Assembly (NCBI GenBank): GCA_964513245.1
Contig: CAZELO010000003.1
Coordinates: 27,066-91,065, forward strand
Direction: 5' to 3'
Length of the DNA stretch: 64,000 nucleotides
DNA from: an uncultured Candidatus Bathyarchaeia archaeon
Lineage (GTDB): Archaea; Thermoproteota; Bathyarchaeia; Bathyarchaeales; DTEX01
The notes under the pieces are model-generated. The model searched no databases. It worked only from the letters and a program-made list of their open reading frames with translations, and was not told where the DNA came from. Shown piece by piece: positions 1 through 64,000 of the stretch (position 1 is the stretch's first letter; each line of letters starts with the position of its first letter). The translations under genes were made by a program, and so were the position numbers.

Positions 1-1087
1 CGATCTTCTCTTTAGGAACCCTAAACGCATCAACTACTATTCTGCTGTAAAAGTCACGTGCATCTCCCCCGCTCTTTGCGCCTTCAACTATCATGATGCC
101 ACTTTTCAGGATGCTCACTCTGGTGTTTGAATTGCCATGGAATGTCAGTCCCAACCGTGCCTTGACCTTAATTGCGAAACCCTCCTTTTCGAGAAGAGCG
201 GCTAACTGACCCATATCCAACTCGAGGTCGCTTTTCGGCCTTATTATGAAGACTCTTTTTCCTCCTCTTCCGCATGCTTCAGTCACCAGTTTCTGTATAA
301 GCGGCATCGGGGAACGGATAGGATCTGAACCACATACGGGACAGTTCTCCGCCTTTGCGATCTCTACTGTCTCAAACTCTAGGTTGCCAAGGTCACAGTG
401 AAGCAGTCTACCGGCCAAGCGAGGTTGCTGCCCAAGAATGATTCTGATGGCTTCAGATACTTCAACACTGGCTATTATGCTCAGAACAGAGGGGTGGACC
501 CCTACGACGGCGCACTTCGGCAGCAACTCGTCATCAAGGTTTCCTTGGAAACACTCTAGGCACGGGGTCTTCCCAGGCACTACGGTAGATGCGTTCCCGA
601 AAGTCATGATTGCCGCTCCGAAGACATGGGGCACCTTGAGCCTCTGGCATGCCCTGTTCAAGACGTAGCGCGGCATCATGCTATCCAATCCGTCAACAAC
701 AACATCCATACCCCTGACCATGTCGTCCGCGTTGTGAACGTTCAACGCTAGGGGCAATGGCTCCGTCTCGATGTAAGGGTTCAGTTCACGAAGCCTCTTA
801 GCCGCAGCCTCGACCTTTGGGTACCCCAAGAACTTCACGCTGTAGAGGAGCTGCCTATGAAGATTCGACCGCTCAACAACGTCGCAGTCAACCAAGCGGA
901 GATGACCCACCCCCATAGCGGCTAGCTGCAGAGCAGCGGGAGAACCGAGGCCGCCCAAGCCGATTATACAGACTTTGGCACGCTTGAGTTTCAGCTGCCC
1001 GTTGTAACCTATTTCTGAAAGGGCTATCTGTCTTGAATAGAAGTTGATCTCTTCGTCCGAGAGTTCTTTCGCTTCACTTTTCGTCAT
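1..1087 (-). CDS. ThiF/MoeB/UbaA family E1-like adenylyltransferase (runs off the left edge)
   Basis: Absent from the ORF track. Manual translation from ATG 1087: MTKSEAKELSDEEINFYSRQIALSEIGYNGQLKLKRAKVCIIGLGGLGSPAALQLAAMGVGHLRLVDCDVVERSNLHRQ, with YSRQ, GxGGLG and SNLHRQ motifs plus later CxxC pairs; divergent from a MoaD/SAMP gene. Confidence 0.93.
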   Translation of the reverse strand, partial: MTKSEAKELSDEEINFYSRQIALSEIGYNGQLKLKRAKVCIIGLGGLGSPAALQLAAMGVGHLRLVDCDVVERSNLHRQLLYSVKFLGYPKVEAAAKRLRELNPYIETEPLPLALNVHNADDMVRGMDVVVDGLDSMMPRYVLNRACQRLKVPHVFGAAIMTFGNASTVVPGKTPCLECFQGNLDDELLPKCAVVGVHPSVLSIIASVEVSEAIRIILGQQPRLAGRLLHCDLGNLEFETVEIAKAENCPVCGSDPIRSPMPLIQKLVTEACGRGGKRVFIIRPKSDLELDMGQLAALLEKEGFAIKVKARLGLTFHGNSNTRVSILKSGIMIVEGAKSGGDARDFYSRIVVDAFRVPKEKI

Positions 1088-1101
1088 GATGCCTGCACCA
1101 C

Positions 1102-1115
1102 ATAACGACGTTATA
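1102..1115. promoter_or_regulatory. Palindromic operator candidate ATAACGACGTTAT(A)
   Basis: Perfect 6-1-6 palindrome just upstream of the E1 start; a near-identical copy lies upstream of cysK (5683-5696). Confidence 0.55.
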
Positions 1116-1222
1116 TAATGAGTTGCCCTATTAACCTTGCGATCAGCATCCCAAAGTGCAGACAGCCGAAAACGTTAAGTCTAAAGCATCAAGATTAATT
1201 TTCGGTAGGGCTTGTCTGGCGA

Positions 1223-1513
1223 TTGGACTTGAAGGTTACGGTCAGATATTTCACAACGCTACGTGAATTAGCCGGAGACTCCGAAGAAGAAATAGAGGCA
1301 AAAGACGACTTAACCCTAGCAGACCTGATCGAAGGAATAGCGTCAAAATATGGGAAAGAGGCGCGGGATTACCTGTATCATAAGGGAGAGAAGATTGATC
1401 CATCAATCTATTTTCTGGTCAACGGGGTCAACGCGAGACTTCTGTCAGGAACGGAAACGAAACTGAAGGAAGGCGACATCATAGCCATAATACCGCCAAT
1501 AGGAGGCGGCTGA
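1223..1513 (+). CDS. MoaD/ThiS/SAMP ubiquitin-like sulfur carrier protein
   Basis: 96 aa, beta-grasp pattern VRYFTTLRE...LVNG...L.EGD.IAIIPPIGGG with C-terminal di-glycine. Confidence 0.92.
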   Translation: MDLKVTVRYFTTLRELAGDSEEEIEAKDDLTLADLIEGIASKYGKEARDYLYHKGEKIDPSIYFLVNGVNARLLSGTETKLKEGDIIAIIPPIGGG

Positions 1514-1523
1514 ATCTTCAGGC

Positions 1524-2450
1524 TTATTTTTGTGTTTCTCGGACATTAAGCATGAATTCGACGGGTTTTCTTGCTTTTTCCATGATTTCGGGTGACAGTT
1601 TTACCAGATATCGCTCCTTTCTTAGCGATTGGTAGACTTTTTCCAGCGTGTGGAGCCTCATGTTTACGCATATTGCCTCATCGTAGGCGGGTATGAAGAC
1701 TGCGTCCTTCCTTTCTTTCCGCAGGCGGTGCAGAAGTCCCACTTCGGTCGCAACAATGAATTTCTTGGCATCCGATACAAGCGCTTGCTTGTACATTCTT
1801 GAGGTGCTTCCCACGAAATCGGCTACCTCCCACACATCTGGGCTGCACTCTGGATGAGCCATCACCTCAGCGTCCGGATGTGCCTTCTTCAGCCTCAGAA
1901 TGTCTTCTCTGTTGAAGAGCTTGTGAACTGGGCAGAACCCGTTGCTGGGTATGGGCACCACCTTCTTGCTGGTGAAGCCTTTTGTGTATTGGGCCAGATT
2001 GGCGTCAGGTCCGAAAAGGACTGTTTTCCCCTCTACCCTGTTGACGATCTCAGCTGAGTTGGCCGAGGTGCAAACGGCATCGCAGTGGGCTTTCGCTTCG
2101 GCTAAGCTATTAATGTACAGGACGATCTTGGCGTCAGGGCACTTCTCACGATAAAACTGGGCCAGCTCCGCGGGAAGCATGGAAGCCATCGGGCACAATG
2201 CGTTCTTGTCAGGTATGAGCACCTTCTTGTCCGGGTTAAGGATAGCCGCGGTCTCAGCCATGAAAGTGACTCCGCAGAAGACTATTATCTTCGCGTCCGT
2301 TTGGGCTGCACAGAGCGAGAGCTCCAAGCTGTCACCGACGAAGTTCGCTATGTCCTGGACCTCTTTAAGCTGGTAATTGTGCGAGAGAATTACCGCTCGC
2401 TTCTCTTTCTTCAATTTTTGAATTTTCTCCACAAGATCGTTGGTCTTCAC
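1524..2450 (-). CDS. nadA: Quinolinate synthase A
   Basis: HNYQ, GDSLEL, FCGVTFMAETA, CPMA, CPVH, AHPEC, GSTS and ATE motifs; three Fe-S cysteines. Confidence 0.96.
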   Translation of the reverse strand: MKTNDLVEKIQKLKKEKRAVILSHNYQLKEVQDIANFVGDSLELSLCAAQTDAKIIVFCGVTFMAETAAILNPDKKVLIPDKNALCPMASMLPAELAQFYREKCPDAKIVLYINSLAEAKAHCDAVCTSANSAEIVNRVEGKTVLFGPDANLAQYTKGFTSKKVVPIPSNGFCPVHKLFNREDILRLKKAHPDAEVMAHPECSPDVWEVADFVGSTSRMYKQALVSDAKKFIVATEVGLLHRLRKERKDAVFIPAYDEAICVNMRLHTLEKVYQSLRKERYLVKLSPEIMEKARKPVEFMLNVRETQK

Positions 2451-3637
2451 GTTGTTTTTCCTCCATGTTGTTGCCGATTGTCTAAAGGCGAGATCTTCCT
2501 CAATTTTTCGACGGCTCTAGGCAAGACTTCCAAGATGTAGGCTACGTCGTCGTCCGTGTTATACTTTCCAAGCGAGACCCTGAGGCTGCCATGTGCCTCT
2601 TCCGGCTTCAAACCTATCGCCAGCGGAACATGACTGGGCTCGCCTGATCTAGACGCGCAAGCTGACCCCGAGGACGCGGCTATGCCATCTTCGTTCAGCA
2701 ATAGGACCAGAGACTCGCCTTCGATATAAGAGAACCTGAAGTTTACTATATTAGGCACCCTCTTGGTAGGATGCCCGTTCAAATAAGCCTCCTCAATCCC
2801 CAAGACACCTTTTACTAGGCGTTCGCTCAACCTGGCCATCTTCTGGGCTTCCGATTTCATCTCCTCTTTCCTAAGTTCCACGGCCTTTGCGAAGCCTACT
2901 GCGCCTGACACATTTTCCGTGCTGGATCTTAGGCCAAATTCGTGACCTCCGCCGTGGAGCAACGGTTCAATTTCTATGCCTTTTCTTATGAAGAGGGCGC
3001 CTACACCCTTAGGTCCGTATATCTTGTGCGCGTTGATGGTCATGAGATCAATGTTCATTTCTTTTGCGTCTATGGGAACTTTGCCGAAGCTCTGGGCAGC
3101 ATCCGTGTGAAGATAGGCATCATAGTCGTGGCACAGTTTCCCTATCTCTTTCAGCGACTGAAGCGTGCCTATCTCATTGTTCGCATGAATGACGGAGACG
3201 AGAGACGCGCCTTTCCGCAGGGCATCTTCCAGCCTGGCAGGATCAACTATGCCGTATCGGTCCACTGGTATGCGGGTTACCTTGAAGCCCCTGTTTTCAA
3301 GCCAGTTTGCCACGTTCAAAACGGAGTCATGTTCTATGGTGGATACAGCTATGTGTGTGCGTTTCTCGCCGTGTTTGAATGCGAATCCCTTCAGGAGCAT
3401 GTTGTTGGCTTCGGTTGCGCTTCCTGTGAAGATGAGCTCCTTCGGCTCTGCATTCATCGATCCAGCAACGGTTTTTCTGGCGTCTTCAAGCGCGCGTCTT
3501 GCCTCGAACCCAAAGGAATTGATGGATGATGCGTTGCCGTAGACCACGTCAAAGTAGGGCCTCATGGCTTCGACCACCCTCGGGTCAGCAGGCGTTGTCG
3601 CAGCGTAATCCACATAGACTCTTCTCATAGTTGTCAC
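2447..3637 (-). CDS. iscS: Cysteine desulfurase (IscS/NifS family)
   Basis: DYAATTP, GNASS, HTDAAQ, AHKIYGPKGVG (PLP lysine) and SSGSAC catalytic Cys; overlaps nadA by 4 nt; alternative ATG start at 3628. Confidence 0.95.
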   Translation of the reverse strand: MTTMRRVYVDYAATTPADPRVVEAMRPYFDVVYGNASSINSFGFEARRALEDARKTVAGSMNAEPKELIFTGSATEANNMLLKGFAFKHGEKRTHIAVSTIEHDSVLNVANWLENRGFKVTRIPVDRYGIVDPARLEDALRKGASLVSVIHANNEIGTLQSLKEIGKLCHDYDAYLHTDAAQSFGKVPIDAKEMNIDLMTINAHKIYGPKGVGALFIRKGIEIEPLLHGGGHEFGLRSSTENVSGAVGFAKAVELRKEEMKSEAQKMARLSERLVKGVLGIEEAYLNGHPTKRVPNIVNFRFSYIEGESLVLLLNEDGIAASSGSACASRSGEPSHVPLAIGLKPEEAHGSLRVSLGKYNTDDDVAYILEVLPRAVEKLRKISPLDNRQQHGGKTT

Positions 3638-4707
3638 TACGTTGACTTCTCAAGCGTGTCGGAACCTTTGTTGAGACCGGTGCCCTTGTATCTAAGTTCA
3701 GGTTCCACTATTGCTACTTTTGTGCCCGGCGGTACAGGCTGAGTTATCCAGACGTTTCCACCTATAACTGCATCGTCCCCTATGACCGCATCCGCGCCGA
3801 GAAGCGTCGCACCAGAATATATCACAACATTGTTTCCGATGGTGGGATGCCTCTTCCTTCCCTTGATGATTCTTCCCTTCTCGTCTTTGGGAAAGCTCAA
3901 AGCGCCCAACGTCACGCCTTGATATATTTTTACGTTGTCCCCGATCTCCGTGGTTTCGCCTATAACGACACCTGTCCCGTGGTCGACGAAAAAGTTCTTT
4001 CCGATCCTTGCGCCCGGATGAATATCTATGCCCGTCTTGGAATGCGCGTACTCACCCATTATTCGGGGTATCATCGGAACCCCACGCACATACAGCTCAT
4101 GGGCTATCCGATAAGTTGCAATGGCTAGAACACATGGATAGCTGAGGATCACCTCGTCTATGCTCTTGGCAGCAGGGTCACCATCATACGCCGCCTGAAT
4201 GTCACCTCTAATCAGACCCCTTATTTGCGGGATCCTCTCAAGCAGTTCTTTCACGACAACCTGTGCCCTTTTGAGGCAGATGTCTTCAGGGCATTTTTCC
4301 ACCTTTCGGCAGACGTATTTGAGGCTCTTATCTATCTCGTCAACAAGCCTAGAGTAGACCGAATTCAACATGTTGCCCGTGAAGTATTGGACATTAGACT
4401 TAGTAAGCCCAGTCTTTCCAAGGTAACCTGGGAAAATAATATTTATGAGGCCTTTCAGTACGTCCACGACAACATCTTTTGACGGCAAAACCTTACCATC
4501 TAGGTGGTTTATGCCTCCCTGTTTTTCGTAGCTTTTCATTATCTCGTCAACAAGTTTTGGCAGACCTTGCCCGACCCAGTTGGTTTCCGTTGTGCCCTCG
4601 CCCTTCATCATTTCTAGCATCTGTTCTGGGCTCCAAGTATGGGTCCACTCTTCTGACGTCTCTTTTTTCTTTGTATCGGTGTCCTTCTCTTTTTGATCAC
4701 TGCCCAA
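3637..4707 (-). CDS. cysE: Serine O-acetyltransferase (long, EpsC-like N-terminus)
   Basis: [36 protein letters not shown] and KRHPTIG hexapeptide-repeat motifs. Confidence 0.93.
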
Positions 4708-4725
4708 TTTTAATTCTCTCCGCCA

Positions 4726-5658
4726 TCAAGTCAATTCTTGAAAGAGAGGCGTACTAATGTAGCGCTCCCCTGTGTCGGGAAGGATGACTACCAATAGCTT
4801 TCCATCGTTTTCCGGTCTTTTTGCCACTTCCAGCGCAGCGTAGGCGGCGGCTCCAGCGGAGATTCCCACCAACAGACCCTCCTTTCTGGCAAGTAGCCGA
4901 GATGTTTCAATAGCCTCTTCGTTCTTAACCTTTACGATTTCGTCCACCAGATCAAGCCTCAGAACGTCTGGTATAAAGCCTGCGCCTATGCCTTGAATTT
5001 TGTGTGAACTTGGTTTGCCGCCGCTCAAAACCGCGGAGTCATATGGTTCTACGGCTACGGCTCTAAACTGGGGCTTAAGCGGTTTGATGTACTCAGCCAC
5101 GCCTGTAATGGTTCCGCCTGTTCCCACGCCTGCAACCACTATGTCGACCTTTCCTTCAGTGGCATCCCAGATTTCCGGACCCGTTGTCTCCCGATGAACC
5201 CTAGGGTTTGCCAAGTTCTTAAACTGTTGGGGAACGAATGAGTTGGGAACCGTTGCCGCAAGCTCTTCAGCCTTCCTCACGGCACCCTTCATGCCCTCCG
5301 CGCCGGGAGTGAGCACTAGCTCTGCGCCATATGCCTTCAGAAGGCTTCGCCGTTCAATGCTCATGGTGTCAGGCATCGCCAGAATAAGCCGGTAACCTTT
5401 AACAGCAGCAACCATGGCTAAGCCGATTCCTGTGTTTCCGCTTGTGGGCTCAATGATAGTTGTGTCTGGACGGATCAGACCCTTTCTTTCGGCCTCGGCT
5501 ATCATGCCAAGGCATATTCTGTCCTTCACGCTGCCTCCAGGATTTCGGGACTCCGTCTTCGCCACGATGGTGCATCTTAGGCCGGCTGTTATGCGGTTCA
5601 GACGGATTAAGGGCGTATTACCTATTGTGTCTAGGACAGTGTCGTAGATTCTGTTCAC
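4726..5658 (-). CDS. cysK: Cysteine synthase A (O-acetylserine sulfhydrylase)
   Basis: [42 protein letters not shown] and PDTGERY motifs. Confidence 0.96.
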
Positions 5659-5682
5659 TGGGTTTCCACCGCTAAAGCAATA

Positions 5683-5696
5683 ATAACGATGTTATA
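5683..5696. promoter_or_regulatory. Palindromic operator candidate ATAACGATGTTATA upstream of cysK
   Basis: 13/14 identical to the site at 1102-1115; lies just downstream of a minus-strand TATA-like TTTATTAA. Confidence 0.55.
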
Positions 5697-5743
5697 GTTA
5701 ATAAAGTTAGCGACTGCGCAGAAGAACTCTCCGCAGAACGAGT

Positions 5744-6268
5744 CTAGATGTATATGTCTAGCAGTCCTCTTTTGGCGACTATGTATATGATGATCGCACT
5801 TATTATGAACTCCACGAGCAGGTAGCTACCATTGTAAACTGCTGAATAGACGATAGGGTTCATTTCTGGTGGCGCATACATCCAAAAGAATAGCACGCCG
5901 CTGGCGAAGTGAGCTAAGAACCTGCCAAAGATGCCAACGCCAACACCGAGCACAGGATACTTCTTGAACAAACCAGCCAAGCCGAGAGCACCAAAAGCTA
6001 TAGGGTAATCAACTACGGCTTGGATCGGGTTATCGATATACCCGCCTATTGCCATATTGACCAGACCGTACACCGCGCTTGCTTCTATCCCAGCGCGTGG
6101 ACCTCTCCTCAAGGAGAACCAGAGCAAAGGCACCATGCCTGCCACGCTTATTGAGCCTCCTTGTGGAAGATGATATATAGGGGGCAGAAAGTCTTTGAGA
6201 ATTGCAGTTAGTGCGATAATAACGGTTCCTTCAGCAAGTATCTTAGTTTCAGACTTATGCTTTTCCAT
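5744..6268 (-). CDS. thiT: ECF thiamine transporter S component ThiT
   Basis: LPQGGSIS, RRGPRAG, Q..VDYPIAFGALG, RFLAHF.SG, YSAVYNGSY motifs; preceded by a TPP riboswitch. Confidence 0.92.
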   Translation of the reverse strand: MEKHKSETKILAEGTVIIALTAILKDFLPPIYHLPQGGSISVAGMVPLLWFSLRRGPRAGIEASAVYGLVNMAIGGYIDNPIQAVVDYPIAFGALGLAGLFKKYPVLGVGVGIFGRFLAHFASGVLFFWMYAPPEMNPIVYSAVYNGSYLLVEFIISAIIIYIVAKRGLLDIYI

Positions 6269-6272
6269 TCTT

Positions 6273-6364
6273 CGTTCCCTCCGCCAGTATTACCTGGATC
6301 AGGTTCCAAGGGTCGACGGCTAGGCAACCGTCCTCTCAGCCGGGTCCAACCCAGCTCCCCTCTG
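6273..6364 (-). ncRNA. TPP (THI-box) riboswitch
   Basis: Minus strand reads GGGGAGCTGGGTTGGACCCGGCTGAGAGGACGGTTGCCTAGCCGTCGACCCTTGGAACCTGATCCAGGTAATACTGGCGGAGGGA, with canonical GGG..CTGAGA..ACCC..AACCTGA..GGTAATAC..GCGGAGGGA elements and pairing P3/P5 stems, immediately before the thiT ATG. Confidence 0.95.
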
Positions 6365-6531
6365 CTATGGCGAAATAGACATTCAGGTATTTAACTGTAA
6401 CGGCGTCATATCGATATTGACTAGATAGGGTTTATTTGCTTGATGGTTTCCCTAGCGTTTGGTGTCTTCTGAGGTTGTCATACTAGTATGTGAAGAGGTT
6501 TTAGGAAGAATCTCATGGGAGCGGAGCCATC

Positions 6532-6539
6532 TCGAAGCC
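6532..6539 (+). repeat. Left target-site duplication TCGAAGCC
   Basis: Identical to 11289-11296 and abuts the left TIR. Confidence 0.93.
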
Positions 6540-6589
6540 GGTTCTGTTCAAATAGCGGTTGTTAAATTCGGTTGTTAAAATCGGTTGCT
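6540..6589 (+). repeat. Left terminal inverted repeat (50 bp)
   Basis: GGTTCTGTTCAAATAGCGGTTGTTAAATTCGGTTGTTAAAATCGGTTGCT is the exact reverse complement of 11239-11288; it contains three CGGTTG units at 13-bp period. Confidence 0.96.
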
Positions 6590-6670
6590 GATGGGGATAT
6601 GGTTTGGTGAGATCAATCTCTGTGTGAACAGCCGATGGTAATTCTTGGGAGATGTCAACCCTACAAAAGT

Positions 6671-7045
6671 TTAGCTATAGCCGAATCCTCTTGGCAGTAT
6701 GTCGAAGAGAACCACTCTTCTAGATTTATCCTCATTACAGAATTGACATCTGACTTTGCTTTTCTCATAATACTTCTCCTTCAAGCATTCTTCACAAATT
6801 CTGAATCGGGTTGCGGCTCCATTTCGGTAGCCTTTCGCTCCTACCTTTAGATGACGGAGTCCTACGAGTTTCATTCCAGCGACAGTTATGTTCCCTTTAA
6901 GCATCTGGTGTCGATTTGGAGTGTACTCTAAGTTTTGAATTAGCTTCTCCCGAATCTTTGCTTCATTTTTCCTAAAAAATTTCTTCAAGTTCTTTCTAAA
7001 AATGTCCAGTTCTATTATTTCATAGGGTTCGGAACTCATGTACAT
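6671..7045 (-). CDS. RelE/ParE-like toxin candidate with inserted CxxC...CxxC motif
   Basis: Small basic protein; YEII...F.KNLKK, L.G...LRHLKVG and C-terminal VVLFDILPR..Y resemble RelE; CEEC and CQFC inserted; overlaps the upstream Panacea-like gene. Confidence 0.65.
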   Translation of the reverse strand: MYMSSEPYEIIELDIFRKNLKKFFRKNEAKIREKLIQNLEYTPNRHQMLKGNITVAGMKLVGLRHLKVGAKGYRNGAATRFRICEECLKEKYYEKSKVRCQFCNEDKSRRVVLFDILPRGFGYS

Positions 7046-7661
7046 TGCCTTCTACAGCATCACTGTATGATTGTTTTAGAGACTCGACTGCCTCTTGATC
7101 CAAAGCTAGCTCTAAGGTAGCAAGCCAACTTTCATCGAGAATGAATTTTTTCTTGGAACGGTTGTCGGAAGGTTTGAACAGTATCAAGGTTCCATGAGGT
7201 ACTTCTGCTACGGTCATAACTTGCCTCAGTCTAGGAACAAATATGCTCAGGTTGTAAGTATATTCCTTTATTTGCTCTGGTGTGTACTCTGAAAATTCAG
7301 CAGTAATATCATCTATTACTTTTAGAAATTGTTCATTTTCTTCCAGAAGTTCTTTGCATCCGTTAAGTAGTTTCTTTCCCTCCTTAGTTAGTCTAATGGG
7401 CCAGCGTTTTCTAATCAATCCTCGACAACTTAGCACTGTTAAGTCATTGTTCACATCCGCACTAAAAGGTCCCTTGTCCCATCTGAAGAAGTTATAAGTG
7501 AACAGTTTGAGCTTTTTTTCGATCATCCTCTTCTGAGTAAGATAGACAAGTTTCTGTAACTTGAGCGTGTCTTCAATAGACCCTGTCGAATTGGTCCTAT
7601 CTATCAAGTACAAAAGCAGAATGTTGTTGACAACTCTGTTCTGAATATTAGATTCACTCAT
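7020..7661 (-). CDS. Panacea (DUF4065/SocA-like) antitoxin candidate
   Basis: LKLQKLVYL...YNFFRWDKGPFSADV motif typical of DUF4065; directly upstream of the toxin-like gene. ATG 7661 preferred over GTG 7682. Confidence 0.75.
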   Translation of the reverse strand: MSESNIQNRVVNNILLLYLIDRTNSTGSIEDTLKLQKLVYLTQKRMIEKKLKLFTYNFFRWDKGPFSADVNNDLTVLSCRGLIRKRWPIRLTKEGKKLLNGCKELLEENEQFLKVIDDITAEFSEYTPEQIKEYTYNLSIFVPRLRQVMTVAEVPHGTLILFKPSDNRSKKKFILDESWLATLELALDQEAVESLKQSYSDAVEGNVHEFRTL

Positions 7662-7768
7662 TTTTAATACCAGAGTTCCCACATCAATTCACTATCCAAC
7701 ATGGAATATTTATGTTTTGTGAATTGCCGAAAAATAGGACCTATAAACTCAAGAGTTGCATAGAGGCG

Positions 7769-8908
7769 TTATTTGGAACCAGAAGCGTTCCTTATAAGAC
7801 TCAACCACTTATTTTTTTCTAGGTTTAGGTCTATTCCTGAGGCTTCTGCTGGTGTCTTCCCGTTTAGGCTTTGGTGTGGTCTTATGAAATTATAGTAGGT
7901 TTTGAACCCATTAACAATCTCTTCTGCTGTAGGGTCGCTTTTCATTCCTCGCATAACTTTTTCCCTTTCTCTAACTGTTCCATTTAGTCTCTCTACGATG
8001 TTGTTGTTTGTTGGGTCTGTGAATCGTGGTTTGCGTATGTGTTGAACTCTTGGGTTCTTTAGGGTAAAGAACTCTTTCTTGAATGCTTTGATGTATGCTG
8101 GGAGACCGTCTGAAACCACGTATTCGGGTTTGGACTTTGCGGTTTCTTTTGCTTTCTGGAACACTCTTCTTGCATCCTGTATATCTCGTGTCTTCGAGAT
8201 CGTGGAGACTAACATGAAACGAGTCTTTTCATCCATCACATTCCAGAGCCAGCTCCATTGACCGCCATTCTTAACTTTCATCTCATCCACATGCCACACT
8301 GTTCCAAGTTGAGGATCAAGCTTATTCACATAAGCATTGATTAACCCCATGTATCTCTTTAGCCAATTATGAACTGTAACATGGGAAATTGTTAGACCGC
8401 TAAACTGCTTAACGTGATCTACAATTTTTCTGAGGCTTATTCCCTTGAAATAGAGGTCAAGACATGCTGAAACAATTTTGGGATCTCCAATTATCTTCTT
8501 GAAGGGTTCATCAACCATGAAGCTCTTGTTGCAGTTTAGGCATGCGAATCTCTGTCGCTTTCCCACCTTCGTTTTACGAGACCCATTCTTCTTGACTTCA
8601 CTTGAACCGCATAGAGGACAGATAATCTCAGAGACTTTCTCTTCCATTTCTAAGAGTATCCGTTCTCTCAAGGCGATCCAGAACTTGACGGCGTGAATGT
8701 GCTTACACTCAACAAAACGGTATGTGTGGTCGGGACATTCGCATCGCCATTCACCTTCTACAATTGAAACAAGGTAACTGCCGTTTCCGCTTTGAGACTT
8801 AACCACATAATTGTTCTCACTAACTCTGCTAATGTGATTCTTGCCGTTATTCACGATCTGTAAGCCTTTTTCTTCACGGCGTTGCTCAAGCTCCTGAAGA
8901 CTCAACAT
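7769..8908 (-). CDS. IS6-family DDE transposase with N-terminal SWIM and Zn-ribbon domains
   Basis: SWIM CECPD..CKHIHAV; CPLC...CLNC ribbon; HTH SLRKI..SHVTVHNW; DDE triad WHVDE / VVSDG / NNNIVERLNG; YNFIRPHQSL.GKTPAE tail. ATG 8908 follows a GGTGA SD. Confidence 0.93.
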   Translation of the reverse strand: MLSLQELEQRREEKGLQIVNNGKNHISRVSENNYVVKSQSGNGSYLVSIVEGEWRCECPDHTYRFVECKHIHAVKFWIALRERILLEMEEKVSEIICPLCGSSEVKKNGSRKTKVGKRQRFACLNCNKSFMVDEPFKKIIGDPKIVSACLDLYFKGISLRKIVDHVKQFSGLTISHVTVHNWLKRYMGLINAYVNKLDPQLGTVWHVDEMKVKNGGQWSWLWNVMDEKTRFMLVSTISKTRDIQDARRVFQKAKETAKSKPEYVVSDGLPAYIKAFKKEFFTLKNPRVQHIRKPRFTDPTNNNIVERLNGTVREREKVMRGMKSDPTAEEIVNGFKTYYNFIRPHQSLNGKTPAEASGIDLNLEKNKWLSLIRNASGSK

Positions 8909-8918
8909 CTCAATCACC

Positions 8919-9007
8919 ACTATAACTACTATAGTGTTTATAGTATTCAAGCTTTATGGTCGCCATAGATAGACTTAAATAATATAAAACCTATACTAAA
9001 TATAGGT
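8919..9007. promoter_or_regulatory. Divergent promoter region with three CTATA-N5-TATAG palindromes
   Basis: ACTATAactacTATAGT (8919-8935), ACTATAgtgttTATAGT (8928-8944) and ACCTATActaaaTATAGGT (8989-9007), between the transposase and the RHH gene. Confidence 0.65.
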
Positions 9008-9015
9008 GTTACAGA

Positions 9016-9156
9016 ATGGCGAATCAAGAATCCACTACGATACAGCTCTCAAAAGAAACAAGGGATCAATTAAGAGGTCTTGGAAAGATGGGCGAAACAT
9101 ACGATGACGTAATAAAGAGGCTGATAGAAAAAGTCAAAAGGTGTGAACACAAATGA
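9016..9156 (+). CDS. Small ribbon-helix-helix DNA-binding protein (46 aa)
   Basis: Below the ORF-track cutoff: MANQESTTIQLSKETRDQLRGLGKMGETYDDVIKRLIEKVKRCEHK. AGGTG SD; stop overlaps the next ATG (ATGA); TTIQL..ETRD.L...GETYDDVI.RLI is an archaeal RHH pattern. Confidence 0.85.
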   Translation: MANQESTTIQLSKETRDQLRGLGKMGETYDDVIKRLIEKVKRCEHK

Positions 9157-9368
9157 GCGAAAAGATGTCATATGACGGGTTCAGACAAATAATCAAAGAG
9201 ACACTTGAGAATTTTCCCAATGGATTGACATGGGGTCAGATAAGAGAGAAACACCCCGAATTGTATCAAAAGTTCCCTGCAAACCAATGGGTTCGACGGA
9301 TGGAAAAAGATATAGGACTCATTCGTATAAAGAAAGCGGGCAAAACGATTTGGAGCATCAAGAAATGA
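9153..9368 (+). CDS. Small hypothetical protein, possible winged-helix
   Basis: 71 aa with ATGA overlaps at both ends; GLTWGQIRE...GLIRIKKAGKTIWSI resembles a wHTH wing. Confidence 0.65.
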   Translation: MSEKMSYDGFRQIIKETLENFPNGLTWGQIREKHPELYQKFPANQWVRRMEKDIGLIRIKKAGKTIWSIKK

Positions 9369-10429
9369 GGATTGACATAAGCAAAATAGACGAAGGACGC
9401 TTCACGGTTCGTGAAGAAATAAACCCAGAGTATGTGAAACAGCTGTCTCAGAGTCTATTAGAAGATGGGCAGTGGAACCCCATAATTATTCGTCCTAAAT
9501 CAAATGGAAGGTACGAACTTATCGCTGGTCATTATCGTCTTCAAGCTTCCAAAGAAGCTGGATTCAAAGAAATTGAAGCGACAGTAAGAGACCTCGCAGA
9601 TGAAGAGGCAGATGTCTTATCATTGAAAACGAATCTTCTTAGACTTGAAATGAGTGCAAGAGAACAAGGAAGAGTTCTAAGCAAAATGATGCAACGTTAT
9701 GGATGGAATCAAAACGAATTAGCAAGAAGATTGAATGTTGAGAGCAAATGGGTTGGAAGGCGGCTCAGAGTTGCACTAGAATTGCATGAGGAAGTTGCAA
9801 AGGCTCTTGATGGTGGTCTAATCAACTTTTCGGTTGCATCAGTAATCGGGGGTGTGCCACTAGTGGCACAACCTAAACTGCTAAAGATCATTATGGAAAG
9901 AGGAGTGACCCAGCTTACTGATGCTGAAACGATCAGACGGCAATTCCTTAACGATACAGTATTCACGATAGGCTATCAAGGTAGGAATATTGAAGACCTT
10001 ATTGAAGCATTAAAGAAAAATGAAATCGCACTTGTCGTGGATGCCAGATACTCTGCTGAATCTCAATATAAGCCAGACTTTAGCGGGGATATACTCAAAA
10101 GAGAATTGAAAAGGAATAACATTAACTATGAACATCATCCTGAACTCGGTATCCCATATTTGATTCAGAATCCATACAAGGAAGGATTCTTTTCAGTTCA
10201 ATGCTTAAAACAATGGTATGATTGGCACATCAGAACCGAGACAGACTTTGAAGATTTCATCGAACACATCAAGAAATCAGGAAGAACTGTTCTGTTGTGT
10301 ATGGAGAGATACGCTAAGCCGATGAGAGACCAACGATACGCTTGTCATAGAGATATTTTGGCAGATTTGATACTTGAGCATAAATCAAGCGACACATTGC
10401 TTAGATTTGAGAAAAGAATTGACTTGTGA
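9365..10429 (+). CDS. ParB/Spo0J-like N-terminal + HTH fused to a DUF488 domain
   Basis: LSQSL..DGQWNPIIIR..YELIAGHYRLQA (ParB/Srx), NLLR, WNQNELARRL..WVGRRL (HTH), then VFTIGYQG..VVDAR..HHPELG..LLCME..CHR (DUF488). Start at the ATGA overlap, 9365. Confidence 0.88.
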   Translation: MRIDISKIDEGRFTVREEINPEYVKQLSQSLLEDGQWNPIIIRPKSNGRYELIAGHYRLQASKEAGFKEIEATVRDLADEEADVLSLKTNLLRLEMSAREQGRVLSKMMQRYGWNQNELARRLNVESKWVGRRLRVALELHEEVAKALDGGLINFSVASVIGGVPLVAQPKLLKIIMERGVTQLTDAETIRRQFLNDTVFTIGYQGRNIEDLIEALKKNEIALVVDARYSAESQYKPDFSGDILKRELKRNNINYEHHPELGIPYLIQNPYKEGFFSVQCLKQWYDWHIRTETDFEDFIEHIKKSGRTVLLCMERYAKPMRDQRYACHRDILADLILEHKSSDTLLRFEKRIDL

Positions 10430-10442
10430 TGAGGAGGGGATA

Positions 10443-11213
10443 TTGTCCGAAAGCTGTATTATAGATGACTTAATTATCCTTGGTCGAGCGGTACCTGAAC
10501 CAATGAAGAACGGAAGAGTAACTGTCTGCATGGGTGGTTACTCAAGAAAACTAGGGTTCGCTAGAATATATCCTACAAAACCATCAACACCCGTCCATAG
10601 ATGGGATATAGTAAAGATTCCAGTTGAACGTGACCCAAGAGATACAAGAGTGGAAAGCTGGAAAATACAAGGGTCAAAGAATGAATGGGATAAATTGGAT
10701 GAGAAGGTTCGGGTTACCTCACATCTTAGGCGAGAAGATCGCCTAAACTTAATTGCTAACCTAACTGATGGATGCGTAAAGGACATTAATGACCAGAAGC
10801 GAAGTTTAGGAATAATAAAACCGACTATCGAAGAATGTTATTTCTGTTCAGAAGAAGACTTTGATCCTACACTTCAAGCAACCCTTTTTGGACCACCCCT
10901 CCCAACTACTAAGAAACAACATCGCAAATATCCAAAAGTAAGATATCGATGTCCAGAATGCCGAACCAAAAACTGTCATGACCAAACTGTGCTTGAATGG
11001 GGATTCTATGAATGGATGAGGAAAAATCCTGATAGCATTGGGCAAGTATGGGAGAATGCTAGGTTTAACTCACCGAAACATCAACTTTACTTCTTTGTTG
11101 GAAACATGCGAGATCGTAGAACGGCATTCTTGGTTATATCGACTCTTCCTCTCCCGAAAGCACCTATAACAAAACCGTTTTTCCCCTTGAGAAAATGGGT
11201 CGGACAATCATAA
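10443..11213 (+). CDS. Conserved hypothetical protein of the type found next to DUF488 genes (possible dual-OB fold)
   Basis: TVC.GG...RIYP, RWD, DTRVESWK, SLGIIKP, CPEC, LEWG and FFVGN motifs; strong GAGGAGGGG SD before TTG 10443; ends 25 nt before the right TIR. Confidence 0.7.
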   Translation: MSESCIIDDLIILGRAVPEPMKNGRVTVCMGGYSRKLGFARIYPTKPSTPVHRWDIVKIPVERDPRDTRVESWKIQGSKNEWDKLDEKVRVTSHLRREDRLNLIANLTDGCVKDINDQKRSLGIIKPTIEECYFCSEEDFDPTLQATLFGPPLPTTKKQHRKYPKVRYRCPECRTKNCHDQTVLEWGFYEWMRKNPDSIGQVWENARFNSPKHQLYFFVGNMRDRRTAFLVISTLPLPKAPITKPFFPLRKWVGQS

Positions 11214-11238
11214 TCCCCTGAATTCAAGCAAAAACTGT

Positions 11239-11288
11239 AGCAACCGATTTTAACAACCGAATTTAACAACCGCTATTTGAACAGAACC
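11239..11288 (-). repeat. Right terminal inverted repeat (50 bp)
   Basis: AGCAACCGATTTTAACAACCGAATTTAACAACCGCTATTTGAACAGAACC, exact inverse of 6540-6589. Confidence 0.96.
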
Positions 11289-11296
11289 TCGAAGCC
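11289..11296 (+). repeat. Right target-site duplication TCGAAGCC
   Basis: Identical to 6532-6539. Confidence 0.93.
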
Positions 11297-11317
11297 AAAA
11301 ACTTATAAACTTAGAAC

Positions 11318-13243
11318 ATGAACTTAGAACATATACTCCAGAAAAAGGAGAGACTTTGCAAATTGGAAATCGAGGAAAAGTCCGGTTTCACTATGACCTC
11401 ACTGGTCGCCGTTCTTTTTGCGATGGTGGCCTTCACTCCAGCCTTGATTTATCTTCAACTGACGATTGGGTCAGGCTCGTTGCCCACAACATGGTTTGTT
11501 GTCTTACTATTGGTTGAGGCCTTCAAATTCGGGGGTCGCCACATTACCAAACAGGAAGCTTATGTAATACTGGGTCTCGCCGGAGGGGCTGGAGCCTACA
11601 CTGGTTATCTCTGGTGGGCTTGGTTTGTTCAGTCAGACGTAGCACAGCTTTTCAATTTTACACCAGCAGATTTCCCAAGCTGGCTTATTCCCGCTGGAGA
11701 AAACCTTAGTTACGTTTGGACAAACAGAACGTTTTTTCACCCGTCTTGGATACTCCCTTTAAGCGTATCCCTGTTGGCTAACGTCCTTGCCAATATCTGT
11801 GCCCTGTCCTTAGGATTTATTGGAAAGAGAATATTCATAGAAACAGAAAATCTTCCTTTCCCAATGGAGCATGTCAGTGCTCAGGGCATAATAACAATCA
11901 CTGAGGGCAAAAAAGACACTATTAAGTACCTCTTCTCTTTCGCCACTGTAGGATTCATCTATGGTTTGATTCTTTACGCGGTTCCCAGCATGATTGAAGC
12001 GTGGACGGGAAGAAGACAGGTCTTTATGCCGATCCCTTGGGCACAATTCGAAGTAGAGCAATTGCCAGGCGCGGTCCTCGGGATATGGACCGACTTGGGC
12101 GCCATTGCGTCGGCTTTTGTTCTCCCCTATAATGTTATTATCAGCGTAGTTATAGGTTCCTATGCTGTCTGGGTTGGGGGTAACACGCTTCTTGTCACGT
12201 ATAATCTTGCCCCTGTTCCATGGTGGAGCCCAGGGATGACTTTAGATCGTATACTCCAACAATCTACTCTCTATTTCTGGGCAGCTCCCTTGATTGGAAT
12301 AGGTCTCGCGGTTGGAGTAATGCCAATTTTGCATCACCCTCGCACAATTGGGCGCGCCTTCCGCAGCCTGTTCAGCACGAGTGCATCCCAAGAAGGAAAA
12401 ACACAAACATGGCGTTTGCTGGCGTATCTACCTATCATTGGATGGCTTGGGAGCGCGTTGGTCGGAGTCTCTTTATATGCGTTTCTTGCTCCCGCATTTC
12501 CAATATGGATTCCTGCTGTTATGATCTTTATTCTTCCTATGGCGACCACCCTTATTAGTGGTCGCGCCTTGGGTATAGCAGGTGTAGGGGTAGGCGGTCT
12601 TACCAAACTTCAAAGTATCGCTTTTCTCTCAACGGGATACTCAAATCTAGATGCTTGGGTAGTACCAAGTCTCTCAGGCGCGGATGGTTCGGTTTGGGTT
12701 TCGCGCTTCAAAGTTATGCAGCTAACCGGGACCAAAATTAGATCATATTTGAAACTGTGGATTCTTTTGATCCCGCTCCATTTTGTATTTGCGATTATTT
12801 TTACACAGGTTTTCTGGACGTTGGCCCCAATGCCTTCAAGTGCATATCCTGCAACGAAGATATTCTGGCCTCTAGATGCCATAAATTTCTCTGTCTGGGT
12901 TAGAGGTAGACAGCAGGGAGTGTTCAATCCAGATTGGATACTTTACGGATTTATTGTAGGAGCATTAATCTATGGAGTAAGCAAGATCCCCATTCTACCT
13001 TTTTCCGCCCTATCTTACCCAGCTCTAGCCGTAGGAGCATGCTCACAATACCCGCCTTACGCGACAACACTACTCATCGGGTTAGGGATCAGGCTTATGC
13101 TCACAAAGTTGTTGGGAGAAGAATTCTGGAACCAAAACAAATCGATCTTTTCTGCGGGCCTCTTGGTAGGTGAGGGCATAGCCATAACTTTTGGAGTTGC
13201 TATGACTCTGATTCTGCATTCAATATGGACCATGCCGTACTGA
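11318..13243 (+). CDS. OPT-superfamily-like membrane transporter
   Basis: Many hydrophobic segments; ITKQE and ENLPFPM motifs, C-terminal AGLLVGEG OPT-like signature. True start may be TTG near 11363. Confidence 0.75.
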   Translation: MNLEHILQKKERLCKLEIEEKSGFTMTSLVAVLFAMVAFTPALIYLQLTIGSGSLPTTWFVVLLLVEAFKFGGRHITKQEAYVILGLAGGAGAYTGYLWWAWFVQSDVAQLFNFTPADFPSWLIPAGENLSYVWTNRTFFHPSWILPLSVSLLANVLANICALSLGFIGKRIFIETENLPFPMEHVSAQGIITITEGKKDTIKYLFSFATVGFIYGLILYAVPSMIEAWTGRRQVFMPIPWAQFEVEQLPGAVLGIWTDLGAIASAFVLPYNVIISVVIGSYAVWVGGNTLLVTYNLAPVPWWSPGMTLDRILQQSTLYFWAAPLIGIGLAVGVMPILHHPRTIGRAFRSLFSTSASQEGKTQTWRLLAYLPIIGWLGSALVGVSLYAFLAPAFPIWIPAVMIFILPMATTLISGRALGIAGVGVGGLTKLQSIAFLSTGYSNLDAWVVPSLSGADGSVWVSRFKVMQLTGTKIRSYLKLWILLIPLHFVFAIIFTQVFWTLAPMPSSAYPATKIFWPLDAINFSVWVRGRQQGVFNPDWILYGFIVGALIYGVSKIPILPFSALSYPALAVGACSQYPPYATTLLIGLGIRLMLTKLLGEEFWNQNKSIFSAGLLVGEGIAITFGVAMTLILHSIWTMPY

Positions 13244-13460
13244 TACTGTTTGTTTAACTGGAAGAAGCCAGAAGGCATCCATGATTCAAAATTATTCTTA
13301 ATAGACTCTATGGGTGACACAAAAATCGACCTGAGCAACGTAATCTGCTTGCTGTCCGATGGCTGTGTGAATGGTTTTGTGTATTTAAATGTATTCGAAG
13401 TGACGAAAAGCATTTATGCACCCTTCGACATACGAAGCTAATTGAGATGGAGAAAAAGAT

Positions 13461-16400
13461 GTGTCTCCTGAGGTGTTTGTACATATGAGCTCCACACGTA
13501 GGTATATTTCCCTTCTACCATTGCTTTTTATCTCGTTTTTTATCGCCTCTACACTGATCTGCACTTTGTCTTCTTCTTTTCAGACGCCCATCGTCACCGC
13601 AGACATTGATTATGAAACCGTAATTCCCAATGTCAATATGACCGCGATCAAGGAGCATGTTGAATATCTCTCCAGTTTGGGAACCAGGGAAACGGGAAGC
13701 GCGGGGAACCAAAAAGCTGCCGAATACATTAGACAGATATTAGAAGGCTATGGCTTAGAGGGAGTCACAACCCAAAACGTTACGGTAACCAATGTGGTGG
13801 ACCACGGTGCCAACATCTCACTTCTGGGCGGGGAAGTCTTTACCCTATATCCGATGGAACCAAACCTTGTCGCGCCCTCCACAACCCCACCCGGCGGCAT
13901 AACAGGTGAACTAGTTTATTGTGGCGATGGTTGGCTGAGTGATTTGGACGGAAAGGCCGTCAATGGAAGCATCGCCATCCTTAACTGGAATACTGGAAAT
14001 CAATGGATTACGTTGGCGAGTCTCGGTGCTAAGGCCATAATCTTCTTGCCAGTGGAGGAATATGACGAAGCCAATTTTAATCCGTCGCCCTTTACGGCAA
14101 CAGCCCCCGTAAATATGCCCCGTTTCTATGTGAGCCGAGAAGACGGAAGAGTTCTTGTTGAGCATGCTGGTGAAACAGCACATCTCGTGGCAAACAGTTG
14201 TTGGGAAGAAGTCACCAGTCAGAACGTCATAGGAATGGTCAACGGAACTAAGTATGACCAGAATATTGTTCTATCTGCATATTATGATACACACACATCT
14301 TTCCCTTCAGCGGCTCCAGGCGCAGAGGAAGCCTTGGGCATAGCGACACTCCTTGAAATTGCTAAATACACGAAGGATAATCCGCCGGATTACAATATTA
14401 TTTTCGTGGCACTGACCGCTCATAATCAGTGGCTTATGGGTGCAAACCAATTCTATGAGGATTACGTGTTTAAGCCTGCTTTGGAATATGTTAAGGGGCT
14501 TGGAGAAGACGGTGCTAACTGGAGATATTACGCTGACAGCGTAAGGCTTTGGATGCATCTACAACTGTATTCTGGGTCAAAGGTTCTTTATCTCACCAAT
14601 CTCGGGGAATATGTTGACATTGTCGATCCCTTACCGAAAACAGGAACCCTGGCTTGGTATCCCGGGCTTCAACCCATAAGATATCTTGAACAGGTATTTA
14701 ACGAAATAAACCAACAGAGCCCATTTGATAAAACTTATAACGCAGTAATCGACAACAACAGCAGCAATCCAATAAAGTTCACAGATTATGCGGATGTGCA
14801 TGCCATTACTCCTATGATGGCATATGACAGTGACCGCGCAGCGGCGTCTTTTACTCCTTCGTTGACGTTCACCACTGCCTATGACATAATGCCTACTCTA
14901 AATATGCCATGGGACACTGCGGAACATGTGAATTGGAATAATTTGGAACCCCAAGTGCAGCTCGTATATTGCATGTTATATAATATCTTTCGTATAGACA
15001 ATAGTGTTCTATACAAGAATAGTGCTAAAACCGGCTGGTGGGATGACCCGTACTTCAATCACAACGATTATCACTTCTACAAAACCTATGTCGGGACAGT
15101 CGTAGAATGGGACCCAATGGCTAATGATTATACGCCCGTTCCCAATGCGTTAGTAGTATTGTCTCAGATATATTCCCACACTGTTGGTGACTCCGGTGAC
15201 CAAGGCTTTGCAAATCCAACCATGAGAATATACAACACGTTTACATTCGCGGACGAAACCGGCCATTTCGAATTTCGCTCAAACAGATATGTAGATTGGG
15301 AGCACCAAGATAAACTTCTATATTCCGCATGGATAATAGATAACGACACAGGCAATGTCCTTTATGCTCCGGATCAAGGGACTTACGCTTGGCCCAGACT
15401 AAAGCAAGGTACCTCGTTACCCAATTCAACTACGGGATTTAGCACTGTGAGCCCGAATAAAATTGTTGTCTTCAACTGCTCGACAGCCGTGTTTTACAAC
15501 CTATTTGATCCTTTGACCCTTACAGGAGGGTTCTGGAGACAGTACATGGGAGGAACAGGGGAGATTTGGATGCAGCTAGAGCACTACTCTATGCCTCTAG
15601 GCGTTACGATAGATCTTCAGGTGCTGGAGTTCAGTGCCCATTATCCTGTTGAACACTTCTCCTTTGTCTGGACTGGTGGCCCAGACTTAACCACGGCTTT
15701 TGTCGCCTTTCCTTCTGAAACCCCTGTTGAATTCAAAATCATGGCTCCCGCAAGAGAAATTCGTTATCCCCTAGCGATAATAAATAACGCCTCAGACGAG
15801 AATCCAAACGGTGTTGGTTACACACTTCAGCCGGGTGAACAGATTGAGATTACAACTATACCCCTTTTGTGTGCCAAAGACCTTTATCTACTCAATGATG
15901 AGAGAGTCGATACCCTCCTTAGGGTTAATCCCCAAGAAAAAGACGCGGCAGCTGTAGCGATACACGCAAATCTCAGCCTTCTTCTGACAGAAGCAGAAGA
16001 AGCGTTGGCAAATCATCAATATAGCAAATACTTTCAATTATCCGTAGACGCTTGGAATGATGCTTCAAAGGTTTACAAGTATATCAGATCCTTGCTTGAA
16101 GATTCCGCAACTACCGTTCCATATTTTGCCATTCTTCTGGTTCCCTTTGTGATATTGGCTGAAAGACTTCTCTTCAACACGTCTAGCATAAAGAAGATCT
16201 TCCCATATCTGGCCATAGGCGGCGTCATCCTTTGCGGTCTATATCTATTCCATCCAGGTTTTTCGGTAGCTGCCAATCCTACAACAATAGTTATAGGTGT
16301 CTCACTTCTGATCTTGTCAATACCGTTGTTCCTAATAATGTTGTCCCACACGTCGGCTCTCATAAGAGACTTGAGCATAAAAGCTCATGGCAAGCATTTC

Positions 16401-18197
16401 GAAGATCTCAGCAAGGGAAGTCTTTTCCTTACAGGATTGTTTATGGGCATAGACAACATGAAGAAGCGGAAACTGAGAACCGCATTAACTCTTATAACAA
16501 TGATAATCATGTTGGTTGGGTTCATAAACATCGTGTCGATCTCGCCCATCACCACTATCCAAACAAAGAACATGGATGATAGCATTGTAACTGTTGATTA
16601 TAACGGTGTCTACATTCATCAGCTAGCGTGGGAATCAGGGGTACCCGAGGTAGGCGTCAACATGCTCAACTATCTTGAGTATCGTTATGGCACGGAAGCC
16701 ACGATCATCCCCAGAGTCTGGGTCTACGATCTAGAAAGTGTGGGTGGGTTCTCCTTCCAGATCTATGATTCAAAAACCCGTGCGGCTGGTTTCAGAGCGG
16801 TTTTTGGCGAAAAGACAATCGCCGCTTGGTCTCTCTTCGGTTTGTCCGACAAAGAACCTGAAGCTACAGGATTAGATGTATGGCTTGTAGCAGGACGCTG
16901 GTTTGTTGAAACGGATGTATACGCCATCATCCTAACTGAAAACCAAGCAGCAGCTCTCAACATAGCTGCCGATGACCTACCCGTTCAAGTATCGCTGGGA
17001 GATGGCATGGGCAACTTCAGTGTCGTAGGCATAATAAGTGCTGACTATAGCCAAATAAAAGACCTAGACGAAGAAGAGATAACTCCTTTGGACCTGCATA
17101 CTCGCGAGGGGGGAGAGTTAGTACCCGAGTTCGACAGACATGAGTATGTCGAAGACGTCTTCATAGTTCCTGTACGATTCGCGACTAAACTCAATTACTA
17201 CAAGATCACTGCCATACACTATTACACTGCAAGCGTAACGCTGATCTTCGAGGAACAAAACCAAGTAGGAGATGCCGCAGAAGACATTTTCCAAAGATTC
17301 TCTGGTCACCTCATCTACTCTAAGGTAGAGGGCGACCCGCCTGTCCTACGTTCAACAGGATTCGCGATACAGACCCTCGGGCTGGAATTCCAAGCTATCC
17401 CTATAGCCCTTGTGGCTCTCTCAATTCTAAATCTAATGGTGGCTTCAGTTTATGAACGCCGTCGCGAAATATTCACTTATGGAAATCTTGGAATGTCGCC
17501 AACTCACATAGGCTCGATGTTCCTTTCGGAGTCGTTGGTATATGGCCTGTTTGGAGCCCTAATAGGATATCTAGTCGCCATAGTCACGTCCAGAATTTTG
17601 TGGCTCTACGACCCCACTAGTGTAAACCTCAACTATTCTTCTAGTTGGGTCGCAAACACTCTAACAATCAGTGTAGGTGTCATAGTTCTTTCCTCGATAT
17701 ACCCCACGATCCTAGCCGCTCGCCTCTCGACACCTTCGCTCAAACGGGCATGGGAAATAACGGTGAAGCCTTCTGGAAATATGTGGGAGATTCCGTTTCC
17801 CTTCTTCACAAACACAGATGAAGAAACTAGGGGGCTTCTAAGCTACCTCTTCGAGTATTTCATTCCTCACAGTAGTCCCCGAAGCCCTGATTTTTCAGTA
17901 GCAAAGACTCAGATCTCTGAACAAGAAATCGAGGGAAAACCAATGAAAACCATATCAATGACCACGAACCTGTTTCCATACGAGGCAGGCGTCTCTCAGA
18001 AAACCATGATCTCGGCCGTGAAAATTGAAGGAAAATGGGAGTACAGAATAGTCCTAGAACGGATCACGGGATTAACAGATGACTGGCAAAGACTCAACCG
18101 TCCTTTCATAGGAGGAATCAGGCGGCAATTCTTGATGTGGCGCTCTCTGCCAAACGCGGAAAAAGCAAGATACATCGGGTTATACAAAGCAGAATAG
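13461..18197 (+). CDS. Giant membrane protein: M28-peptidase-like/PA domain + TM block + MacB/FtsX-like permease
   Basis: N-terminal TM; LSSLGTRETGSAGNQKAAEYI; PA-like insert; SAYYD/GAEEALG; later NMKKRKLRTALTL and SVYERRREI...LGMSP..I..MFLSES (FtsX/MacB). Confidence 0.8.
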   Translation: MSPEVFVHMSSTRRYISLLPLLFISFFIASTLICTLSSSFQTPIVTADIDYETVIPNVNMTAIKEHVEYLSSLGTRETGSAGNQKAAEYIRQILEGYGLEGVTTQNVTVTNVVDHGANISLLGGEVFTLYPMEPNLVAPSTTPPGGITGELVYCGDGWLSDLDGKAVNGSIAILNWNTGNQWITLASLGAKAIIFLPVEEYDEANFNPSPFTATAPVNMPRFYVSREDGRVLVEHAGETAHLVANSCWEEVTSQNVIGMVNGTKYDQNIVLSAYYDTHTSFPSAAPGAEEALGIATLLEIAKYTKDNPPDYNIIFVALTAHNQWLMGANQFYEDYVFKPALEYVKGLGEDGANWRYYADSVRLWMHLQLYSGSKVLYLTNLGEYVDIVDPLPKTGTLAWYPGLQPIRYLEQVFNEINQQSPFDKTYNAVIDNNSSNPIKFTDYADVHAITPMMAYDSDRAAASFTPSLTFTTAYDIMPTLNMPWDTAEHVNWNNLEPQVQLVYCMLYNIFRIDNSVLYKNSAKTGWWDDPYFNHNDYHFYKTYVGTVVEWDPMANDYTPVPNALVVLSQIYSHTVGDSGDQGFANPTMRIYNTFTFADETGHFEFRSNRYVDWEHQDKLLYSAWIIDNDTGNVLYAPDQGTYAWPRLKQGTSLPNSTTGFSTVSPNKIVVFNCSTAVFYNLFDPLTLTGGFWRQYMGGTGEIWMQLEHYSMPLGVTIDLQVLEFSAHYPVEHFSFVWTGGPDLTTAFVAFPSETPVEFKIMAPAREIRYPLAIINNASDENPNGVGYTLQPGEQIEITTIPLLCAKDLYLLNDERVDTLLRVNPQEKDAAAVAIHANLSLLLTEAEEALANHQYSKYFQLSVDAWNDASKVYKYIRSLLEDSATTVPYFAILLVPFVILAERLLFNTSSIKKIFPYLAIGGVILCGLYLFHPGFSVAANPTTIVIGVSLLILSIPLFLIMLSHTSALIRDLSIKAHGKHFEDLSKGSLFLTGLFMGIDNMKKRKLRTALTLITMIIMLVGFINIVSISPITTIQTKNMDDSIVTVDYNGVYIHQLAWESGVPEVGVNMLNYLEYRYGTEATIIPRVWVYDLESVGGFSFQIYDSKTRAAGFRAVFGEKTIAAWSLFGLSDKEPEATGLDVWLVAGRWFVETDVYAIILTENQAAALNIAADDLPVQVSLGDGMGNFSVVGIISADYSQIKDLDEEEITPLDLHTREGGELVPEFDRHEYVEDVFIVPVRFATKLNYYKITAIHYYTASVTLIFEEQNQVGDAAEDIFQRFSGHLIYSKVEGDPPVLRSTGFAIQTLGLEFQAIPIALVALSILNLMVASVYERRREIFTYGNLGMSPTHIGSMFLSESLVYGLFGALIGYLVAIVTSRILWLYDPTSVNLNYSSSWVANTLTISVGVIVLSSIYPTILAARLSTPSLKRAWEITVKPSGNMWEIPFPFFTNTDEETRGLLSYLFEYFIPHSSPRSPDFSVAKTQISEQEIEGKPMKTISMTTNLFPYEAGVSQKTMISAVKIEGKWEYRIVLERITGLTDDWQRLNRPFIGGIRRQFLMWRSLPNAEKARYIGLYKAE

Positions 18198-18300
18198 GCG
18201 AGCAAACGAGCGTTGGTTTCGCGCCAAGTACTAGATATCATCGGAAACCCTTATTTACATGTTCAAAGATGTTGAACACCACTTGCAGGAGGAACATGCA

Positions 18301-19293
18301 ATGAAAGAAGTTTCAGCGAAAGATGTTAAATCATTCGCCAAAGAACGGGGAGCCGATCTCGTAGGAATAGCATCTATCGACAGATTCGAGGGTGCACCCA
18401 AGGAACACCATCCCGCTTCCATCTTCCCGGACGCCAAGTCAGTCATAGTTCTAGGCTTTAGAATCCCAAGAGGGTGCTTCAGGGGCATAGAGGAAGGAAC
18501 ATTCTTCAATGCTTATCCAATCATGGGTTACTCGCACATAAATTTGGATTATGCCCCCAAAGTAATGCGTGAACTCATGGTTTTTCTGGAAGACAGAGGA
18601 TACGAAGCAGTTCCCGTGCATCCTTTCCACTCGCTTTTCTCCTCGATCCAACATGAAACAGGACAGATAAGAGAAGCATACAGTGTACCCGTTGCCCCAG
18701 ATAAGCCGGCGCCTGACGTGTTCATAAACTTCCGCATGGCAGCCGTCGCAGCAGGGCTCGGCGAGATAGGTTATAGCGGGCTGTTTCTTTCTCCACAATT
18801 TGGACCGAGACAGAGATTCGCGATAGTGATAACAGACGCTCCCTTAGAGCCCGATCCCTTGTTCGAAGGGAAGATCTGTGACAGGTGCATGAGTTGCGTC
18901 AGAGAATGTTCGGGAAAAGCTATAAGTGAAGACGAAGTCGTCAAGGTCAATATTGCAGGAAAAGAACAGGAATGGGGCAAACTAGACGTACTTCGTTGCT
19001 CTGTCGCATATGTCGGTGGAGTACCTGAAACTTCGCCGTTCCTGCCACCAGGGGTAGATTTTGAAACGCTTTTGAAGGAAGGCCTCATGGGCGGTGAAAA
19101 ACTTAGACAGATGCCCTTTTTCCAAGCTACACAGTACAGCTTTCATCACAACCCAGCTATCGAAGGCGCAAAGGGATGCATCAGAGCCTGCATGATTCAC
19201 CTAGAAGAAACGGGAAGGATCGAAGCGACGTTCAAGAACCCTTTCAGGAAAAGAAAGCCTTGGAAATTGCCAGAAAGAAAGAGCCCAACATAA
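18301..19293 (+). CDS. QueG/reductive-dehalogenase-like Fe-S (cobalamin-type) protein
   Basis: GADLVGIA, HP..IFPDAKSVIV, AAVAAGLGEIG.SG, PQFGPRQRF, TDAPLEPDP, CDRCMSCVREC and GCIRAC; GGAGG SD before ATG 18301. Confidence 0.8.
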   Translation: MKEVSAKDVKSFAKERGADLVGIASIDRFEGAPKEHHPASIFPDAKSVIVLGFRIPRGCFRGIEEGTFFNAYPIMGYSHINLDYAPKVMRELMVFLEDRGYEAVPVHPFHSLFSSIQHETGQIREAYSVPVAPDKPAPDVFINFRMAAVAAGLGEIGYSGLFLSPQFGPRQRFAIVITDAPLEPDPLFEGKICDRCMSCVRECSGKAISEDEVVKVNIAGKEQEWGKLDVLRCSVAYVGGVPETSPFLPPGVDFETLLKEGLMGGEKLRQMPFFQATQYSFHHNPAIEGAKGCIRACMIHLEETGRIEATFKNPFRKRKPWKLPERKSPT

Positions 19294-19398
19294 AAACTGA
19301 GAACGGTAAATCTTAGAACCCCAATTTTTCTTTTCACTATTTTTTGTTACGGTATGACGCTGGAAAGATTTTTCGCAAAAAAGCGCGTGAATTGGAAG

Positions 19399-20256
19399 TC
19401 ATTCAAAGGGTATTCTGAGCTGCATCATGAGTTTCTTGGCGGCTGCTACAGATGCTCTGGCGCCGTATTCCCTGTCTCGGATATGTGTTTCCAATGAAAT
19501 GAATTGATCATATCTTGTTTTTACCAACGCTGCAAGCACCTGAGGAATTCCTACGATTCCTTCTCCTAAGGGCACATAATCTTTTGACCTATCGTCTTCA
19601 ATGCTGAGGTCGCCGACTCTTAAGATACGCTTATGCTCGACACCGAGGCGAAAATCTTTCAGGTGCACATGCACGATGTATGGTTGGATCGCGTCAAAGC
19701 CTGTCGGGACAGCGTCTTCGCCTCTCGTCTTCGCGTTACAAGGGTCCCAGTTAGCCTTCAACGAGTCCATATTAACTTCTTTGATGACCGATGCTGCTGA
19801 GACCGCTGTATCAATTAGGCAGATGGGTTCATTTTCCAGCACCAAAACACAGCCAGAGTCTTCGGCTTTTCTTGCGGCAGAATTGAGAAGATTGACCAAT
19901 CTCATCCTATCCCAAGGCTTCGTTGGATCGCCAACAAAACCGAAGACGATGATCTTTGAGGTCTCCAGTTTCAGTGCAAGATCAATAGAATCAGGAAGAC
20001 GCTTGTCAAGGTGTTTTCTGATCATTTCCTCGCTTGTATGAGGAACCTTGAAGAGCCCCGGCGATAAAGCCGCTACTTCAAAGCCTGCACTTCGAATATC
20101 CGCTATCAATTTTTCGATTTGTCTCGGCTCACCATCTGGAAGCCTATCACCAAAGATTCCCCGCAGCTCGATATGCTTTAGGCCTAGACTTGCAATCAAC
20201 TTCAAGGCATTGAACGGGTTCAGATCAACCTCATCAGTGGGGATGCAGACCTTCAA
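19399..20256 (-). CDS. Sugar phosphate isomerase/epimerase (xylose-isomerase-like TIM barrel)
   Basis: TDE, IELRG, LENE, NWDPCN, HVHLKD, PLGEG and SLETH metal-binding motifs. Confidence 0.88.
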   Translation of the reverse strand: MKVCIPTDEVDLNPFNALKLIASLGLKHIELRGIFGDRLPDGEPRQIEKLIADIRSAGFEVAALSPGLFKVPHTSEEMIRKHLDKRLPDSIDLALKLETSKIIVFGFVGDPTKPWDRMRLVNLLNSAARKAEDSGCVLVLENEPICLIDTAVSAASVIKEVNMDSLKANWDPCNAKTRGEDAVPTGFDAIQPYIVHVHLKDFRLGVEHKRILRVGDLSIEDDRSKDYVPLGEGIVGIPQVLAALVKTRYDQFISLETHIRDREYGARASVAAAKKLMMQLRIPFE

Positions 20257-20477
20257 GACTCATTCACCGCACATGAGAAGGCTCTGTGTCCCTAAATATC
20301 TATTGCGATTTTTGTTCTGAACGATTTTTATTTAATTGACCTTGTGCAACTGTAGTTACCTAATTGTAAGTGTTATTTTTGAGACAACAACAACTTTCGA
20401 CAATTATTTTATAGTTGAAGCCATGTTCTTCGTATACTCTGAAGTGGCAGTGGACGCTGAGATATTCGAGCTCTTTC

Positions 20478-22019
20478 TCACTCGAACTCAAGTCCGAATA
20501 TCTTCGCCATCTCCATACGGAACCGCAGTATTATTCCACCATCATTCTCATGACAAAGATCGTCCTGTCCATTCCAAGTAAGCAAAGTTTTGTATTGGTC
20601 ACCGACAACAGGATCTGCATCACCAAAAGAACGATTAGGAAGTGTCTTTCCACTCGTATCTGCAACTTCCACGAGTATACTTCCTGCCCGTTGGGTTAAG
20701 GCATTAATACGAATTTTACGACCTAGAATGACTATTGCTACTGTTGCAAACTCTCCACGTTCGGGTGCTTCAATAGCCACCAGTCGTCCCTTGGGCCAAA
20801 CTAAACACCGCCATCCGGGCACACTTGATGGCCATCCCGTCTCGGATTTGCCCACACTACCCCGCGGATACTTATGTGGAGCTGGTGAAGCGCGGTATGG
20901 AAGCACCCAACTGCCATCTGGGAGCTCAACAAGGTTTCCTTCAGCGAAGAGGCAACCGCCGTCCCATTGCCCGAAGGGTGCAGTCTTCGCTACCGCCAAT
21001 CCTGAGGGAGTCCTTAGGAAATGCCATAATCTACCATCGTGACTTGATGCCAGATGGATACTAGTAGTATCATCTGAAGTGTGCCAGACAGTAGGAAACA
21101 TCAGATGGTGGTCAGGCGCACCAGGAACTGTAGTCTTACAGTTGGTATAAAACACATCTGAAGGCAACATATCAGGACCTGGCTCAATTATGATTTCTGA
21201 GAGAGGAAAAATGCTGAAATCTCTACTTTCTGATCGGCCAATGGAACGTCGGCCGATACGCATCCAGCTCAGCCCACGGTCGTCCGGTGCGCGCTCTGAT
21301 CGTGGACCGACCATCCAATTTCTAGTGTAAAGGACATATTTGTGTAATCTTTCATCGTAGTAAGCTGTTGCGACTGTATCACAATGCTCTACTACGAGTG
21401 GTTCAGGGAGCATCGTCCAATGGATACCATCAGGAGAAACAGCGCCCCTGACTGCTAGGATCAGGTTGACATCGACTCGATCGGCTCTGGGTTCCCAGTT
21501 CTCAGGTCTACGTTTACGGTATTCTTCGAATTCTTCGCGGCTAGTTTCCCCAAATTCATCTGTGCCGACCCACTTGTATCTCTCGGAAGGCGGCGCCGAG
21601 GGATCTATGAAAACGGTTCCATGGCCGAACATCCTCGCTAATTTTGGAGGATTGAATTCCATGGGTTCCTCTCTTTCCCACGCTATGCCGTCCTTTGATT
21701 CGGTGTAAAGTTTTTCTGTCCAAGCTCGGTAGGTCTTACCATCTTGTATGACTTGACCTAGGTTTTTGGACAGTACTGTTCGCCGCTCGGCAGGTTGTGC
21801 TACTAGGCGAACGCCATGAGGCCAATCTGTGTGCCGAATGCTCGCTTCCCATGGACCCCCAGATCCGTACACTGTTACGTTCTTGCCGCTTTTGTTGTAC
21901 CAGCCAAAACTGCCAGGTCGCACGTAATACCAGTTAGTGAATACGATACGTTTACCCGCCAATTCGTAGGGTTCGCCGGATTTTTTGCCGGTCTCTAGAA
22001 AATACGCCATTTCATCCAC
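20478..22019 (-). CDS. Five-bladed beta-propeller glycosidase-like protein (subtype B)
   Basis: Asp-box-like ESKDGI.W, SPDGIHW and SHDGRLW; VFIDP.APP.ERYK; C-terminal beta-sandwich ending LRF.M..AKIF. Paralogue of 58661-60178. Confidence 0.7.
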   Translation of the reverse strand: MDEMAYFLETGKKSGEPYELAGKRIVFTNWYYVRPGSFGWYNKSGKNVTVYGSGGPWEASIRHTDWPHGVRLVAQPAERRTVLSKNLGQVIQDGKTYRAWTEKLYTESKDGIAWEREEPMEFNPPKLARMFGHGTVFIDPSAPPSERYKWVGTDEFGETSREEFEEYRKRRPENWEPRADRVDVNLILAVRGAVSPDGIHWTMLPEPLVVEHCDTVATAYYDERLHKYVLYTRNWMVGPRSERAPDDRGLSWMRIGRRSIGRSESRDFSIFPLSEIIIEPGPDMLPSDVFYTNCKTTVPGAPDHHLMFPTVWHTSDDTTSIHLASSHDGRLWHFLRTPSGLAVAKTAPFGQWDGGCLFAEGNLVELPDGSWVLPYRASPAPHKYPRGSVGKSETGWPSSVPGWRCLVWPKGRLVAIEAPERGEFATVAIVILGRKIRINALTQRAGSILVEVADTSGKTLPNRSFGDADPVVGDQYKTLLTWNGQDDLCHENDGGIILRFRMEMAKIFGLEFE

Positions 22020-22235
22020 CTTTGAACTAAAGTTTCTTCATGCCAAGCGTAAATTGATTAGTTTCACCCATGTTGTCTGCACCTACCGAGACGGAAATAG
22101 TCATAGAGATTGAAATCTACATGTTTTAAGGAATGGAACCGTGAATATGGTAGTTGATTTTGATTTCACAGAGAAAGTATTGTTTCTTCATGTTTGCATT
22201 TCGGATTAGGGTCAGCCTTTTGTTGTTTCCTTAGC

Positions 22236-23747
22236 CTAGGTTGTGCTCTCATCGTGTCTTTTGAATTCTGGGCTTTCCATTAGCGCGGTTGCCAAGATGT
22301 TGCAGCGGTGGAAATCAGAGACCCAAAAACTGTATGTTGAGCGCCACAGGTTCTGGTAGTACCAAGTTAAGACTTCTGACTCCCCTAACTGCTCTTTTAT
22401 CTCGTCAAGAATCTCATGCATGTTGCCGTTGGCCCACTGTAAGTGCCTTGTGGGGATCCATTGGAGGTAGCCGGTGATGGCTCCGTTCGTCCGTGCGAGG
22501 AAATCAAGAGCTACACGAATAGAGTCGCCTAAGTATTCAGCTAAAGATTCGTCACCAACACCGATAGCTATACGCCGCGAGGCTAACAGACCGCAGAGGG
22601 CATTCTGCGTGCCATATCCTATGTGACATTTGCCCTCTCCATAACAGCCCTCATCGTACCATCCGTGCGCTTTCAGTGTTTGTTCGGCAATTCGACGCGC
22701 AAAATCGAGTGTAGTATCAACGTGAGCCTGATTGAAGCTTCCTTTTGCAGCCTTCTCGGTAAGGCAGTAGTATGCTAATCCCGTTAAGATACGGCCATCG
22801 TACACTTTGCATTTGCTCCCTCCGCAACCTAGCGGGTTAGGTTGTGAGAAATGGTAGCGCACCATGGGCTCCATGCGCTGAAACAGTTCATCTGCATATT
22901 TGCCCTCTCCCGCCACATCGCGGAAGTACAGGTATGACTGAGAGAGGAGTTTAAGGCAGAACGCATCTTGTTGCCGAATGTGATATATCCATTGCCACTC
23001 GTTGTCTTGCATCTTCATTCCGTGCAGCATGCCGTCTTCGGCCATCATGACTCCCAGAATGGTCTCTAGTGTGCGCTTGAGAACCGTCTCGCTGAAACGG
23101 GCGCGGTCCATCTCACCTGTCTTACGGAACACTTCTGCAGCACGTAAGAAAGCCATTCCTCCATCGTGCTGTAATTCGGGATGAAGTTCCACGACAGGTT
23201 TGGCGTCATCCATGTATCTTTGTCGGCATTCTGGGTCAAAGGGGTCACCTGAAGATGGAAGACGGGGTATACTCCGCCAGTGAACCTTCAGCAGCGGGTC
23301 CCACGCGTAAGCGACGCGTCCTATGAAGAACGAACCGAGTACATGGTCAGCTGATTCGCCCTCGCGAGCCACATAGATCTCACATGAGCCCGGGTAACCC
23401 GAAACTACATGCCCTTCCCGCACCAAGTCTACACGCACATGATACAATGACGGCGGAAGGCTGACATCCCTACTTGTAATACTCAGTCTTATGCACGTTT
23501 TGTTCGCCTCAGAGGAAGACTCCAGAGGAAGCTCGCAGGAGGAGACTCCGCCCGTGAAGACATCTCGGAAGGTAAATCGGCTATGGGTGGGCTTACCCAT
23601 TTCTGGCACATCTGTCCATTGCACTTCAAAAAGCATGGAGAATCTCCCTTCGGGCACACAACAGAAGTTCATAGGTGTTGTGGCTCCAACTGTAGCCGCT
23701 ACAACCGGCTTGCTACAATGGCATGATGAATCCATTTGAATCACCAC
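22236..23747 (-). CDS. Hypothetical protein, possible alpha/alpha-toroid carbohydrate-active enzyme
   Basis: 503-aa open frame, helical C-terminal half rich in aromatic residues; the fold is inference. Confidence 0.5.
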   Translation of the reverse strand: MVIQMDSSCHCSKPVVAATVGATTPMNFCCVPEGRFSMLFEVQWTDVPEMGKPTHSRFTFRDVFTGGVSSCELPLESSSEANKTCIRLSITSRDVSLPPSLYHVRVDLVREGHVVSGYPGSCEIYVAREGESADHVLGSFFIGRVAYAWDPLLKVHWRSIPRLPSSGDPFDPECRQRYMDDAKPVVELHPELQHDGGMAFLRAAEVFRKTGEMDRARFSETVLKRTLETILGVMMAEDGMLHGMKMQDNEWQWIYHIRQQDAFCLKLLSQSYLYFRDVAGEGKYADELFQRMEPMVRYHFSQPNPLGCGGSKCKVYDGRILTGLAYYCLTEKAAKGSFNQAHVDTTLDFARRIAEQTLKAHGWYDEGCYGEGKCHIGYGTQNALCGLLASRRIAIGVGDESLAEYLGDSIRVALDFLARTNGAITGYLQWIPTRHLQWANGNMHEILDEIKEQLGESEVLTWYYQNLWRSTYSFWVSDFHRCNILATALMESPEFKRHDESTT

Positions 23748-24088
23748 CTACAGTATGCATCAAATTCTACTCCTGTACTTAAATACTTTGAATCTATTGT
23801 GCATTCAGCTTCCGTCGTTGTTGACTAACAAGGTATGTGGTAATGTTGCGGCGGTCACAGGTGTCTGAGAGGAGATCTTGCACGGTGACGGGTTCATCTT
23901 CTAGACCAGATTCATCGGATTCCTAGAAGACAACGAAACGAACGATAAGAGAAAAATTATCTTAACAATATCATTCTCGCTTGCTCCTAAAGGTTTTTAT
24001 ATGGCAACTGGCGAATACTAGAACTTGATTGAAAAAGTGCGAAATCATTGCCGAACTGTAAACAATTGTTGAAGATGAGGGAAATGAT

Positions 24089-25567
24089 ATGGCACCTATT
24101 GATGCGAGTTTCTGGAGACAACTTTTCGTAGACGACTACATAATCGAAGACATGAAGCATGTTTCTAAGAGACTGAATAAGGTTAAGAAGCATCCGGATA
24201 ACCCTCTGCTCAAACCTGAACTACCATGGGAAAAAAGTAACAGTATCACTATCGCAGGGGTACTTTACGACGAAGAAAACCTCTTTCGAATATGGTACCA
24301 CGCAGCAGGGCACACATGCTATGCAACCTCGAAAGACGGACTAAAATGGAACAGGCCTAACCTAGGCCTAGAAGAATTTGAAGGCTCCAAAGAGAATAAC
24401 ATTACGACGGGGTGGGGAACACTTAGTCCTGAGGGCATCATTTACTCGCCGGAAATGGAGGGCATCGAACCTGCGGACAGCTGCTATAAGACGCTTTGCC
24501 ATATTAAAGGAGGCAAGTCAGCCTGTTTCTCCAAGGACGGCTTCACATGGAAACCTTACGAGAATAATCCTGTAATTACTGGTGTTAGTGACGTCAACAA
24601 TTTCTGCAAGACCGTGGAATATACGCCCAAAGGCTTCTATTTTAAGGATATCCGAGGCATTCCTCCAAAATACATCACTTTTCCCAAGATTATGGTCAAG
24701 ATAGGTGCATTCGCAAGACGTTGCGTATCCTTCTGCCGCAGCGACAAAGTCTACCCACATCCTTTCACCGAGTGGTCAAAGCCGATTTTGGTCTTGGCTC
24801 CAGACCGGAAAGACGATGAAACGACCGAGAGAAAGTTGGCTGAAGCAAAAGACATTATACAGTATGATTGTCCAGATGACTATAGGGCTGATTTCTATGG
24901 GATGCATCCTCTCAGTTATGAAGGCATCTACCTTGGGCTGCTTGAAGTCTTCTACATGTCAATGGATATGGAAAGGATAGGCCGCCTGAATCAGGATGGC
25001 ATCAATGAAGTCCAACTGGTTTCAAGCCGAGACTTGATCCACTGGGAACGCGCATGTAACAGGGAACCAATCCTATCGCGAGGAGAAAAGGGAGAGTGGG
25101 ACTGCGGATGGATAAATCCTCGCATGCCGATTATTGTGGGCGACGAAATATGGATATACTATAATGGAAGCAATAGTTCACATCATTTGCCATCGCCTTG
25201 GACAGAGCCAAAGAAACATCAGGTGTTTGGTGGGCTAGCAACCCTGCGCCTTGATGGATTCGTTTCCATAGACGCTGAGGAAAAAGAAGGTGAACTCACC
25301 ACTAAACTTCTAACTTTCCAAGGGAACAGACTGAACATAAATGCTCAGGCCAAAGAAGGCTCCGTCATGGTTGAGATTCTCAAAGAAAACGGAAGAACAG
25401 TAAAGGGCTTCGATCTATCCGACTGCGACAAATTCTCAGGTGACAGCGTAAGACACACGGTCACATGGAAAGGCAACGCAGATGTGTCTTCGCTTCAAGG
25501 AATGCCTGTGAAGTTACGTTTCTACTTGAAGAAGGCTAAGCTCTACTCGTTCCACTTCCAGAACTAA
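24089..25567 (+). CDS. Five-bladed beta-propeller glycosidase-like protein (subtype A)
   Basis: RQLFVDD, KHPDNP, ATSKDGL.W.RP.LG, SRDL.HW.R, WD.G, GDEIWIYY.G, LRLDGFVS, LRFYL..AKLYSF. Confidence 0.75.
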   Translation: MAPIDASFWRQLFVDDYIIEDMKHVSKRLNKVKKHPDNPLLKPELPWEKSNSITIAGVLYDEENLFRIWYHAAGHTCYATSKDGLKWNRPNLGLEEFEGSKENNITTGWGTLSPEGIIYSPEMEGIEPADSCYKTLCHIKGGKSACFSKDGFTWKPYENNPVITGVSDVNNFCKTVEYTPKGFYFKDIRGIPPKYITFPKIMVKIGAFARRCVSFCRSDKVYPHPFTEWSKPILVLAPDRKDDETTERKLAEAKDIIQYDCPDDYRADFYGMHPLSYEGIYLGLLEVFYMSMDMERIGRLNQDGINEVQLVSSRDLIHWERACNREPILSRGEKGEWDCGWINPRMPIIVGDEIWIYYNGSNSSHHLPSPWTEPKKHQVFGGLATLRLDGFVSIDAEEKEGELTTKLLTFQGNRLNINAQAKEGSVMVEILKENGRTVKGFDLSDCDKFSGDSVRHTVTWKGNADVSSLQGMPVKLRFYLKKAKLYSFHFQN

Positions 25568-25698
25568 ACATAACCGCGAACCTCGTCTCCAGAAAGTACA
25601 AACTCAGGATAACTTTCGCGCAAATTATGAAGAAATAGCAGAGCATCTTTTGGCTCACATTCTAGATAGAAACCAACTGTGCGTTTTTCAAGTCAACT

Positions 25699-27261
25699 TC
25701 AGTCGTCACTGACACGGAAGGCGTAGATGCGGGCGTCGCGCATGAGGAAATGTATCTTGAAGTAGTCTTTCTGGCGAACCCTCGTGTTTCCCTTCCATGA
25801 GAAGATGTGGTTTGTGCTGTCTCCGGTGAATGTGTCGCATTCATCCCAAGTATACCCCGAAAGTGCTTCACCTGACAGGTTAGCTATCTCGGCCTTGACA
25901 TAGCCCCCTTCTTTGCATTCAACGTTTACAATTAGCTTCTCGCCGTCGGAACGTATGGGTCTAGTCACGATTACGCCTTCTCGGGCATGCCCGGCATCTA
26001 AAGAGATGAACCCGTCAACCCTCATCTTAGCTAGGCCTAAGGCGTATCCCACTTTGGATCTATCTCGAGCCTCCGGCGCATCAAGCCCTTCTATTTCTCC
26101 TGTGAGCCACCAATCGTGATGGTTTTTGGCACCACCGTAGTATACCCAGAGCTCGTCGCCTACTGTAAACGGCGCATTTGGAATGTTAACCATATATTGA
26201 TCCCAGCTTCCAGGCGGTCCGGTGCGCAGCCAAGTCTGGCGTTGCCCAGCTCGTTGCCAGTTCTTTCCGTCACGGCTGTATACGAGCTGTACATCTAGCG
26301 TGTTGTCGGTGTAATGGAAGACATTTAAAAAGCCTAGACGGATGTCTGATTTTTCTATGGGGAACTGGATCAATCCGTAGAAGGTATCGTCAAGATTGTC
26401 CTCCTCGTCGGGACAGAGAATTATGCGTGGCGGCGACCAATGAAGGAAGTCGCTGCTTTCAATCTGCCATACGCGGCGTTTGTTCTGTTTAGCGAAGTCA
26501 TACGGGTAGTAAGGTGGACAGGCGCTACGAGTTTTTGGAGTCCTAGGTTCTGCGGGAGGAAAAATCGCGTAGTGCCTTACACTTGCCACGTAAGTTCTAC
26601 TGAAAGCATCGCAGCTCATTATAATAACGTCATTAAGACGGGGCCCGAGTCCCCCGAAATCAGGCAGCTCCTCGTATGTCGTCCAGTGAATCCCATCCGC
26701 TGAATAGGCGGCTTCAACCCTTGCCCCTTCCCAGAAGCCTTTTCCCGGCGCAAGGTGCATGTAAAGGGTTTTGAAGCGTTTTTCCTTGTCATCTTCGAGG
26801 GGGTCGTCTATAACTGAAGTAGCCCAGACGCTTCCGAACTGATCGTCTCCAAGAACAATATTGGTTTCGCATCCGTTCTCTTTCACCAACCCAAGTGCTG
26901 GCTTTGTCCAGTTTATTCCGTCCTTCGAATGGGCGTAGAGCACCCTGAGCCCTGAAACGTCAAAATCAGATTTCTTTGTTTTTTCGAGGTCATAGTCCCA
27001 GTCTGTGTACCAGCATTTAAACAGTCCATCCTTTTTGTCACGGAAGACGTCCCATGTGTTGCAGGAGAAATACGTGACATGTTCCCAAGGCTTGTCAGCC
27101 ACGATAAGCGGATTCTGCTCGAATTTCTTCGGTCTATGCATCACTCTCTTGACATCCTGCGCTGATTCGATAACTACGTTGTCAAAGAACAACTGTTTCT
27201 TATTACCAACCCAGAGCATCGAACTGTCAAGCAAGAACAATCCTTCCTCTACATTTCTCAA
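25699..27261 (-). CDS. Five-bladed beta-propeller glycosidase-like protein (subtype A)
   Basis: KQLFFD, HSKDGINWTKPALG, SADGIHW, SRDGKNW, GDELWVYYGG, MRVDGFIS. Confidence 0.75.
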   Translation of the reverse strand: MRNVEEGLFLLDSSMLWVGNKKQLFFDNVVIESAQDVKRVMHRPKKFEQNPLIVADKPWEHVTYFSCNTWDVFRDKKDGLFKCWYTDWDYDLEKTKKSDFDVSGLRVLYAHSKDGINWTKPALGLVKENGCETNIVLGDDQFGSVWATSVIDDPLEDDKEKRFKTLYMHLAPGKGFWEGARVEAAYSADGIHWTTYEELPDFGGLGPRLNDVIIMSCDAFSRTYVASVRHYAIFPPAEPRTPKTRSACPPYYPYDFAKQNKRRVWQIESSDFLHWSPPRIILCPDEEDNLDDTFYGLIQFPIEKSDIRLGFLNVFHYTDNTLDVQLVYSRDGKNWQRAGQRQTWLRTGPPGSWDQYMVNIPNAPFTVGDELWVYYGGAKNHHDWWLTGEIEGLDAPEARDRSKVGYALGLAKMRVDGFISLDAGHAREGVIVTRPIRSDGEKLIVNVECKEGGYVKAEIANLSGEALSGYTWDECDTFTGDSTNHIFSWKGNTRVRQKDYFKIHFLMRDARIYAFRVSDD

Positions 27262-27397
27262 ACCTACTCGATCGATGCTTTACATATATAGGTTTTTCTT
27301 CGTGTTTTAGGTTGCTCGGAAACATTTTCCATGCACAACTCGTATGCGAAGTACAGGTATCCTGATGGAGCAGTGGAACATTTTAATTCTCACGTAT

Positions 27398-28528
27398 TCA
27401 TTTTCCCGTTCCGTATTTGGCAGCATGTCTATACATGGCAAAGATGTTCTCAATCGGTGTGTCTGGTTGCGCTATGTTAGCGGTCATCAGAACAAAGCCG
27501 CCTCTTCCCTCAGCCAGATCTATACATCTTTCAACATCGCGTTTCACATCCTCTACCGTTCCAAAAGGCAGGGTTGTTGTAACTGAGATGCTGCCGAATA
27601 CGATCAGGGGTTCGCCCGACTTTGCCTTCATAGCCATGATCTTCGGGAAGTTCACTCCGGTTTCTTCTTGGAAGCCCTGAAAGCCGTCAACCCCCAAGTC
27701 GAGAAGAGAGTCAAAGATAGGTGTGACATTTCCATCGCAGTGCCAAATGGTTTTTATCCCTTTCCTTTGCAGGGGTTCGATGGCTCTTTTCACGTATGGA
27801 AAGTAGATTTCGTCCAAGAGTTTTGGTGGAACCATGGGGCCATGATTCCCGCATATGTCTGAACCGAGCATCACACATGGAGAATCCAAATTTTCCTCAA
27901 CCATCGCCGCGGCCATTACATCGTTATGCAGTCGAGCCAACTCCCCGAAATGTTCAAAGTATCTCGCCATGGAACCCGTATGGCGGATTAGGGCTAATAG
28001 ATAGTTCTTGTAGCCAAATCGGTCTAATCCCGAATGGAAGCCGATGGGGTCTGCTTGGGGCATCCATAGCATGTCGTCTCCCAACTCGTCTTGCGCTTCT
28101 TTTGCTATACGGGTGAACTCTTCGTATTCTTTCTCGAACTCGAAGCTCTCTCTAAGGTCGTTGGGGGAGGAAAGGTTCTGAACGTACTTGGTTACAACGT
28201 CTTCAGGCGATCTGAAAGTCAGGTCCGGGCTTATGTTTAATCCTCGAATCTTCGAACAGCCGCTCTCAGTCACCTCATCTGCCTTCTCGGGCAATACTAT
28301 GTCGTATGGTATTATGTCGGCGCCTACGTTCTTGTACGCTTGTACGACTGCCCTGAGAGGATTCTCCCATTCATTCATTCTGAACTTGTACTTCAGCGAA
28401 ATCCCGCTAGCTTTCTCCAAGAAACCTGCATGTTTGATCCATCCACCAGCTATCGGGATTCGGTCTGCCGCCTCAAAGTTTAGAGCCCTAATAGTCCTTT
28501 CTTTCCCCTTCAATCTTGATCTCACCAA
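27398..28528 (-). CDS. URO-D/MtaA-CmuA-like TIM-barrel protein
   Basis: DRIP, GSDICG..GPM, WHCDGN, LPFGTVEDV, GGFVL, PIENI.AM. Confidence 0.82.
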   Translation of the reverse strand: MVRSRLKGKERTIRALNFEAADRIPIAGGWIKHAGFLEKASGISLKYKFRMNEWENPLRAVVQAYKNVGADIIPYDIVLPEKADEVTESGCSKIRGLNISPDLTFRSPEDVVTKYVQNLSSPNDLRESFEFEKEYEEFTRIAKEAQDELGDDMLWMPQADPIGFHSGLDRFGYKNYLLALIRHTGSMARYFEHFGELARLHNDVMAAAMVEENLDSPCVMLGSDICGNHGPMVPPKLLDEIYFPYVKRAIEPLQRKGIKTIWHCDGNVTPIFDSLLDLGVDGFQGFQEETGVNFPKIMAMKAKSGEPLIVFGSISVTTTLPFGTVEDVKRDVERCIDLAEGRGGFVLMTANIAQPDTPIENIFAMYRHAAKYGTGK

Positions 28529-28749
28529 ACCAACTGTATCATTATCTCTCTTGATAAAAGATTTTTGCGCCCGCCCAACACAAGGTCAGCCACGTGACCA
28601 CACTTGCGATCCAAGCAGGCAGTTTGAGCCGAACATCGCCTCACATAGTACGGAACGAACCGGCGCAGAAAAGAAATGAGTGATGGTGCGGCTTATACAT
28701 CAATAACAGCCATTTCTTTGGGACCGAAATACGTTTGGTGTTGTCTTAT

Positions 28750-30378
28750 TCAGCTCGAACCTGGTTTTGTTCTAGGCGCGAGCTCAGGATTAGTAGGTTC
28801 AACAAGGCTTTCAGGCTCACGAGATACAGGAATCAGCAGAGAAACCCAAAGACTTGGAGTATCGGGCTCCTTGAGTAGTATATTGATGCTATTGTCGCCG
28901 TGTTTAATGTATGTTGAATTCAAAGAGTGTTCTAAGTAGATTCCAGAGGTTACTGTGCGGAGATTCCCATGAGTTTCCACAACATTGTTGTTGAATCTGA
29001 GGGTGACCAATTCTTCTGGTTTGATTCCCAGCAGATACAGCTGAAACTTCAGCGGTCTATCCGATTGTAGGTTTTCCCCTACAGGGAAATGCAGGACTAC
29101 GTTCACGTCTTCTTCAGATGTTGATGCTATTCGGTGTTCGCAGTATTCAATTCCATATATCTTGTCAAGATTGGCGAGTTTGTGTGGGTCGCCTATCTCA
29201 GAAAATACTTCATATTTTGAGAAGAGGTGTGGAAAAAAGTTGAATAGGTATATTCCATCTGCATTGGAATCCCAGATGTTCATTGCTGCACCGCGTATCG
29301 CTTTAACTGCTCCAGCCCAGTCCCGCACTATTGCACTGGAAGACTTGATCCTGCCACTTCTCTTTGCTTGTATCCAAGATTCTTGTCCACGCCACGTTAT
29401 GTCCAGCCCTAAGTCCAGCCAGGCCCAGAGATTCCAGAAATAACACGAGACACACGGGTAAACTGGGACACCATATTTGTGACCTGTGTCAACCACATTC
29501 TTGAAAGAGGTGGAGAGTGGACTCGGAATTTCGGTTGCAGGTATAAGAATATCGACAACATCATCTTTCAACCAGTTTTCTACATCAAGCCCGATTTTAC
29601 GAGAGAATTCAAACGATGTTGGAACACGTATAGCTATTAAGAGAGGTGCACCCCGTCTCGACCCAACATCTTCGGACATGTCTCTTATGTGTTGCATAAG
29701 TTCGGTCATTACATCAAGATGCTCTTGCTGAACTGGTTTCTCATCTAGAGTTGGCGTGAAGAAAACTGGGCTTCTGAGGAAGTCCAATTCAATGCCGTCT
29801 ACAGCGTATCCTCGGCATACCTCTGCAATTAACTTGAATATGTGGTTCCTGACCTCTTCGAAGCCGTAATCTAGAAGAGTCCAAGCTTTTCTAGGCGACG
29901 TAAAAGAAATAGCCTCATACTTTTCCCAGTCGCCTGGTTTTCCCATGAGGTATTCTGGATGGTTCAGCTTGAATGGAGAAAGATGCCATCCTTCGCTTGC
30001 CCATCTTCTTGAACCCGCAGGATAGGCGTCATGCGCATCATTCATTCTTAGGGACCAGAATATCTCAAGCCCATTCTTTCGGCAGAAGTCAATTTGAATC
30101 TGAAGGTCATCACGACCGCATAGTTCGACTAGTCTCTTAGGCCATCCCTGATTGATGAAATGTCCCTCTTTTGTATTGTGGGTGAAAGCCAGCCCCGCAG
30201 CACAAGTGCAATAGAATATGGAATCCACATGCGAACCTATTAGTTGGGAAGATCTAACGTCCAAAAAGTCTTCGCAAATGTCCTTTCCAGAAGACTGTAT
30301 GTCAAATACATCGTCTCCATCATTATTGTAGATTACCCGTCTCTTGCGCCACCGCACATTTTTTTCAGGGTCAAGCAT
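28750..30378 (-). CDS. GHL10-like TIM-barrel putative glycoside hydrolase
   Basis: IYNNDGDD, SLRMNDAH, DGIELDFLR, ADGIYLFNF; close paralogue of 46300-47958. Confidence 0.72.
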   Translation of the reverse strand: MLDPEKNVRWRKRRVIYNNDGDDVFDIQSSGKDICEDFLDVRSSQLIGSHVDSIFYCTCAAGLAFTHNTKEGHFINQGWPKRLVELCGRDDLQIQIDFCRKNGLEIFWSLRMNDAHDAYPAGSRRWASEGWHLSPFKLNHPEYLMGKPGDWEKYEAISFTSPRKAWTLLDYGFEEVRNHIFKLIAEVCRGYAVDGIELDFLRSPVFFTPTLDEKPVQQEHLDVMTELMQHIRDMSEDVGSRRGAPLLIAIRVPTSFEFSRKIGLDVENWLKDDVVDILIPATEIPSPLSTSFKNVVDTGHKYGVPVYPCVSCYFWNLWAWLDLGLDITWRGQESWIQAKRSGRIKSSSAIVRDWAGAVKAIRGAAMNIWDSNADGIYLFNFFPHLFSKYEVFSEIGDPHKLANLDKIYGIEYCEHRIASTSEEDVNVVLHFPVGENLQSDRPLKFQLYLLGIKPEELVTLRFNNNVVETHGNLRTVTSGIYLEHSLNSTYIKHGDNSINILLKEPDTPSLWVSLLIPVSREPESLVEPTNPELAPRTKPGSS

Positions 30379-30529
30379 GGCATTAACCTCTAGTTCTGGT
30401 CAATCGAACGAGAATTCGGGACCAAATCTATTTATGTCTATTGGCTTGAAACCAGTGCAGAATGCAGGCGGCTCGGGGTCTAACGGAAAATCATTATGCT
30501 CTGGGTCCGTGAAATAGGGTCGGCAACAA

Positions 30530-30760
30530 TCGAATGTTCGTCTAGGCTACACTCTTGCCCTTCTTCCAGTGCAAGCCCTTCTTCGGCTATGAGCTACATA
30601 TTCTCGTCGACGCACGATTCGAGCTGCCAATTGCTTTCAGGGTCACGTCGGGCAATGTTCACGACAGCCGAGAGTGCCAGAGCCTATCGGAAGATGCTGA
30701 GGAAGCGAAGCCTGAACGTGCTTACGGGATGCTACCTACAACTCGAAGAATATAGTTTGA
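30530..30760 (+). pseudogene. Degraded DDE transposase fragment (IS4/IS5/IS1182-like)
   Basis: FFGYELHILVDA..ELPIAFRVTSGNVHDS matches the GYKLH...T.AN.HD transposase core; upstream RLGY and downstream (G)DATYNSKNI lie in shifted frames. Confidence 0.7.
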
Positions 30761-30812
30761 TTGAATTTTATAGAAAGACAGGTTGTGAAAAAAATAGTTT
30801 AGGAGGGGCAGT

Positions 30813-31487
30813 TCACTTCTCCAGTATTGTTAGGCGGATTATTCTGAATGAGTAGTGTATGTCGTCGGGGTATGGTTCAATGCTGGCGCCTCCCACTTCG
30901 CTTCCACCCATGATTCTAACTTTTCGGCACTTGGGAATCTCAAAGTGGGCAGAACTCATACCAGCCATCCAGTAAGTGACAGGGTTAACATCTATACCGA
31001 CGAGGTCTCCTCTTATGTGCATGCCCCATAGGTTGTTGACCCGCATCCTAACTGGAGGGTGCACTATCGGCTTTTTCTTGTAATACTTCATAATTTCTAT
31101 GGTAGCCTCAGAAGGTTCGTCAAGTTCTGCTATTGGTTCACCTTCGATCATAACCCAGCCTGGCGGAGAACAGGCGCTTCCTATGATCGTGACGCCCACT
31201 ATCGGCGACTCCTCCTCGATATCGATGTATCCCACCGGCGGCGGGTCCAATTCAACCCCATGCATCTCGGTCCAATACGTGGTTCTGATCTTCACGTTGG
31301 GATAGTTGAAGGGCCATCGATATTCGTACTCGACACGGTTCAGCCTCTCCTTCTGCATCACCTTCTTCGCTTTAGGATGCACCTTAATCTCGGGTTTCAG
31401 ATCGTAGAGCCGCCATCCAGCAGAAGTTACTGTATGCCACTTCTCTTCCTCTTTCTCAGGTTTAGCCATTCTTAAGCCCCTTGACAT
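30813..31487 (-). CDS. Hypothetical protein
   Basis: About 220-aa open frame with a TATA-like TTTTATAAG upstream; no family recognised. Confidence 0.6.
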   Translation of the reverse strand: MSRGLRMAKPEKEEEKWHTVTSAGWRLYDLKPEIKVHPKAKKVMQKERLNRVEYEYRWPFNYPNVKIRTTYWTEMHGVELDPPPVGYIDIEEESPIVGVTIIGSACSPPGWVMIEGEPIAELDEPSEATIEIMKYYKKKPIVHPPVRMRVNNLWGMHIRGDLVGIDVNPVTYWMAGMSSAHFEIPKCRKVRIMGGSEVGGASIEPYPDDIHYSFRIIRLTILEK

Positions 31488-31618
31488 CTAGTGTTGCAGT
31501 TGGTTAACACGGAAGCTCTTATAAAACTTGCTATTTGTGGTTCTGTCAGATCTTAGTCGAACAGAAATCACTGTGAACTATCTCAGAACGGGAAGACATA
31601 TGTTCTTATCGAGTTATT

Positions 31619-32725
31619 TTACAGTTTTATAGGATATCTTCCGTATTTCTCTGCGGCTTTCATGAATGTTTCAATGTTCTCTATTGGTACCGGCCAGTTG
31701 CACAGGTCAACTGACAGTTCGAAGCCGCCGCCTGGGGCGCCATCTCTCATGGCTCTTTTCACGTTCTCCGCTACAGTTTGGGGGGTCCCATGCGTGATCA
31801 CAGACATGTTGTCGATGAAGGCACTGATGAATACTTTGTGCCCGATGCACCTCTTAAGGTCCTTTACGGTGTGGTACATTTCCCTCGTATCTCCGAGAAA
31901 AGAGGCCACCCCCATTTCCAGCAGGAAGGGCAAATGCTTCGCCGTCAATGACTCGGAATGGTAATTTCGGTCTCCGTCAAAGGTCTCGTATATTCTCTTA
32001 TTATAGGGTAAGACAAACTCTTCGTAGAGCCTCGGCGACAGATATCCCGCGAAATCGTCGGCCATGCCTATGGACTTCTCTCGTTCTGGATTATCATTCA
32101 ACTCTTCGCCTATCCTTATTTGCGCTATGGCGGCATCTGTTATGAACCTAAGCAGTTTGTGGACCATTTCCGGGTTCCTGCCGATGTCCGCTAGGAGCGG
32201 AAGTAGTCCTCTGAGAAGGGCGGCTGTGGTGAAGGGACCCTGGGACCCGCGGGGTATGGGATAACCTACAGGGTACTTGTTACCTACCTTTTTTTTCACG
32301 TAGTTGTATCTCTTGAACATCTCCGGCATCAACCCGTCCTTTAGAGGGTCAGGAGCCTCTAGCTTGTCAATATCTTCTAGACTTTTGATGAGGGGTTCCT
32401 TTATCTGGTAGATAGCGTTTTCATTGTAGAACATCTTACAGCCGAAGGTGGAGGCCTGAGTTAGACCGCCTAACCCGTAATCTATGCTTCTCACTTCTCC
32501 GAGGAACTTTTTCTGAACTTTGATGTTTGCCTCGATCGTCCTGTCTAGATTAGCGTAGTACTCGCCTACTGTCATTCCGATGTAACCAGCGATGAATTCT
32601 CGTTCTACATAAAAGTCGTAAGGGACCTGATCAGGCTCCTCAAGTTTCTTAGCAACCTCTAACGCGGTCTTGTGCACCCGCCTTAATGTACGTGCGCCTT
32701 TAGCTAAAGTCCACATTTCGAACAC
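31619..32725 (-). CDS. URO-D/MtaA-CmuA-like TIM-barrel protein
   Basis: EPDQVP, PDP.KDG.MP, QGPFTTAALLRG, P..VHKLL, DDFAG.LSP.LYEEFVLPY, GTP, APGGGF, PIENI. Confidence 0.83.
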   Translation of the reverse strand: MFEMWTLAKGARTLRRVHKTALEVAKKLEEPDQVPYDFYVEREFIAGYIGMTVGEYYANLDRTIEANIKVQKKFLGEVRSIDYGLGGLTQASTFGCKMFYNENAIYQIKEPLIKSLEDIDKLEAPDPLKDGLMPEMFKRYNYVKKKVGNKYPVGYPIPRGSQGPFTTAALLRGLLPLLADIGRNPEMVHKLLRFITDAAIAQIRIGEELNDNPEREKSIGMADDFAGYLSPRLYEEFVLPYNKRIYETFDGDRNYHSESLTAKHLPFLLEMGVASFLGDTREMYHTVKDLKRCIGHKVFISAFIDNMSVITHGTPQTVAENVKRAMRDGAPGGGFELSVDLCNWPVPIENIETFMKAAEKYGRYPIKL

Positions 32726-33067
32726 CTTATGCCTTTACCCATTTTTGAGATCAACAATGCTTATGCTCTATTTCAACATTGCATATGCGTCGTACTAACT
32801 GATTGTTTGCATTTCCATATTTATCTTGCGTTTATCATCCACAGTTTGCTTCTGATTAGCGGCGTTGTATCCCTCACTTTATGTAGGAGAAGGTGAACCG
32901 CCTGCACTGCGTTTTGAAGGGAAGTTTTGGCGAAGGTTCTAATGACTAATCAAGATAGAGGGGCATATTCCCAGCGTTGACCATCAAGTCCCATACGAGT
33001 TCTCGCTTGACAACTATCTCTACTACCTAAAAATTATTGTAAACGTGAAGCAAAACTCATGTTGATT

Positions 33068-34261
33068 CTATTTTATTGGGTATTTGCCGTTCACTCTAGC
33101 AGCTTCAAAGTAGGCTTTCAAATTTTCTGGTGGCAGCTTGTCATCGAAGTGTTCGATGTTTCCTAGAATGAAACCGCCGCCAGGAGCCGCTGTTTGAATA
33201 GCCTTCCTAACCGCTTCCATGACAGTCTCAGGGGTCCCAGCCTTAACCACTCTTACGTTATCTATGTAACCGTGAAGGCAGATCTTGTCGCCAACTTTCT
33301 CCTTGAGCGCGACTAGGTTTGCATCTCCCAGCGGCGGGGGAGATATCGTTGTGAGGACGTCGACTCCGGCATCAGCTAACGATTCAGCACAGTGCATTAT
33401 TGGACCGTCATCGTAGTGGTGATAAATGGCGTCGTAGCTGTGCACTAAATTGACGTGGTCCTTGACGAGTGGAAGGATGAGCTCTCGCCATATTTTCGGC
33501 GACCATCCGACATTTGGGGTCATCCAGAAATAGTTTGCCCAGATGCCTTCTAGCCCAGCCTCAAGCATCGCCCTCGTCTCAGCCATGGTGAAGTTGTGGA
33601 GGGTCTTTAGGAACTCTTCTAAGAAATCCCTGTTTCTATAATAGTCCACCATTAGGTCGCTGATGTTTCGAATCCATCCAGCTTTGTCGCTAGCACCCCA
33701 AATGTTGCCTTCAACCAAGCCGTTATCTCCAACAGCGTTCTTCACTGCCGTGAAATCAGGCAGCTTCAGTTGTGACAGGTCTGGAATGAGATACCTTATC
33801 TTGTCAAGGTCCTCAGGTCCCTTAACTAAGTTTTCTAGACGTATCGGATCTGGGCTAAGCTCGAATTTCTGGCCCGTAAGCTGCTTGAACTTATCGGTGA
33901 GGATGCCTGCCGGTGTTTCAAAGCGTCTGTCTATGATTACGTGATCGGGAAACCTCTGCACTTCCATTCTTACTGAGACATTTTCTTGGTTAGGTATCGT
34001 CCAGCTCGGCATTTGAGGGCTTATGAACATCCAGCCGCGACTGACCCACGACAAGGTACGGATATTTCCAGCATAATTGGGGACGCCCGGTCCAAGCCTG
34101 ATGATCGGGTCGAAGTCGAGTTTCTTAGCGAGTTCAAGTTGATGCATCCAGCATCGGCAGCCATAGTAGGCGTCAAGTAATCCACCGACTCTGGGAGAAA
34201 CTGGAACGGTGTCGGATTCCTTATGCCTTATTGCTGTAAGAAGTCTTTCACGAGGCGTCAT
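33068..34261 (-). CDS. URO-D/MtaA-CmuA-like TIM-barrel protein
   Basis: MTPRERLL.AI, D.VPVSP, ETPAG.LT, PPPLGD, GTPE, APGGGFIL, PENL.AYFEA. Confidence 0.83.
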   Translation of the reverse strand: MTPRERLLTAIRHKESDTVPVSPRVGGLLDAYYGCRCWMHQLELAKKLDFDPIIRLGPGVPNYAGNIRTLSWVSRGWMFISPQMPSWTIPNQENVSVRMEVQRFPDHVIIDRRFETPAGILTDKFKQLTGQKFELSPDPIRLENLVKGPEDLDKIRYLIPDLSQLKLPDFTAVKNAVGDNGLVEGNIWGASDKAGWIRNISDLMVDYYRNRDFLEEFLKTLHNFTMAETRAMLEAGLEGIWANYFWMTPNVGWSPKIWRELILPLVKDHVNLVHSYDAIYHHYDDGPIMHCAESLADAGVDVLTTISPPPLGDANLVALKEKVGDKICLHGYIDNVRVVKAGTPETVMEAVRKAIQTAAPGGGFILGNIEHFDDKLPPENLKAYFEAARVNGKYPIK

Positions 34262-34299
34262 AACGTTGCTTATGAATTGTTCCCCCTCGCGTTGGATTG

Positions 34300-35121
34300 C
34301 TATTTGTTCTCTACGCGAGATAATGCTTCCTTTACTTTTTGCATATTCTCTTTAACCCAACAGTGTATTATCTCAATGTCTGTTCCAATGCAAAAGTCCT
34401 TAGCGCCTAGGTCGATATACTTTTGGACGTCTTCTTTTGTGAATCCCCAGCCTAATTCTATTCTGGGTCTAATACCCATGTTAATAGCGGTTTTGATTAC
34501 TTTTAGTTCAGCTTCCTTCACTTTTGGGTGGTTCCATCTGCCTGGGACTCCTATACTGATAGAATAGTCACAGGGACCAAATTGAACCATGTCGATCCCT
34601 TTCACTGCCAGTATTTCTTCCAAGTTTTCAACCGCAGACTTCTTCTCAATCATGAATGCGATCACTGCATCGTTCATCGCTTCTACATATTTCTTGGAGC
34701 CGATTTCTAACAAGTATCCGACACTTCTTCTCATGTGGCAACCATTGAGTCCTTTTGCTTCCGGAGTTTCTGCCTTAACTGACTTGACGCATAGCTCAGC
34801 GTCTTCAACGCTTCTGATGTCGGCGAAGAGCAAGTTTTGTATGCCGGAACCCAACGCTCTCGTTGCCAAGAAAGTTCTCGGTTCTTGGTCCACCTTCATC
34901 ATTGAAGAGATTCCTGTTAACTCGCATGCGCGGGCCATATTCTCTAGATCGTGCAGATCGAATGGTCCGTATTCTGCGCAGAACTCTATGTAATCGATCT
35001 CTCTTGTGTGTCCAATGACTTCAGCTATACCGGGCCATACACAAACAGTATGGGTTCCAATCGTGGGTTTGCCTTGCTTAATTAACTCGCGCATCTTATT
35101 TTCTCGCAATCTGAACACCAT
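34300..35121 (-). CDS. HpcH/HpaI aldolase family protein (divergent)
   Basis: G.PTIGT, MIEKKSAVENLEEIL.V.GIDMVQFGPCDYS.S.G. Confidence 0.85.
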   Translation of the reverse strand: MVFRLRENKMRELIKQGKPTIGTHTVCVWPGIAEVIGHTREIDYIEFCAEYGPFDLHDLENMARACELTGISSMMKVDQEPRTFLATRALGSGIQNLLFADIRSVEDAELCVKSVKAETPEAKGLNGCHMRRSVGYLLEIGSKKYVEAMNDAVIAFMIEKKSAVENLEEILAVKGIDMVQFGPCDYSISIGVPGRWNHPKVKEAELKVIKTAINMGIRPRIELGWGFTKEDVQKYIDLGAKDFCIGTDIEIIHCWVKENMQKVKEALSRVENK

Positions 35122-35181
35122 TTTCCAATATTGTAAACTAATGCATAACTTGTTTTTCTTTCTTTTATTTTTTGGTGTCCT

Positions 35182-37755
35182 ATGATGAGGGGAAAAATCT
35201 TTATTGATCCAATTTCATTAACAGCTCAGGACATGAATTGGGGGCAGATCCATATGAATGGTGAAGGCTCTTTGGAAGAATTTCTTTCGTCTGTTCTCGA
35301 TCCGAAGAAGACGTTGACGATACATGTGATTCCGCAGTCTCACATAGATCTGGCTTGGAATTGGCGATGGGCAGACACCGTGAAGATGATCCACGATACG
35401 CTGGAGGGTCATGCATCAATCCTTGAGGGTAACCCTGATGCCACGTACGCACAAAGCCAGATACACGTCTATTGGTTGACTGAAGAATATTTTCCCAGCC
35501 TCTTCAAAAGGATCAAGAAACTGGTGAAGCAGGGACGATGGGAGATAGTTGGCGGCGAATGGGTCGAAACGGATCATCATATTCCATCCGGCGAATCTCT
35601 TGTAAGGCATTTTCTGACTGGACAAACATATCTCCGAGAAAGATTTGGAAAGCAGGCGCAGACCGGCTGGGCTCCAGACGCTTTTGGGCACTCGCCGAAC
35701 CTCCCCCAAATAATGTTGAAGAGCGGCATACAGGCGTTCATCTTCAAGCGTCCGAGAGAGAAATTTATGAAATTGCCAGAGGTTCCTTTTTGGTGGATAG
35801 GTCTAGACGGTTCGAAGATCCTAAGCTTGAGAGTCAACAACAAGGGAAAGGGTCTTCCCCGAGTGTCTGAGGGACGCGTATTGCCTCCTGCTATGAATGA
35901 AGTGACTTATTTGCAGGGCGAATTTGAGAAACTGGGGCTTCACAATCTCTGGGGGCCTCTGGGTGTAGGCGATGTTGGCGGCGTGAACGAGTACCCTGCT
36001 GCAATAAAAAAGAAAACATGGAGCTTGATATGTAGCACTCCGTCCCGCTTCATAGAAGAGACAAAGAAGGAGATGGGCAAGCTCCCTGAAGTGAAGGGTG
36101 AACTCGACGGAATTAATGTTGGAACTTACACGACCCACATGGATATGAAAGAAGGAAACAGAAAAGTTGAGAACCAACTGTTCATCACCGAATTCTTGGC
36201 TTCGCTGGCAATGATTTACGGACAACCATATCCTGAAGAAGAGCTGAAGGAGCTGTGGAGACGTTTTCTTTTCAATCATTTCCACGACATAATCGCCGGT
36301 ACGTCTATTCCAGAGGTCCATGTGGAATCTGGGCACGACTTTTTTGAGGTTGTCAGTGGCGGCGAAGATTTGGAAAGGCGTTCTCTGTGGTTTTTGACCG
36401 GAAAGATAGACACCAATGGTTCTGGGAAACCCATCGTTGTCTTCAATCCCCTCAGTTGGGAACGCACTGATCTCGTGGAGACCGAAGTCGACAAAATCGA
36501 GGACGCTGAAGCATTGGAGATCGTTGATATTGACGGGAACACGAGCCCCGTTCAGGTGCTTGAACAAAGAAGGTTCCAAGGATGGAAACGCCAAAGAATT
36601 CTATTTGTCGCCAAAAATGTTCCCTCTTTAGGATACAAGGCGATGTGGCTCAGACCTGCTGAACGTGCCGCGAAAAAAAGAGCCATTCACAGAAACATCG
36701 CTGAAAACGAGTATTTCAGGATTGTCGGAGACTCAAAGACGGGATACGTCTCTTCAATTTTGGACAAGCGGCATAACAAAGAAATTATCGAACCGGGCAA
36801 GGCTGCTTGCCGCTGGCTCATATTCGAAGAGGGGCTGTACGTGCAAGACTATGATCAGGACATGAGAGCATGGAACTTCGGTCTAACAGGTCACGTAGAT
36901 GAAGCTGAGAAGACGATGGTACCGACCTTGACGGAGGAGGGACCTTTACGTACGACCCTTTGCATGGAGCACAAGTTCGGGAACTCGCAGTTCAAACAAA
37001 GAGCCCACATCTATGACGAATTGCCCAGAATAGACGTAACCGCAAGTGTACAATGGGAAGAAATAGAAAAACTCGCCAGACTGGACTTTCCGTTCAACAT
37101 CAGCGCCGCAAAGTTGATGGCTGAAATACCCTTCGGCGTCTTAAAAAAAGAGACCAACGGTTCTGAATTCGCCGCCCAAAAATGGGTAGACATATCAAAT
37201 GAGGCAGAGGGAATAGCATTGCTTAATAACGCCCGTTATGGGCACAGCGCCGAAGGCAACAGCGTCAGAATCAGCGTTCTCCGTTGCTCCACTCAGCCAG
37301 ATCCCCGGTCTGACCGAGGCAAATACGAATTCAAATATGCCATATACCCGCATTCAGGCTCTTGGGATGAAGCTGACATTCACAGGCGGGGTTGCGAGTT
37401 CAACATACCCCTTATCGGTGTCGAAGCAACCGTCCATGAAGGGGATATGCCTCCTCAATTCTCGCTGGCATCGGTTGACTCCCACAAAATCGTCATCTCT
37501 GCGCTAAAAAAAGCCGAAAAAAGCGATGAACTAATCCTTCGACTTTATGAGACCACTGGAACCGCGCTCACTTCAAAAATAAGATTTGCCGCTGAGTGGC
37601 AAAAGTCAAACCTGAAGGAGACAAACCTCATCGAAGACCAAACCTCAGCATTCAGCGCAACGAATGGAGAATTCAATGTTAGATGGTCTCCTTTCGAAAT
37701 CAAAACCTTTCAAATCAAGCCTCCAACTGGAACCAAACAGACGACCAAAAGGTAA
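35182..37755 (+). CDS. GH38 alpha-mannosidase family protein
   Basis: QSHIDLAWNW, GRWEIVGGEWVETD, GESLVR, WAPDAFGH (nucleophile), FHDIIAGTSI, VFNPLSWER, LRLYE and PFEIKT. Confidence 0.92.
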   Translation: MMRGKIFIDPISLTAQDMNWGQIHMNGEGSLEEFLSSVLDPKKTLTIHVIPQSHIDLAWNWRWADTVKMIHDTLEGHASILEGNPDATYAQSQIHVYWLTEEYFPSLFKRIKKLVKQGRWEIVGGEWVETDHHIPSGESLVRHFLTGQTYLRERFGKQAQTGWAPDAFGHSPNLPQIMLKSGIQAFIFKRPREKFMKLPEVPFWWIGLDGSKILSLRVNNKGKGLPRVSEGRVLPPAMNEVTYLQGEFEKLGLHNLWGPLGVGDVGGVNEYPAAIKKKTWSLICSTPSRFIEETKKEMGKLPEVKGELDGINVGTYTTHMDMKEGNRKVENQLFITEFLASLAMIYGQPYPEEELKELWRRFLFNHFHDIIAGTSIPEVHVESGHDFFEVVSGGEDLERRSLWFLTGKIDTNGSGKPIVVFNPLSWERTDLVETEVDKIEDAEALEIVDIDGNTSPVQVLEQRRFQGWKRQRILFVAKNVPSLGYKAMWLRPAERAAKKRAIHRNIAENEYFRIVGDSKTGYVSSILDKRHNKEIIEPGKAACRWLIFEEGLYVQDYDQDMRAWNFGLTGHVDEAEKTMVPTLTEEGPLRTTLCMEHKFGNSQFKQRAHIYDELPRIDVTASVQWEEIEKLARLDFPFNISAAKLMAEIPFGVLKKETNGSEFAAQKWVDISNEAEGIALLNNARYGHSAEGNSVRISVLRCSTQPDPRSDRGKYEFKYAIYPHSGSWDEADIHRRGCEFNIPLIGVEATVHEGDMPPQFSLASVDSHKIVISALKKAEKSDELILRLYETTGTALTSKIRFAAEWQKSNLKETNLIEDQTSAFSATNGEFNVRWSPFEIKTFQIKPPTGTKQTTKR

Positions 37756-37883
37756 TCAGATGCCAAAAAAGAATAACGCGGAGACTAAGGCTTGCTCACA
37801 ACGCGAGTAGGCAACGTTGTGTTTCTTCAGAGGATTCTACGCATCTCTCTCATCGTGTTTGAGACAAGACTGGCAAATGCGAA

Positions 37884-39677
37884 TTAGCTTTCTGCAGTCA
37901 GCCATATGGGGCTGGACCACGCCATTTCTCGGTCTTTTTGTGTGACGCGTAGATAGTAGAAACACGTTTTTTCAATATCGTCACGGTCAAGGAAGCTGAT
38001 TTCTGCGCTGCGACCCTTTATTTCTTTCTTCAGTATTTCTCTGTTGTTTCGAACAACTTCTACATATTCTATGTCTGTTGTTCCCTCAATCTTGGCGTAG
38101 ACCGCTCTTGGCGATGAACTTTCTGGCAGGGTGACTTCTGAGCCCATGATATAGCCGTTTATTTTGAAATCTAACAGAATTCTAGCTCCAGTTGTGGCGT
38201 AGCATCTCCTTTCATACAATGCATCGAAGATTTCGCTTCTTCTGAGCCTGGAAGCCAAGACTGCCACTAGACCACTGCCTATTGTTGGTTCTAAGGTTTC
38301 AGAATTGCCTGGGTGCGCATCGTGGCAATCAGATGAAGCCATGAAACCCAAACGGTGACCCCCAGCAACTGCGTCCTGAACAGAGAAACCATTGTGCCGA
38401 TCTGGAGGCCAAGAAAGGGGGGCGCCGTAATATTCTGAGCTCCCCCAGACTGAGTATATCTCGGCTAATCGGTCAAACTCTGGATCTGTGTAGGTCCAGT
38501 CAAGAAGAAAGATGTCGACGTTGGGATGATGGGGAATGGTTATTGCCTTAGCGCCGCATTCTCTCAACTTTGCCCACAGTTCACTTGGACTGGGGTTGCC
38601 GCCCTCTACAATCTCGTTGACTGTAAGTTTCGGTCCGCTCTCGAAAAGCACTGCGTTTCTACTTTCAGCATAGTAGACGTTGCGATGCCCGTATTTTTGC
38701 GAGGTCCATTCGTAAGAAGGCAGAGTTACAAAACAGTCTTCTTCGTTGTATTCGTCGGCTTTCTCCAGCCTAAGTTTCCATTCCTCTTCTTCCGGCATCT
38801 GCCAGTCATGCTCTGCAAGGGCGAAGATGTCGAGAGCCGCTACATCTCGGGCATATTGATAATTCTCGTCTATGGTGCCTGTTCCGCATCCTTGCCACGT
38901 TGATTCTGCGCTGTGTGCATGGAGATCGCCAAAGAACACTTTGTATTCTCCTATTTCTGGATGAGTCTTCTGGCTGCAAACGCGTTTAAGGCCGTCATCA
39001 AGATTTGACGTGAAGAGCAGCCCATCAGGGTTTGCGGGTTGCTCAACTCTGAACCAACGTTTTGAAGGCTGAATAAGATTGAGTTTTCTGGGATTTGCCA
39101 TCATTTTTTTCCTGTTTGAACAGATCTTCAAGAGATTGTTTCCTTCTATTGTCTCGTTTTTGGGCACCTTTAGAAAAACAAGACAGTAGGACTCCATAGA
39201 TTCTTCAGGGATATGTTCGTCTAGAGGGAAGGCAACGTCAGGCGGGGCGACTCGGAGATTCTTCACGCAAAAATGTAGGGTGATATCGCCTTTGCGAAAA
39301 GTCGAATCTTCTTTGATGCGATCCTTGAAAGATAACTTGTAATCATTATTCAAATAGAGATCAAATTGTCCGGTGGGCTGGGGGAAAGCTGAACCTATGC
39401 CGTTGCCACCCCAAAAAACAAAGACAACATCCTTTTCATGCACATCTTTAGGGACAGAGCCTGTATGCCACTCCGCAAAATCGAAACCGTTTTGATGAAC
39501 ATAGAAACTTTTTGGCCGGAAAGTCCTCATATCGAATGTTTCCAGCATAGTCCCTTTGCTGCATTTGGAGAAGCCCGTTATGCCGGGAATGAGCTCAACT
39601 GAATAGGTTCTTCTCGCTTCGTCGCATACCTCTTCTTTTGTCCTTCGTCCGCCGCCTTCTTTCTTCATTTTCAACAT
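37884..39677 (-). CDS. PHP-fold metallohydrolase (DUF3604 / CehA-McbA-like)
   Basis: FFGDLHAHS, AEHD, YEWTS..YGHRNV, IPHHP, EIYS.WG, SSDCH..HPG, RRCYATTG.RI, YYLRVTQ.D..MAWSSPIW; paralogue of 54351-56126. Confidence 0.85.
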   Translation of the reverse strand: MLKMKKEGGGRRTKEEVCDEARRTYSVELIPGITGFSKCSKGTMLETFDMRTFRPKSFYVHQNGFDFAEWHTGSVPKDVHEKDVVFVFWGGNGIGSAFPQPTGQFDLYLNNDYKLSFKDRIKEDSTFRKGDITLHFCVKNLRVAPPDVAFPLDEHIPEESMESYCLVFLKVPKNETIEGNNLLKICSNRKKMMANPRKLNLIQPSKRWFRVEQPANPDGLLFTSNLDDGLKRVCSQKTHPEIGEYKVFFGDLHAHSAESTWQGCGTGTIDENYQYARDVAALDIFALAEHDWQMPEEEEWKLRLEKADEYNEEDCFVTLPSYEWTSQKYGHRNVYYAESRNAVLFESGPKLTVNEIVEGGNPSPSELWAKLRECGAKAITIPHHPNVDIFLLDWTYTDPEFDRLAEIYSVWGSSEYYGAPLSWPPDRHNGFSVQDAVAGGHRLGFMASSDCHDAHPGNSETLEPTIGSGLVAVLASRLRRSEIFDALYERRCYATTGARILLDFKINGYIMGSEVTLPESSSPRAVYAKIEGTTDIEYVEVVRNNREILKKEIKGRSAEISFLDRDDIEKTCFYYLRVTQKDREMAWSSPIWLTAES

Positions 39678-39792
39678 ATCGCATACTTCTTTTGTGCATA
39701 TTTATGTTTTTGATCAACTAGGTCAGGGCTTAATCAGACACCAAACAATAAAAGGAAGAAAAAAGGATTGTGCATCAGGCTGAGGGATTTCA

Positions 39793-40554
39793 ATGGAAAA
39801 AAGAGATTTGAAGGACACACCGTTTCGGACGATGGTGGTTCTCGGAGAAAGCACTGTTGCGGGCAGAAAAGCCAGCGAGCAACGTTTTCAGTGGCCCAGA
39901 GTTGTTGCGGACCAGATCAACGAGTTTCAAGATGAACCCGTGAAACTTTTCAACAAAGGAATAGGTGCCAACGTCATATCTCCAAGATGCCCATCCTACG
40001 AGAGCAGCGGCAAACCCAGCGGCTTGGAAAGGTTTGAAGAGGACGTAATCAAACTTAACCCAGACTTGGCGATCTTGGCTTATGGTCTAAATGATATGAG
40101 GGGCGGAACACCGATTGAACAGTTCAAAAGCGACCTCCAAAAGATAATTTCTGAGATCAAAGAACGAACCAAGGCTCTGATCGTGCTCGTTAATGTCTAT
40201 CACGCCTCTGATTATACTATGGGCGCTCCCCATTGGAACCACGGCGGCGTCGAGCAGACGCAGATTTACAATCTTGCCATAAAACAGCTGGCTGAGAAAA
40301 ACGGGTGCATTTTAGCCAACGTGTATGAGGCTCAAGGCGGCGCAGATTGGCTTATCCATCCCGACGGTGTTCACGCCAATGATCTTGGACACAGGCTTAT
40401 AGGTAACAGGGTCTTCGAAGCCATCGCGAACCACTGCAGCGGTCTCGCCCGAAAGACAGAACGGGTCATAAGAGAAAAGGCTGACTCGTGGGACTGGGAA
40501 CAGTACGCAGACTGGGAGATCTTTAAAAACAAGATGAAGAAAAGAAACATCTAG
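39793..40554 (+). CDS. SGNH/GDSL hydrolase (esterase)
   Basis: LGEST (block I), NKGIG (II), YGLND (III), DGVHAN..GH (V). Confidence 0.9.
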   Translation: MEKRDLKDTPFRTMVVLGESTVAGRKASEQRFQWPRVVADQINEFQDEPVKLFNKGIGANVISPRCPSYESSGKPSGLERFEEDVIKLNPDLAILAYGLNDMRGGTPIEQFKSDLQKIISEIKERTKALIVLVNVYHASDYTMGAPHWNHGGVEQTQIYNLAIKQLAEKNGCILANVYEAQGGADWLIHPDGVHANDLGHRLIGNRVFEAIANHCSGLARKTERVIREKADSWDWEQYADWEIFKNKMKKRNI

Positions 40555-40773
40555 TCATTCTCAAAAGTGGCAACACGGTCAACACTGGCACTTGGCGTCT
40601 CTAGGCTTCTGAAACATAAATGCTCTTGTAGCAACTCGGAGAGGGAGACCTGCTGTCATGCCAAAAAATCTAGAGCTTCCGTGTAGAGCTTGGACAAGGT
40701 GACATGAATGATGATTGATGAAAATTTAAATAGCGGCAACTGAATACGCCTAACATTCGGGGAGGAAGATAAC

Positions 40774-43272
40774 GTGAGCGAAGCATTGAAGGATTTCTCA
40801 GTCACGCACGGAGGCATCAGGCGAGTATTTCATCCAGATTTAGGCGTTCCGATAAACGGGCAGACCGCGATACGTTACATCCGCTTTATGAGACCCGTAC
40901 GGATAGACCGTCTAGAACTCGGCCGAAGCGTCTACGGCCGCTGGGTCCCCAACGTGCCGAACCACCCAGCCCACCTAATTGTATCCACGCTTGACCCCCA
41001 AACGCACGGCTGGAAAACAGTCCGCGAGGTTAACCTCCCGCCTGACCCGCGTATATCCGGACAGGGACTGTCTCAGGAAATGTCTGTTGAAGAGATGAAT
41101 GCCCACTTTGAGCGGGTTCTCAAAGACCCGCCCTACGTTATAGACATGGACGGCTTAAGGTCTGATCATCTCCGCGTCGAATGCGACCGGGAACATCCTG
41201 TTTGGCCGAATCATGGCGAGATGAATGGAAACCGCTTCAGCGTACCCTTCGGGATACTGGAGCCGTTGCGGGCTTACGGCGAAGCAGAAAGCGAGAATAT
41301 AGCGCAGGCTCCTTACAACCCGATACTCAAGACGGGGCGGATCAAGCCTGAGGCACCGAAGGGCATGCGTGTCCGCGACTTGCCGCAGATGATCCTGTTC
41401 GAAGGCAAATACCTTTCAATCGGCTTCTCAATTAGACGACCGTTGCTGATGCATTTGGGATGGGATGCCAATGGTTGGGGCCAGGCAGGATGTAACCGGC
41501 TTCTCGCGTCGAGACGGCACAAAGAAGGCCCAAAGGTCATTGATTTCTTGGGCGGTTTAAGCGGGCCGCTTGTGCGTACGCTGACTGTGGATAGTGCCGC
41601 ACAGATATGGACGGGCGAAGTCTCCATCGTGGGAAACAAAGTTTCTTATAGGAACCTGAGAGGCTTTGACGGTTTAACCATCGACGCGGTATTCACCGTT
41701 GAGCCGAAACGCATAACGATCGAGCTGACGCAAAAATGCGAGAAAGACCTCCCAGTGGTTGAAGCTGAAGCGTGGCGCCTCGCCTTCGATCTAAGTGTTG
41801 GAATCACTGGAGTAGCAGGAAAGCCTACCCTCAAACCGGGAAGAAATGGAGATGTACATCTTCCCGCTCTCTTAGCCAGCGACGGAGTAGGCTGCCTATT
41901 CTGCCGGATGCTTGAAGGCGAGAAACAGCAAACCCGCTTTCAAGTTGAGAGCTATCGGTTTATGAACGCGGTGACATGCGGCTTCATTCTGGCCCCAAGG
42001 CAGAAGATAGACGAGTGCCTGACGCTTCCACGGGGAACGAAACATGCCATCTTCGAGCTTGCCGTGACGAACCTTGAACCGAAACGTTCGAAGGGTTCAC
42101 CCAAGATGAGCCGAGGAATCCGAAAACACTGGGGAACAGTGTTCTCTTGCTTCCGTCCTGAATACGGAGGCTTCTCGGATCACTCGGCATCGGTGAACTG
42201 TCACGTCGCTCAGTGTGAGCCGACGGAGGTAATCGCCTTCACAAAACACTTGAGGGGAGGACCCCACCTGCTTGACCTCGCTAGGTACACGATGGGACGG
42301 GCGATAATGGACGGCAGCGGAGCCGAATACTGGCGAAACCTATACCTTGACTCCGACCCTGTCCTCATCTCCGCAGCTGGGAGAATTCATCAGGTTGAGC
42401 CGGATGTCAAATGGTTGAGGGCAATCAAGCCGGGGCTCATCCAAACGGTCAACCGTATGGCTGACACAATCGGAAAGGATGGGCTGGTGGTTTGCAAGGA
42501 CCTTTCAGGCAACTCTGGGTCGTATCGTTGGAGCTCGAACACTATGGATGTCGTTGGGTTCGGTCACATCGATGCGTACGTTAACGCTTGGACATACAGG
42601 GCGTTTCGAAACGTTGCAGCGATGACGGCGGACCTAGGGCTCGGCGACCTAGCTGAACGGTGCCGCAGCCTAGCTGAGGGAATTCGCGCCTCGTATGCCG
42701 ATCACCTACTAAACCCTGAAACAGGATGGGTGGCTGGCTGGCGAAGCCGAGATGGAGAGCTCCACGACTACGCGTTTACATGGGTCAACGGCGTCGCTAT
42801 CGCTTTCGGCCTGCTGGACGCTGAACCGGCAAAGGAGGCGTTAACCAGACTTGAACGTTTACGTGAAAAGGTTTATCCGAGTCAGGCGTGGATGGGAATC
42901 CCGTGCAATCTGATACCGATTCGCCCAGAGGACCATATGCTTTTGAAGATCTTTGGTGAAACGCAGCCGACCTTCGAAATCTATACGGACGGCAGTTTAA
43001 GCGGTCATTCGTCGATATACTATCTTCGGGCGCTTTCGATTTATGGGTTGAAAGACCGCGCTCGGAAACTGGCTCAAGAGCTGGACGAAGGCTATGCTGC
43101 TGATGTGTTCAACGGCGGCAACGGCTCTGGTCACGAGTTTCATTCATGGGAAGGCTTGCCTACTGGATACGAAGGCACCATGATCAATGTGTTCGGTCCA
43201 CTCTATTCCATTGCGATTGAATTTGGACTCTTCACTCCGCCGGAACCGGAATGGTGGCCAGAAGAAGGATAA
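40774..43272 (+). CDS. Putative six-hairpin (alpha/alpha)6 glycoside hydrolase
   Basis: C-terminal MD...GH.DAYVNAW.YRAF...A..I...Y...L.NPETGW..GW...DG..HDY pattern resembles GH15/37/63/78/116-type toroids. Confidence 0.65.
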   Translation: MSEALKDFSVTHGGIRRVFHPDLGVPINGQTAIRYIRFMRPVRIDRLELGRSVYGRWVPNVPNHPAHLIVSTLDPQTHGWKTVREVNLPPDPRISGQGLSQEMSVEEMNAHFERVLKDPPYVIDMDGLRSDHLRVECDREHPVWPNHGEMNGNRFSVPFGILEPLRAYGEAESENIAQAPYNPILKTGRIKPEAPKGMRVRDLPQMILFEGKYLSIGFSIRRPLLMHLGWDANGWGQAGCNRLLASRRHKEGPKVIDFLGGLSGPLVRTLTVDSAAQIWTGEVSIVGNKVSYRNLRGFDGLTIDAVFTVEPKRITIELTQKCEKDLPVVEAEAWRLAFDLSVGITGVAGKPTLKPGRNGDVHLPALLASDGVGCLFCRMLEGEKQQTRFQVESYRFMNAVTCGFILAPRQKIDECLTLPRGTKHAIFELAVTNLEPKRSKGSPKMSRGIRKHWGTVFSCFRPEYGGFSDHSASVNCHVAQCEPTEVIAFTKHLRGGPHLLDLARYTMGRAIMDGSGAEYWRNLYLDSDPVLISAAGRIHQVEPDVKWLRAIKPGLIQTVNRMADTIGKDGLVVCKDLSGNSGSYRWSSNTMDVVGFGHIDAYVNAWTYRAFRNVAAMTADLGLGDLAERCRSLAEGIRASYADHLLNPETGWVAGWRSRDGELHDYAFTWVNGVAIAFGLLDAEPAKEALTRLERLREKVYPSQAWMGIPCNLIPIRPEDHMLLKIFGETQPTFEIYTDGSLSGHSSIYYLRALSIYGLKDRARKLAQELDEGYAADVFNGGNGSGHEFHSWEGLPTGYEGTMINVFGPLYSIAIEFGLFTPPEPEWWPEEG

Positions 43273-43519
43273 GTAACGATACAACTCGTCTTTCTAGTTG
43301 AGATGATAGGTTCTCTGGAACTACTGTGCTTGTCTCAGCACATTCTAGCTGTATCTTTGTAGCATTTCGCAATATGTTGTGCATTATTGCTTTCTTTTTT
43401 GGGAAATGAAGTTTCCAGAATAGACTCTGTGACACTGTAAATGTGGTATGGAACATACTCACTTCTGAACAATGTTCATCAAAAAATAAAAAAAGGGAAA
43501 ATGGGGGTTTTATGGGGGT

Positions 43520-45688
43520 TTAGAGGCTTACAGGTACACCGTACCAGCCGATTTGATGCATCAGATAGAATGTACTTTGCAGTATCACGCCGAGGCCCCA
43601 TCCCATCATTATACCGACTCCTAGAGATACGATCCATTTAGAGTACCACTGCACACCTTTGATTCTCACAGACAGCCATTGCACTGCGACGCCTATCAAG
43701 AGGAATCCGAGTGGATTGGGAGTAGGCCATATCATTGCGTATCCGAAAGCCCATGCGATACCTATTGGGTTTAGCCATCTTAGCATTCCCACGCGTTCTC
43801 TGATTAGATACATTCCGAGACCGATGACAACGAAGAGTATTGTGGTCGTGTACATGTTACCATAGGGATCTATGCTGAATGCAGCCGGAGAGGAAAGTGC
43901 ATAAGCGCCTCCTAGTTCGCCACCTATAGTGAAGAGGTACGTCGCTGCACCACCGAATGAACCGCTGGCTGGGGCGAGTGTATAAAGCCAGTAGACCCAT
44001 CCAAATGCGGCTACAAAGGATGCTACGACAAGGCTGATGACAAGCGTCAAGAGTACACTTCTCTTGTCCATCTTGTAAGCCTCTGCAAGCTTGAAGCCGT
44101 ATAGAGCCATGCTGCCGCCCAAGAAGAAAGACATGTTGTGTCCGCCCAGTTGCATATTGATGTAGTTGTGCAAAATGTACGGTCGCGTAGTGGCTGCTGT
44201 CCAGCCTTCTCCATATGCGGTGGGAACAGGTCCTAGAGCGCCTATGGCGAAGCCTTGCCAACACTTGGCATAGCAAGTTGAGTATACGACGTCAGGTAGT
44301 CCAAGGAAGTTACCTTCAGCTTGAACTTTGCCCAGAACGATGCATGTGAATATTAGCACGCCTATTGAAACGATCCAGATTTGAATAGCGCTAGTTCCTG
44401 CAGCAGCTATCGTCACGCCTAACCAGGCTAATATAACTAGTATGAAGCCGATCCAGCAGTAGCGGTAAGGCAAAGGCGATTCGTCGTCAACCTCTTTAGG
44501 CGGTGGAGTGATTAAAGCAGTGAAAATGGGTTTTAGGCTTGCTCTGTTTCTCCAGAAGGAATAGATCACTACAGCTAGCAAAGCTCCTGTGGGAATGGTG
44601 ACGTTCAACTGTTCTAAAGTCGTTGTGGCGCCCATCTCAGGTGACCTCCAAGGACACTTCCAGAACCAGTATGAGTATGGTCCTGATGGGAAGAAGCCTA
44701 TGGATGAAAAGATCGGCGGCAGAATCAGGAAGAAGAGCAACGCCGAAAGCAACCACGTTGCTAGCACATCAAAAGGCAGCATAAATGACCAACCAGTCAA
44801 AGGTGGCAGCCACGCAAAATTCTCATATGCGAATGGCGCTACCTCCCACAATCTGGTTCCCCAGTCTCCGAAGAAGCGGTTGTAGTCTGTTCTATATTGC
44901 CCATTAGCAGCATAGATCGCATAGATCGGGTCAGCAGTAGTCTGCGACCCTGCCATATATCGCAGCCATTGAGGCCAAGCTGGTATGAAAGCAAACGCCA
45001 CACCTATCCAGAACATTGGGTTCTTGAAAAGGGGAACGCGCTTCTTCTCTTCGTCTGACTGTGTCATCTCAATGGCTCCTGTGAACACTTCGGTTCCAGG
45101 CACCGAGAGATTCTCACTAGAAGCAAGTGGACGTATGAAAAGCAGCATCACGAAGAGTACTACCAGGCAGTAGATAATCTGGAAGCTTGTGGTCCACATG
45201 ATAGCTGGAAGCCATGGAGCGAAATCTACAGGTAATGAGCTGGCTACGACACTTTTGAGGAGATCTTGGTCTAATGGACCCCAAAAGGCACCTGGAGCAT
45301 AATCTTGCCATATGGCAAAAGTCGCAGCGTCAAATGACCAGCCTGCATCCCAGCCAGCTCTTAGGAACATGGCTGTAAAACCGGGAGTGAGATATGTCCA
45401 CTGGGACAAGGCGAAGCCAGTCATTATGAAGATCAACGCTACTTCTTTCCGGTTGAAGATGTTCTTGCGCCAGTTTATAACGCCCAAGATCAGCATTTCG
45501 AAGAACATTATGCCAAAAATGAATGAAATCAGGTTTATTGCATACCGAGACCAACCCATGGTTCCACCGAGTCCGAGGAAAGGTACTTTGAGCATCAGAC
45601 TTCCGAGTCCTGTCATGAAGTTGCACACTACGATTATCACGATACCTATCACAAAGGCCTTCAGCGAGATGTCTTTAGCTATTTCCAT
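43520..45688 (-). CDS. Polytopic OPT-like membrane protein (DUF6785-like)
   Basis: Many TM segments; KAFVIG, FNRKEVA, W.PAI.W, ENL..P, FWIGV and LNPIG motifs. Confidence 0.65.
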   Translation of the reverse strand: MEIAKDISLKAFVIGIVIIVVCNFMTGLGSLMLKVPFLGLGGTMGWSRYAINLISFIFGIMFFEMLILGVINWRKNIFNRKEVALIFIMTGFALSQWTYLTPGFTAMFLRAGWDAGWSFDAATFAIWQDYAPGAFWGPLDQDLLKSVVASSLPVDFAPWLPAIMWTTSFQIIYCLVVLFVMLLFIRPLASSENLSVPGTEVFTGAIEMTQSDEEKKRVPLFKNPMFWIGVAFAFIPAWPQWLRYMAGSQTTADPIYAIYAANGQYRTDYNRFFGDWGTRLWEVAPFAYENFAWLPPLTGWSFMLPFDVLATWLLSALLFFLILPPIFSSIGFFPSGPYSYWFWKCPWRSPEMGATTTLEQLNVTIPTGALLAVVIYSFWRNRASLKPIFTALITPPPKEVDDESPLPYRYCWIGFILVILAWLGVTIAAAGTSAIQIWIVSIGVLIFTCIVLGKVQAEGNFLGLPDVVYSTCYAKCWQGFAIGALGPVPTAYGEGWTAATTRPYILHNYINMQLGGHNMSFFLGGSMALYGFKLAEAYKMDKRSVLLTLVISLVVASFVAAFGWVYWLYTLAPASGSFGGAATYLFTIGGELGGAYALSSPAAFSIDPYGNMYTTTILFVVIGLGMYLIRERVGMLRWLNPIGIAWAFGYAMIWPTPNPLGFLLIGVAVQWLSVRIKGVQWYSKWIVSLGVGIMMGWGLGVILQSTFYLMHQIGWYGVPVSL

Positions 45689-46299
45689 TTAAGTCCTCCT
45701 ATCAAATCCTTGGTTCAATGGTTCGCCGTTTGTATATTTAACATTTTCCATTCGTTCGGACTTGTTTCATACCTAAAATGGGAAAAACGAAGGTCACATT
45801 TTTTGAGTGAACACCGTCCATTGGGCTGGCAGATAGCCGGTTGAAGAATCATTCATCGTTGTTTGAGAGATGACAAGGAGGACCCAACTAGACTTTAAGG
45901 GCAGAAAGATCACTATTGAAGGGTTGAACTTAGTTCCATCGGGGCTTTCTTGAACCATGAACTGCGGCTTCTCTTCGCACCGCTTGTAGACATCCTTCAA
46001 CAAGGACCCAGAGGCGTATACGTTTCTTGAGGGATAGATTACTTTCCAGAGACAACGTTAACTTCTCTCTCATCCCAATGAGCCGTTTCAAAGAACCTCA
46101 TACGCGACCCTTGTCTTAAGCTTGTGATAGAGAAAAACATTGTTAAACAAAGATTCCATCTTTTTCCAAGGCTTTGCTGAAGAAACCTGATTCAAATTAG
46201 AAAAAGGAAATTTTGTCTATTGAAATGAGCATGTCAGTCAACCCGAGCATATTTAGATGCAGAGCAACGCGCAGGTCATGAGACGAACGGTTGTTTGGG

Positions 46300-47958
46300 T
46301 CACATTTTGTGACCGACAAGAAGCTGGAGAGCGCCTAAGACTGTGGTTGTCTCAGCTGAACAGGGCTGCGCGTTCAGCTTCACCTCGATCTCGTTGTCCC
46401 CTTGTTTTATGTATGGGGAAACAATAGAGCATTCTAACCAACGTCCCAGTGCTGTCTGACGGGTTACAGCCAAATCATGCTGGTTCAGAACAGTATCGTT
46501 TAATCTAACCATGGGCACTCCATCGGTCGCCTCGCCGCCCTCCAGATACAGGCGAAGCCTAACTTCAGAAGGCGGTATTGAGGATACATCCTCGCCCACG
46601 GAGAATTTCACTCTCATGTTGGAACCCTTCCAGATGTTAGATGGTCCATGCGGAAAACTCAGCACTCTCTGAACCTTGCATTCCCAAGTGGGGGCTTCCT
46701 CCTTCTCTTTTCCCTGCGAACAGTTGCATTCAAAGCCTTCCACGCCGTAGATCTTGCTCAGCCTGCTAAGCACCTCTGGGTCTCCTATCTCCTTCAGCAC
46801 TTCATAATGTTTTGTGAAGAGAGGGGGGAAGAAATTGAAGAGATAAATTCCGTCAGCGCCAGAGCCCCAAATGTTCATTGCTGCTCCGCGCATTGCTTCA
46901 ACCTGTCCGCTCCATGAATTGACAGTCACAGTTGCCCCTTTGATTTTTCCCGTGGTTCTTGCTTCAACCCAAGAGTCGTGTCCGCGCCACGGTATGTCCA
47001 ATTTCTTGTCTAGCCAAGCCCAGAAATGCCAGAATCCATGGCTGATGCACGGGTATGCTGGCACATCATGTTTGTGTCCCATTTCCACCATTTGTTTGAA
47101 GGGTGCCGAAAGCGGCTTATCGCCGTGACCGACTATCAGAATGTCTAGGAGATCTTCTTTCAGTAGTCTTTTTAGGTCCACCCCGATATGTTCCGCGTAA
47201 TCAATATTCTCGGGGACACGTGCGGCGATGAGGAGTGGTTTGTTCCGGCTTTGTCCAACCTCTTCGGTCATGTCTCTGATTCGGCGGATCAGTTCTGTCA
47301 TTGTGTCGCGATGTTCTTGCTCAACTGGAAGGTTGTCCAAACTGGGCGTAAAGAATACTGGAGCCCTGAAAAAATCTAGTTCAATTCCGTCCACATCATA
47401 TTGCTCGCAGACCTCTTTGAACAACGAGAACACGTATTCCCTAACCTCTGCGTAGCCATAATTGAGGTACGTCCAGATTTTTCTCGGACCCCACCCGTAT
47501 TTTTCCCAGTCGCCAGGTTTTCCCATAAGATACTCCGGATGATCACGCTTGAACGGTGCGATGTGCCATCCGCCGGTAGTCCATCTTCCCGACCCGACTG
47601 GATAGGCATCGTGCCCGTCATTCATTCGTAGAGACCAGAATATTTCGAGGCCGTTCTTGCGGCAGAAGTCTATCTGAATCTGAAGATCGTCTTTACCGTA
47701 CAATTCGATGAGTTCTTTGGGAGCTTCTGTGTTTATGAAATGACCTACCTTGGTATTGTGGGTGAAAGCCATTCCAGCCGCGCAACTAGAATAGAAGACG
47801 CTGTCCACGTGAGAGCCTAGAAGCGGGGTTGACCTGACATCCAAGAAGTCATCGATCAATTCTTTCTTGCGTCGGGGTATTTCGAAGACATCATCCCCGT
47901 CGTTGTTGTAGATTACTCTTCGTTTTCTCCAACGTGCGGTTCTTCTCTGGTTAGACAT
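46300..47958 (-). CDS. GHL10-like TIM-barrel putative glycoside hydrolase
   Basis: IYNNDGDD, SLRMNDGH, DGIELDFFR, GADGIYLFNF; long identical peptides shared with 28750-30378. Confidence 0.75.
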   Translation of the reverse strand: MSNQRRTARWRKRRVIYNNDGDDVFEIPRRKKELIDDFLDVRSTPLLGSHVDSVFYSSCAAGMAFTHNTKVGHFINTEAPKELIELYGKDDLQIQIDFCRKNGLEIFWSLRMNDGHDAYPVGSGRWTTGGWHIAPFKRDHPEYLMGKPGDWEKYGWGPRKIWTYLNYGYAEVREYVFSLFKEVCEQYDVDGIELDFFRAPVFFTPSLDNLPVEQEHRDTMTELIRRIRDMTEEVGQSRNKPLLIAARVPENIDYAEHIGVDLKRLLKEDLLDILIVGHGDKPLSAPFKQMVEMGHKHDVPAYPCISHGFWHFWAWLDKKLDIPWRGHDSWVEARTTGKIKGATVTVNSWSGQVEAMRGAAMNIWGSGADGIYLFNFFPPLFTKHYEVLKEIGDPEVLSRLSKIYGVEGFECNCSQGKEKEEAPTWECKVQRVLSFPHGPSNIWKGSNMRVKFSVGEDVSSIPPSEVRLRLYLEGGEATDGVPMVRLNDTVLNQHDLAVTRQTALGRWLECSIVSPYIKQGDNEIEVKLNAQPCSAETTTVLGALQLLVGHKM

Positions 47959-48044
47959 CTAGATAATCTCCTCTAAGCAGTGATCGACATTGCCTCGAAT
48001 TTTTGCTGAAGCATCCATTTTTTGGGCGCATCGGGGAACTGATT

Positions 48045-48980
48045 TTATGTTATGTCCAGAACTTTGTGCTTGGCAAGTAGGTGCCTTAGTTTCTCTATTG
48101 TTTCTTTGTCGAGTTGCTTTTGAGGGGGCACTGGGGGACCGAAGTCCTTACCGATTGCTTCAAATATTGCTTTTGAGATGGTTCCTTCTCCTGCTCCAGC
48201 CATACTCATTTCTTCAGCGGAACCTAGTGCGTCTCTCCAGGCGTGTAGCCTCTTATGTTCACGATCGAACTCATCATATTTCTTTTCTTTCAAGAGTCCG
48301 AGCAAGTAGAGTTCTGCTTTTGGCGCTAGGTTTCCTAGAAAAGAGATGTATCCTTTTGCTCCGAGCTGGAAGACTACCGAAATCAGTCCACTGTTGTCTA
48401 TGAAATTAAGCTTGTCTGAGAATCTTTTGATCATTGTTACGAAATTGACTGGATCGCGGGAATACCATTTCACACCAGCGACATTGTCGAGCTCGCATAA
48501 TTTCTCCATGAGACCCGGTTTAATCTCGTAGTTCATGGCGCACCATGGCGTATTGTAGACCATTATTCCGACTTCAGCACCGTCATTTATAGTTTTAATA
48601 TGGGTATAAACCTCGTCATCCGCCGGAGGAAGATAGTGAGGCGGATTAACTTGCAGAAAATTTATGCCCACGTCTTCCGCGAATTTTGCTCTTCTCAAAG
48701 CTTCCTTAGTGCAGATATCGAAGATCCCAGTCATTGTTGGAACCTTGCCGTTGGCTGCGTCTACCAAAGTCTCCATGATTTTCTCATGCTGTTCGCGGGT
48801 CAGAAAATAGCCTTCGCCGAGACCGCCTGCACCCATGAGAACGGCTTTACCTTCAACCAGACCTTGGCTTACCAACCAAGATACATGTTCCTTGAGTCTG
48901 GCATAATCGACTTCATAATCCTTCTTAGTAGGTGTCGGCATGGACACCACGATGTTCTTCAAACTGTCTTTTTTGAACAT
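48045..48980 (-). CDS. Dihydrodipicolinate synthase/N-acetylneuraminate lyase family aldolase
   Basis: MPTP, VDY..L, GGLGE, PPHY, VYNTP and GVKW (Schiff-base Lys). Confidence 0.88.
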   Translation of the reverse strand: MFKKDSLKNIVVSMPTPTKKDYEVDYARLKEHVSWLVSQGLVEGKAVLMGAGGLGEGYFLTREQHEKIMETLVDAANGKVPTMTGIFDICTKEALRRAKFAEDVGINFLQVNPPHYLPPADDEVYTHIKTINDGAEVGIMVYNTPWCAMNYEIKPGLMEKLCELDNVAGVKWYSRDPVNFVTMIKRFSDKLNFIDNSGLISVVFQLGAKGYISFLGNLAPKAELYLLGLLKEKKYDEFDREHKRLHAWRDALGSAEEMSMAGAGEGTISKAIFEAIGKDFGPPVPPQKQLDKETIEKLRHLLAKHKVLDIT

Positions 48981-49510
48981 GCGGATCAGGCCTCTTTCCA
49001 ATTTTGCCTTAATATTCACTAGTCGGCATATAAGCCTTTAGGAAATGCTGAGAAAATACTGATGAGATGAGACCTTTGGTTTTGAGAAGCTAGTTATTTT
49101 GAAGGTAAGTGTTTGCCAAATGTAAAGCCTTATCAGAACCGGAAAGAAGATGCACTCTCCGAACAAAAGTTTCACTTCACCACAAAATAAGGACCAGTCT
49201 GCAGTATGCGGCACATTGCCTAGATGAAAGAACCGTCCCAACAGGTCATGCGTTCAGCTGGTAGTCGATTCATGGGTCAGCAGCACAACCATCCCGGACT
49301 GAGCGCAGGGTTAGGCTTTTTGCCGAAATGCCGACGAGACGAAGCTGAGGAGCATCTAAGTCCTCTTTTGTACAAATAGGGAACGGATTCAATCTGGCAA
49401 CACCTAATCAAAAATGTCTTCAAGAACCTCTAAACGTGTTGCTGTAAAAACCTTGGAAAACACCGAAAACAAAAACCTTATCTTGTCCGTGTCTGCAGAC
49501 GGCGCCATGT

Positions 49511-50200
49511 TTATGTTTGCTGTTTGTTGTCTTTGTCATTTCCTGTGAGATGGTCTTCTTTGTTGATCTCTACACGTTGCAGTTGTTCGGCATGTCGGGT
49601 AACATCCGTGAGCTTCTCTTCTATTGTGTTTTGGATGAAGACTTCTGGCGTCGTCCCCAGAATTTCAGATGCCTTTTCAACCCTTTCGTGAAGTGATTTT
49701 CTGACCATATAAACAGCATAGCTTGCGTTGGTGTATTTGCCCACCTCGACGAATCTATCTCGGGGAGGATCCGACAGTTGGAGCAACTTGCCTGTTCCGG
49801 CTGCCAAGCGGGCAGCCGAACTAGCTCTCTCTGATTGCGAATTGTCCTTGTATTCATGCGGCAGATATCGGGCAACCCATCTGTAGCTCATGCCAGTTTC
49901 TTCTGAGATCCTGTATGCTATCATTCCCCTCTCAGTGCCTTCGCTGAGATATATTTCTGCGAGTCTACCTAATTGGTCTGTTTTTTCCTTGCTGAGAACG
50001 GTTCTCCGGAGGTTATTGCAGACGATCCGAGCTATGACCCGCTGTTTCTCCGTCTCTATGTTCTCCAGCGTGACTCTTCTCCAGTTCGGATCAGCGTCAA
50101 TGCGGTGCTCCCCGTCAATAATGTTTCCAGAGCGGTCAACTAGTACTGGATAAAGCTGACCGATCCTTTCGGACGAAGACTTTAGCTCTTGGTTTGCCAA
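49511..50200 (-). CDS. ParB/Srx N-terminal domain protein with HTH
   Basis: L..S..RIGQLYPVLVD..GNIIDGEHR, N.LRR and ISEETGMSYRWV.RYL. Confidence 0.75.
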   Translation of the reverse strand: MANQELKSSSERIGQLYPVLVDRSGNIIDGEHRIDADPNWRRVTLENIETEKQRVIARIVCNNLRRTVLSKEKTDQLGRLAEIYLSEGTERGMIAYRISEETGMSYRWVARYLPHEYKDNSQSERASSAARLAAGTGKLLQLSDPPRDRFVEVGKYTNASYAVYMVRKSLHERVEKASEILGTTPEVFIQNTIEEKLTDVTRHAEQLQRVEINKEDHLTGNDKDNKQQT

Positions 50201-50348
50201 GGCCGTCTTTTCTCCAACAGCACCTAGTGTTCAATTTGCCCATAAAAACCTTTCCTCAGAGGGATTTTGCACGACTCTGAGCTACTTTTTTTGGAATATT
50301 ATCTATTGGGGAACTTTTGTCCGCGTAGAGATGCTTTCTATTGGCAAT

Positions 50349-51122
50349 CTAGATGCGAAAATGGCTCTTTATACCCACCTTGCGAAGTTCCATAATGGTG
50401 TTCTTTGTTGCCTCTATGAGGATCTCTAGGTCGCTACCTGCGCAGACAAATTGAAAACCTTGCTTGATACGGTTTATTGCGTCTTCGAGACCTAGACCGT
50501 GAATGCCCGTTATGACCCCTGATGCTCTTCCTACATCAAGGATCTTGGCAATAGTTTCTTGGACTTTCGGTGCAAACGGATTTTCAAGGTAGCCGAGGGA
50601 TGCCGATAAATCCATTGGGCCAATGTAGAATCCGTCCACTCCTTCAACTGCTAGAATGTCTTCTAGGTTGTCTACAGCCTTCTGAGACTCTATCTGGAGC
50701 ATTATCAGCAGCTCCCTGTTAGCCGTTTCCACATAGTTTGGGTCCAGATAGCTAGGCCGTCCTGGTCCGTATCCTCTGAGACCTTCTCCGGGATATTTGC
50801 AGGCTTCTACTGCTCTGGCGGCTTCTTCTTTTGTGTTGATCCAAGGGATGATCAGTCCGTAAGGTCCGATATCGAGAGATTTCTTGATAGCGACGAGGTC
50901 GTTCCATGGAACCCTTATGAGAGGAACCGTGTAGTTGCCACGCATGGCTTGCATGAGACTCTGGGTTGCTGCAACATCCAGAGGGCTGTGTTCATTGTCG
51001 AACACGAACCAATCGAACCCGAAGGTAGATAGCAGTTCTGTAACGTCTAGACTCGGCGTAGATATCCAAAGCCCCGCGGTCTGCTCCCCCGCTCTCAATC
51101 TTTTCTTGAGAAGGTTATCCAA
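50349..51122 (-). CDS. HpcH/HpaI aldolase (GarL/RhmA-like)
   Basis: GFDW.VFDNEHSP, PLIRVPWND...IKKSLD.G, KYP.EG.RG, QIES..AV.NLE.I, IGP.DLSASLG. Confidence 0.92.
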   Translation of the reverse strand: MDNLLKKRLRAGEQTAGLWISTPSLDVTELLSTFGFDWFVFDNEHSPLDVAATQSLMQAMRGNYTVPLIRVPWNDLVAIKKSLDIGPYGLIIPWINTKEEAARAVEACKYPGEGLRGYGPGRPSYLDPNYVETANRELLIMLQIESQKAVDNLEDILAVEGVDGFYIGPMDLSASLGYLENPFAPKVQETIAKILDVGRASGVITGIHGLGLEDAINRIKQGFQFVCAGSDLEILIEATKNTIMELRKVGIKSHFRI

Positions 51123-51506
51123 AATACCTGTCTCCTTTTTCGGATGTTCCTAATCACTATGCTTTGCGGAGTAATTAAGGTTCGCTCTTATTAGAATGTT
51201 GGCATTTTTCGAGACGGGCGCCGGCATTATTCCTTTTTTTATCCTGTCACTGAACTGTTACCCACCATCTTTGTAGAAGTATGTTTGCTGTTGAAGCTCT
51301 TCCCATGTTTGACAATCTTTACGATGCCATACCTAAGTAAGAATGTCTGCGACCGCCCAGCCGCTTCAAAGTTTGAGCACACTTACCGCCAGGAACGTAA
51401 ATCTCAAGATTGTTAGGACCATAAACATGCCAGAAGGGCATTCGAAACTGATAAGCGCCGAAACCGATAAGAGCAAGATATATTACTTCAACTTCTAACC
51501 AGATAT

Positions 51507-53597
51507 TTGGAAAGGAGAGAACGAAAAGTGAAGTACTCTAAAAAAGAGATACGTAAGAACGATTCTGTCCCTTTAGGCGGGTATCGTCTTCGCCGCTTGG
51601 AAAACCGTCCCGCCAGCGGAGACCCGCAGCAGATCGTGAAGATCCTCTTGGATAACAAATTTAATATGTTGACTGCCAGCGCAACCAGTGGATGGGGGCT
51701 TCCTTTTTACGAATCCAAGGTTCGACCGATGGATAAAAGGTGTACCGATCCGAATTTCATACCTACCCTCATCCGCCTTTGTCATGAAAACGACATCGAG
51801 ATTTGGAGCTGGGTTCCATTCAACATACAGGATATAGGAAAGGATTTCCGCGATTGGCCGATCTCCAAGCTCTATCCGGAGTACACGATGAAATTCATCA
51901 ATCCTAGTAAAGGCGAACCAGATGCAGCCGCAATGTGCACTCTCTCCTCGCCCTACATTGAGGAACACGCCAGATTCCTTAGAGAAATCGCGTCCTTGGG
52001 GTTTGACGGTTTCTGGTTTGACGGCGCAAAGACCCTCGCTGAACCCTATGGACCCAACCGAATTGGGTGCGTATGTGAGTATTGCCGCAAAGCTTTTCGC
52101 GAGGACACAGGCTTGGACCTGCCGACTTCTATAGACTGGAATGACCGGCGTTTCAAGGAATGGGTTCGCTGGCGTTATAGGCGAATGGTGCGTACGGCTG
52201 ATTACTTTGCTGATGAACTTCGCAGTGTTAACCCGAAAGCAAGAGTCGTGATGGGCACATACTGGTTCCCCGCTGGCCCAGGCGTATGGGACCGAGATTG
52301 GAGGAGAGGATGGCCTCTTGAATACTTCTCTAAGTTTGGAACACACGCCCACGGCATGCCTTACGAGGCTGCTCACGGCGTAGGATTACATGCCCGCATT
52401 GCGAGGGCTGGTAACCCGGAGTACACGGATATTTGGACCCCCATCTTTGCTCTGCCTCCTAAGAATCACTATCCATCTGTTCCGCCTCACACGATGCACA
52501 TGAAGCTGCACGGGCTGTGTTCTGTTATGAACGGGGCGGTTCCCTGGTACGGAGGAGACGGCAAAGGAATGAAGGAAGTGAACGAGGCACTTGCACAGGC
52601 GGAACCGTACTTCGGCGGTGATGAACTGAAGTATGTAGCCGTCGTTGTGTCAGACTTAACTCGGGATTTCTGGGCATCCAACACCAGAGCGGATCTGTAC
52701 TCTGGGACATTGTACGGGTTATACTCTATTTTGACGCAGCATCAAATTCAACACGGTTTCATCTTCAATTGTCATCTCGAGAAGGGCAACCTGAAAGATT
52801 ATTCCGTGATCGTGCTTCCCAACACTGCCTGTCTCTCAGACCAAGCTTGCGCCAAAGTAAAAGAGTGGGTCAGGGGCGGCGGGCTGCTCATCAGCTACTA
52901 CGAGACATCGCTGTACAATGAATGGGGCGAAAAAAGGGACAACTTTGGATTGGCAGACCTGTTCGGAGTGGACTATCTAGGAAGCAGCCCGATATCGCGG
53001 GAAATAATGCGACCAACAAACCTGCGAGCGGGAGACCTAAATGCCGGCGGGCAAAGGTTTGCCTTCTGTTCGCCGCACACGATGATTCAGGCCGTTGCTG
53101 ATGACGCTGAGGTGTTGGCGGCTACGGACCCGGCTTCCTCCGATGGGAAGGAAGAACCCGTGCTTGTACGCCGAGCATTCGGAGACGGCGAAGTTGTGTA
53201 CTGCACGGACGACATCGGGCTGGGATATCTCTGGTGGCCTTACGCTAGCACTAGGCGCATTCTGTCCAGTCTGATCTCTAGGAGACCTGCACCGTACACT
53301 GTGACTGCGCCGACCGTGGTAATGGCTAATGCGTTCAAAAAGGGCGACCGCCTTCTCGTACATCTCTTGAATTATCCCTACGCAACAAACAGAATGGTCG
53401 GTAAGGGGTTGCAGCCGGTTGTAGACGAACCAGTACCGGTCCACGACATAGGCATCAGTGTCAACGCGTTCAAAGTCAAATCAGCACGCACAGCCATATC
53501 CAAAAAGGAACTCAAGGTTTCCCAGTCTGAAGGAAGATACACCACTCAGTTACCGCCGCTCGAACTATACGAAATTGCTGAGTTTGATCTCTCTTGA
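51507..53597 (+). CDS. GHL6-like / GH42-like TIM barrel with beta-galactosidase trimerisation domain
   Basis: DGFWFD, CVCEYCR..F, VIVLPNTACLSD, WVRGGG.LI, TSLYNEWG..R.NFGLADLFGV, LVHLLN. Confidence 0.8.
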   Translation: MERRERKVKYSKKEIRKNDSVPLGGYRLRRLENRPASGDPQQIVKILLDNKFNMLTASATSGWGLPFYESKVRPMDKRCTDPNFIPTLIRLCHENDIEIWSWVPFNIQDIGKDFRDWPISKLYPEYTMKFINPSKGEPDAAAMCTLSSPYIEEHARFLREIASLGFDGFWFDGAKTLAEPYGPNRIGCVCEYCRKAFREDTGLDLPTSIDWNDRRFKEWVRWRYRRMVRTADYFADELRSVNPKARVVMGTYWFPAGPGVWDRDWRRGWPLEYFSKFGTHAHGMPYEAAHGVGLHARIARAGNPEYTDIWTPIFALPPKNHYPSVPPHTMHMKLHGLCSVMNGAVPWYGGDGKGMKEVNEALAQAEPYFGGDELKYVAVVVSDLTRDFWASNTRADLYSGTLYGLYSILTQHQIQHGFIFNCHLEKGNLKDYSVIVLPNTACLSDQACAKVKEWVRGGGLLISYYETSLYNEWGEKRDNFGLADLFGVDYLGSSPISREIMRPTNLRAGDLNAGGQRFAFCSPHTMIQAVADDAEVLAATDPASSDGKEEPVLVRRAFGDGEVVYCTDDIGLGYLWWPYASTRRILSSLISRRPAPYTVTAPTVVMANAFKKGDRLLVHLLNYPYATNRMVGKGLQPVVDEPVPVHDIGISVNAFKVKSARTAISKKELKVSQSEGRYTTQLPPLELYEIAEFDLS

Positions 53598-53738
53598 CTC
53601 CCATAACCGTAAATTTCCCCGAATATTTCCACGTTTGAAAAATCGATCAGCAGATTCCCACATTGCCTATCCAGACCCAAATCACTGGGTCTCTCCTCAT
53701 TAAAGGGCATAAACCCCGGTTGTTGTGTATGCCGTATG

Positions 53739-54302
53739 TTATTTCTTTCGCCATTCACCTGTATCGTCTTGGACGATAAGCTTAGCAGATAGAGCTACGC
53801 TGAGAATACGACGTTCACTCTCCGTTAGCTGGCGGGTTTCCTCCTCCTTCAGTGGCAGCTTGCCGAGCAGTCTTGCCAGCGACTCTCGGTGAATTGCATA
53901 TGTCTTCCCGTTGACGTTCACTATCTCAGCGAATTCGTTAACAGCTGACAAGTATGTGTCTACCATTTCCTTCTTCACAAACCGAAGTCTCTTAGTCCTT
54001 GCAATGTCCTCAGTTTCGTCTATTACCCCTTCATTGGTCAATTTTTCCTCAAGTTGTTCGAAAGCCTTCGCTTGCATCTTTTGGACACGTTTCAGCCCAT
54101 ACTTACGATTAAAATAGCCAGTAATCATGAAGACAAGACAAAACCCTGAAAATGCGCCAATGAATACTACAGAGTCATATCCCTCGTAAACAGCGATTAT
54201 GAAAGCTGCTATTACAGCAGCTGTGATGTTGAGAATTATTTGTGTTTTTATCTTCACGGATTCTCCCCCTCTCAACATGTTGCATTGATCACTGCCATGC
54301 AT
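53739..54302 (-). CDS. Hypothetical membrane-anchored protein
   Basis: Two N-terminal hydrophobic helices followed by a charged domain; likely start is GTG after GAGGGGGAG. Confidence 0.6.
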   Translation of the reverse strand: MHGSDQCNMLRGGESVKIKTQIILNITAAVIAAFIIAVYEGYDSVVFIGAFSGFCLVFMITGYFNRKYGLKRVQKMQAKAFEQLEEKLTNEGVIDETEDIARTKRLRFVKKEMVDTYLSAVNEFAEIVNVNGKTYAIHRESLARLLGKLPLKEEETRQLTESERRILSVALSAKLIVQDDTGEWRKK

Positions 54303-54350
54303 TTATTGCTATAACTGTTACGGTTATATGTTTTCGCATACTTGATATTT

Positions 54351-56126
54351 TTAGCCTTTTGGTGCCGTCACCCAGATGGGGCTGGACCATGCCATCGCGT
54401 TGTCTTTTTGTGTGACACGTAGATAGTAGAAACAGGTCTCTCCGATGTTCTCTCGGTCCACAAGGTTGATCTCTGCTGTCCGACCTCTGATTTCCTTCTT
54501 GAGGATGTCCACGTTGTTTCTAACAAGTTCAATGTGCGCTATGTCCGTAGTTCCCTCGACTCTGGCCATGATCGTTCGGGGAGAAACCTTCTCAGGCACC
54601 GTGATTTCCGAACCCATTACCTTTCCGTTAACCTTGAAGTCCAACAGAATTCGGGTGCCCGTCGTAGCATAGCATCGTCTCTCGTAAAGGGCACGAAAGA
54701 CCTCTTCCCGCGTAAGCCGCGGAGCCAGCACAGCGACCAATCCGGAGCCTAGCGACGCGTGGTTGCCGTTCCCCGAATTACCCGGATGCCCATCATGCCC
54801 ATCAGAGGAGGCAATTATTCCAAGGCGGTGACCTTGGGCTAAGGCATCCTGAACCGACAATCCCTCGAAGCGGTCTGGAGGGCACGAATAGGGAGCGCCG
54901 AAGTATTCCGAGTTTCCCCAGTTGGAGTATACCTCTACAAGCCGGTCGAATTCTGGGTCCATGTAGCCCCAGTCTAGAGGAAAGAAACTGGTGTTGGGGT
55001 GGTGGGGCACTGTGATGGCTTTGGCACCGCATCGACGGAGTTCCCTCCACAAATCAGCGGGAGTGAGGAATCCGCCTGCTTCGATGCTGCCGTGCCACGG
55101 TATCGTGGTGTATTTCGGTCCGCTTTCGATTAGCGGCCATTTGCTGTCGAGATAGTAGACGTTTCGGTGACCGTACCAAGTGGAGGTCCATTCAAAGCTC
55201 GGCAGGGTCACGAAGCGTCCTTCCTCGTTGTATTCGTCTGCCTTCTCTAACCTGAGTTCCCACTCTCCCGCTTCAGGCAACTGCCAGTCGTGGTCAGCCA
55301 AAGCAAATATGTCTAGATTTGCCACGTCACGGGCATACTGATAATTGTCGTCTATGCTGCCCAGCCCGCACGCTATCCATTTTGACTCGCCGCTGTGAAC
55401 GTGAATGTCCCCGAAGAATACCTTGTACTCGCCCATCTGAGGAGGAGCCTCTTCGCTGCAGACGGCTGCCACGCCCTTGTCGATGTACGTATCGTAAAAA
55501 AGGGTCTCGCGGGTTTCAGCTCCGAACCAACGTTTTGAAGGTTCAACAGACCATCTTCCCATAAGTTTTCTTCTGTTCGAGCAGACCTTCAGAACGTTTC
55601 TTCCTTCCTTCAGCTTAGCCTTCGGAATTTTCAAGAACCCGAGGCCGAGAGATGCCGTTGCCTCTTCTTGGATGTGCTCATTCACATACACCGCCATGCG
55701 TGGAGGCGCGGTTAGAAGATTCTTCACCCAGTAGTGAAATGTGCAGCCTTGCCTACGCCAAGTCTGGTTCTCCTTAACAACTCGGAAAGACAAGAGGTAT
55801 CCGCCGTTAAGGTACATGTCAAACTGTCCTGTTGGTTGAGGCAAAGCCGAGCCTATGCCGGTGCCCATCCAGAAAACGAAGACCACGTCCTTCGCATCGG
55901 TTGCGGACGGAACAAGATCGGTTTGCCACTCTACGTAATCCGAGCCGTTTTGATGAATGTAAAATGAACCCGGCAAATCATCTTTAGGATGAATCGAGCC
56001 TCCCACGCTGGATTCCAGGAACTCCGAGACCCCAGAAACAAGTTCAACCGAGTACAGCCGCCTCGCTTCGTCACAGATTTCCTTTTTCGATCTTCGACCT
56101 TCCCGAGTTCCCTTCATTTTCAACAT
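54351..56126 (-). CDS. PHP-fold metallohydrolase (DUF3604 / CehA-McbA-like)
   Basis: FFGDIHVHS, ADHD, GHRNV, VPHHP, SSDGHDGHPG, MAWSSPIW. ATG 56126 (MLKMK) matches the paralogue's start. Confidence 0.85.
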   Translation of the reverse strand: MLKMKGTREGRRSKKEICDEARRLYSVELVSGVSEFLESSVGGSIHPKDDLPGSFYIHQNGSDYVEWQTDLVPSATDAKDVVFVFWMGTGIGSALPQPTGQFDMYLNGGYLLSFRVVKENQTWRRQGCTFHYWVKNLLTAPPRMAVYVNEHIQEEATASLGLGFLKIPKAKLKEGRNVLKVCSNRRKLMGRWSVEPSKRWFGAETRETLFYDTYIDKGVAAVCSEEAPPQMGEYKVFFGDIHVHSGESKWIACGLGSIDDNYQYARDVANLDIFALADHDWQLPEAGEWELRLEKADEYNEEGRFVTLPSFEWTSTWYGHRNVYYLDSKWPLIESGPKYTTIPWHGSIEAGGFLTPADLWRELRRCGAKAITVPHHPNTSFFPLDWGYMDPEFDRLVEVYSNWGNSEYFGAPYSCPPDRFEGLSVQDALAQGHRLGIIASSDGHDGHPGNSGNGNHASLGSGLVAVLAPRLTREEVFRALYERRCYATTGTRILLDFKVNGKVMGSEITVPEKVSPRTIMARVEGTTDIAHIELVRNNVDILKKEIRGRTAEINLVDRENIGETCFYYLRVTQKDNAMAWSSPIWVTAPKG

Positions 56127-56230
56127 TTCACGTTTTCCTCCATTTTGCCATATCATGCCGTTCAACAGATTCTCAGTTTTTCTCTCCGAATCCATTTATT
56201 CCGTTCTTTTTCTGTCTTTGAAGATGCCTC

Positions 56231-57664
56231 TTAGTCCTCTAGCCAGAACGAATAGAAGCTCGCATTGCGCAATTTAAACCTGAGGCTAACCACCTCGCCT
56301 CTCAACGCTGCCATGTCGCCTTGTTCCCATTTCAGTTCGCCATGGGGCGAATTGCCCTTGAGCGGGGCGGATGCAGCCACAGCCTTTCCATCCACGTCCA
56401 AGACCTCGGCACGAATTTCGCCTTGCCACGCTTCCACATTCACAAACAGCCTGCTGCCAGACATTTTGAACGGCTTGGTTAGTAGGATGCCTTCCTGCGT
56501 TTCCGCGTCAAGGGAGACAAAGCCGTCTCGGCGTAGCACAGCTAAGCAGATTGCGCCTTGATCGGGGTCGAGCTTCGGCTCATCTTGCGCAAATGCCCCG
56601 CGGTACTTAAGCCCCGTATAGTAGAACCAGAGTTCGTCGCCGCGCACCACTGGATAGGATGGACCGATTATCTGGGTTAGGTCGTAGGCGCCTGCTCCGA
56701 GCGGCGATGGCTCGATGAAGGGCTTGCGGTCGCCTATTCTTTTCCAATTCTTGAGGTCTCGGCTGCAGATTAATTGCACTAGGTGAAAGCCGATTGTGTT
56801 GGGGTAGTTGGGCACCGGGCCGACAGCGTGGTACATCGCGGGTATCCCTATGTAGAGCCTTTCGTAGCGGAAGACGCCCATATTGTAAACGTCAACGTTG
56901 TACACGGCTGGATCGTTCCACGGGGGTCGTTGAAGCGCAGGATTGGCCAGACGGGCTTTGATGTTTTCGCGCCCCAGCTCTTGATCCAAATCATCCGCAT
57001 GAAAGGTCAGCTCCGGTTCGGTCCAGTGTTCGAAATCCTTGCTAGTGGACAGCCAGACCGATCGACCGTGCGGTCCGCCGTGCTTCACGGTGAGAATGAA
57101 CAGGCGTTCTGGTTCGTCGAAGGAGAAATTGTATTCGTCGGAGCTTGGGACGCCCGGAACGTCAAGCATTTTCCAGTTTCTTCCGTCAGGCGAGACGATG
57201 AAGCCGATTTTGGGTAGTGCCCCCTTGTATCGGCGTGTCGGGTCTGGGTCGGTCGCGTCGTACACGACTAGGGGCACGCCGAACTGTCCCTTTTCTGAGC
57301 GGACGGCAACAAGGTTGTTTTCGCGTGATCCTTTTCTTTCAATCTGGCCTACGACGGGTTTGCACCAGTGAAGCCCGTCCTTGCTCTCGTAGTAGCCTGA
57401 ACAGTACAATCCCATCTTGTGCAGGTCGTTAGGGGTAGAGCAGTCCCACAATTTGTAGACCTTCTCATGCGGGTCCCAGATCGGCGCTGTGCGGATTTGA
57501 ATCACAGACGTGTCCGAGTCGTCAGGATCAGGCCTGATAACGGCTCCCTTCTTCTTTGGCTGGTGCATGATAGATTTCAGGTTCTCGGTCCTAGCGATTA
57601 TCAAATCGTCCAGAAACAACTGCCGCTGTCCTACTGGCACGCTGAGGGCTGTCTCATTTTTCAT
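56231..57664 (-). CDS. Five-bladed beta-propeller glycosidase-like protein (subtype A)
   Basis: RQLFLDD, ESKDGLHW.KP, SPDG.NW, SRDLKNW.R, GDELWFYYTG, LRRDGFVS, LRF.LRNA.FYSF. Confidence 0.75.
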   Translation of the reverse strand: MKNETALSVPVGQRQLFLDDLIIARTENLKSIMHQPKKKGAVIRPDPDDSDTSVIQIRTAPIWDPHEKVYKLWDCSTPNDLHKMGLYCSGYYESKDGLHWCKPVVGQIERKGSRENNLVAVRSEKGQFGVPLVVYDATDPDPTRRYKGALPKIGFIVSPDGRNWKMLDVPGVPSSDEYNFSFDEPERLFILTVKHGGPHGRSVWLSTSKDFEHWTEPELTFHADDLDQELGRENIKARLANPALQRPPWNDPAVYNVDVYNMGVFRYERLYIGIPAMYHAVGPVPNYPNTIGFHLVQLICSRDLKNWKRIGDRKPFIEPSPLGAGAYDLTQIIGPSYPVVRGDELWFYYTGLKYRGAFAQDEPKLDPDQGAICLAVLRRDGFVSLDAETQEGILLTKPFKMSGSRLFVNVEAWQGEIRAEVLDVDGKAVAASAPLKGNSPHGELKWEQGDMAALRGEVVSLRFKLRNASFYSFWLED

Positions 57665-57916
57665 GTTGGTTTCGCCCTTCTTGATTTACCTGGCGTTTCG
57701 CCTTTCTAGCGTTTCATGTTTCATTTGTTGTTCGTTTAGATAAATCTATATCCAAAGATTTCGGTGCTTGCGAACCTGAGATGCGACAAAATTTTTTCCG
57801 TCCTCAAGCTTTCCTAGAGGGTCCCCATTGCTTCTTTGAGCACTAATATTGATGATCATCGTGCAAGGACGCACAAGAATAAAAGAGGAAATCGTCTTAC
57901 TAGAAGTGAGTACCCT

Positions 57917-58372
57917 ATGACTAACGAAACCTTGAAGATTAGGATTGCCAAGACTGGTGATTATTCGGCGTGTTTACCTTTATTCATGAGCCTCCACCGC
58001 GGCGACCTAGGCCCGAGCTTCCAGTCGGTCTTTGAAGACTACGTCAACGGAGAAGACGGCATAGTTCTCGTCGCCGAACAATCTCAAAACGTGATAGGCA
58101 TCTTGGCAGGCAGCTATCATTTAGACATCGATTGGGAAGGAAAAACCGCAAAGATAGATGCAATAATCATCAATGAGCGTTGCAGAAGAAAAGGCATCGG
58201 GACTAGATTGACGAAGTACTTCATTAGAAAAGCAAGGAACGACGGCTGCAAAGCAGTTAAATCCCGCGTGAACACCAAAAACCTAACTGCACAATCATTC
58301 CACGAAAGCCTAGACTTCGAGAGAGCTAACACTTATGAATACTTTCTAGACCTCCCTAAGAAACCTAAATAA
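57917..58372 (+). CDS. GNAT family N-acetyltransferase
   Basis: LVAE, I..III.ERCRRKGIGT.L (acetyl-CoA motif A) and N..AQSF.ESL.F. Confidence 0.88.
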   Translation: MTNETLKIRIAKTGDYSACLPLFMSLHRGDLGPSFQSVFEDYVNGEDGIVLVAEQSQNVIGILAGSYHLDIDWEGKTAKIDAIIINERCRRKGIGTRLTKYFIRKARNDGCKAVKSRVNTKNLTAQSFHESLDFERANTYEYFLDLPKKPK

Positions 58373-58660
58373 TCCTTCAGAGTTCCCCCCTCTGGTAACG
58401 CCGACTGTTGGAACCCCTGTTTGGATGTCAGTATTCAGGTTCTCAAACTTCTGACTCCTATGTAACGCTATACTACTCTCAGAATCCTGTAACCCCAGCA
58501 TCATTCGCGAGTTGTTTTCCTTTCTCGACAAGAAAGCCTACAATAGGGCTGTTCTTTTCTGCAAGTACCTTCTATGCCACGAAGCCGGAGCTCTCTAGGC
58601 GATTCAGTACACGGGTGGTTGCAGTGGAATACCTAGCTGCTTTTGCCGAGTTTAGGTAGA

Positions 58661-60178
58661 CTATATGGAGACAGAGAATACCTTTGCCCGTGCCATTTGC
58701 AGGCGGATTGATACTCTCTTGCCCTTTAGCTCTGAGAGGTCGCTTTTTCCCTTCCAAGTCACTACTTTGGATAGTTCGTCGCCTATCAGTGTGTCTGAAT
58801 TCTCCAGTTCGTATCCTTCTATCGGCTTCACAGGGGTCGGTGGCGTAATGGGCGAGTTGACCAGTCCCACTTTGACCCATCCGGCTTTTCTGGTTTGGAA
58901 GTTTATGCGTAGATCCTTGCCGTGGCATGGACGTGCAACGAGAGTCGCTTTGCCTTCTGTGGGCGCTTCCAGCGCTACGAGGCGGTCGCGCTTCCAGATT
59001 GCCCAGCGGAACTCGGTTTTCGGTGAGGCTTCATGCGAAAATGGACCGCTCCAATCGTGGCGGGCGAAGATCCCTGTAAACGGTAGTCCCCATTCTGTGG
59101 CTGTTTCCCAGTCTCCACCCATCGGCACGATGTTGGGGGACGCATAGATTTGGCTGTACTCGCCGCCTTCGAAGTCTCGTGTTATTATGGGCTTCCGTTC
59201 CGGTCGGCCCCAGTTCCACCCATCGTGGCTTGAAGCCAATTGAATATCAAGTTCTGAGCCTAAGCGGTGATACATGGAGGGGAACAAGAGCCTAAATGAG
59301 TTGTTGCTTGGGTATTGGCAGTAGCAGGGGTTGTACACGTCGTCAGACATCGGGTCTTGTGGGTCGCACATGAACACGTATCTTGGGTGAGGCCAGTTGC
59401 CGAATTCTTTTCCGCTTGTGCGCCTTACGAGTCGTCGGCGGTCTAGCCAGCCGCGGAGGTATGCCACGTACTCCTGGGTTTCAACTTCGTAGGCTCCTAT
59501 GTTATGAGTGTCTAGCCCCGTTCTTTTCACGTCTATCAGGGGTTCCTCTATCAACTGCCATCGAAGCCCGTCGGCAGAGAAGGCGCCCATAACCAGCTCG
59601 CGCATCTCGACTTCCTTGTCTAGCTGTTCTGGAGTGTATGCTTCGCCTTGTTCCAGCGCTTTTCGCAGTTCACGATATTTGCTCATGTCCATCTCGGGGT
59701 CACGGACGCCCTTGCGATAGTAACGGGTTTGGGCGCCTATCCCTTTGTACCGCTGTTCCGGCGGAGCGGTGGGATCTATGAAAACTGACTGCAAAGGAAT
59801 ATCCTTCGTGTGAGCGAGTATGTTGTTATCCGTGGAGTCCTGGTAATCGTATAATCCTAATTGAGGCCGTTCCCACTTGAAACCGTCTTTGCTTTCGGCG
59901 TAACATACGTATTGGTCCTTGAAGTCTGGTGTTGCGCCGTACCACAAACGGTAAATCCCGTTTTCGTACAGCATCGTGATAAAAGGCATAAACATCTGTT
60001 CCCAAGGCTTTTCTGCTCTGAAGAAAACCTTCGATTTCCGAGCTGGCTGTATCGTTAGCTGCACGCCTACTGGCGGGTCTTCAAGCCAACTCTCAAGGTT
60101 ATCTGGGACTCCTGCTTGTCCGGGCCAAATTGCGTACCAGTCTAGGAATGGGTACAATACGGGTTTTTCTTCTTCCAC
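58661..60178 (-). CDS. Five-bladed beta-propeller glycosidase-like protein (subtype B)
   Basis: YAESKDGFKWERPQLG, VFIDPTAPPEQRYK, SADGLRW, SSHDGWNW, DRLVALEAP; paralogue of 20478-22019. Confidence 0.72.
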   Translation of the reverse strand: MEEEKPVLYPFLDWYAIWPGQAGVPDNLESWLEDPPVGVQLTIQPARKSKVFFRAEKPWEQMFMPFITMLYENGIYRLWYGATPDFKDQYVCYAESKDGFKWERPQLGLYDYQDSTDNNILAHTKDIPLQSVFIDPTAPPEQRYKGIGAQTRYYRKGVRDPEMDMSKYRELRKALEQGEAYTPEQLDKEVEMRELVMGAFSADGLRWQLIEEPLIDVKRTGLDTHNIGAYEVETQEYVAYLRGWLDRRRLVRRTSGKEFGNWPHPRYVFMCDPQDPMSDDVYNPCYCQYPSNNSFRLLFPSMYHRLGSELDIQLASSHDGWNWGRPERKPIITRDFEGGEYSQIYASPNIVPMGGDWETATEWGLPFTGIFARHDWSGPFSHEASPKTEFRWAIWKRDRLVALEAPTEGKATLVARPCHGKDLRINFQTRKAGWVKVGLVNSPITPPTPVKPIEGYELENSDTLIGDELSKVVTWKGKSDLSELKGKRVSIRLQMARAKVFSVSI

Positions 60179-60389
60179 AGGGGATGTCTCCTTTCAACCT
60201 ATGCAGATCGTCCCCTTCTTTTTTGTACACATGCCTTTTATTCTTATCGTTTACGCCGACGCTTAGCCATCTCGCCAAAAAATTTTTCCATGCTATTTCT
60301 TGGGAACCAGACGGTGATGCCTGAACCATCATGGGAACAGCAGTTTGTGCGGATGATGTTGGATCTTGTCGTATCATCGGAGCGGTTTG

Positions 60390-61022
60390 TCAAAGAATTT
60401 GAAACAGGAAGACCTGCAGAATGTAGAAGAGAATCAATAAGGCAAATGTTATTGCGAGGTTCTTTTTCCAGTTCTCGCTCCAAGCTATGCCTAATGGTAT
60501 CCCTATGATGAAGCCGATTATGTGAGAGATGAACGCTACGTTGCCTTGAGTTCCAAAATAAACCGCGGCCACGTTGTATATGAAATAGAGAATTGCCACG
60601 AGCCCTTGGGGCATGAGAAAAAGAAGAGAAAACTTCAGAGGCTTCACCAACATGACTATGGCAGTCAGCGTGAAAATAGCTGCGGAGGCACCGAGCATAA
60701 GGGTCTCCGGATCGTAGAAGTATACGCTTAGAAGAAAAGACAATACTCCGCCAACTAGGAAAGCTGCCAACGTCTTCTTCGACCCTATCTCTCTTTCCAG
60801 CGTGTTCCCAAACACAAAAAGGAAAAGCATGTTACCTATCAGATGCGTGGAGTCTGCATGCAAGAAAAGGGCTGTGAGAGGCGTCCACACCCTTCCTTGA
60901 AGGAGATTGCCGCCGCTGAAAGCTAGGTAACCGAGAGCCGTCTCATACTCGTTTGACGGCAGATACCAAGACCATACAGAAGAAAGGATGCACAACAAGA
61001 TTATCCAGTTTATCTGCCTCAT
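60390..61022 (-). CDS. Rhomboid family intramembrane serine protease
   Basis: FLHA...HLIGNM, GASAAIF (catalytic Ser) and AFISHIIG (catalytic His). Confidence 0.92.
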   Translation of the reverse strand: MRQINWIILLCILSSVWSWYLPSNEYETALGYLAFSGGNLLQGRVWTPLTALFLHADSTHLIGNMLFLFVFGNTLEREIGSKKTLAAFLVGGVLSFLLSVYFYDPETLMLGASAAIFTLTAIVMLVKPLKFSLLFLMPQGLVAILYFIYNVAAVYFGTQGNVAFISHIIGFIIGIPLGIAWSENWKKNLAITFALLILFYILQVFLFQIL

Positions 61023-61124
61023 GCCGTACCCAGAACAAAAGATGCCCCTGCACCTAGAAAACCTTTCTGCCAGCGAAGAACCGTATGCCGCAGCAGAATC
61101 TTTCCGATAACCCGATTATAGTCA

Positions 61125-61481
61125 CTAATCTGTTGGGAAGTCAAGCTGATTTTCAGGTATTCCCTGTGCTTTTCCATGGGCTATCGCCTTTTTCCATGTA
61201 TCCTTGTCATTTCTGTCGAGTTCAAATTGCTCGTCATTATACACTACTATAATCTTTTCTCGGTCCCAGAAATGTGCATACCACCCTCTTACGATGTAAG
61301 CCTCAATCTTATCAATCTCTTCTCTTTCGCATTCTACATAGTAAATGTGCCATCTTCCCGTATTCCCTTCGTAGTCGATGAGCATGCCATCTTCAGTAAT
61401 CACTGCTCTATAGACGGAATATCGATTGATAATTGCTGGATCACTTAGACCCTCGGCGATGATGACACCTCTCCAATCCAT
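61125..61481 (-). CDS. Conserved hypothetical protein
   Basis: 118 aa, GGTGA SD; GVIIAE.L, WYAHFW, G..QGIPE.QLDF. Confidence 0.7.
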   Translation of the reverse strand: MDWRGVIIAEGLSDPAIINRYSVYRAVITEDGMLIDYEGNTGRWHIYYVECEREEIDKIEAYIVRGWYAHFWDREKIIVVYNDEQFELDRNDKDTWKKAIAHGKAQGIPENQLDFPTD

Positions 61482-61742
61482 CTTGTTTCACCTTAATGGA
61501 AATAGCCGTTATCATAATTCTTATAACTTTGCCAGAATGGTGTAATAACGCCAATTACCAGATCCCGAGATGATTCCTTAGGTTCTACGTATGGTCCGTC
61601 GAGTAATCTTTGTTTCCCATCCGATAAGATGTTCTCTTCAGCGTGAAATGCTAGAATCCGGGGTCTTGGGTAGGGCTTTCACGAATTCCTTCAATATGCA
61701 AAAGAACTTCTTCATCATCAGATAGAACCATAGGCTTCACCA

Positions 61743-61786
61743 TTTGTCAGTGACTGACAAAACAGAAAAAAATTTGTCAGACAAAT
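61743..61786. promoter_or_regulatory. Paired TTTGTC...GACAAA palindromes (operator candidates)
   Basis: TTTGTCAGT-G-ACTGACAAA (61743-61761) and ATTTGTC-A-GACAAAT (61772-61786), upstream of a wHTH gene. Confidence 0.5.
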
Positions 61787-61953
61787 CTACAAGGAGCTTC
61801 TCAGCTCGACGCCCCGCTTCCACAGCCAGCCCAACCGCATCAGATGTGATGCTTTTTTACTACCAACGAGAGACTTGGACGATGGGGATTGGTATTTCTT
61901 GAACCGAAACATTTATTTGGTCTAGATGCTAGATATGGTCTTGTGGCTAGACT

Positions 61954-62352
61954 GTGTCTGAGAGCAGATTTGGTTCCAAACCTAGACCGAGAGCATTTAC
62001 AAAATATGACATAGCCTTTTTTATTCACGATAAAAGGGGCGCGAGGTGGTCTCATCTTCTTAAAGAGTTTGTCGAAAACGGGTCAGAGCAGCACATATCA
62101 AGGCAAAGACTGTCTGACTATTTGAAAGAGCTTTGCGACGAGGGACTTGTCAACAAAACCATTGACAAAAGAGCTCTATTCCTCAGACAGGTATGGAGGG
62201 TCTACCCAATCTATGAGGTCCCGAAAAACAGAAAGAAACGGATCGAAGAAATCAGAAACAAAAAAGAAATATACGAATTCGTTGACTCAGCAAGCCCAGA
62301 AAAAATAGAAAAGATACATGAAGAAATCAGACGCTTAAAAACCGAAAAATAA
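61954..62352 (+). CDS. Winged-helix DNA-binding protein
   Basis: RWSHLL...ISRQRLSDYLKELCDEGLVNK. Confidence 0.7.
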   Translation: MSESRFGSKPRPRAFTKYDIAFFIHDKRGARWSHLLKEFVENGSEQHISRQRLSDYLKELCDEGLVNKTIDKRALFLRQVWRVYPIYEVPKNRKKRIEEIRNKKEIYEFVDSASPEKIEKIHEEIRRLKTEK

Positions 62353-62441
62353 AAGTAGGCAAATTCTAATTAACCACAAAGCAGCATAATCTTCTACTGA
62401 AAAAATAGGATGTCTATGCTAGAAACGAAATTTGGAGGAAG

Positions 62442-63644
62442 ATGAATATGAAGCCTGTTTCACAAGAATTTGGTAAGCCTTCACCTGAATGGTTCCGCGT
62501 TGCGGAAGTGTACAACGGCTGGTATAACGAATGGAACGATGATGTCGTGAAGACCCGTTTGAAAGGCTTCCCGCTCATCGTAGGCGTTCCACACAAAAAA
62601 GAGTGGATCGACAAAGCACACGAACAAGGCGTAAAAGTGATTCCTTACATCAGCTTCTACAAAGCCCTAGCCATCGCAGATGCAGTCGAAGGCAGCTGGA
62701 AAAAAGCGCCAGGCATGGGAAACCCCGCAGACGGCTACATATCGCCTTTTTGGAAAGAAATGGATCTAAGCAAGCACCCAGAATGGATGCTTTACAACGA
62801 AGCTGGCGAGGTACGAAGACCCTTTGACCATAAGCCATACGCGGCCGGCTGGCAACAAGTCTGCACAAACGCGCCGGGTTACGTTGATGCGGCTCTCAGG
62901 GGTGTGCGGAAGCTGCTGGATCTTGATGGGGACGGACTTTTCATTGACAACGTGCATGCTACGGTTGACTGTTTTGGGGCAAAGCTGGGAAAACACAAGC
63001 ATGTCGAGCCGGAGAAGAACAACAAAGAGACTTACAAGCAGCTGCTTCAAAAGGTGTATGACATCGTAAAGAACGAATACGGACAGAACAAGCTCATCAT
63101 GCTTAACTCAGGAGCGGACCCAGAATACTGGCCTTACGGCGACGCCATGATGCACGAATCTTATATCTGCAGCCGTGCAAGCGTGGAAAGGCTCAATGAC
63201 TGGGGCCCAATTATCGAAAGAGCCAAGAGGGGTAAAGATGCTCTGGCACACGGAAAAGTCATCGTAGCCCTAAGCTACGTAAGAAACACATCGCCAAACA
63301 TCAAAGGCGACGCATTCTTCTGCTACGCCTGCGCCAAGCTCTCAGGATTCCACTGGGCAGACTGGTTCACCATACCACAAGACAACCCGGCACAAGAGCT
63401 TTTCACCCTTCGACTCGGTCAGCCAACAAGCGAGATGCTGGAGACAAACGGCGTCCACTTCAGATGGTTCGAAAAAGGACTAGTAATAGTGAACCCAGCA
63501 GAAAGCGAAAAAGAACTAAGCATCTCACCTGTCGCGCTGGCTTCACTACGCGACGTGTACGCACAGACAATGGTGAAAGCAGACGGCGGAAGCTTGTCGC
63601 TCGTTATCCCCGCTCAATCTGGCAGAGTCCTCACCACGAAGTGA
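62442..63644 (+). CDS. Putative TIM-barrel glycoside hydrolase-like protein
   Basis: AHEQGVKVIPYISF, HPEWML, DGLFIDN, MLNSG, MHES; C-terminal R.FEKGLVIVNP beta domain; GGAGG SD. Confidence 0.7.
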   Translation: MNMKPVSQEFGKPSPEWFRVAEVYNGWYNEWNDDVVKTRLKGFPLIVGVPHKKEWIDKAHEQGVKVIPYISFYKALAIADAVEGSWKKAPGMGNPADGYISPFWKEMDLSKHPEWMLYNEAGEVRRPFDHKPYAAGWQQVCTNAPGYVDAALRGVRKLLDLDGDGLFIDNVHATVDCFGAKLGKHKHVEPEKNNKETYKQLLQKVYDIVKNEYGQNKLIMLNSGADPEYWPYGDAMMHESYICSRASVERLNDWGPIIERAKRGKDALAHGKVIVALSYVRNTSPNIKGDAFFCYACAKLSGFHWADWFTIPQDNPAQELFTLRLGQPTSEMLETNGVHFRWFEKGLVIVNPAESEKELSISPVALASLRDVYAQTMVKADGGSLSLVIPAQSGRVLTTK

Positions 63645-63746
63645 AATCCTTCGCAATCTCCGCCTTTTTCCTATTGCGCCAACATCGAAAAATTCCGTCA
63701 ACAGCGATTATCTGAACTCGCAGCAAATGTTTCATGCCGGATGCTG

Positions 63747-64000
63747 TTAACTGCTCGCGGGAATCCCCGTGATTATTGTGGGCCAGTCCTTGATGTGCAT
63801 GCTTTTGAGGACTGTATCGTTTCCGTCGTAAGCAAGGGTGAGGCGCTGCGTGTCACCGTTGAAGGTGTCGATAACGGAGGCGCTGTCTAGTTTCATGTTG
63901 GGAAACGTGATCTCGGCTATTACCTCCTGCGAGTCGTCGTCACGGGCGAGTCCACGAATCCACACAGCAAGCATCAATTGACCGTTCGGCTTTCGGAAGG
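63747..64000 (-). CDS. C-terminal part of a gene entering from beyond the right edge
   Basis: Frame is open to the window edge (FRKPNGQLMLAVW...KDWPTII); resembles a C-terminal beta domain of a GH-like enzyme. Confidence 0.55.
   Translation of the reverse strand, partial: FRKPNGQLMLAVWIRGLARDDDSQEVIAEITFPNMKLDSASVIDTFNGDTQRLTLAYDGNDTVLKSMHIKDWPTIITGIPASS

Follow-up and report, generated by a model that had tools for sequence, protein, structure and literature searches.

Described members of the IS6 family are 0.7-0.9 kb long, have a single gene between IRs of 15-20 bp and transport cargo in compound units of two IS copies, according to the relevant passages of an IS6 review (PMC7986276). In the 64,000-nucleotide stretch of DNA from an uncultured Candidatus Bathyarchaeia archaeon analyzed here (the window), one transposase of apparent IS6 type lies among six passenger ORFs within a single pair of TIRs. 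Is this locus a self-contained transporter-IS (tIS), is it still mobile, and what sets the place at which such elements insert? Taking all lines of evidence together, we consider it very probable that the locus is an autonomous 4,749-bp tIS of an undescribed, mostly archaeal IS6 clade, with exchangeable cargo and a BRE/TATA-linked target.

Anatomy of the window element and its transposase

The element spans positions 6540-11288 between its TSDs and contains the transposase gene with two passenger ORFs on its left and four on its right (Table 1). The initial annotation had described perfect 50-bp GG-tipped TIRs, an exact 8-bp TSD and a single transposase with cargo on both sides, and all of this holds: both arms begin with GG, and both TSD copies abut the arms directly. 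The left TIR consists of the tip GGTTCTGTTCAAATAG followed by three subterminal repeats of ~13 nt (CGGTTGTTAAA, CGGTTGTTAAA, CGGTTGCT), and two further inverted-repeat pairs show these internal repeats. With up to 3 mismatches allowed, the outermost 19 nt of the TIR occur at two places in the window, both of them element ends (shuffle expectation 0.03; at least 2 matches in 0/100 shuffles). The GC content of the element is 0.385-0.413 (~0.40), against 0.478-0.529 upstream and 0.433-0.480 downstream. Promoters and operators presumably lie in the AT-rich region between the transposase gene and the right cargo operon.

Table 1. Features of the window element and of its relatives in the same genome.
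Feature	Position	Strand	Basis
Left TSD copy, 8 bp, TCGAAGCC	6532..6539	.	Letters read; identical to 11289-11296
Left TIR, 50 nt	6540..6589	+	Inverted-repeat search; arms 100% complementary
Gene 1, 122 aa, candidate RelE/ParE-like toxin partner of the Panacea protein	6671..7039	-	ORF listed as 6671-7045
Gene 2, SocA/Panacea-domain protein, antitoxin-like	7020..7682	-	Pfam SocA_Panacea, 33.8 bits vs cut-off 25.7
IS6-family DDE transposase, 379 aa	7769..8908	-	ORF reaches TTG 8950; Pfam, NCBIfam, alignment
Divergent intergenic region, transposase vs right cargo operon	8909..9015	.	AT-rich, short palindromes (read)
Gene 3, 46-aa DUF7557 protein, VapB-like	9016..9156	+	Pfam DUF7557, 39.1 bits vs cut-off 25
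Gene 4, 71-aa ORF	9153..9368	+	ORF listing alone
Gene 5, 354-aa ParB_N (CTPase fold)-HTH_ParB-DUF488 fusion	9365..10429	+	Pfam
Gene 6, 256-aa PDC-M19B-like protein, CxxC...C zinc motif	10443..11213	+	ORF listed as 10374-11213; start 10443 likely
Right TIR, 50 nt	11239..11288	-	Pairs with left arm, inverted-repeat search
Right TSD copy, 8 bp, TCGAAGCC	11289..11296	.	Letters read
Host BRE/TATA-like box, AAAAA-CTTATAAA	11297..11309	+	Directly past TSD, letters read
Relative element, 4797 bp, TSD CTGAACCG	C5:5647-10443		Transposase 83%, TIR 94% identical to the window's
Transposase-less element, 1655 bp, cargo ShosTA	C5:3984-5638		Adjoins C5:5647-10443
Third element of the same genome, ~3051 bp	C9		Intact transposase; 7/8 TSD with 1-nt offset

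Assignment of the transposase to IS6, also part of the initial annotation, is confirmed by Pfam DDE_Tnp_IS240 (77.8 bits vs cut-off 27, 1.2e-21) and by NCBIfam NF033587 'IS6 family transposase' (139.4 bits vs cut-off 125). The 8-bp TSD fits as well, and the tip GGTTCTGTTCAAA agrees with the terminal signature GG / cTGTt / caaa that the review gives for the family together with an 8-bp TSD (PMC7986276). The closest annotated relatives are 'IS6 family transposases' of Bathyarchaeia, and ISCpe7 is 35% identical across residues 146-369. Alignment with relatives makes ATG 8908 the likely true start. The domain order is a SWIM-type CxCxnCxH finger, a four-Cys zinc ribbon, an HTH and DDE+R; the IS1/IS1595 zinc domain scores 33.1 bits vs cut-off 28, and the C9 paralogue passes the Pfam SWIM cut-off. 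The ORF is uninterrupted and has all residues conserved in at least 95% of 40 aligned relatives, including the zinc-binding positions C70 C72 C82 H84 and C111 C114 C137 C140 and the catalytic positions D222 D281 E320 R327 (393-aa numbering).

The cargo appears to form two modules, a Panacea antitoxin-like gene with a small RelE/ParE-like partner on the left and, on the right, a PDC-M19-like module made of the ParB-CTPase-HTH-DUF488 protein, a zinc protein resembling a tandem OB fold and a pair of small regulators. Gene 1 has seven homologs (72-83% identity), all beginning MSSEPYE; its only Pfam match is DUF7117, below threshold, its structure model is unusable (pLDDT 42.7), and its nearest language-model atlas cluster, 'RelE family toxin' (0.92, 158 shared features), serves as a lead only. 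Gene 2 overlaps the start of gene 1, with ATG 7661 as its likely own start, and PADLOC matches it to PDC-M19A over the N-half (3.9e-8) and to DarG (2.4e-4). Gene 3, with a sub-threshold VAPB_antitox match in Pfam, is possibly a small DNA-binding regulator or antitoxin. Gene 4, which has no family match in Pfam, PADLOC or NCBIfam, has the least certain coding status of the six ORFs. Gene 5 scores 62.1 bits for ParB_N, 27.6 bits for HTH_ParB and 55.7 bits for DUF488, and its C-half matches PDC-M19A (1.6e-20); CTP binding has been reported for an archaeal ParB-HTH-DUF488 fusion (10.1101/2025.10.10.680097). Gene 6 matches PDC-M19B (3.8e-11) and has 311 homologs in several archaeal phyla, every one unnamed. 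Its AF2 model (pLDDT 92.2) looks like a tandem OB fold, the best PDB matches being the HIN-200, RPA and TEBP DNA binders at TM-scores of merely 0.12-0.42. The PADLOC and Pfam family matches support the earlier proposal of defence/addiction-type cargo; judged by family names, such a function is likely, PDC-M19 itself being a candidate system.

Relatives with exchanged cargo

A search of the same genome for copies with other cargo, as the initial annotation had suggested, recovered C5:5647-10443, which has the same single-transposase layout, a related transposase and its own 8-bp TSD, and thus bears out the tIS architecture. Its cargo, a restriction-modification enzyme in which HSDR_N, N6_Mtase and two Methylase_S domains are fused, is wholly unlike that of the window element. 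The adjoining transposase-less element (ShosA 4.6e-71, ShosT 1.2e-20) is flanked by the same 8-mer, which is present in three copies on contig C5.

In public contigs, we delimited elements by a GG-TIR (at least 13/20) and an exact 8-bp TSD bracketing the transposase. This rule was satisfied at 10/22 genome loci and 35/80 metagenome loci, including 24/29 of those with at least 1500 nt on either side. Once 5 duplicates were removed, 43 distinct elements of 2080-7508 bp were retained; 42 have GG-tipped TIRs and an exact 8-bp TSD, and in the remaining one the TSD is offset and matches at 7/8 positions. None of the 43 is a transposase-only element, and no second transposase copy or remnant was found inside any. 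The window element belongs to this large, hitherto undescribed, mostly archaeal IS6 clade.

Among 226 element ORFs, 128 are singletons, and the sole cluster spanning nearly all elements is the transposase (42/43). In nearly all pairs, blastn alignment is confined to the TIRs and the transposase gene, which suggests that the space around that gene is a freely exchangeable cargo bay. L113 and L137 are 95.8% identical across 2172 bp, yet differ in left cargo and TSD, and L016 and L110 occupy an identical site with different cargo. Among 118 cargo ORFs of at least 100 aa we counted N6_Mtase (6), Methylase_S (5), N6_N4_Mtase (4), Proteasome-like (4), DUF6978 (3), DUF1828 (PDC-M24; 3), ParB_N (3), DUF488 (2), HNH (2), PIN (2), AAA_21 (1) and RloB (1), and many had no family match. 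By family names, the cargo would be mostly restriction-modification, toxin-antitoxin parts and candidate defence genes, PDC-M19 and PDC-M24 being candidates.

Of the 13 elements read ORF by ORF, 10 have a small ORF placed head-to-head with the transposase gene. By Pfam it is RHH-like in L016 and L031, MazE/AbrB-like in C9 and L014, a wHTH in C5-B and DUF7557 in the window; those of L018 and L029 have no family match and are MazE-like by eye. The DUF488 and M19B pair also occurs on L110, there without a ParB domain.

A fixed distance to the BRE/TATA box

The host box directly past the window TSD matches TTTATATA at 6/8 positions at offset 5 and faces a 641-aa membrane-protein gene (ORF from 11318). 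When TTTATATA was sought at an offset of 4-6 past the TSD with 6 or more of its 8 positions matching, 21/43 elements qualified, the window element among them. The corresponding rates were 2.0% at random sites (n = 9,789) and 4.3% at intergenic-like sites (n = 22,865; binomial P ~1e-17). At a threshold of at least 7/8 the figures are 12/43 elements, 0.2% and 0.5%. The offset profile peaks at 5 (20 elements), with one element at offset 4 and none at 6. Positions TSD +1 to +3 are A in 24, 32 and 28 of 43 elements on the TATA side vs 6, 13 and 7 on the other. The TATA match figure is inflated because the TATA side was picked by score; controls were scored under the same best-of-two rule. Phylogenetically, the 43 elements are non-independent, with 11 at homologous promoters, and 22 score below 6/8, 6 of them at 4/8 or lower. 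Elements show no orientation bias (24 right vs 19 left).

Eleven elements sit at one relative position upstream of thermosome genes, nine with distinct exact TSDs; L016 and L110 have one TSD in common, and the flanks of L097 and L112 are 94.6% identical. Cpn60_TCP1 was confirmed downstream in 5/5 of these elements tested, and the signal stays at 10/32 (P ~6e-7) when the Methanothrix thermosome group is removed. In IMG/VR, where 2 elements were delimited among 5 long loci, both of them, checked once the rule had been drawn up, carry a T/A box at offset 5. A second family TIR abuts across the 8-mer in 9/43 elements; 8 of these 9 arrays yielded no far end for the neighbour, or no third 8-mer. What appears new is the constant spacing between insertions and an archaeal BRE/TATA box, the TATA starting 5 nt past the TSD.

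From family chemistry, the transposase would recognize the ~50-nt TIRs, which join an IS6 tip (GGTTCTGTT...) with subterminal repeats, and would join both GG ends to target DNA opened by staggered cuts 8 bp apart. The whole inter-TIR segment would then be mobilized as a single unit, so a second IS copy would be unnecessary; a replicative cointegrate route is plausible. Targets are not picked at random: the 8 bp lie directly upstream of the BRE 'AAA' in an archaeal promoter, and the element can sit either way round while the promoter fires away from it. The landmark may be read as DNA sequence or shape, or via TBP/TFB bound to it, and the SWIM or zinc-ribbon extension is a possible reader. Tandem arrays with one common 8-mer, such as that on contig C5, would form because the landmark was struck repeatedly.

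The promoter-side pattern could instead be survivorship after near-random insertion, harmless intergenic copies being retained and those within genes or between TATA box and gene being lost. Every delimited insertion does lie outside long ORFs, TATA matches are commoner at intergenic-like than at random control sites, and insertions were not observed de novo. A spacing fixed at offset 5, however, is not what selection would produce, nor does survivorship fit an ~11-fold excess over intergenic-like sites (P ~1e-17), the nine different exact TSDs at one relative position of homologous thermosome promoters, the shared site of L016 and L110 despite different cargo, or the three copies of one 8-mer on C5, and we regard this reading as quite unlikely. 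It is highly improbable that the architecture began as an IS6 pseudo-compound transposon, with two IS copies around the cargo and one lost later: directly repeated copies are the usual IS6 way of carrying genes (PMC7986276), but here cargo flanks a single transposase on both sides within one inverted TIR pair and one TSD, 43/43 elements share this layout with a second transposase copy or remnant in 0/43, and a derivative without a transposase has ends of the same kind (C5:3984-5638).

Whether the window copy still moves is a separate matter, and the earlier suggestion of recent activity was not borne out, as we found no identical second copy, empty site or skipping contig. An immobile island, a fossil tIS with genes that now serve as ordinary genes of the host, would be consistent with a single copy lacking an identical paralogue in the genome (best match 79% nt over the transposase gene) and with a depth equal to that of the flanks in the probable source run (13.4x vs 11.3x and 10.9x), among whose contigs none was found to skip the element. 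The relatives compared come from outside the genus, and in them the gene next to the element reaches no more than 40% identity. In another genome, the thermosome promoter orthologous to that at L013 is unoccupied; it does not make a clean empty site, because homology stops after 4 nt of the TSD and is absent from the far flank. Fossil status is nonetheless unlikely, given TIRs identical at 50/50 and TSDs at 8/8 positions, an unbroken transposase ORF with every conserved residue, and a GC content ~0.1 under the upstream and 0.03-0.08 under the downstream flank; decay is seen in the C9 element instead, with its 1-nt offset and 7/8 TSD. Some cargo might also serve the element itself, the ParB-CTPase-HTH-DUF488 and small DNA-binding proteins regulating or stabilizing it and the TA-like pair providing addiction alone. 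To this we give some small likelihood: the head-to-head ORF in 10/13 elements and CTP binding by an archaeal ParB-HTH-DUF488 fusion (10.1101/2025.10.10.680097) speak for it, but the small genes have different folds, none occurs in more than 8/43 elements, ParB_N is found in merely 3/118 cargo ORFs, and the DUF488 and M19B pair matches a PADLOC candidate defence system and stands on L110 without ParB. We thus favor an autonomous tIS, and the window element may be active at present.

Comparison with known systems

Other IS families include tIS or mobile insertion cassettes (MICs), as in IS1595, IS66 and IS231-MIC. Like the window element, these tIS hold passengers inside the IRs of a single IS, with a transposase of a different family, and the transposase-less C5:3984-5638 resembles MICs. 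With IS6 (IS26, IS257, ISCpe7, archaeal clade A) the window element shares a DDE_Tnp_IS240 with DDE+R, the GG..cTGTt..caaa tip and the 8-bp TSD, and with IS6 clades h and i the zinc-finger N-terminal extension of the transposase (PMC7986276). It differs from described IS6 in its 4.75-kb length (family range 2.1-7.5 kb), ~50-nt IRs with subterminal repeats, 1 to ~8 passenger genes within one IS, an added SWIM finger and the fixed BRE/TATA distance, for which the passages of the review give no such rule (PMC7986276).

Those passages name ISDsp3 of Dehalococcoides sp. BAV1 as the only IS6 member with a passenger gene (PMC7986276); a seven-gene IS6 element therefore falls outside that catalogue, in line with the initial view of a possibly undescribed architecture. 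ISDsp3 likewise has a single IS6 transposase and a passenger inside its IRs, and is present in single copy with one hypothetical passenger gene (PMC7986276). L027, a 3300-bp Dehalococcoidia element (TSD GCCGGACT), encodes a transposase 29% identical to the window's, which lacks the SWIM part and begins at the zinc ribbon, and its flanks lack a TATA-like box; any relation of L027 to ISDsp3 would be a guess. The transposases of L014 (98.7 bits) and L027 (118.5 bits) score under the NCBIfam IS6 cut-off of 125, with IS6 still the top match. Our literature searches turned up no IS6 case of similar cargo diversity or similar defence content.

The cargo also recalls PDC-M19, a candidate like the other PDC systems, on which we found no paper: gene 6 matches the M19B model, and the Panacea protein and gene 5, in its DUF488 part, each match one half of M19A. 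In PDC-M19A, Panacea and DUF488 form one protein, whereas in the window they are two genes flanking the transposase on opposite sides, and DUF488 is fused to ParB-CTPase-HTH. The Panacea domain of gene 2, above the Pfam cut-off, links the left module to PanA/Panacea toxin-antitoxin pairs.

For target choice, a bacterial parallel is found in TnGBS/ISLre2-type elements. These have Mutator-like DDE transposases and cargo, and their insertions fall a set distance upstream of the -35 element of sigma-70 (sigma-A) promoters, with the promoter left intact and an orientation bias (PMC3942029). In the passages of that paper, archaea are represented only by ISH6, which duplicates an AT-rich 8-mer (PMC3942029). 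The window family differs in its archaeal hosts, IS6 transposase, BRE/TATA landmark and lack of orientation bias. Ty3, a eukaryotic retrotransposon, targets Pol III start sites via TFIIIB, and in that case protein-mediated targeting is established. By analogy, the window family would share with Ty3 a position-specific integration beside the site of a TBP/TFIIB-like factor, protein-mediated targeting being the bolder reading here.

Boundaries, transposase and host flanks of the window element

The initial annotation described perfect 50-bp terminal inverted repeats (TIRs) starting GG, an exact 8-bp target-site duplication (TSD) and a single IS6-type transposase with cargo on both sides inside the TIRs, and our analysis upholds each of these points. 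Of the six passenger genes, two stand left and four right of the transposase, which scores 139.4 bits against NCBIfam NF033587, 'IS6 family transposase' (residues 157–357; cut-off 125), and 77.8 bits against Pfam DDE_Tnp_IS240 (PF13610; cut-off 27). All remaining NCBIfam IS-family models stayed under their cut-offs. The TIR tip reads GGTTCTGTTCAAATAG, and three subterminal repeats of ~13 nt, of the type CGGTTGTTAAA, complete each arm. Outside the two arms, the 64-kb window contains no match to the first 19 nt of the TIR at up to 3 mismatches (count expected by chance 0.03; at least two matches in 0/100 shuffles). GC content is 0.385–0.413 inside the element, against 0.478–0.529 upstream and 0.433–0.480 downstream. 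With six passenger ORFs inside one TIR pair and one TSD, and with relatives that carry other cargo bounded alike, this is very likely an IS6-family transporter IS (tIS, with its cargo inside a single IS).

Features of the window element, its host flanks and related elements (window positions unless a contig or locus is named)
Feature	Position	Strand	Length	Details
Window element	6540-11288		4749 bp	seven ORFs between the ends (six passenger genes and the transposase)
Left TIR	6540-6589		50 nt	starts GG; inverted-repeat search
Right TIR	11239-11288		50 nt	perfect partner of the left arm; inverted-repeat search
TSD copies	6532-6539 and 11289-11296		8 bp	TCGAAGCC, abutting both TIR arms; read from sequence
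Transposase	7769-8950	minus	379 aa from likely start	likely start ATG 8908
Thiamine-transporter gene	5744-6268	minus		Thia_YuaJ, Pfam 141.7 bits; led by the TPP riboswitch
TPP riboswitch	6259-6371	minus		Rfam RF00059, 64 bits (gathering score 54.3)
Host gene beyond the element	11318-13243	plus	641 aa	multi-pass membrane protein; many paralogues in relatives
Autonomous element, contig C5 of the same genome	C5:5647-10443		4797 bp	50-nt TIRs, one 94% identical to the window's; exact TSD CTGAACCG
Transposase-less element, contig C5	C5:3984-5638 (locus L008, 3984-5638)		1655 bp	family-type ends
Element on contig C9 of the same genome	C9:24325-27375 (locus L009, 5326-8376)		~3051 bp	intact 373-aa transposase frame; TSD 7/8 with a 1-nt offset
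Methanothrix element, locus L016	L016 5772-9901		4130 bp	before a thermosome-like gene; TSD CGAGAGAG
Methanothrix element, locus L110	L110 113-4202		4090 bp	before a thermosome-like gene; TSD CGAGAGAG
Element in a Dehalococcoidia MAG, locus L027	L027 6356-9655		3300 bp	TSD GCCGGACT

The likely start of the transposase was chosen because relatives begin there. Its catalytic residues are intact: D222, D281, E320 and R327 (E+7) are each kept by 95% or more of the 40 relatives in an alignment that includes the window protein, and the same level of conservation holds in this alignment for a SWIM-type CxCxnCxH motif (C70, C72, C82, H84) and for a four-Cys ribbon (C111, C114, C137, C140). Pfam SWIM scores above its cut-off in the C9 paralogue and is present among the precomputed matches of several homologs. 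Public data hold ~3,500 transposase homologs, with hosts in Bathyarchaeia, Methanothrix, Nitrososphaerales and Archaeoglobaceae; two close homologs are already named 'IS6 family transposase' by NCBI, so the protein family itself is not new.

As for the host genes, summed contig depth is very high at 6275–6345 in all three runs because the TPP aptamer is conserved. An OPT transporter identity for the 641-aa right-hand protein found no support, as there is no Pfam match. A TATA-like box lies just ~9 nt before ATG 11318, and the true start of this gene is therefore probably a later ATG, e.g. the methionine at residue 26.

The search for an empty site that the initial annotation had proposed yielded none: contigs of the three runs give no joint across the element, the locus being covered by contigs of one run. 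Nor did the contigs display any occupied/empty polymorphism, or the window's own genome an identical second copy. Relatives of the genome are too distant for an empty-site comparison: their counterparts of the 641-aa neighbour are multi-copy and reach no more than 40% identity. Contigs of runs X2 and X3, which are further samples from one and the same study, match the window at 6540–6587 and from 6562 onward, with 3 TIR differences over 48 nt and with other flanks and interiors; a near-identical TIR on different flanks indicates close relatives of the element elsewhere in that habitat.

Cargo of the window element and of its relatives

To the left of the transposase lies a gene for a Panacea-domain protein (Pfam 33.8 bits, cut-off 25.7), overlapped downstream by a 122-aa ORF with seven close homologs. 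A large protein search returned only 8 homologs for this ORF, and its AF2 model, built from 7 sequences, reached a pLDDT of only 42.7, unusable for a fold search. A language-model search placed it near RelE/ParE toxins (0.92, 158 shared features), which we take as a lead only. In Panacea (PanA) pairs the domain protein neutralises an adjoining toxin, and the window may hold such a pair, with its Panacea domain and the 122-aa ORF as candidate partner. On the right side, gene 3 encodes a 46-aa DUF7557 protein (Pfam), gene 4 is a 71-aa ORF with no family match in Pfam, PADLOC or NCBIfam, gene 5 encodes a ParB_N-HTH_ParB-DUF488 fusion (Pfam) and gene 6 (256 aa) matches PADLOC PDC-M19B (3.8e-11). 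PDC-M19, a PADLOC candidate defence system, consists of adjacent M19A (Panacea and DUF488 in one protein) and M19B. In the window the parts of M19A that are otherwise fused are split, the N-terminal half of the model being matched by the Panacea protein (3.9e-8) and the C-terminal half by the DUF488 part of gene 5 (1.6e-20).

According to the available text of a preprint (10.1101/2025.10.10.680097), an archaeal protein that fuses a ParB-CTPase to HTH and DUF488 binds CTP. For the M19B-like protein, 311 homologs, all unnamed, are spread over several archaeal phyla, and its model is confident (pLDDT 92.2). Foldseek comparison of this model with HIN, RPA and TEBP gave TM-scores of just 0.12–0.42, and the predicted resemblance to tandem OB-fold DNA binders is weak and serves as a lead. 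No paper on PDC-M19 was found in the literature searched. Going by family names, and with the PDC systems standing as candidates, we lean towards a defence or addiction role for the cargo.

The window's own genome (2.2 Mb, 32 contigs) holds three further family elements. The initial annotation had called for other copies with different cargo, and the autonomous C5 element is such a copy: its transposase is 83% identical to the window's and its cargo is wholly different, comprising a 65-aa wHTH protein and a 957-aa fusion of HSDR_N, N6_Mtase and two Methylase_S domains. A transposase-less derivative abuts it and carries a complete ShosTA pair (ShosA 4.6e-71, ShosT 1.2e-20). In this array the 8-mer CTGAACCG occurs three times, before the ShosTA element, between the abutting pair and after the second element. 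The insertion point of the ShosTA element is the stop codon of a small gene whose sequence looks like that of ribosomal protein S17e. The C9 element, which sits upstream of a Peptidase_M48 (HtpX-like) gene, carries a MazE/AbrB-like 54-aa gene, a 285-aa proteasome-subunit-like gene and a DUF2283-like pair; the pairing of a small gene with a proteasome-like gene is seen again at two other loci, L018 and L029. Weak solo TIR matches and a short, stop-containing transposase fragment are also present in the genome (C19:11721-11772, C12:28114-28152, C5:47577-47744; TIR 79–95% over 20–52 nt), and older members of the family may have left them behind.

Scanning species-representative genomes with the transposase gave 22 loci (29–53% identity) in Bathyarchaeia, Methanothrix, Nitrososphaerales, Archaeoglobaceae and one Dehalococcoidia bacterium, and scanning metagenomes gave 250 relatives, 80 of which were kept. 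Our delimiting script required a GG-starting TIR pair with at least 13/20 positions matching, the transposase bracketed between the arms and an exact direct repeat of 8 bp. Delimitation succeeded at 10/22 genome loci and 35/80 metagenome loci; among the 29 metagenome loci that extend 1500 nt or more to each side, it succeeded at 24. As a control, a genome-wide search of the window's own genome for displaced matching 8-mers returned a single chance pair when TIRs were not required. Removing 5 duplicates from the delimited loci and adding the three own-genome elements gave 43 distinct elements, 2080–7508 bp in size, none of which (0/43) consists of a transposase alone. The TSD is exact over 8 bp in 42/43, the exception being the C9 element, and the consensus of the 86 element ends is GGTTCTGTT.

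The cargo of these elements is modular. When their proteins are clustered, the transposase is present in 42/43 elements, the next largest cluster in 8, and 128 of the 226 ORFs are singletons; by pairwise blastn nearly all pairs align at the TIRs and the transposase gene only. Loci L113 and L137 are 95.8% identical over 2172 bp, spanning the transposase and right cargo, and differ in left cargo and TSDs. Among the 118 cargo ORFs that reach 100 aa, the Pfam families are N6_Mtase (6 ORFs), Methylase_S (5), N6_N4_Mtase and proteasome-like (4 each), ParB_N (3), DUF6978 and DUF1828 (3 each; PADLOC candidate PDC-M24), DUF488, HNH and PIN (2 each), and AAA_21 and RloB (1 each); one of the two DUF488 matches is other than the window's. 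At L110 a homolog of the window's M19B-like gene adjoins a 194-aa ORF, with Panacea and PIN genes on the opposite side. The only bacterial relative, L027, carries an N6_N4 methylase-HNH fusion. Its transposase is without the SWIM part, no TATA-like box lies alongside (n=1), and it may be related to ISDsp3.

Spacing between insertion sites and BRE/TATA-like boxes

For each of the 43 elements both flanks were read from the TSD outward. One of the two usually takes the form AAA-nn-yTTATATA, and the window element follows this fixed spacing, TCGAAGCC being followed directly by AAAAACTTATAAACTTAGAACATG. Each element was scored on the better of its two sides, at offsets of 4–6 (the distance beyond the TSD at which the BRE/TATA-like box starts), for its match to TTTATATA, and the identical rule was applied to controls. 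At least 6/8 positions match in 21/43 elements and at least 7/8 in 12/43, compared with 2.0% and 0.2% of 9,789 sites taken at random from the same loci and 4.3% and 0.5% of 22,865 sites outside long open frames. The binomial P is ~1e-17, and ~6e-7 (10/32) when the elements at thermosome genes are left out, values that overstate independence because the elements are mutually related and some lie at homologous promoters. Half of the elements fall below 6/8, with 6 at 4/8 or less.

The offset profile peaks at 5 (20 elements), with one element at offset 4, none at 6 and smaller counts at 3 and 7 that are an echo of the TA repeat. Positions 1–3, which took no part in the choice of side, are A in 24, 32 and 28 of the 43 elements on the TATA side and in 6, 13 and 7 on the other side; positions 4–5 beyond the TSD show no AT-richness in the 43 elements. 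The TATA-bearing flank lies on the right in 24 elements and on the left in 19, indicating that orientation is free. In 31/43 elements an ORF of 50 codons or more, reading outward, begins no further than 260 nt away, and 10 of the 12 misses have no more than 118 nt of flank. The TSD 8-mers themselves have no consensus and are 50% GC. In a later test, after the rule had been set, the two elements that could be delimited among five long IMG/VR loci both had a T/A box at offset 5 (2/2). The flank statistics, the window flank and these two later elements, natural insertions throughout, argue for promoter targeting, and insertion most probably occurs at a fixed distance from the promoter.

Eleven Methanothrix-type elements lie before thermosome genes at the same relative position, nine of them with distinct exact TSDs; Cpn60_TCP1 was confirmed downstream in 5/5 of the loci tested. 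Their flanks are 67–82% identical, except for L097/L112 (94.6%) and L016/L110 (100%). The L016 and L110 elements share identical flanks and TSD, and they differ in cargo and have transposase genes that are 81% identical. Either two independent hits or replacement of an element in place would account for this pair. At an unoccupied orthologous thermosome promoter of L013 in another genome, homology ends 4 nt into the TSD and the far flank is non-homologous, so that this promoter does not represent a clean empty site. A second family TIR abuts across the 8-mer in 9/43 elements; the neighbour's far end or a third 8-mer was not found in 8 of these 9, the C5 array alone being complete.

Proposed mechanism and comparison with known elements

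Going by DDE/IS6 chemistry as set out in the available text of the IS6 review (PMC7986276), 3'-OH ends at the GG tips would attack a target cut with an 8-bp stagger, and the cointegrate route of IS6 would copy the whole unit, with resolution by host recombination. The spacing and the arrays suggest that the promoter landmark, and not the 8-bp sequence, would set the target. After insertion the TATA-side copy of the TSD would keep its distance to the box and could be hit again, which would explain the three identical 8-mers on C5. That targeting is protein-mediated via TBP/TFB strikes us as possible and rather unlikely; a complex prediction of TBP, the TFB core (residues 105–310) and the transposase, all given as alignments, scored 0.01, which neither supports this reading nor counts against it. 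We offer as a tentative proposal, with the odds against it, that SWIM/zinc-ribbon IS6 transposases read TBP/TFB on BRE/TATA, or the DNA shape which that complex imposes, and that repeated 8-bp hits stack cassettes. If true, re-hitting of the same 8 bp would array interchangeable defence/addiction cassettes upstream of housekeeping promoters (thermosome, HtpX-like), and the family would be both an archaeal defence island builder and a natural safe-harbour insertion system.

The overall explanation that we consider likely is that the window element belongs to a branch of IS6 which is widespread in archaea, seeks out promoters and carries defence genes. In this mostly archaeal branch a single transposase, long and structured ends and an exchangeable bay holding 1 to ~8 genes would move as a unit. 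Through such units, restriction-modification, ShosTA, toxin-antitoxin and candidate defence genes would spread horizontally among uncultured archaea and be reshuffled. Its cargo list offers genes worth testing for archaeal immunity. The fixed BRE/TATA position opens the choice of target by an archaeal transposase to direct testing and, if confirmed, could furnish a position-specific, promoter-sparing insertion tool for archaeal genetics.

IS6 has been studied almost only as a small IS that moves resistance genes as two-copy compound units. Its members measure ~0.7–0.9 kb (up to ~1.8 kb in clades h and i) with the transposase as sole gene, in contrast to the 4749 bp, 50-nt IRs and seven ORFs of the window element. 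The available text of the IS6 review describes a DDE triad followed by K/R, IR tips with GG, cTGTt and caaa, IRs of 15–20 bp, cargo that travels as directly repeated compound units, and transposases of 213–254 aa, lengthened to 340–350 aa in clade h, where a zinc finger is present, and to ~450 aa in clade i; a single IS6 tIS is named there, ISDsp3 with one passenger gene, and that text contains no target rule for IS6 (PMC7986276). The window element agrees with IS6 in its transposase, DDE+R, GG/cTGTt/caaa tips and 8-bp TSD, and its departure from the family is one of architecture, not of transposase kinship. In the literature searched we found no paper on multi-gene IS6 tIS, SWIM-bearing archaeal IS6 or TATA-targeted archaeal transposons, nor any description of this architecture or of such cargo, and as far as that literature shows the target rule is new for IS6 and for archaeal transposons. 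TnGBS-type Mutator-like DDE elements target sites upstream of bacterial promoters, and the archaeal material in the available text on them is solely ISH6, which duplicates an AT-rich 8-mer (PMC3942029). TnGBS and the family of the window element have in common that they insert upstream of a core promoter element at a set distance. If our tentative mechanism is true, this family would be the first promoter-targeted DNA transposon family in Archaea and a functional analogue of Ty3 and TnGBS.
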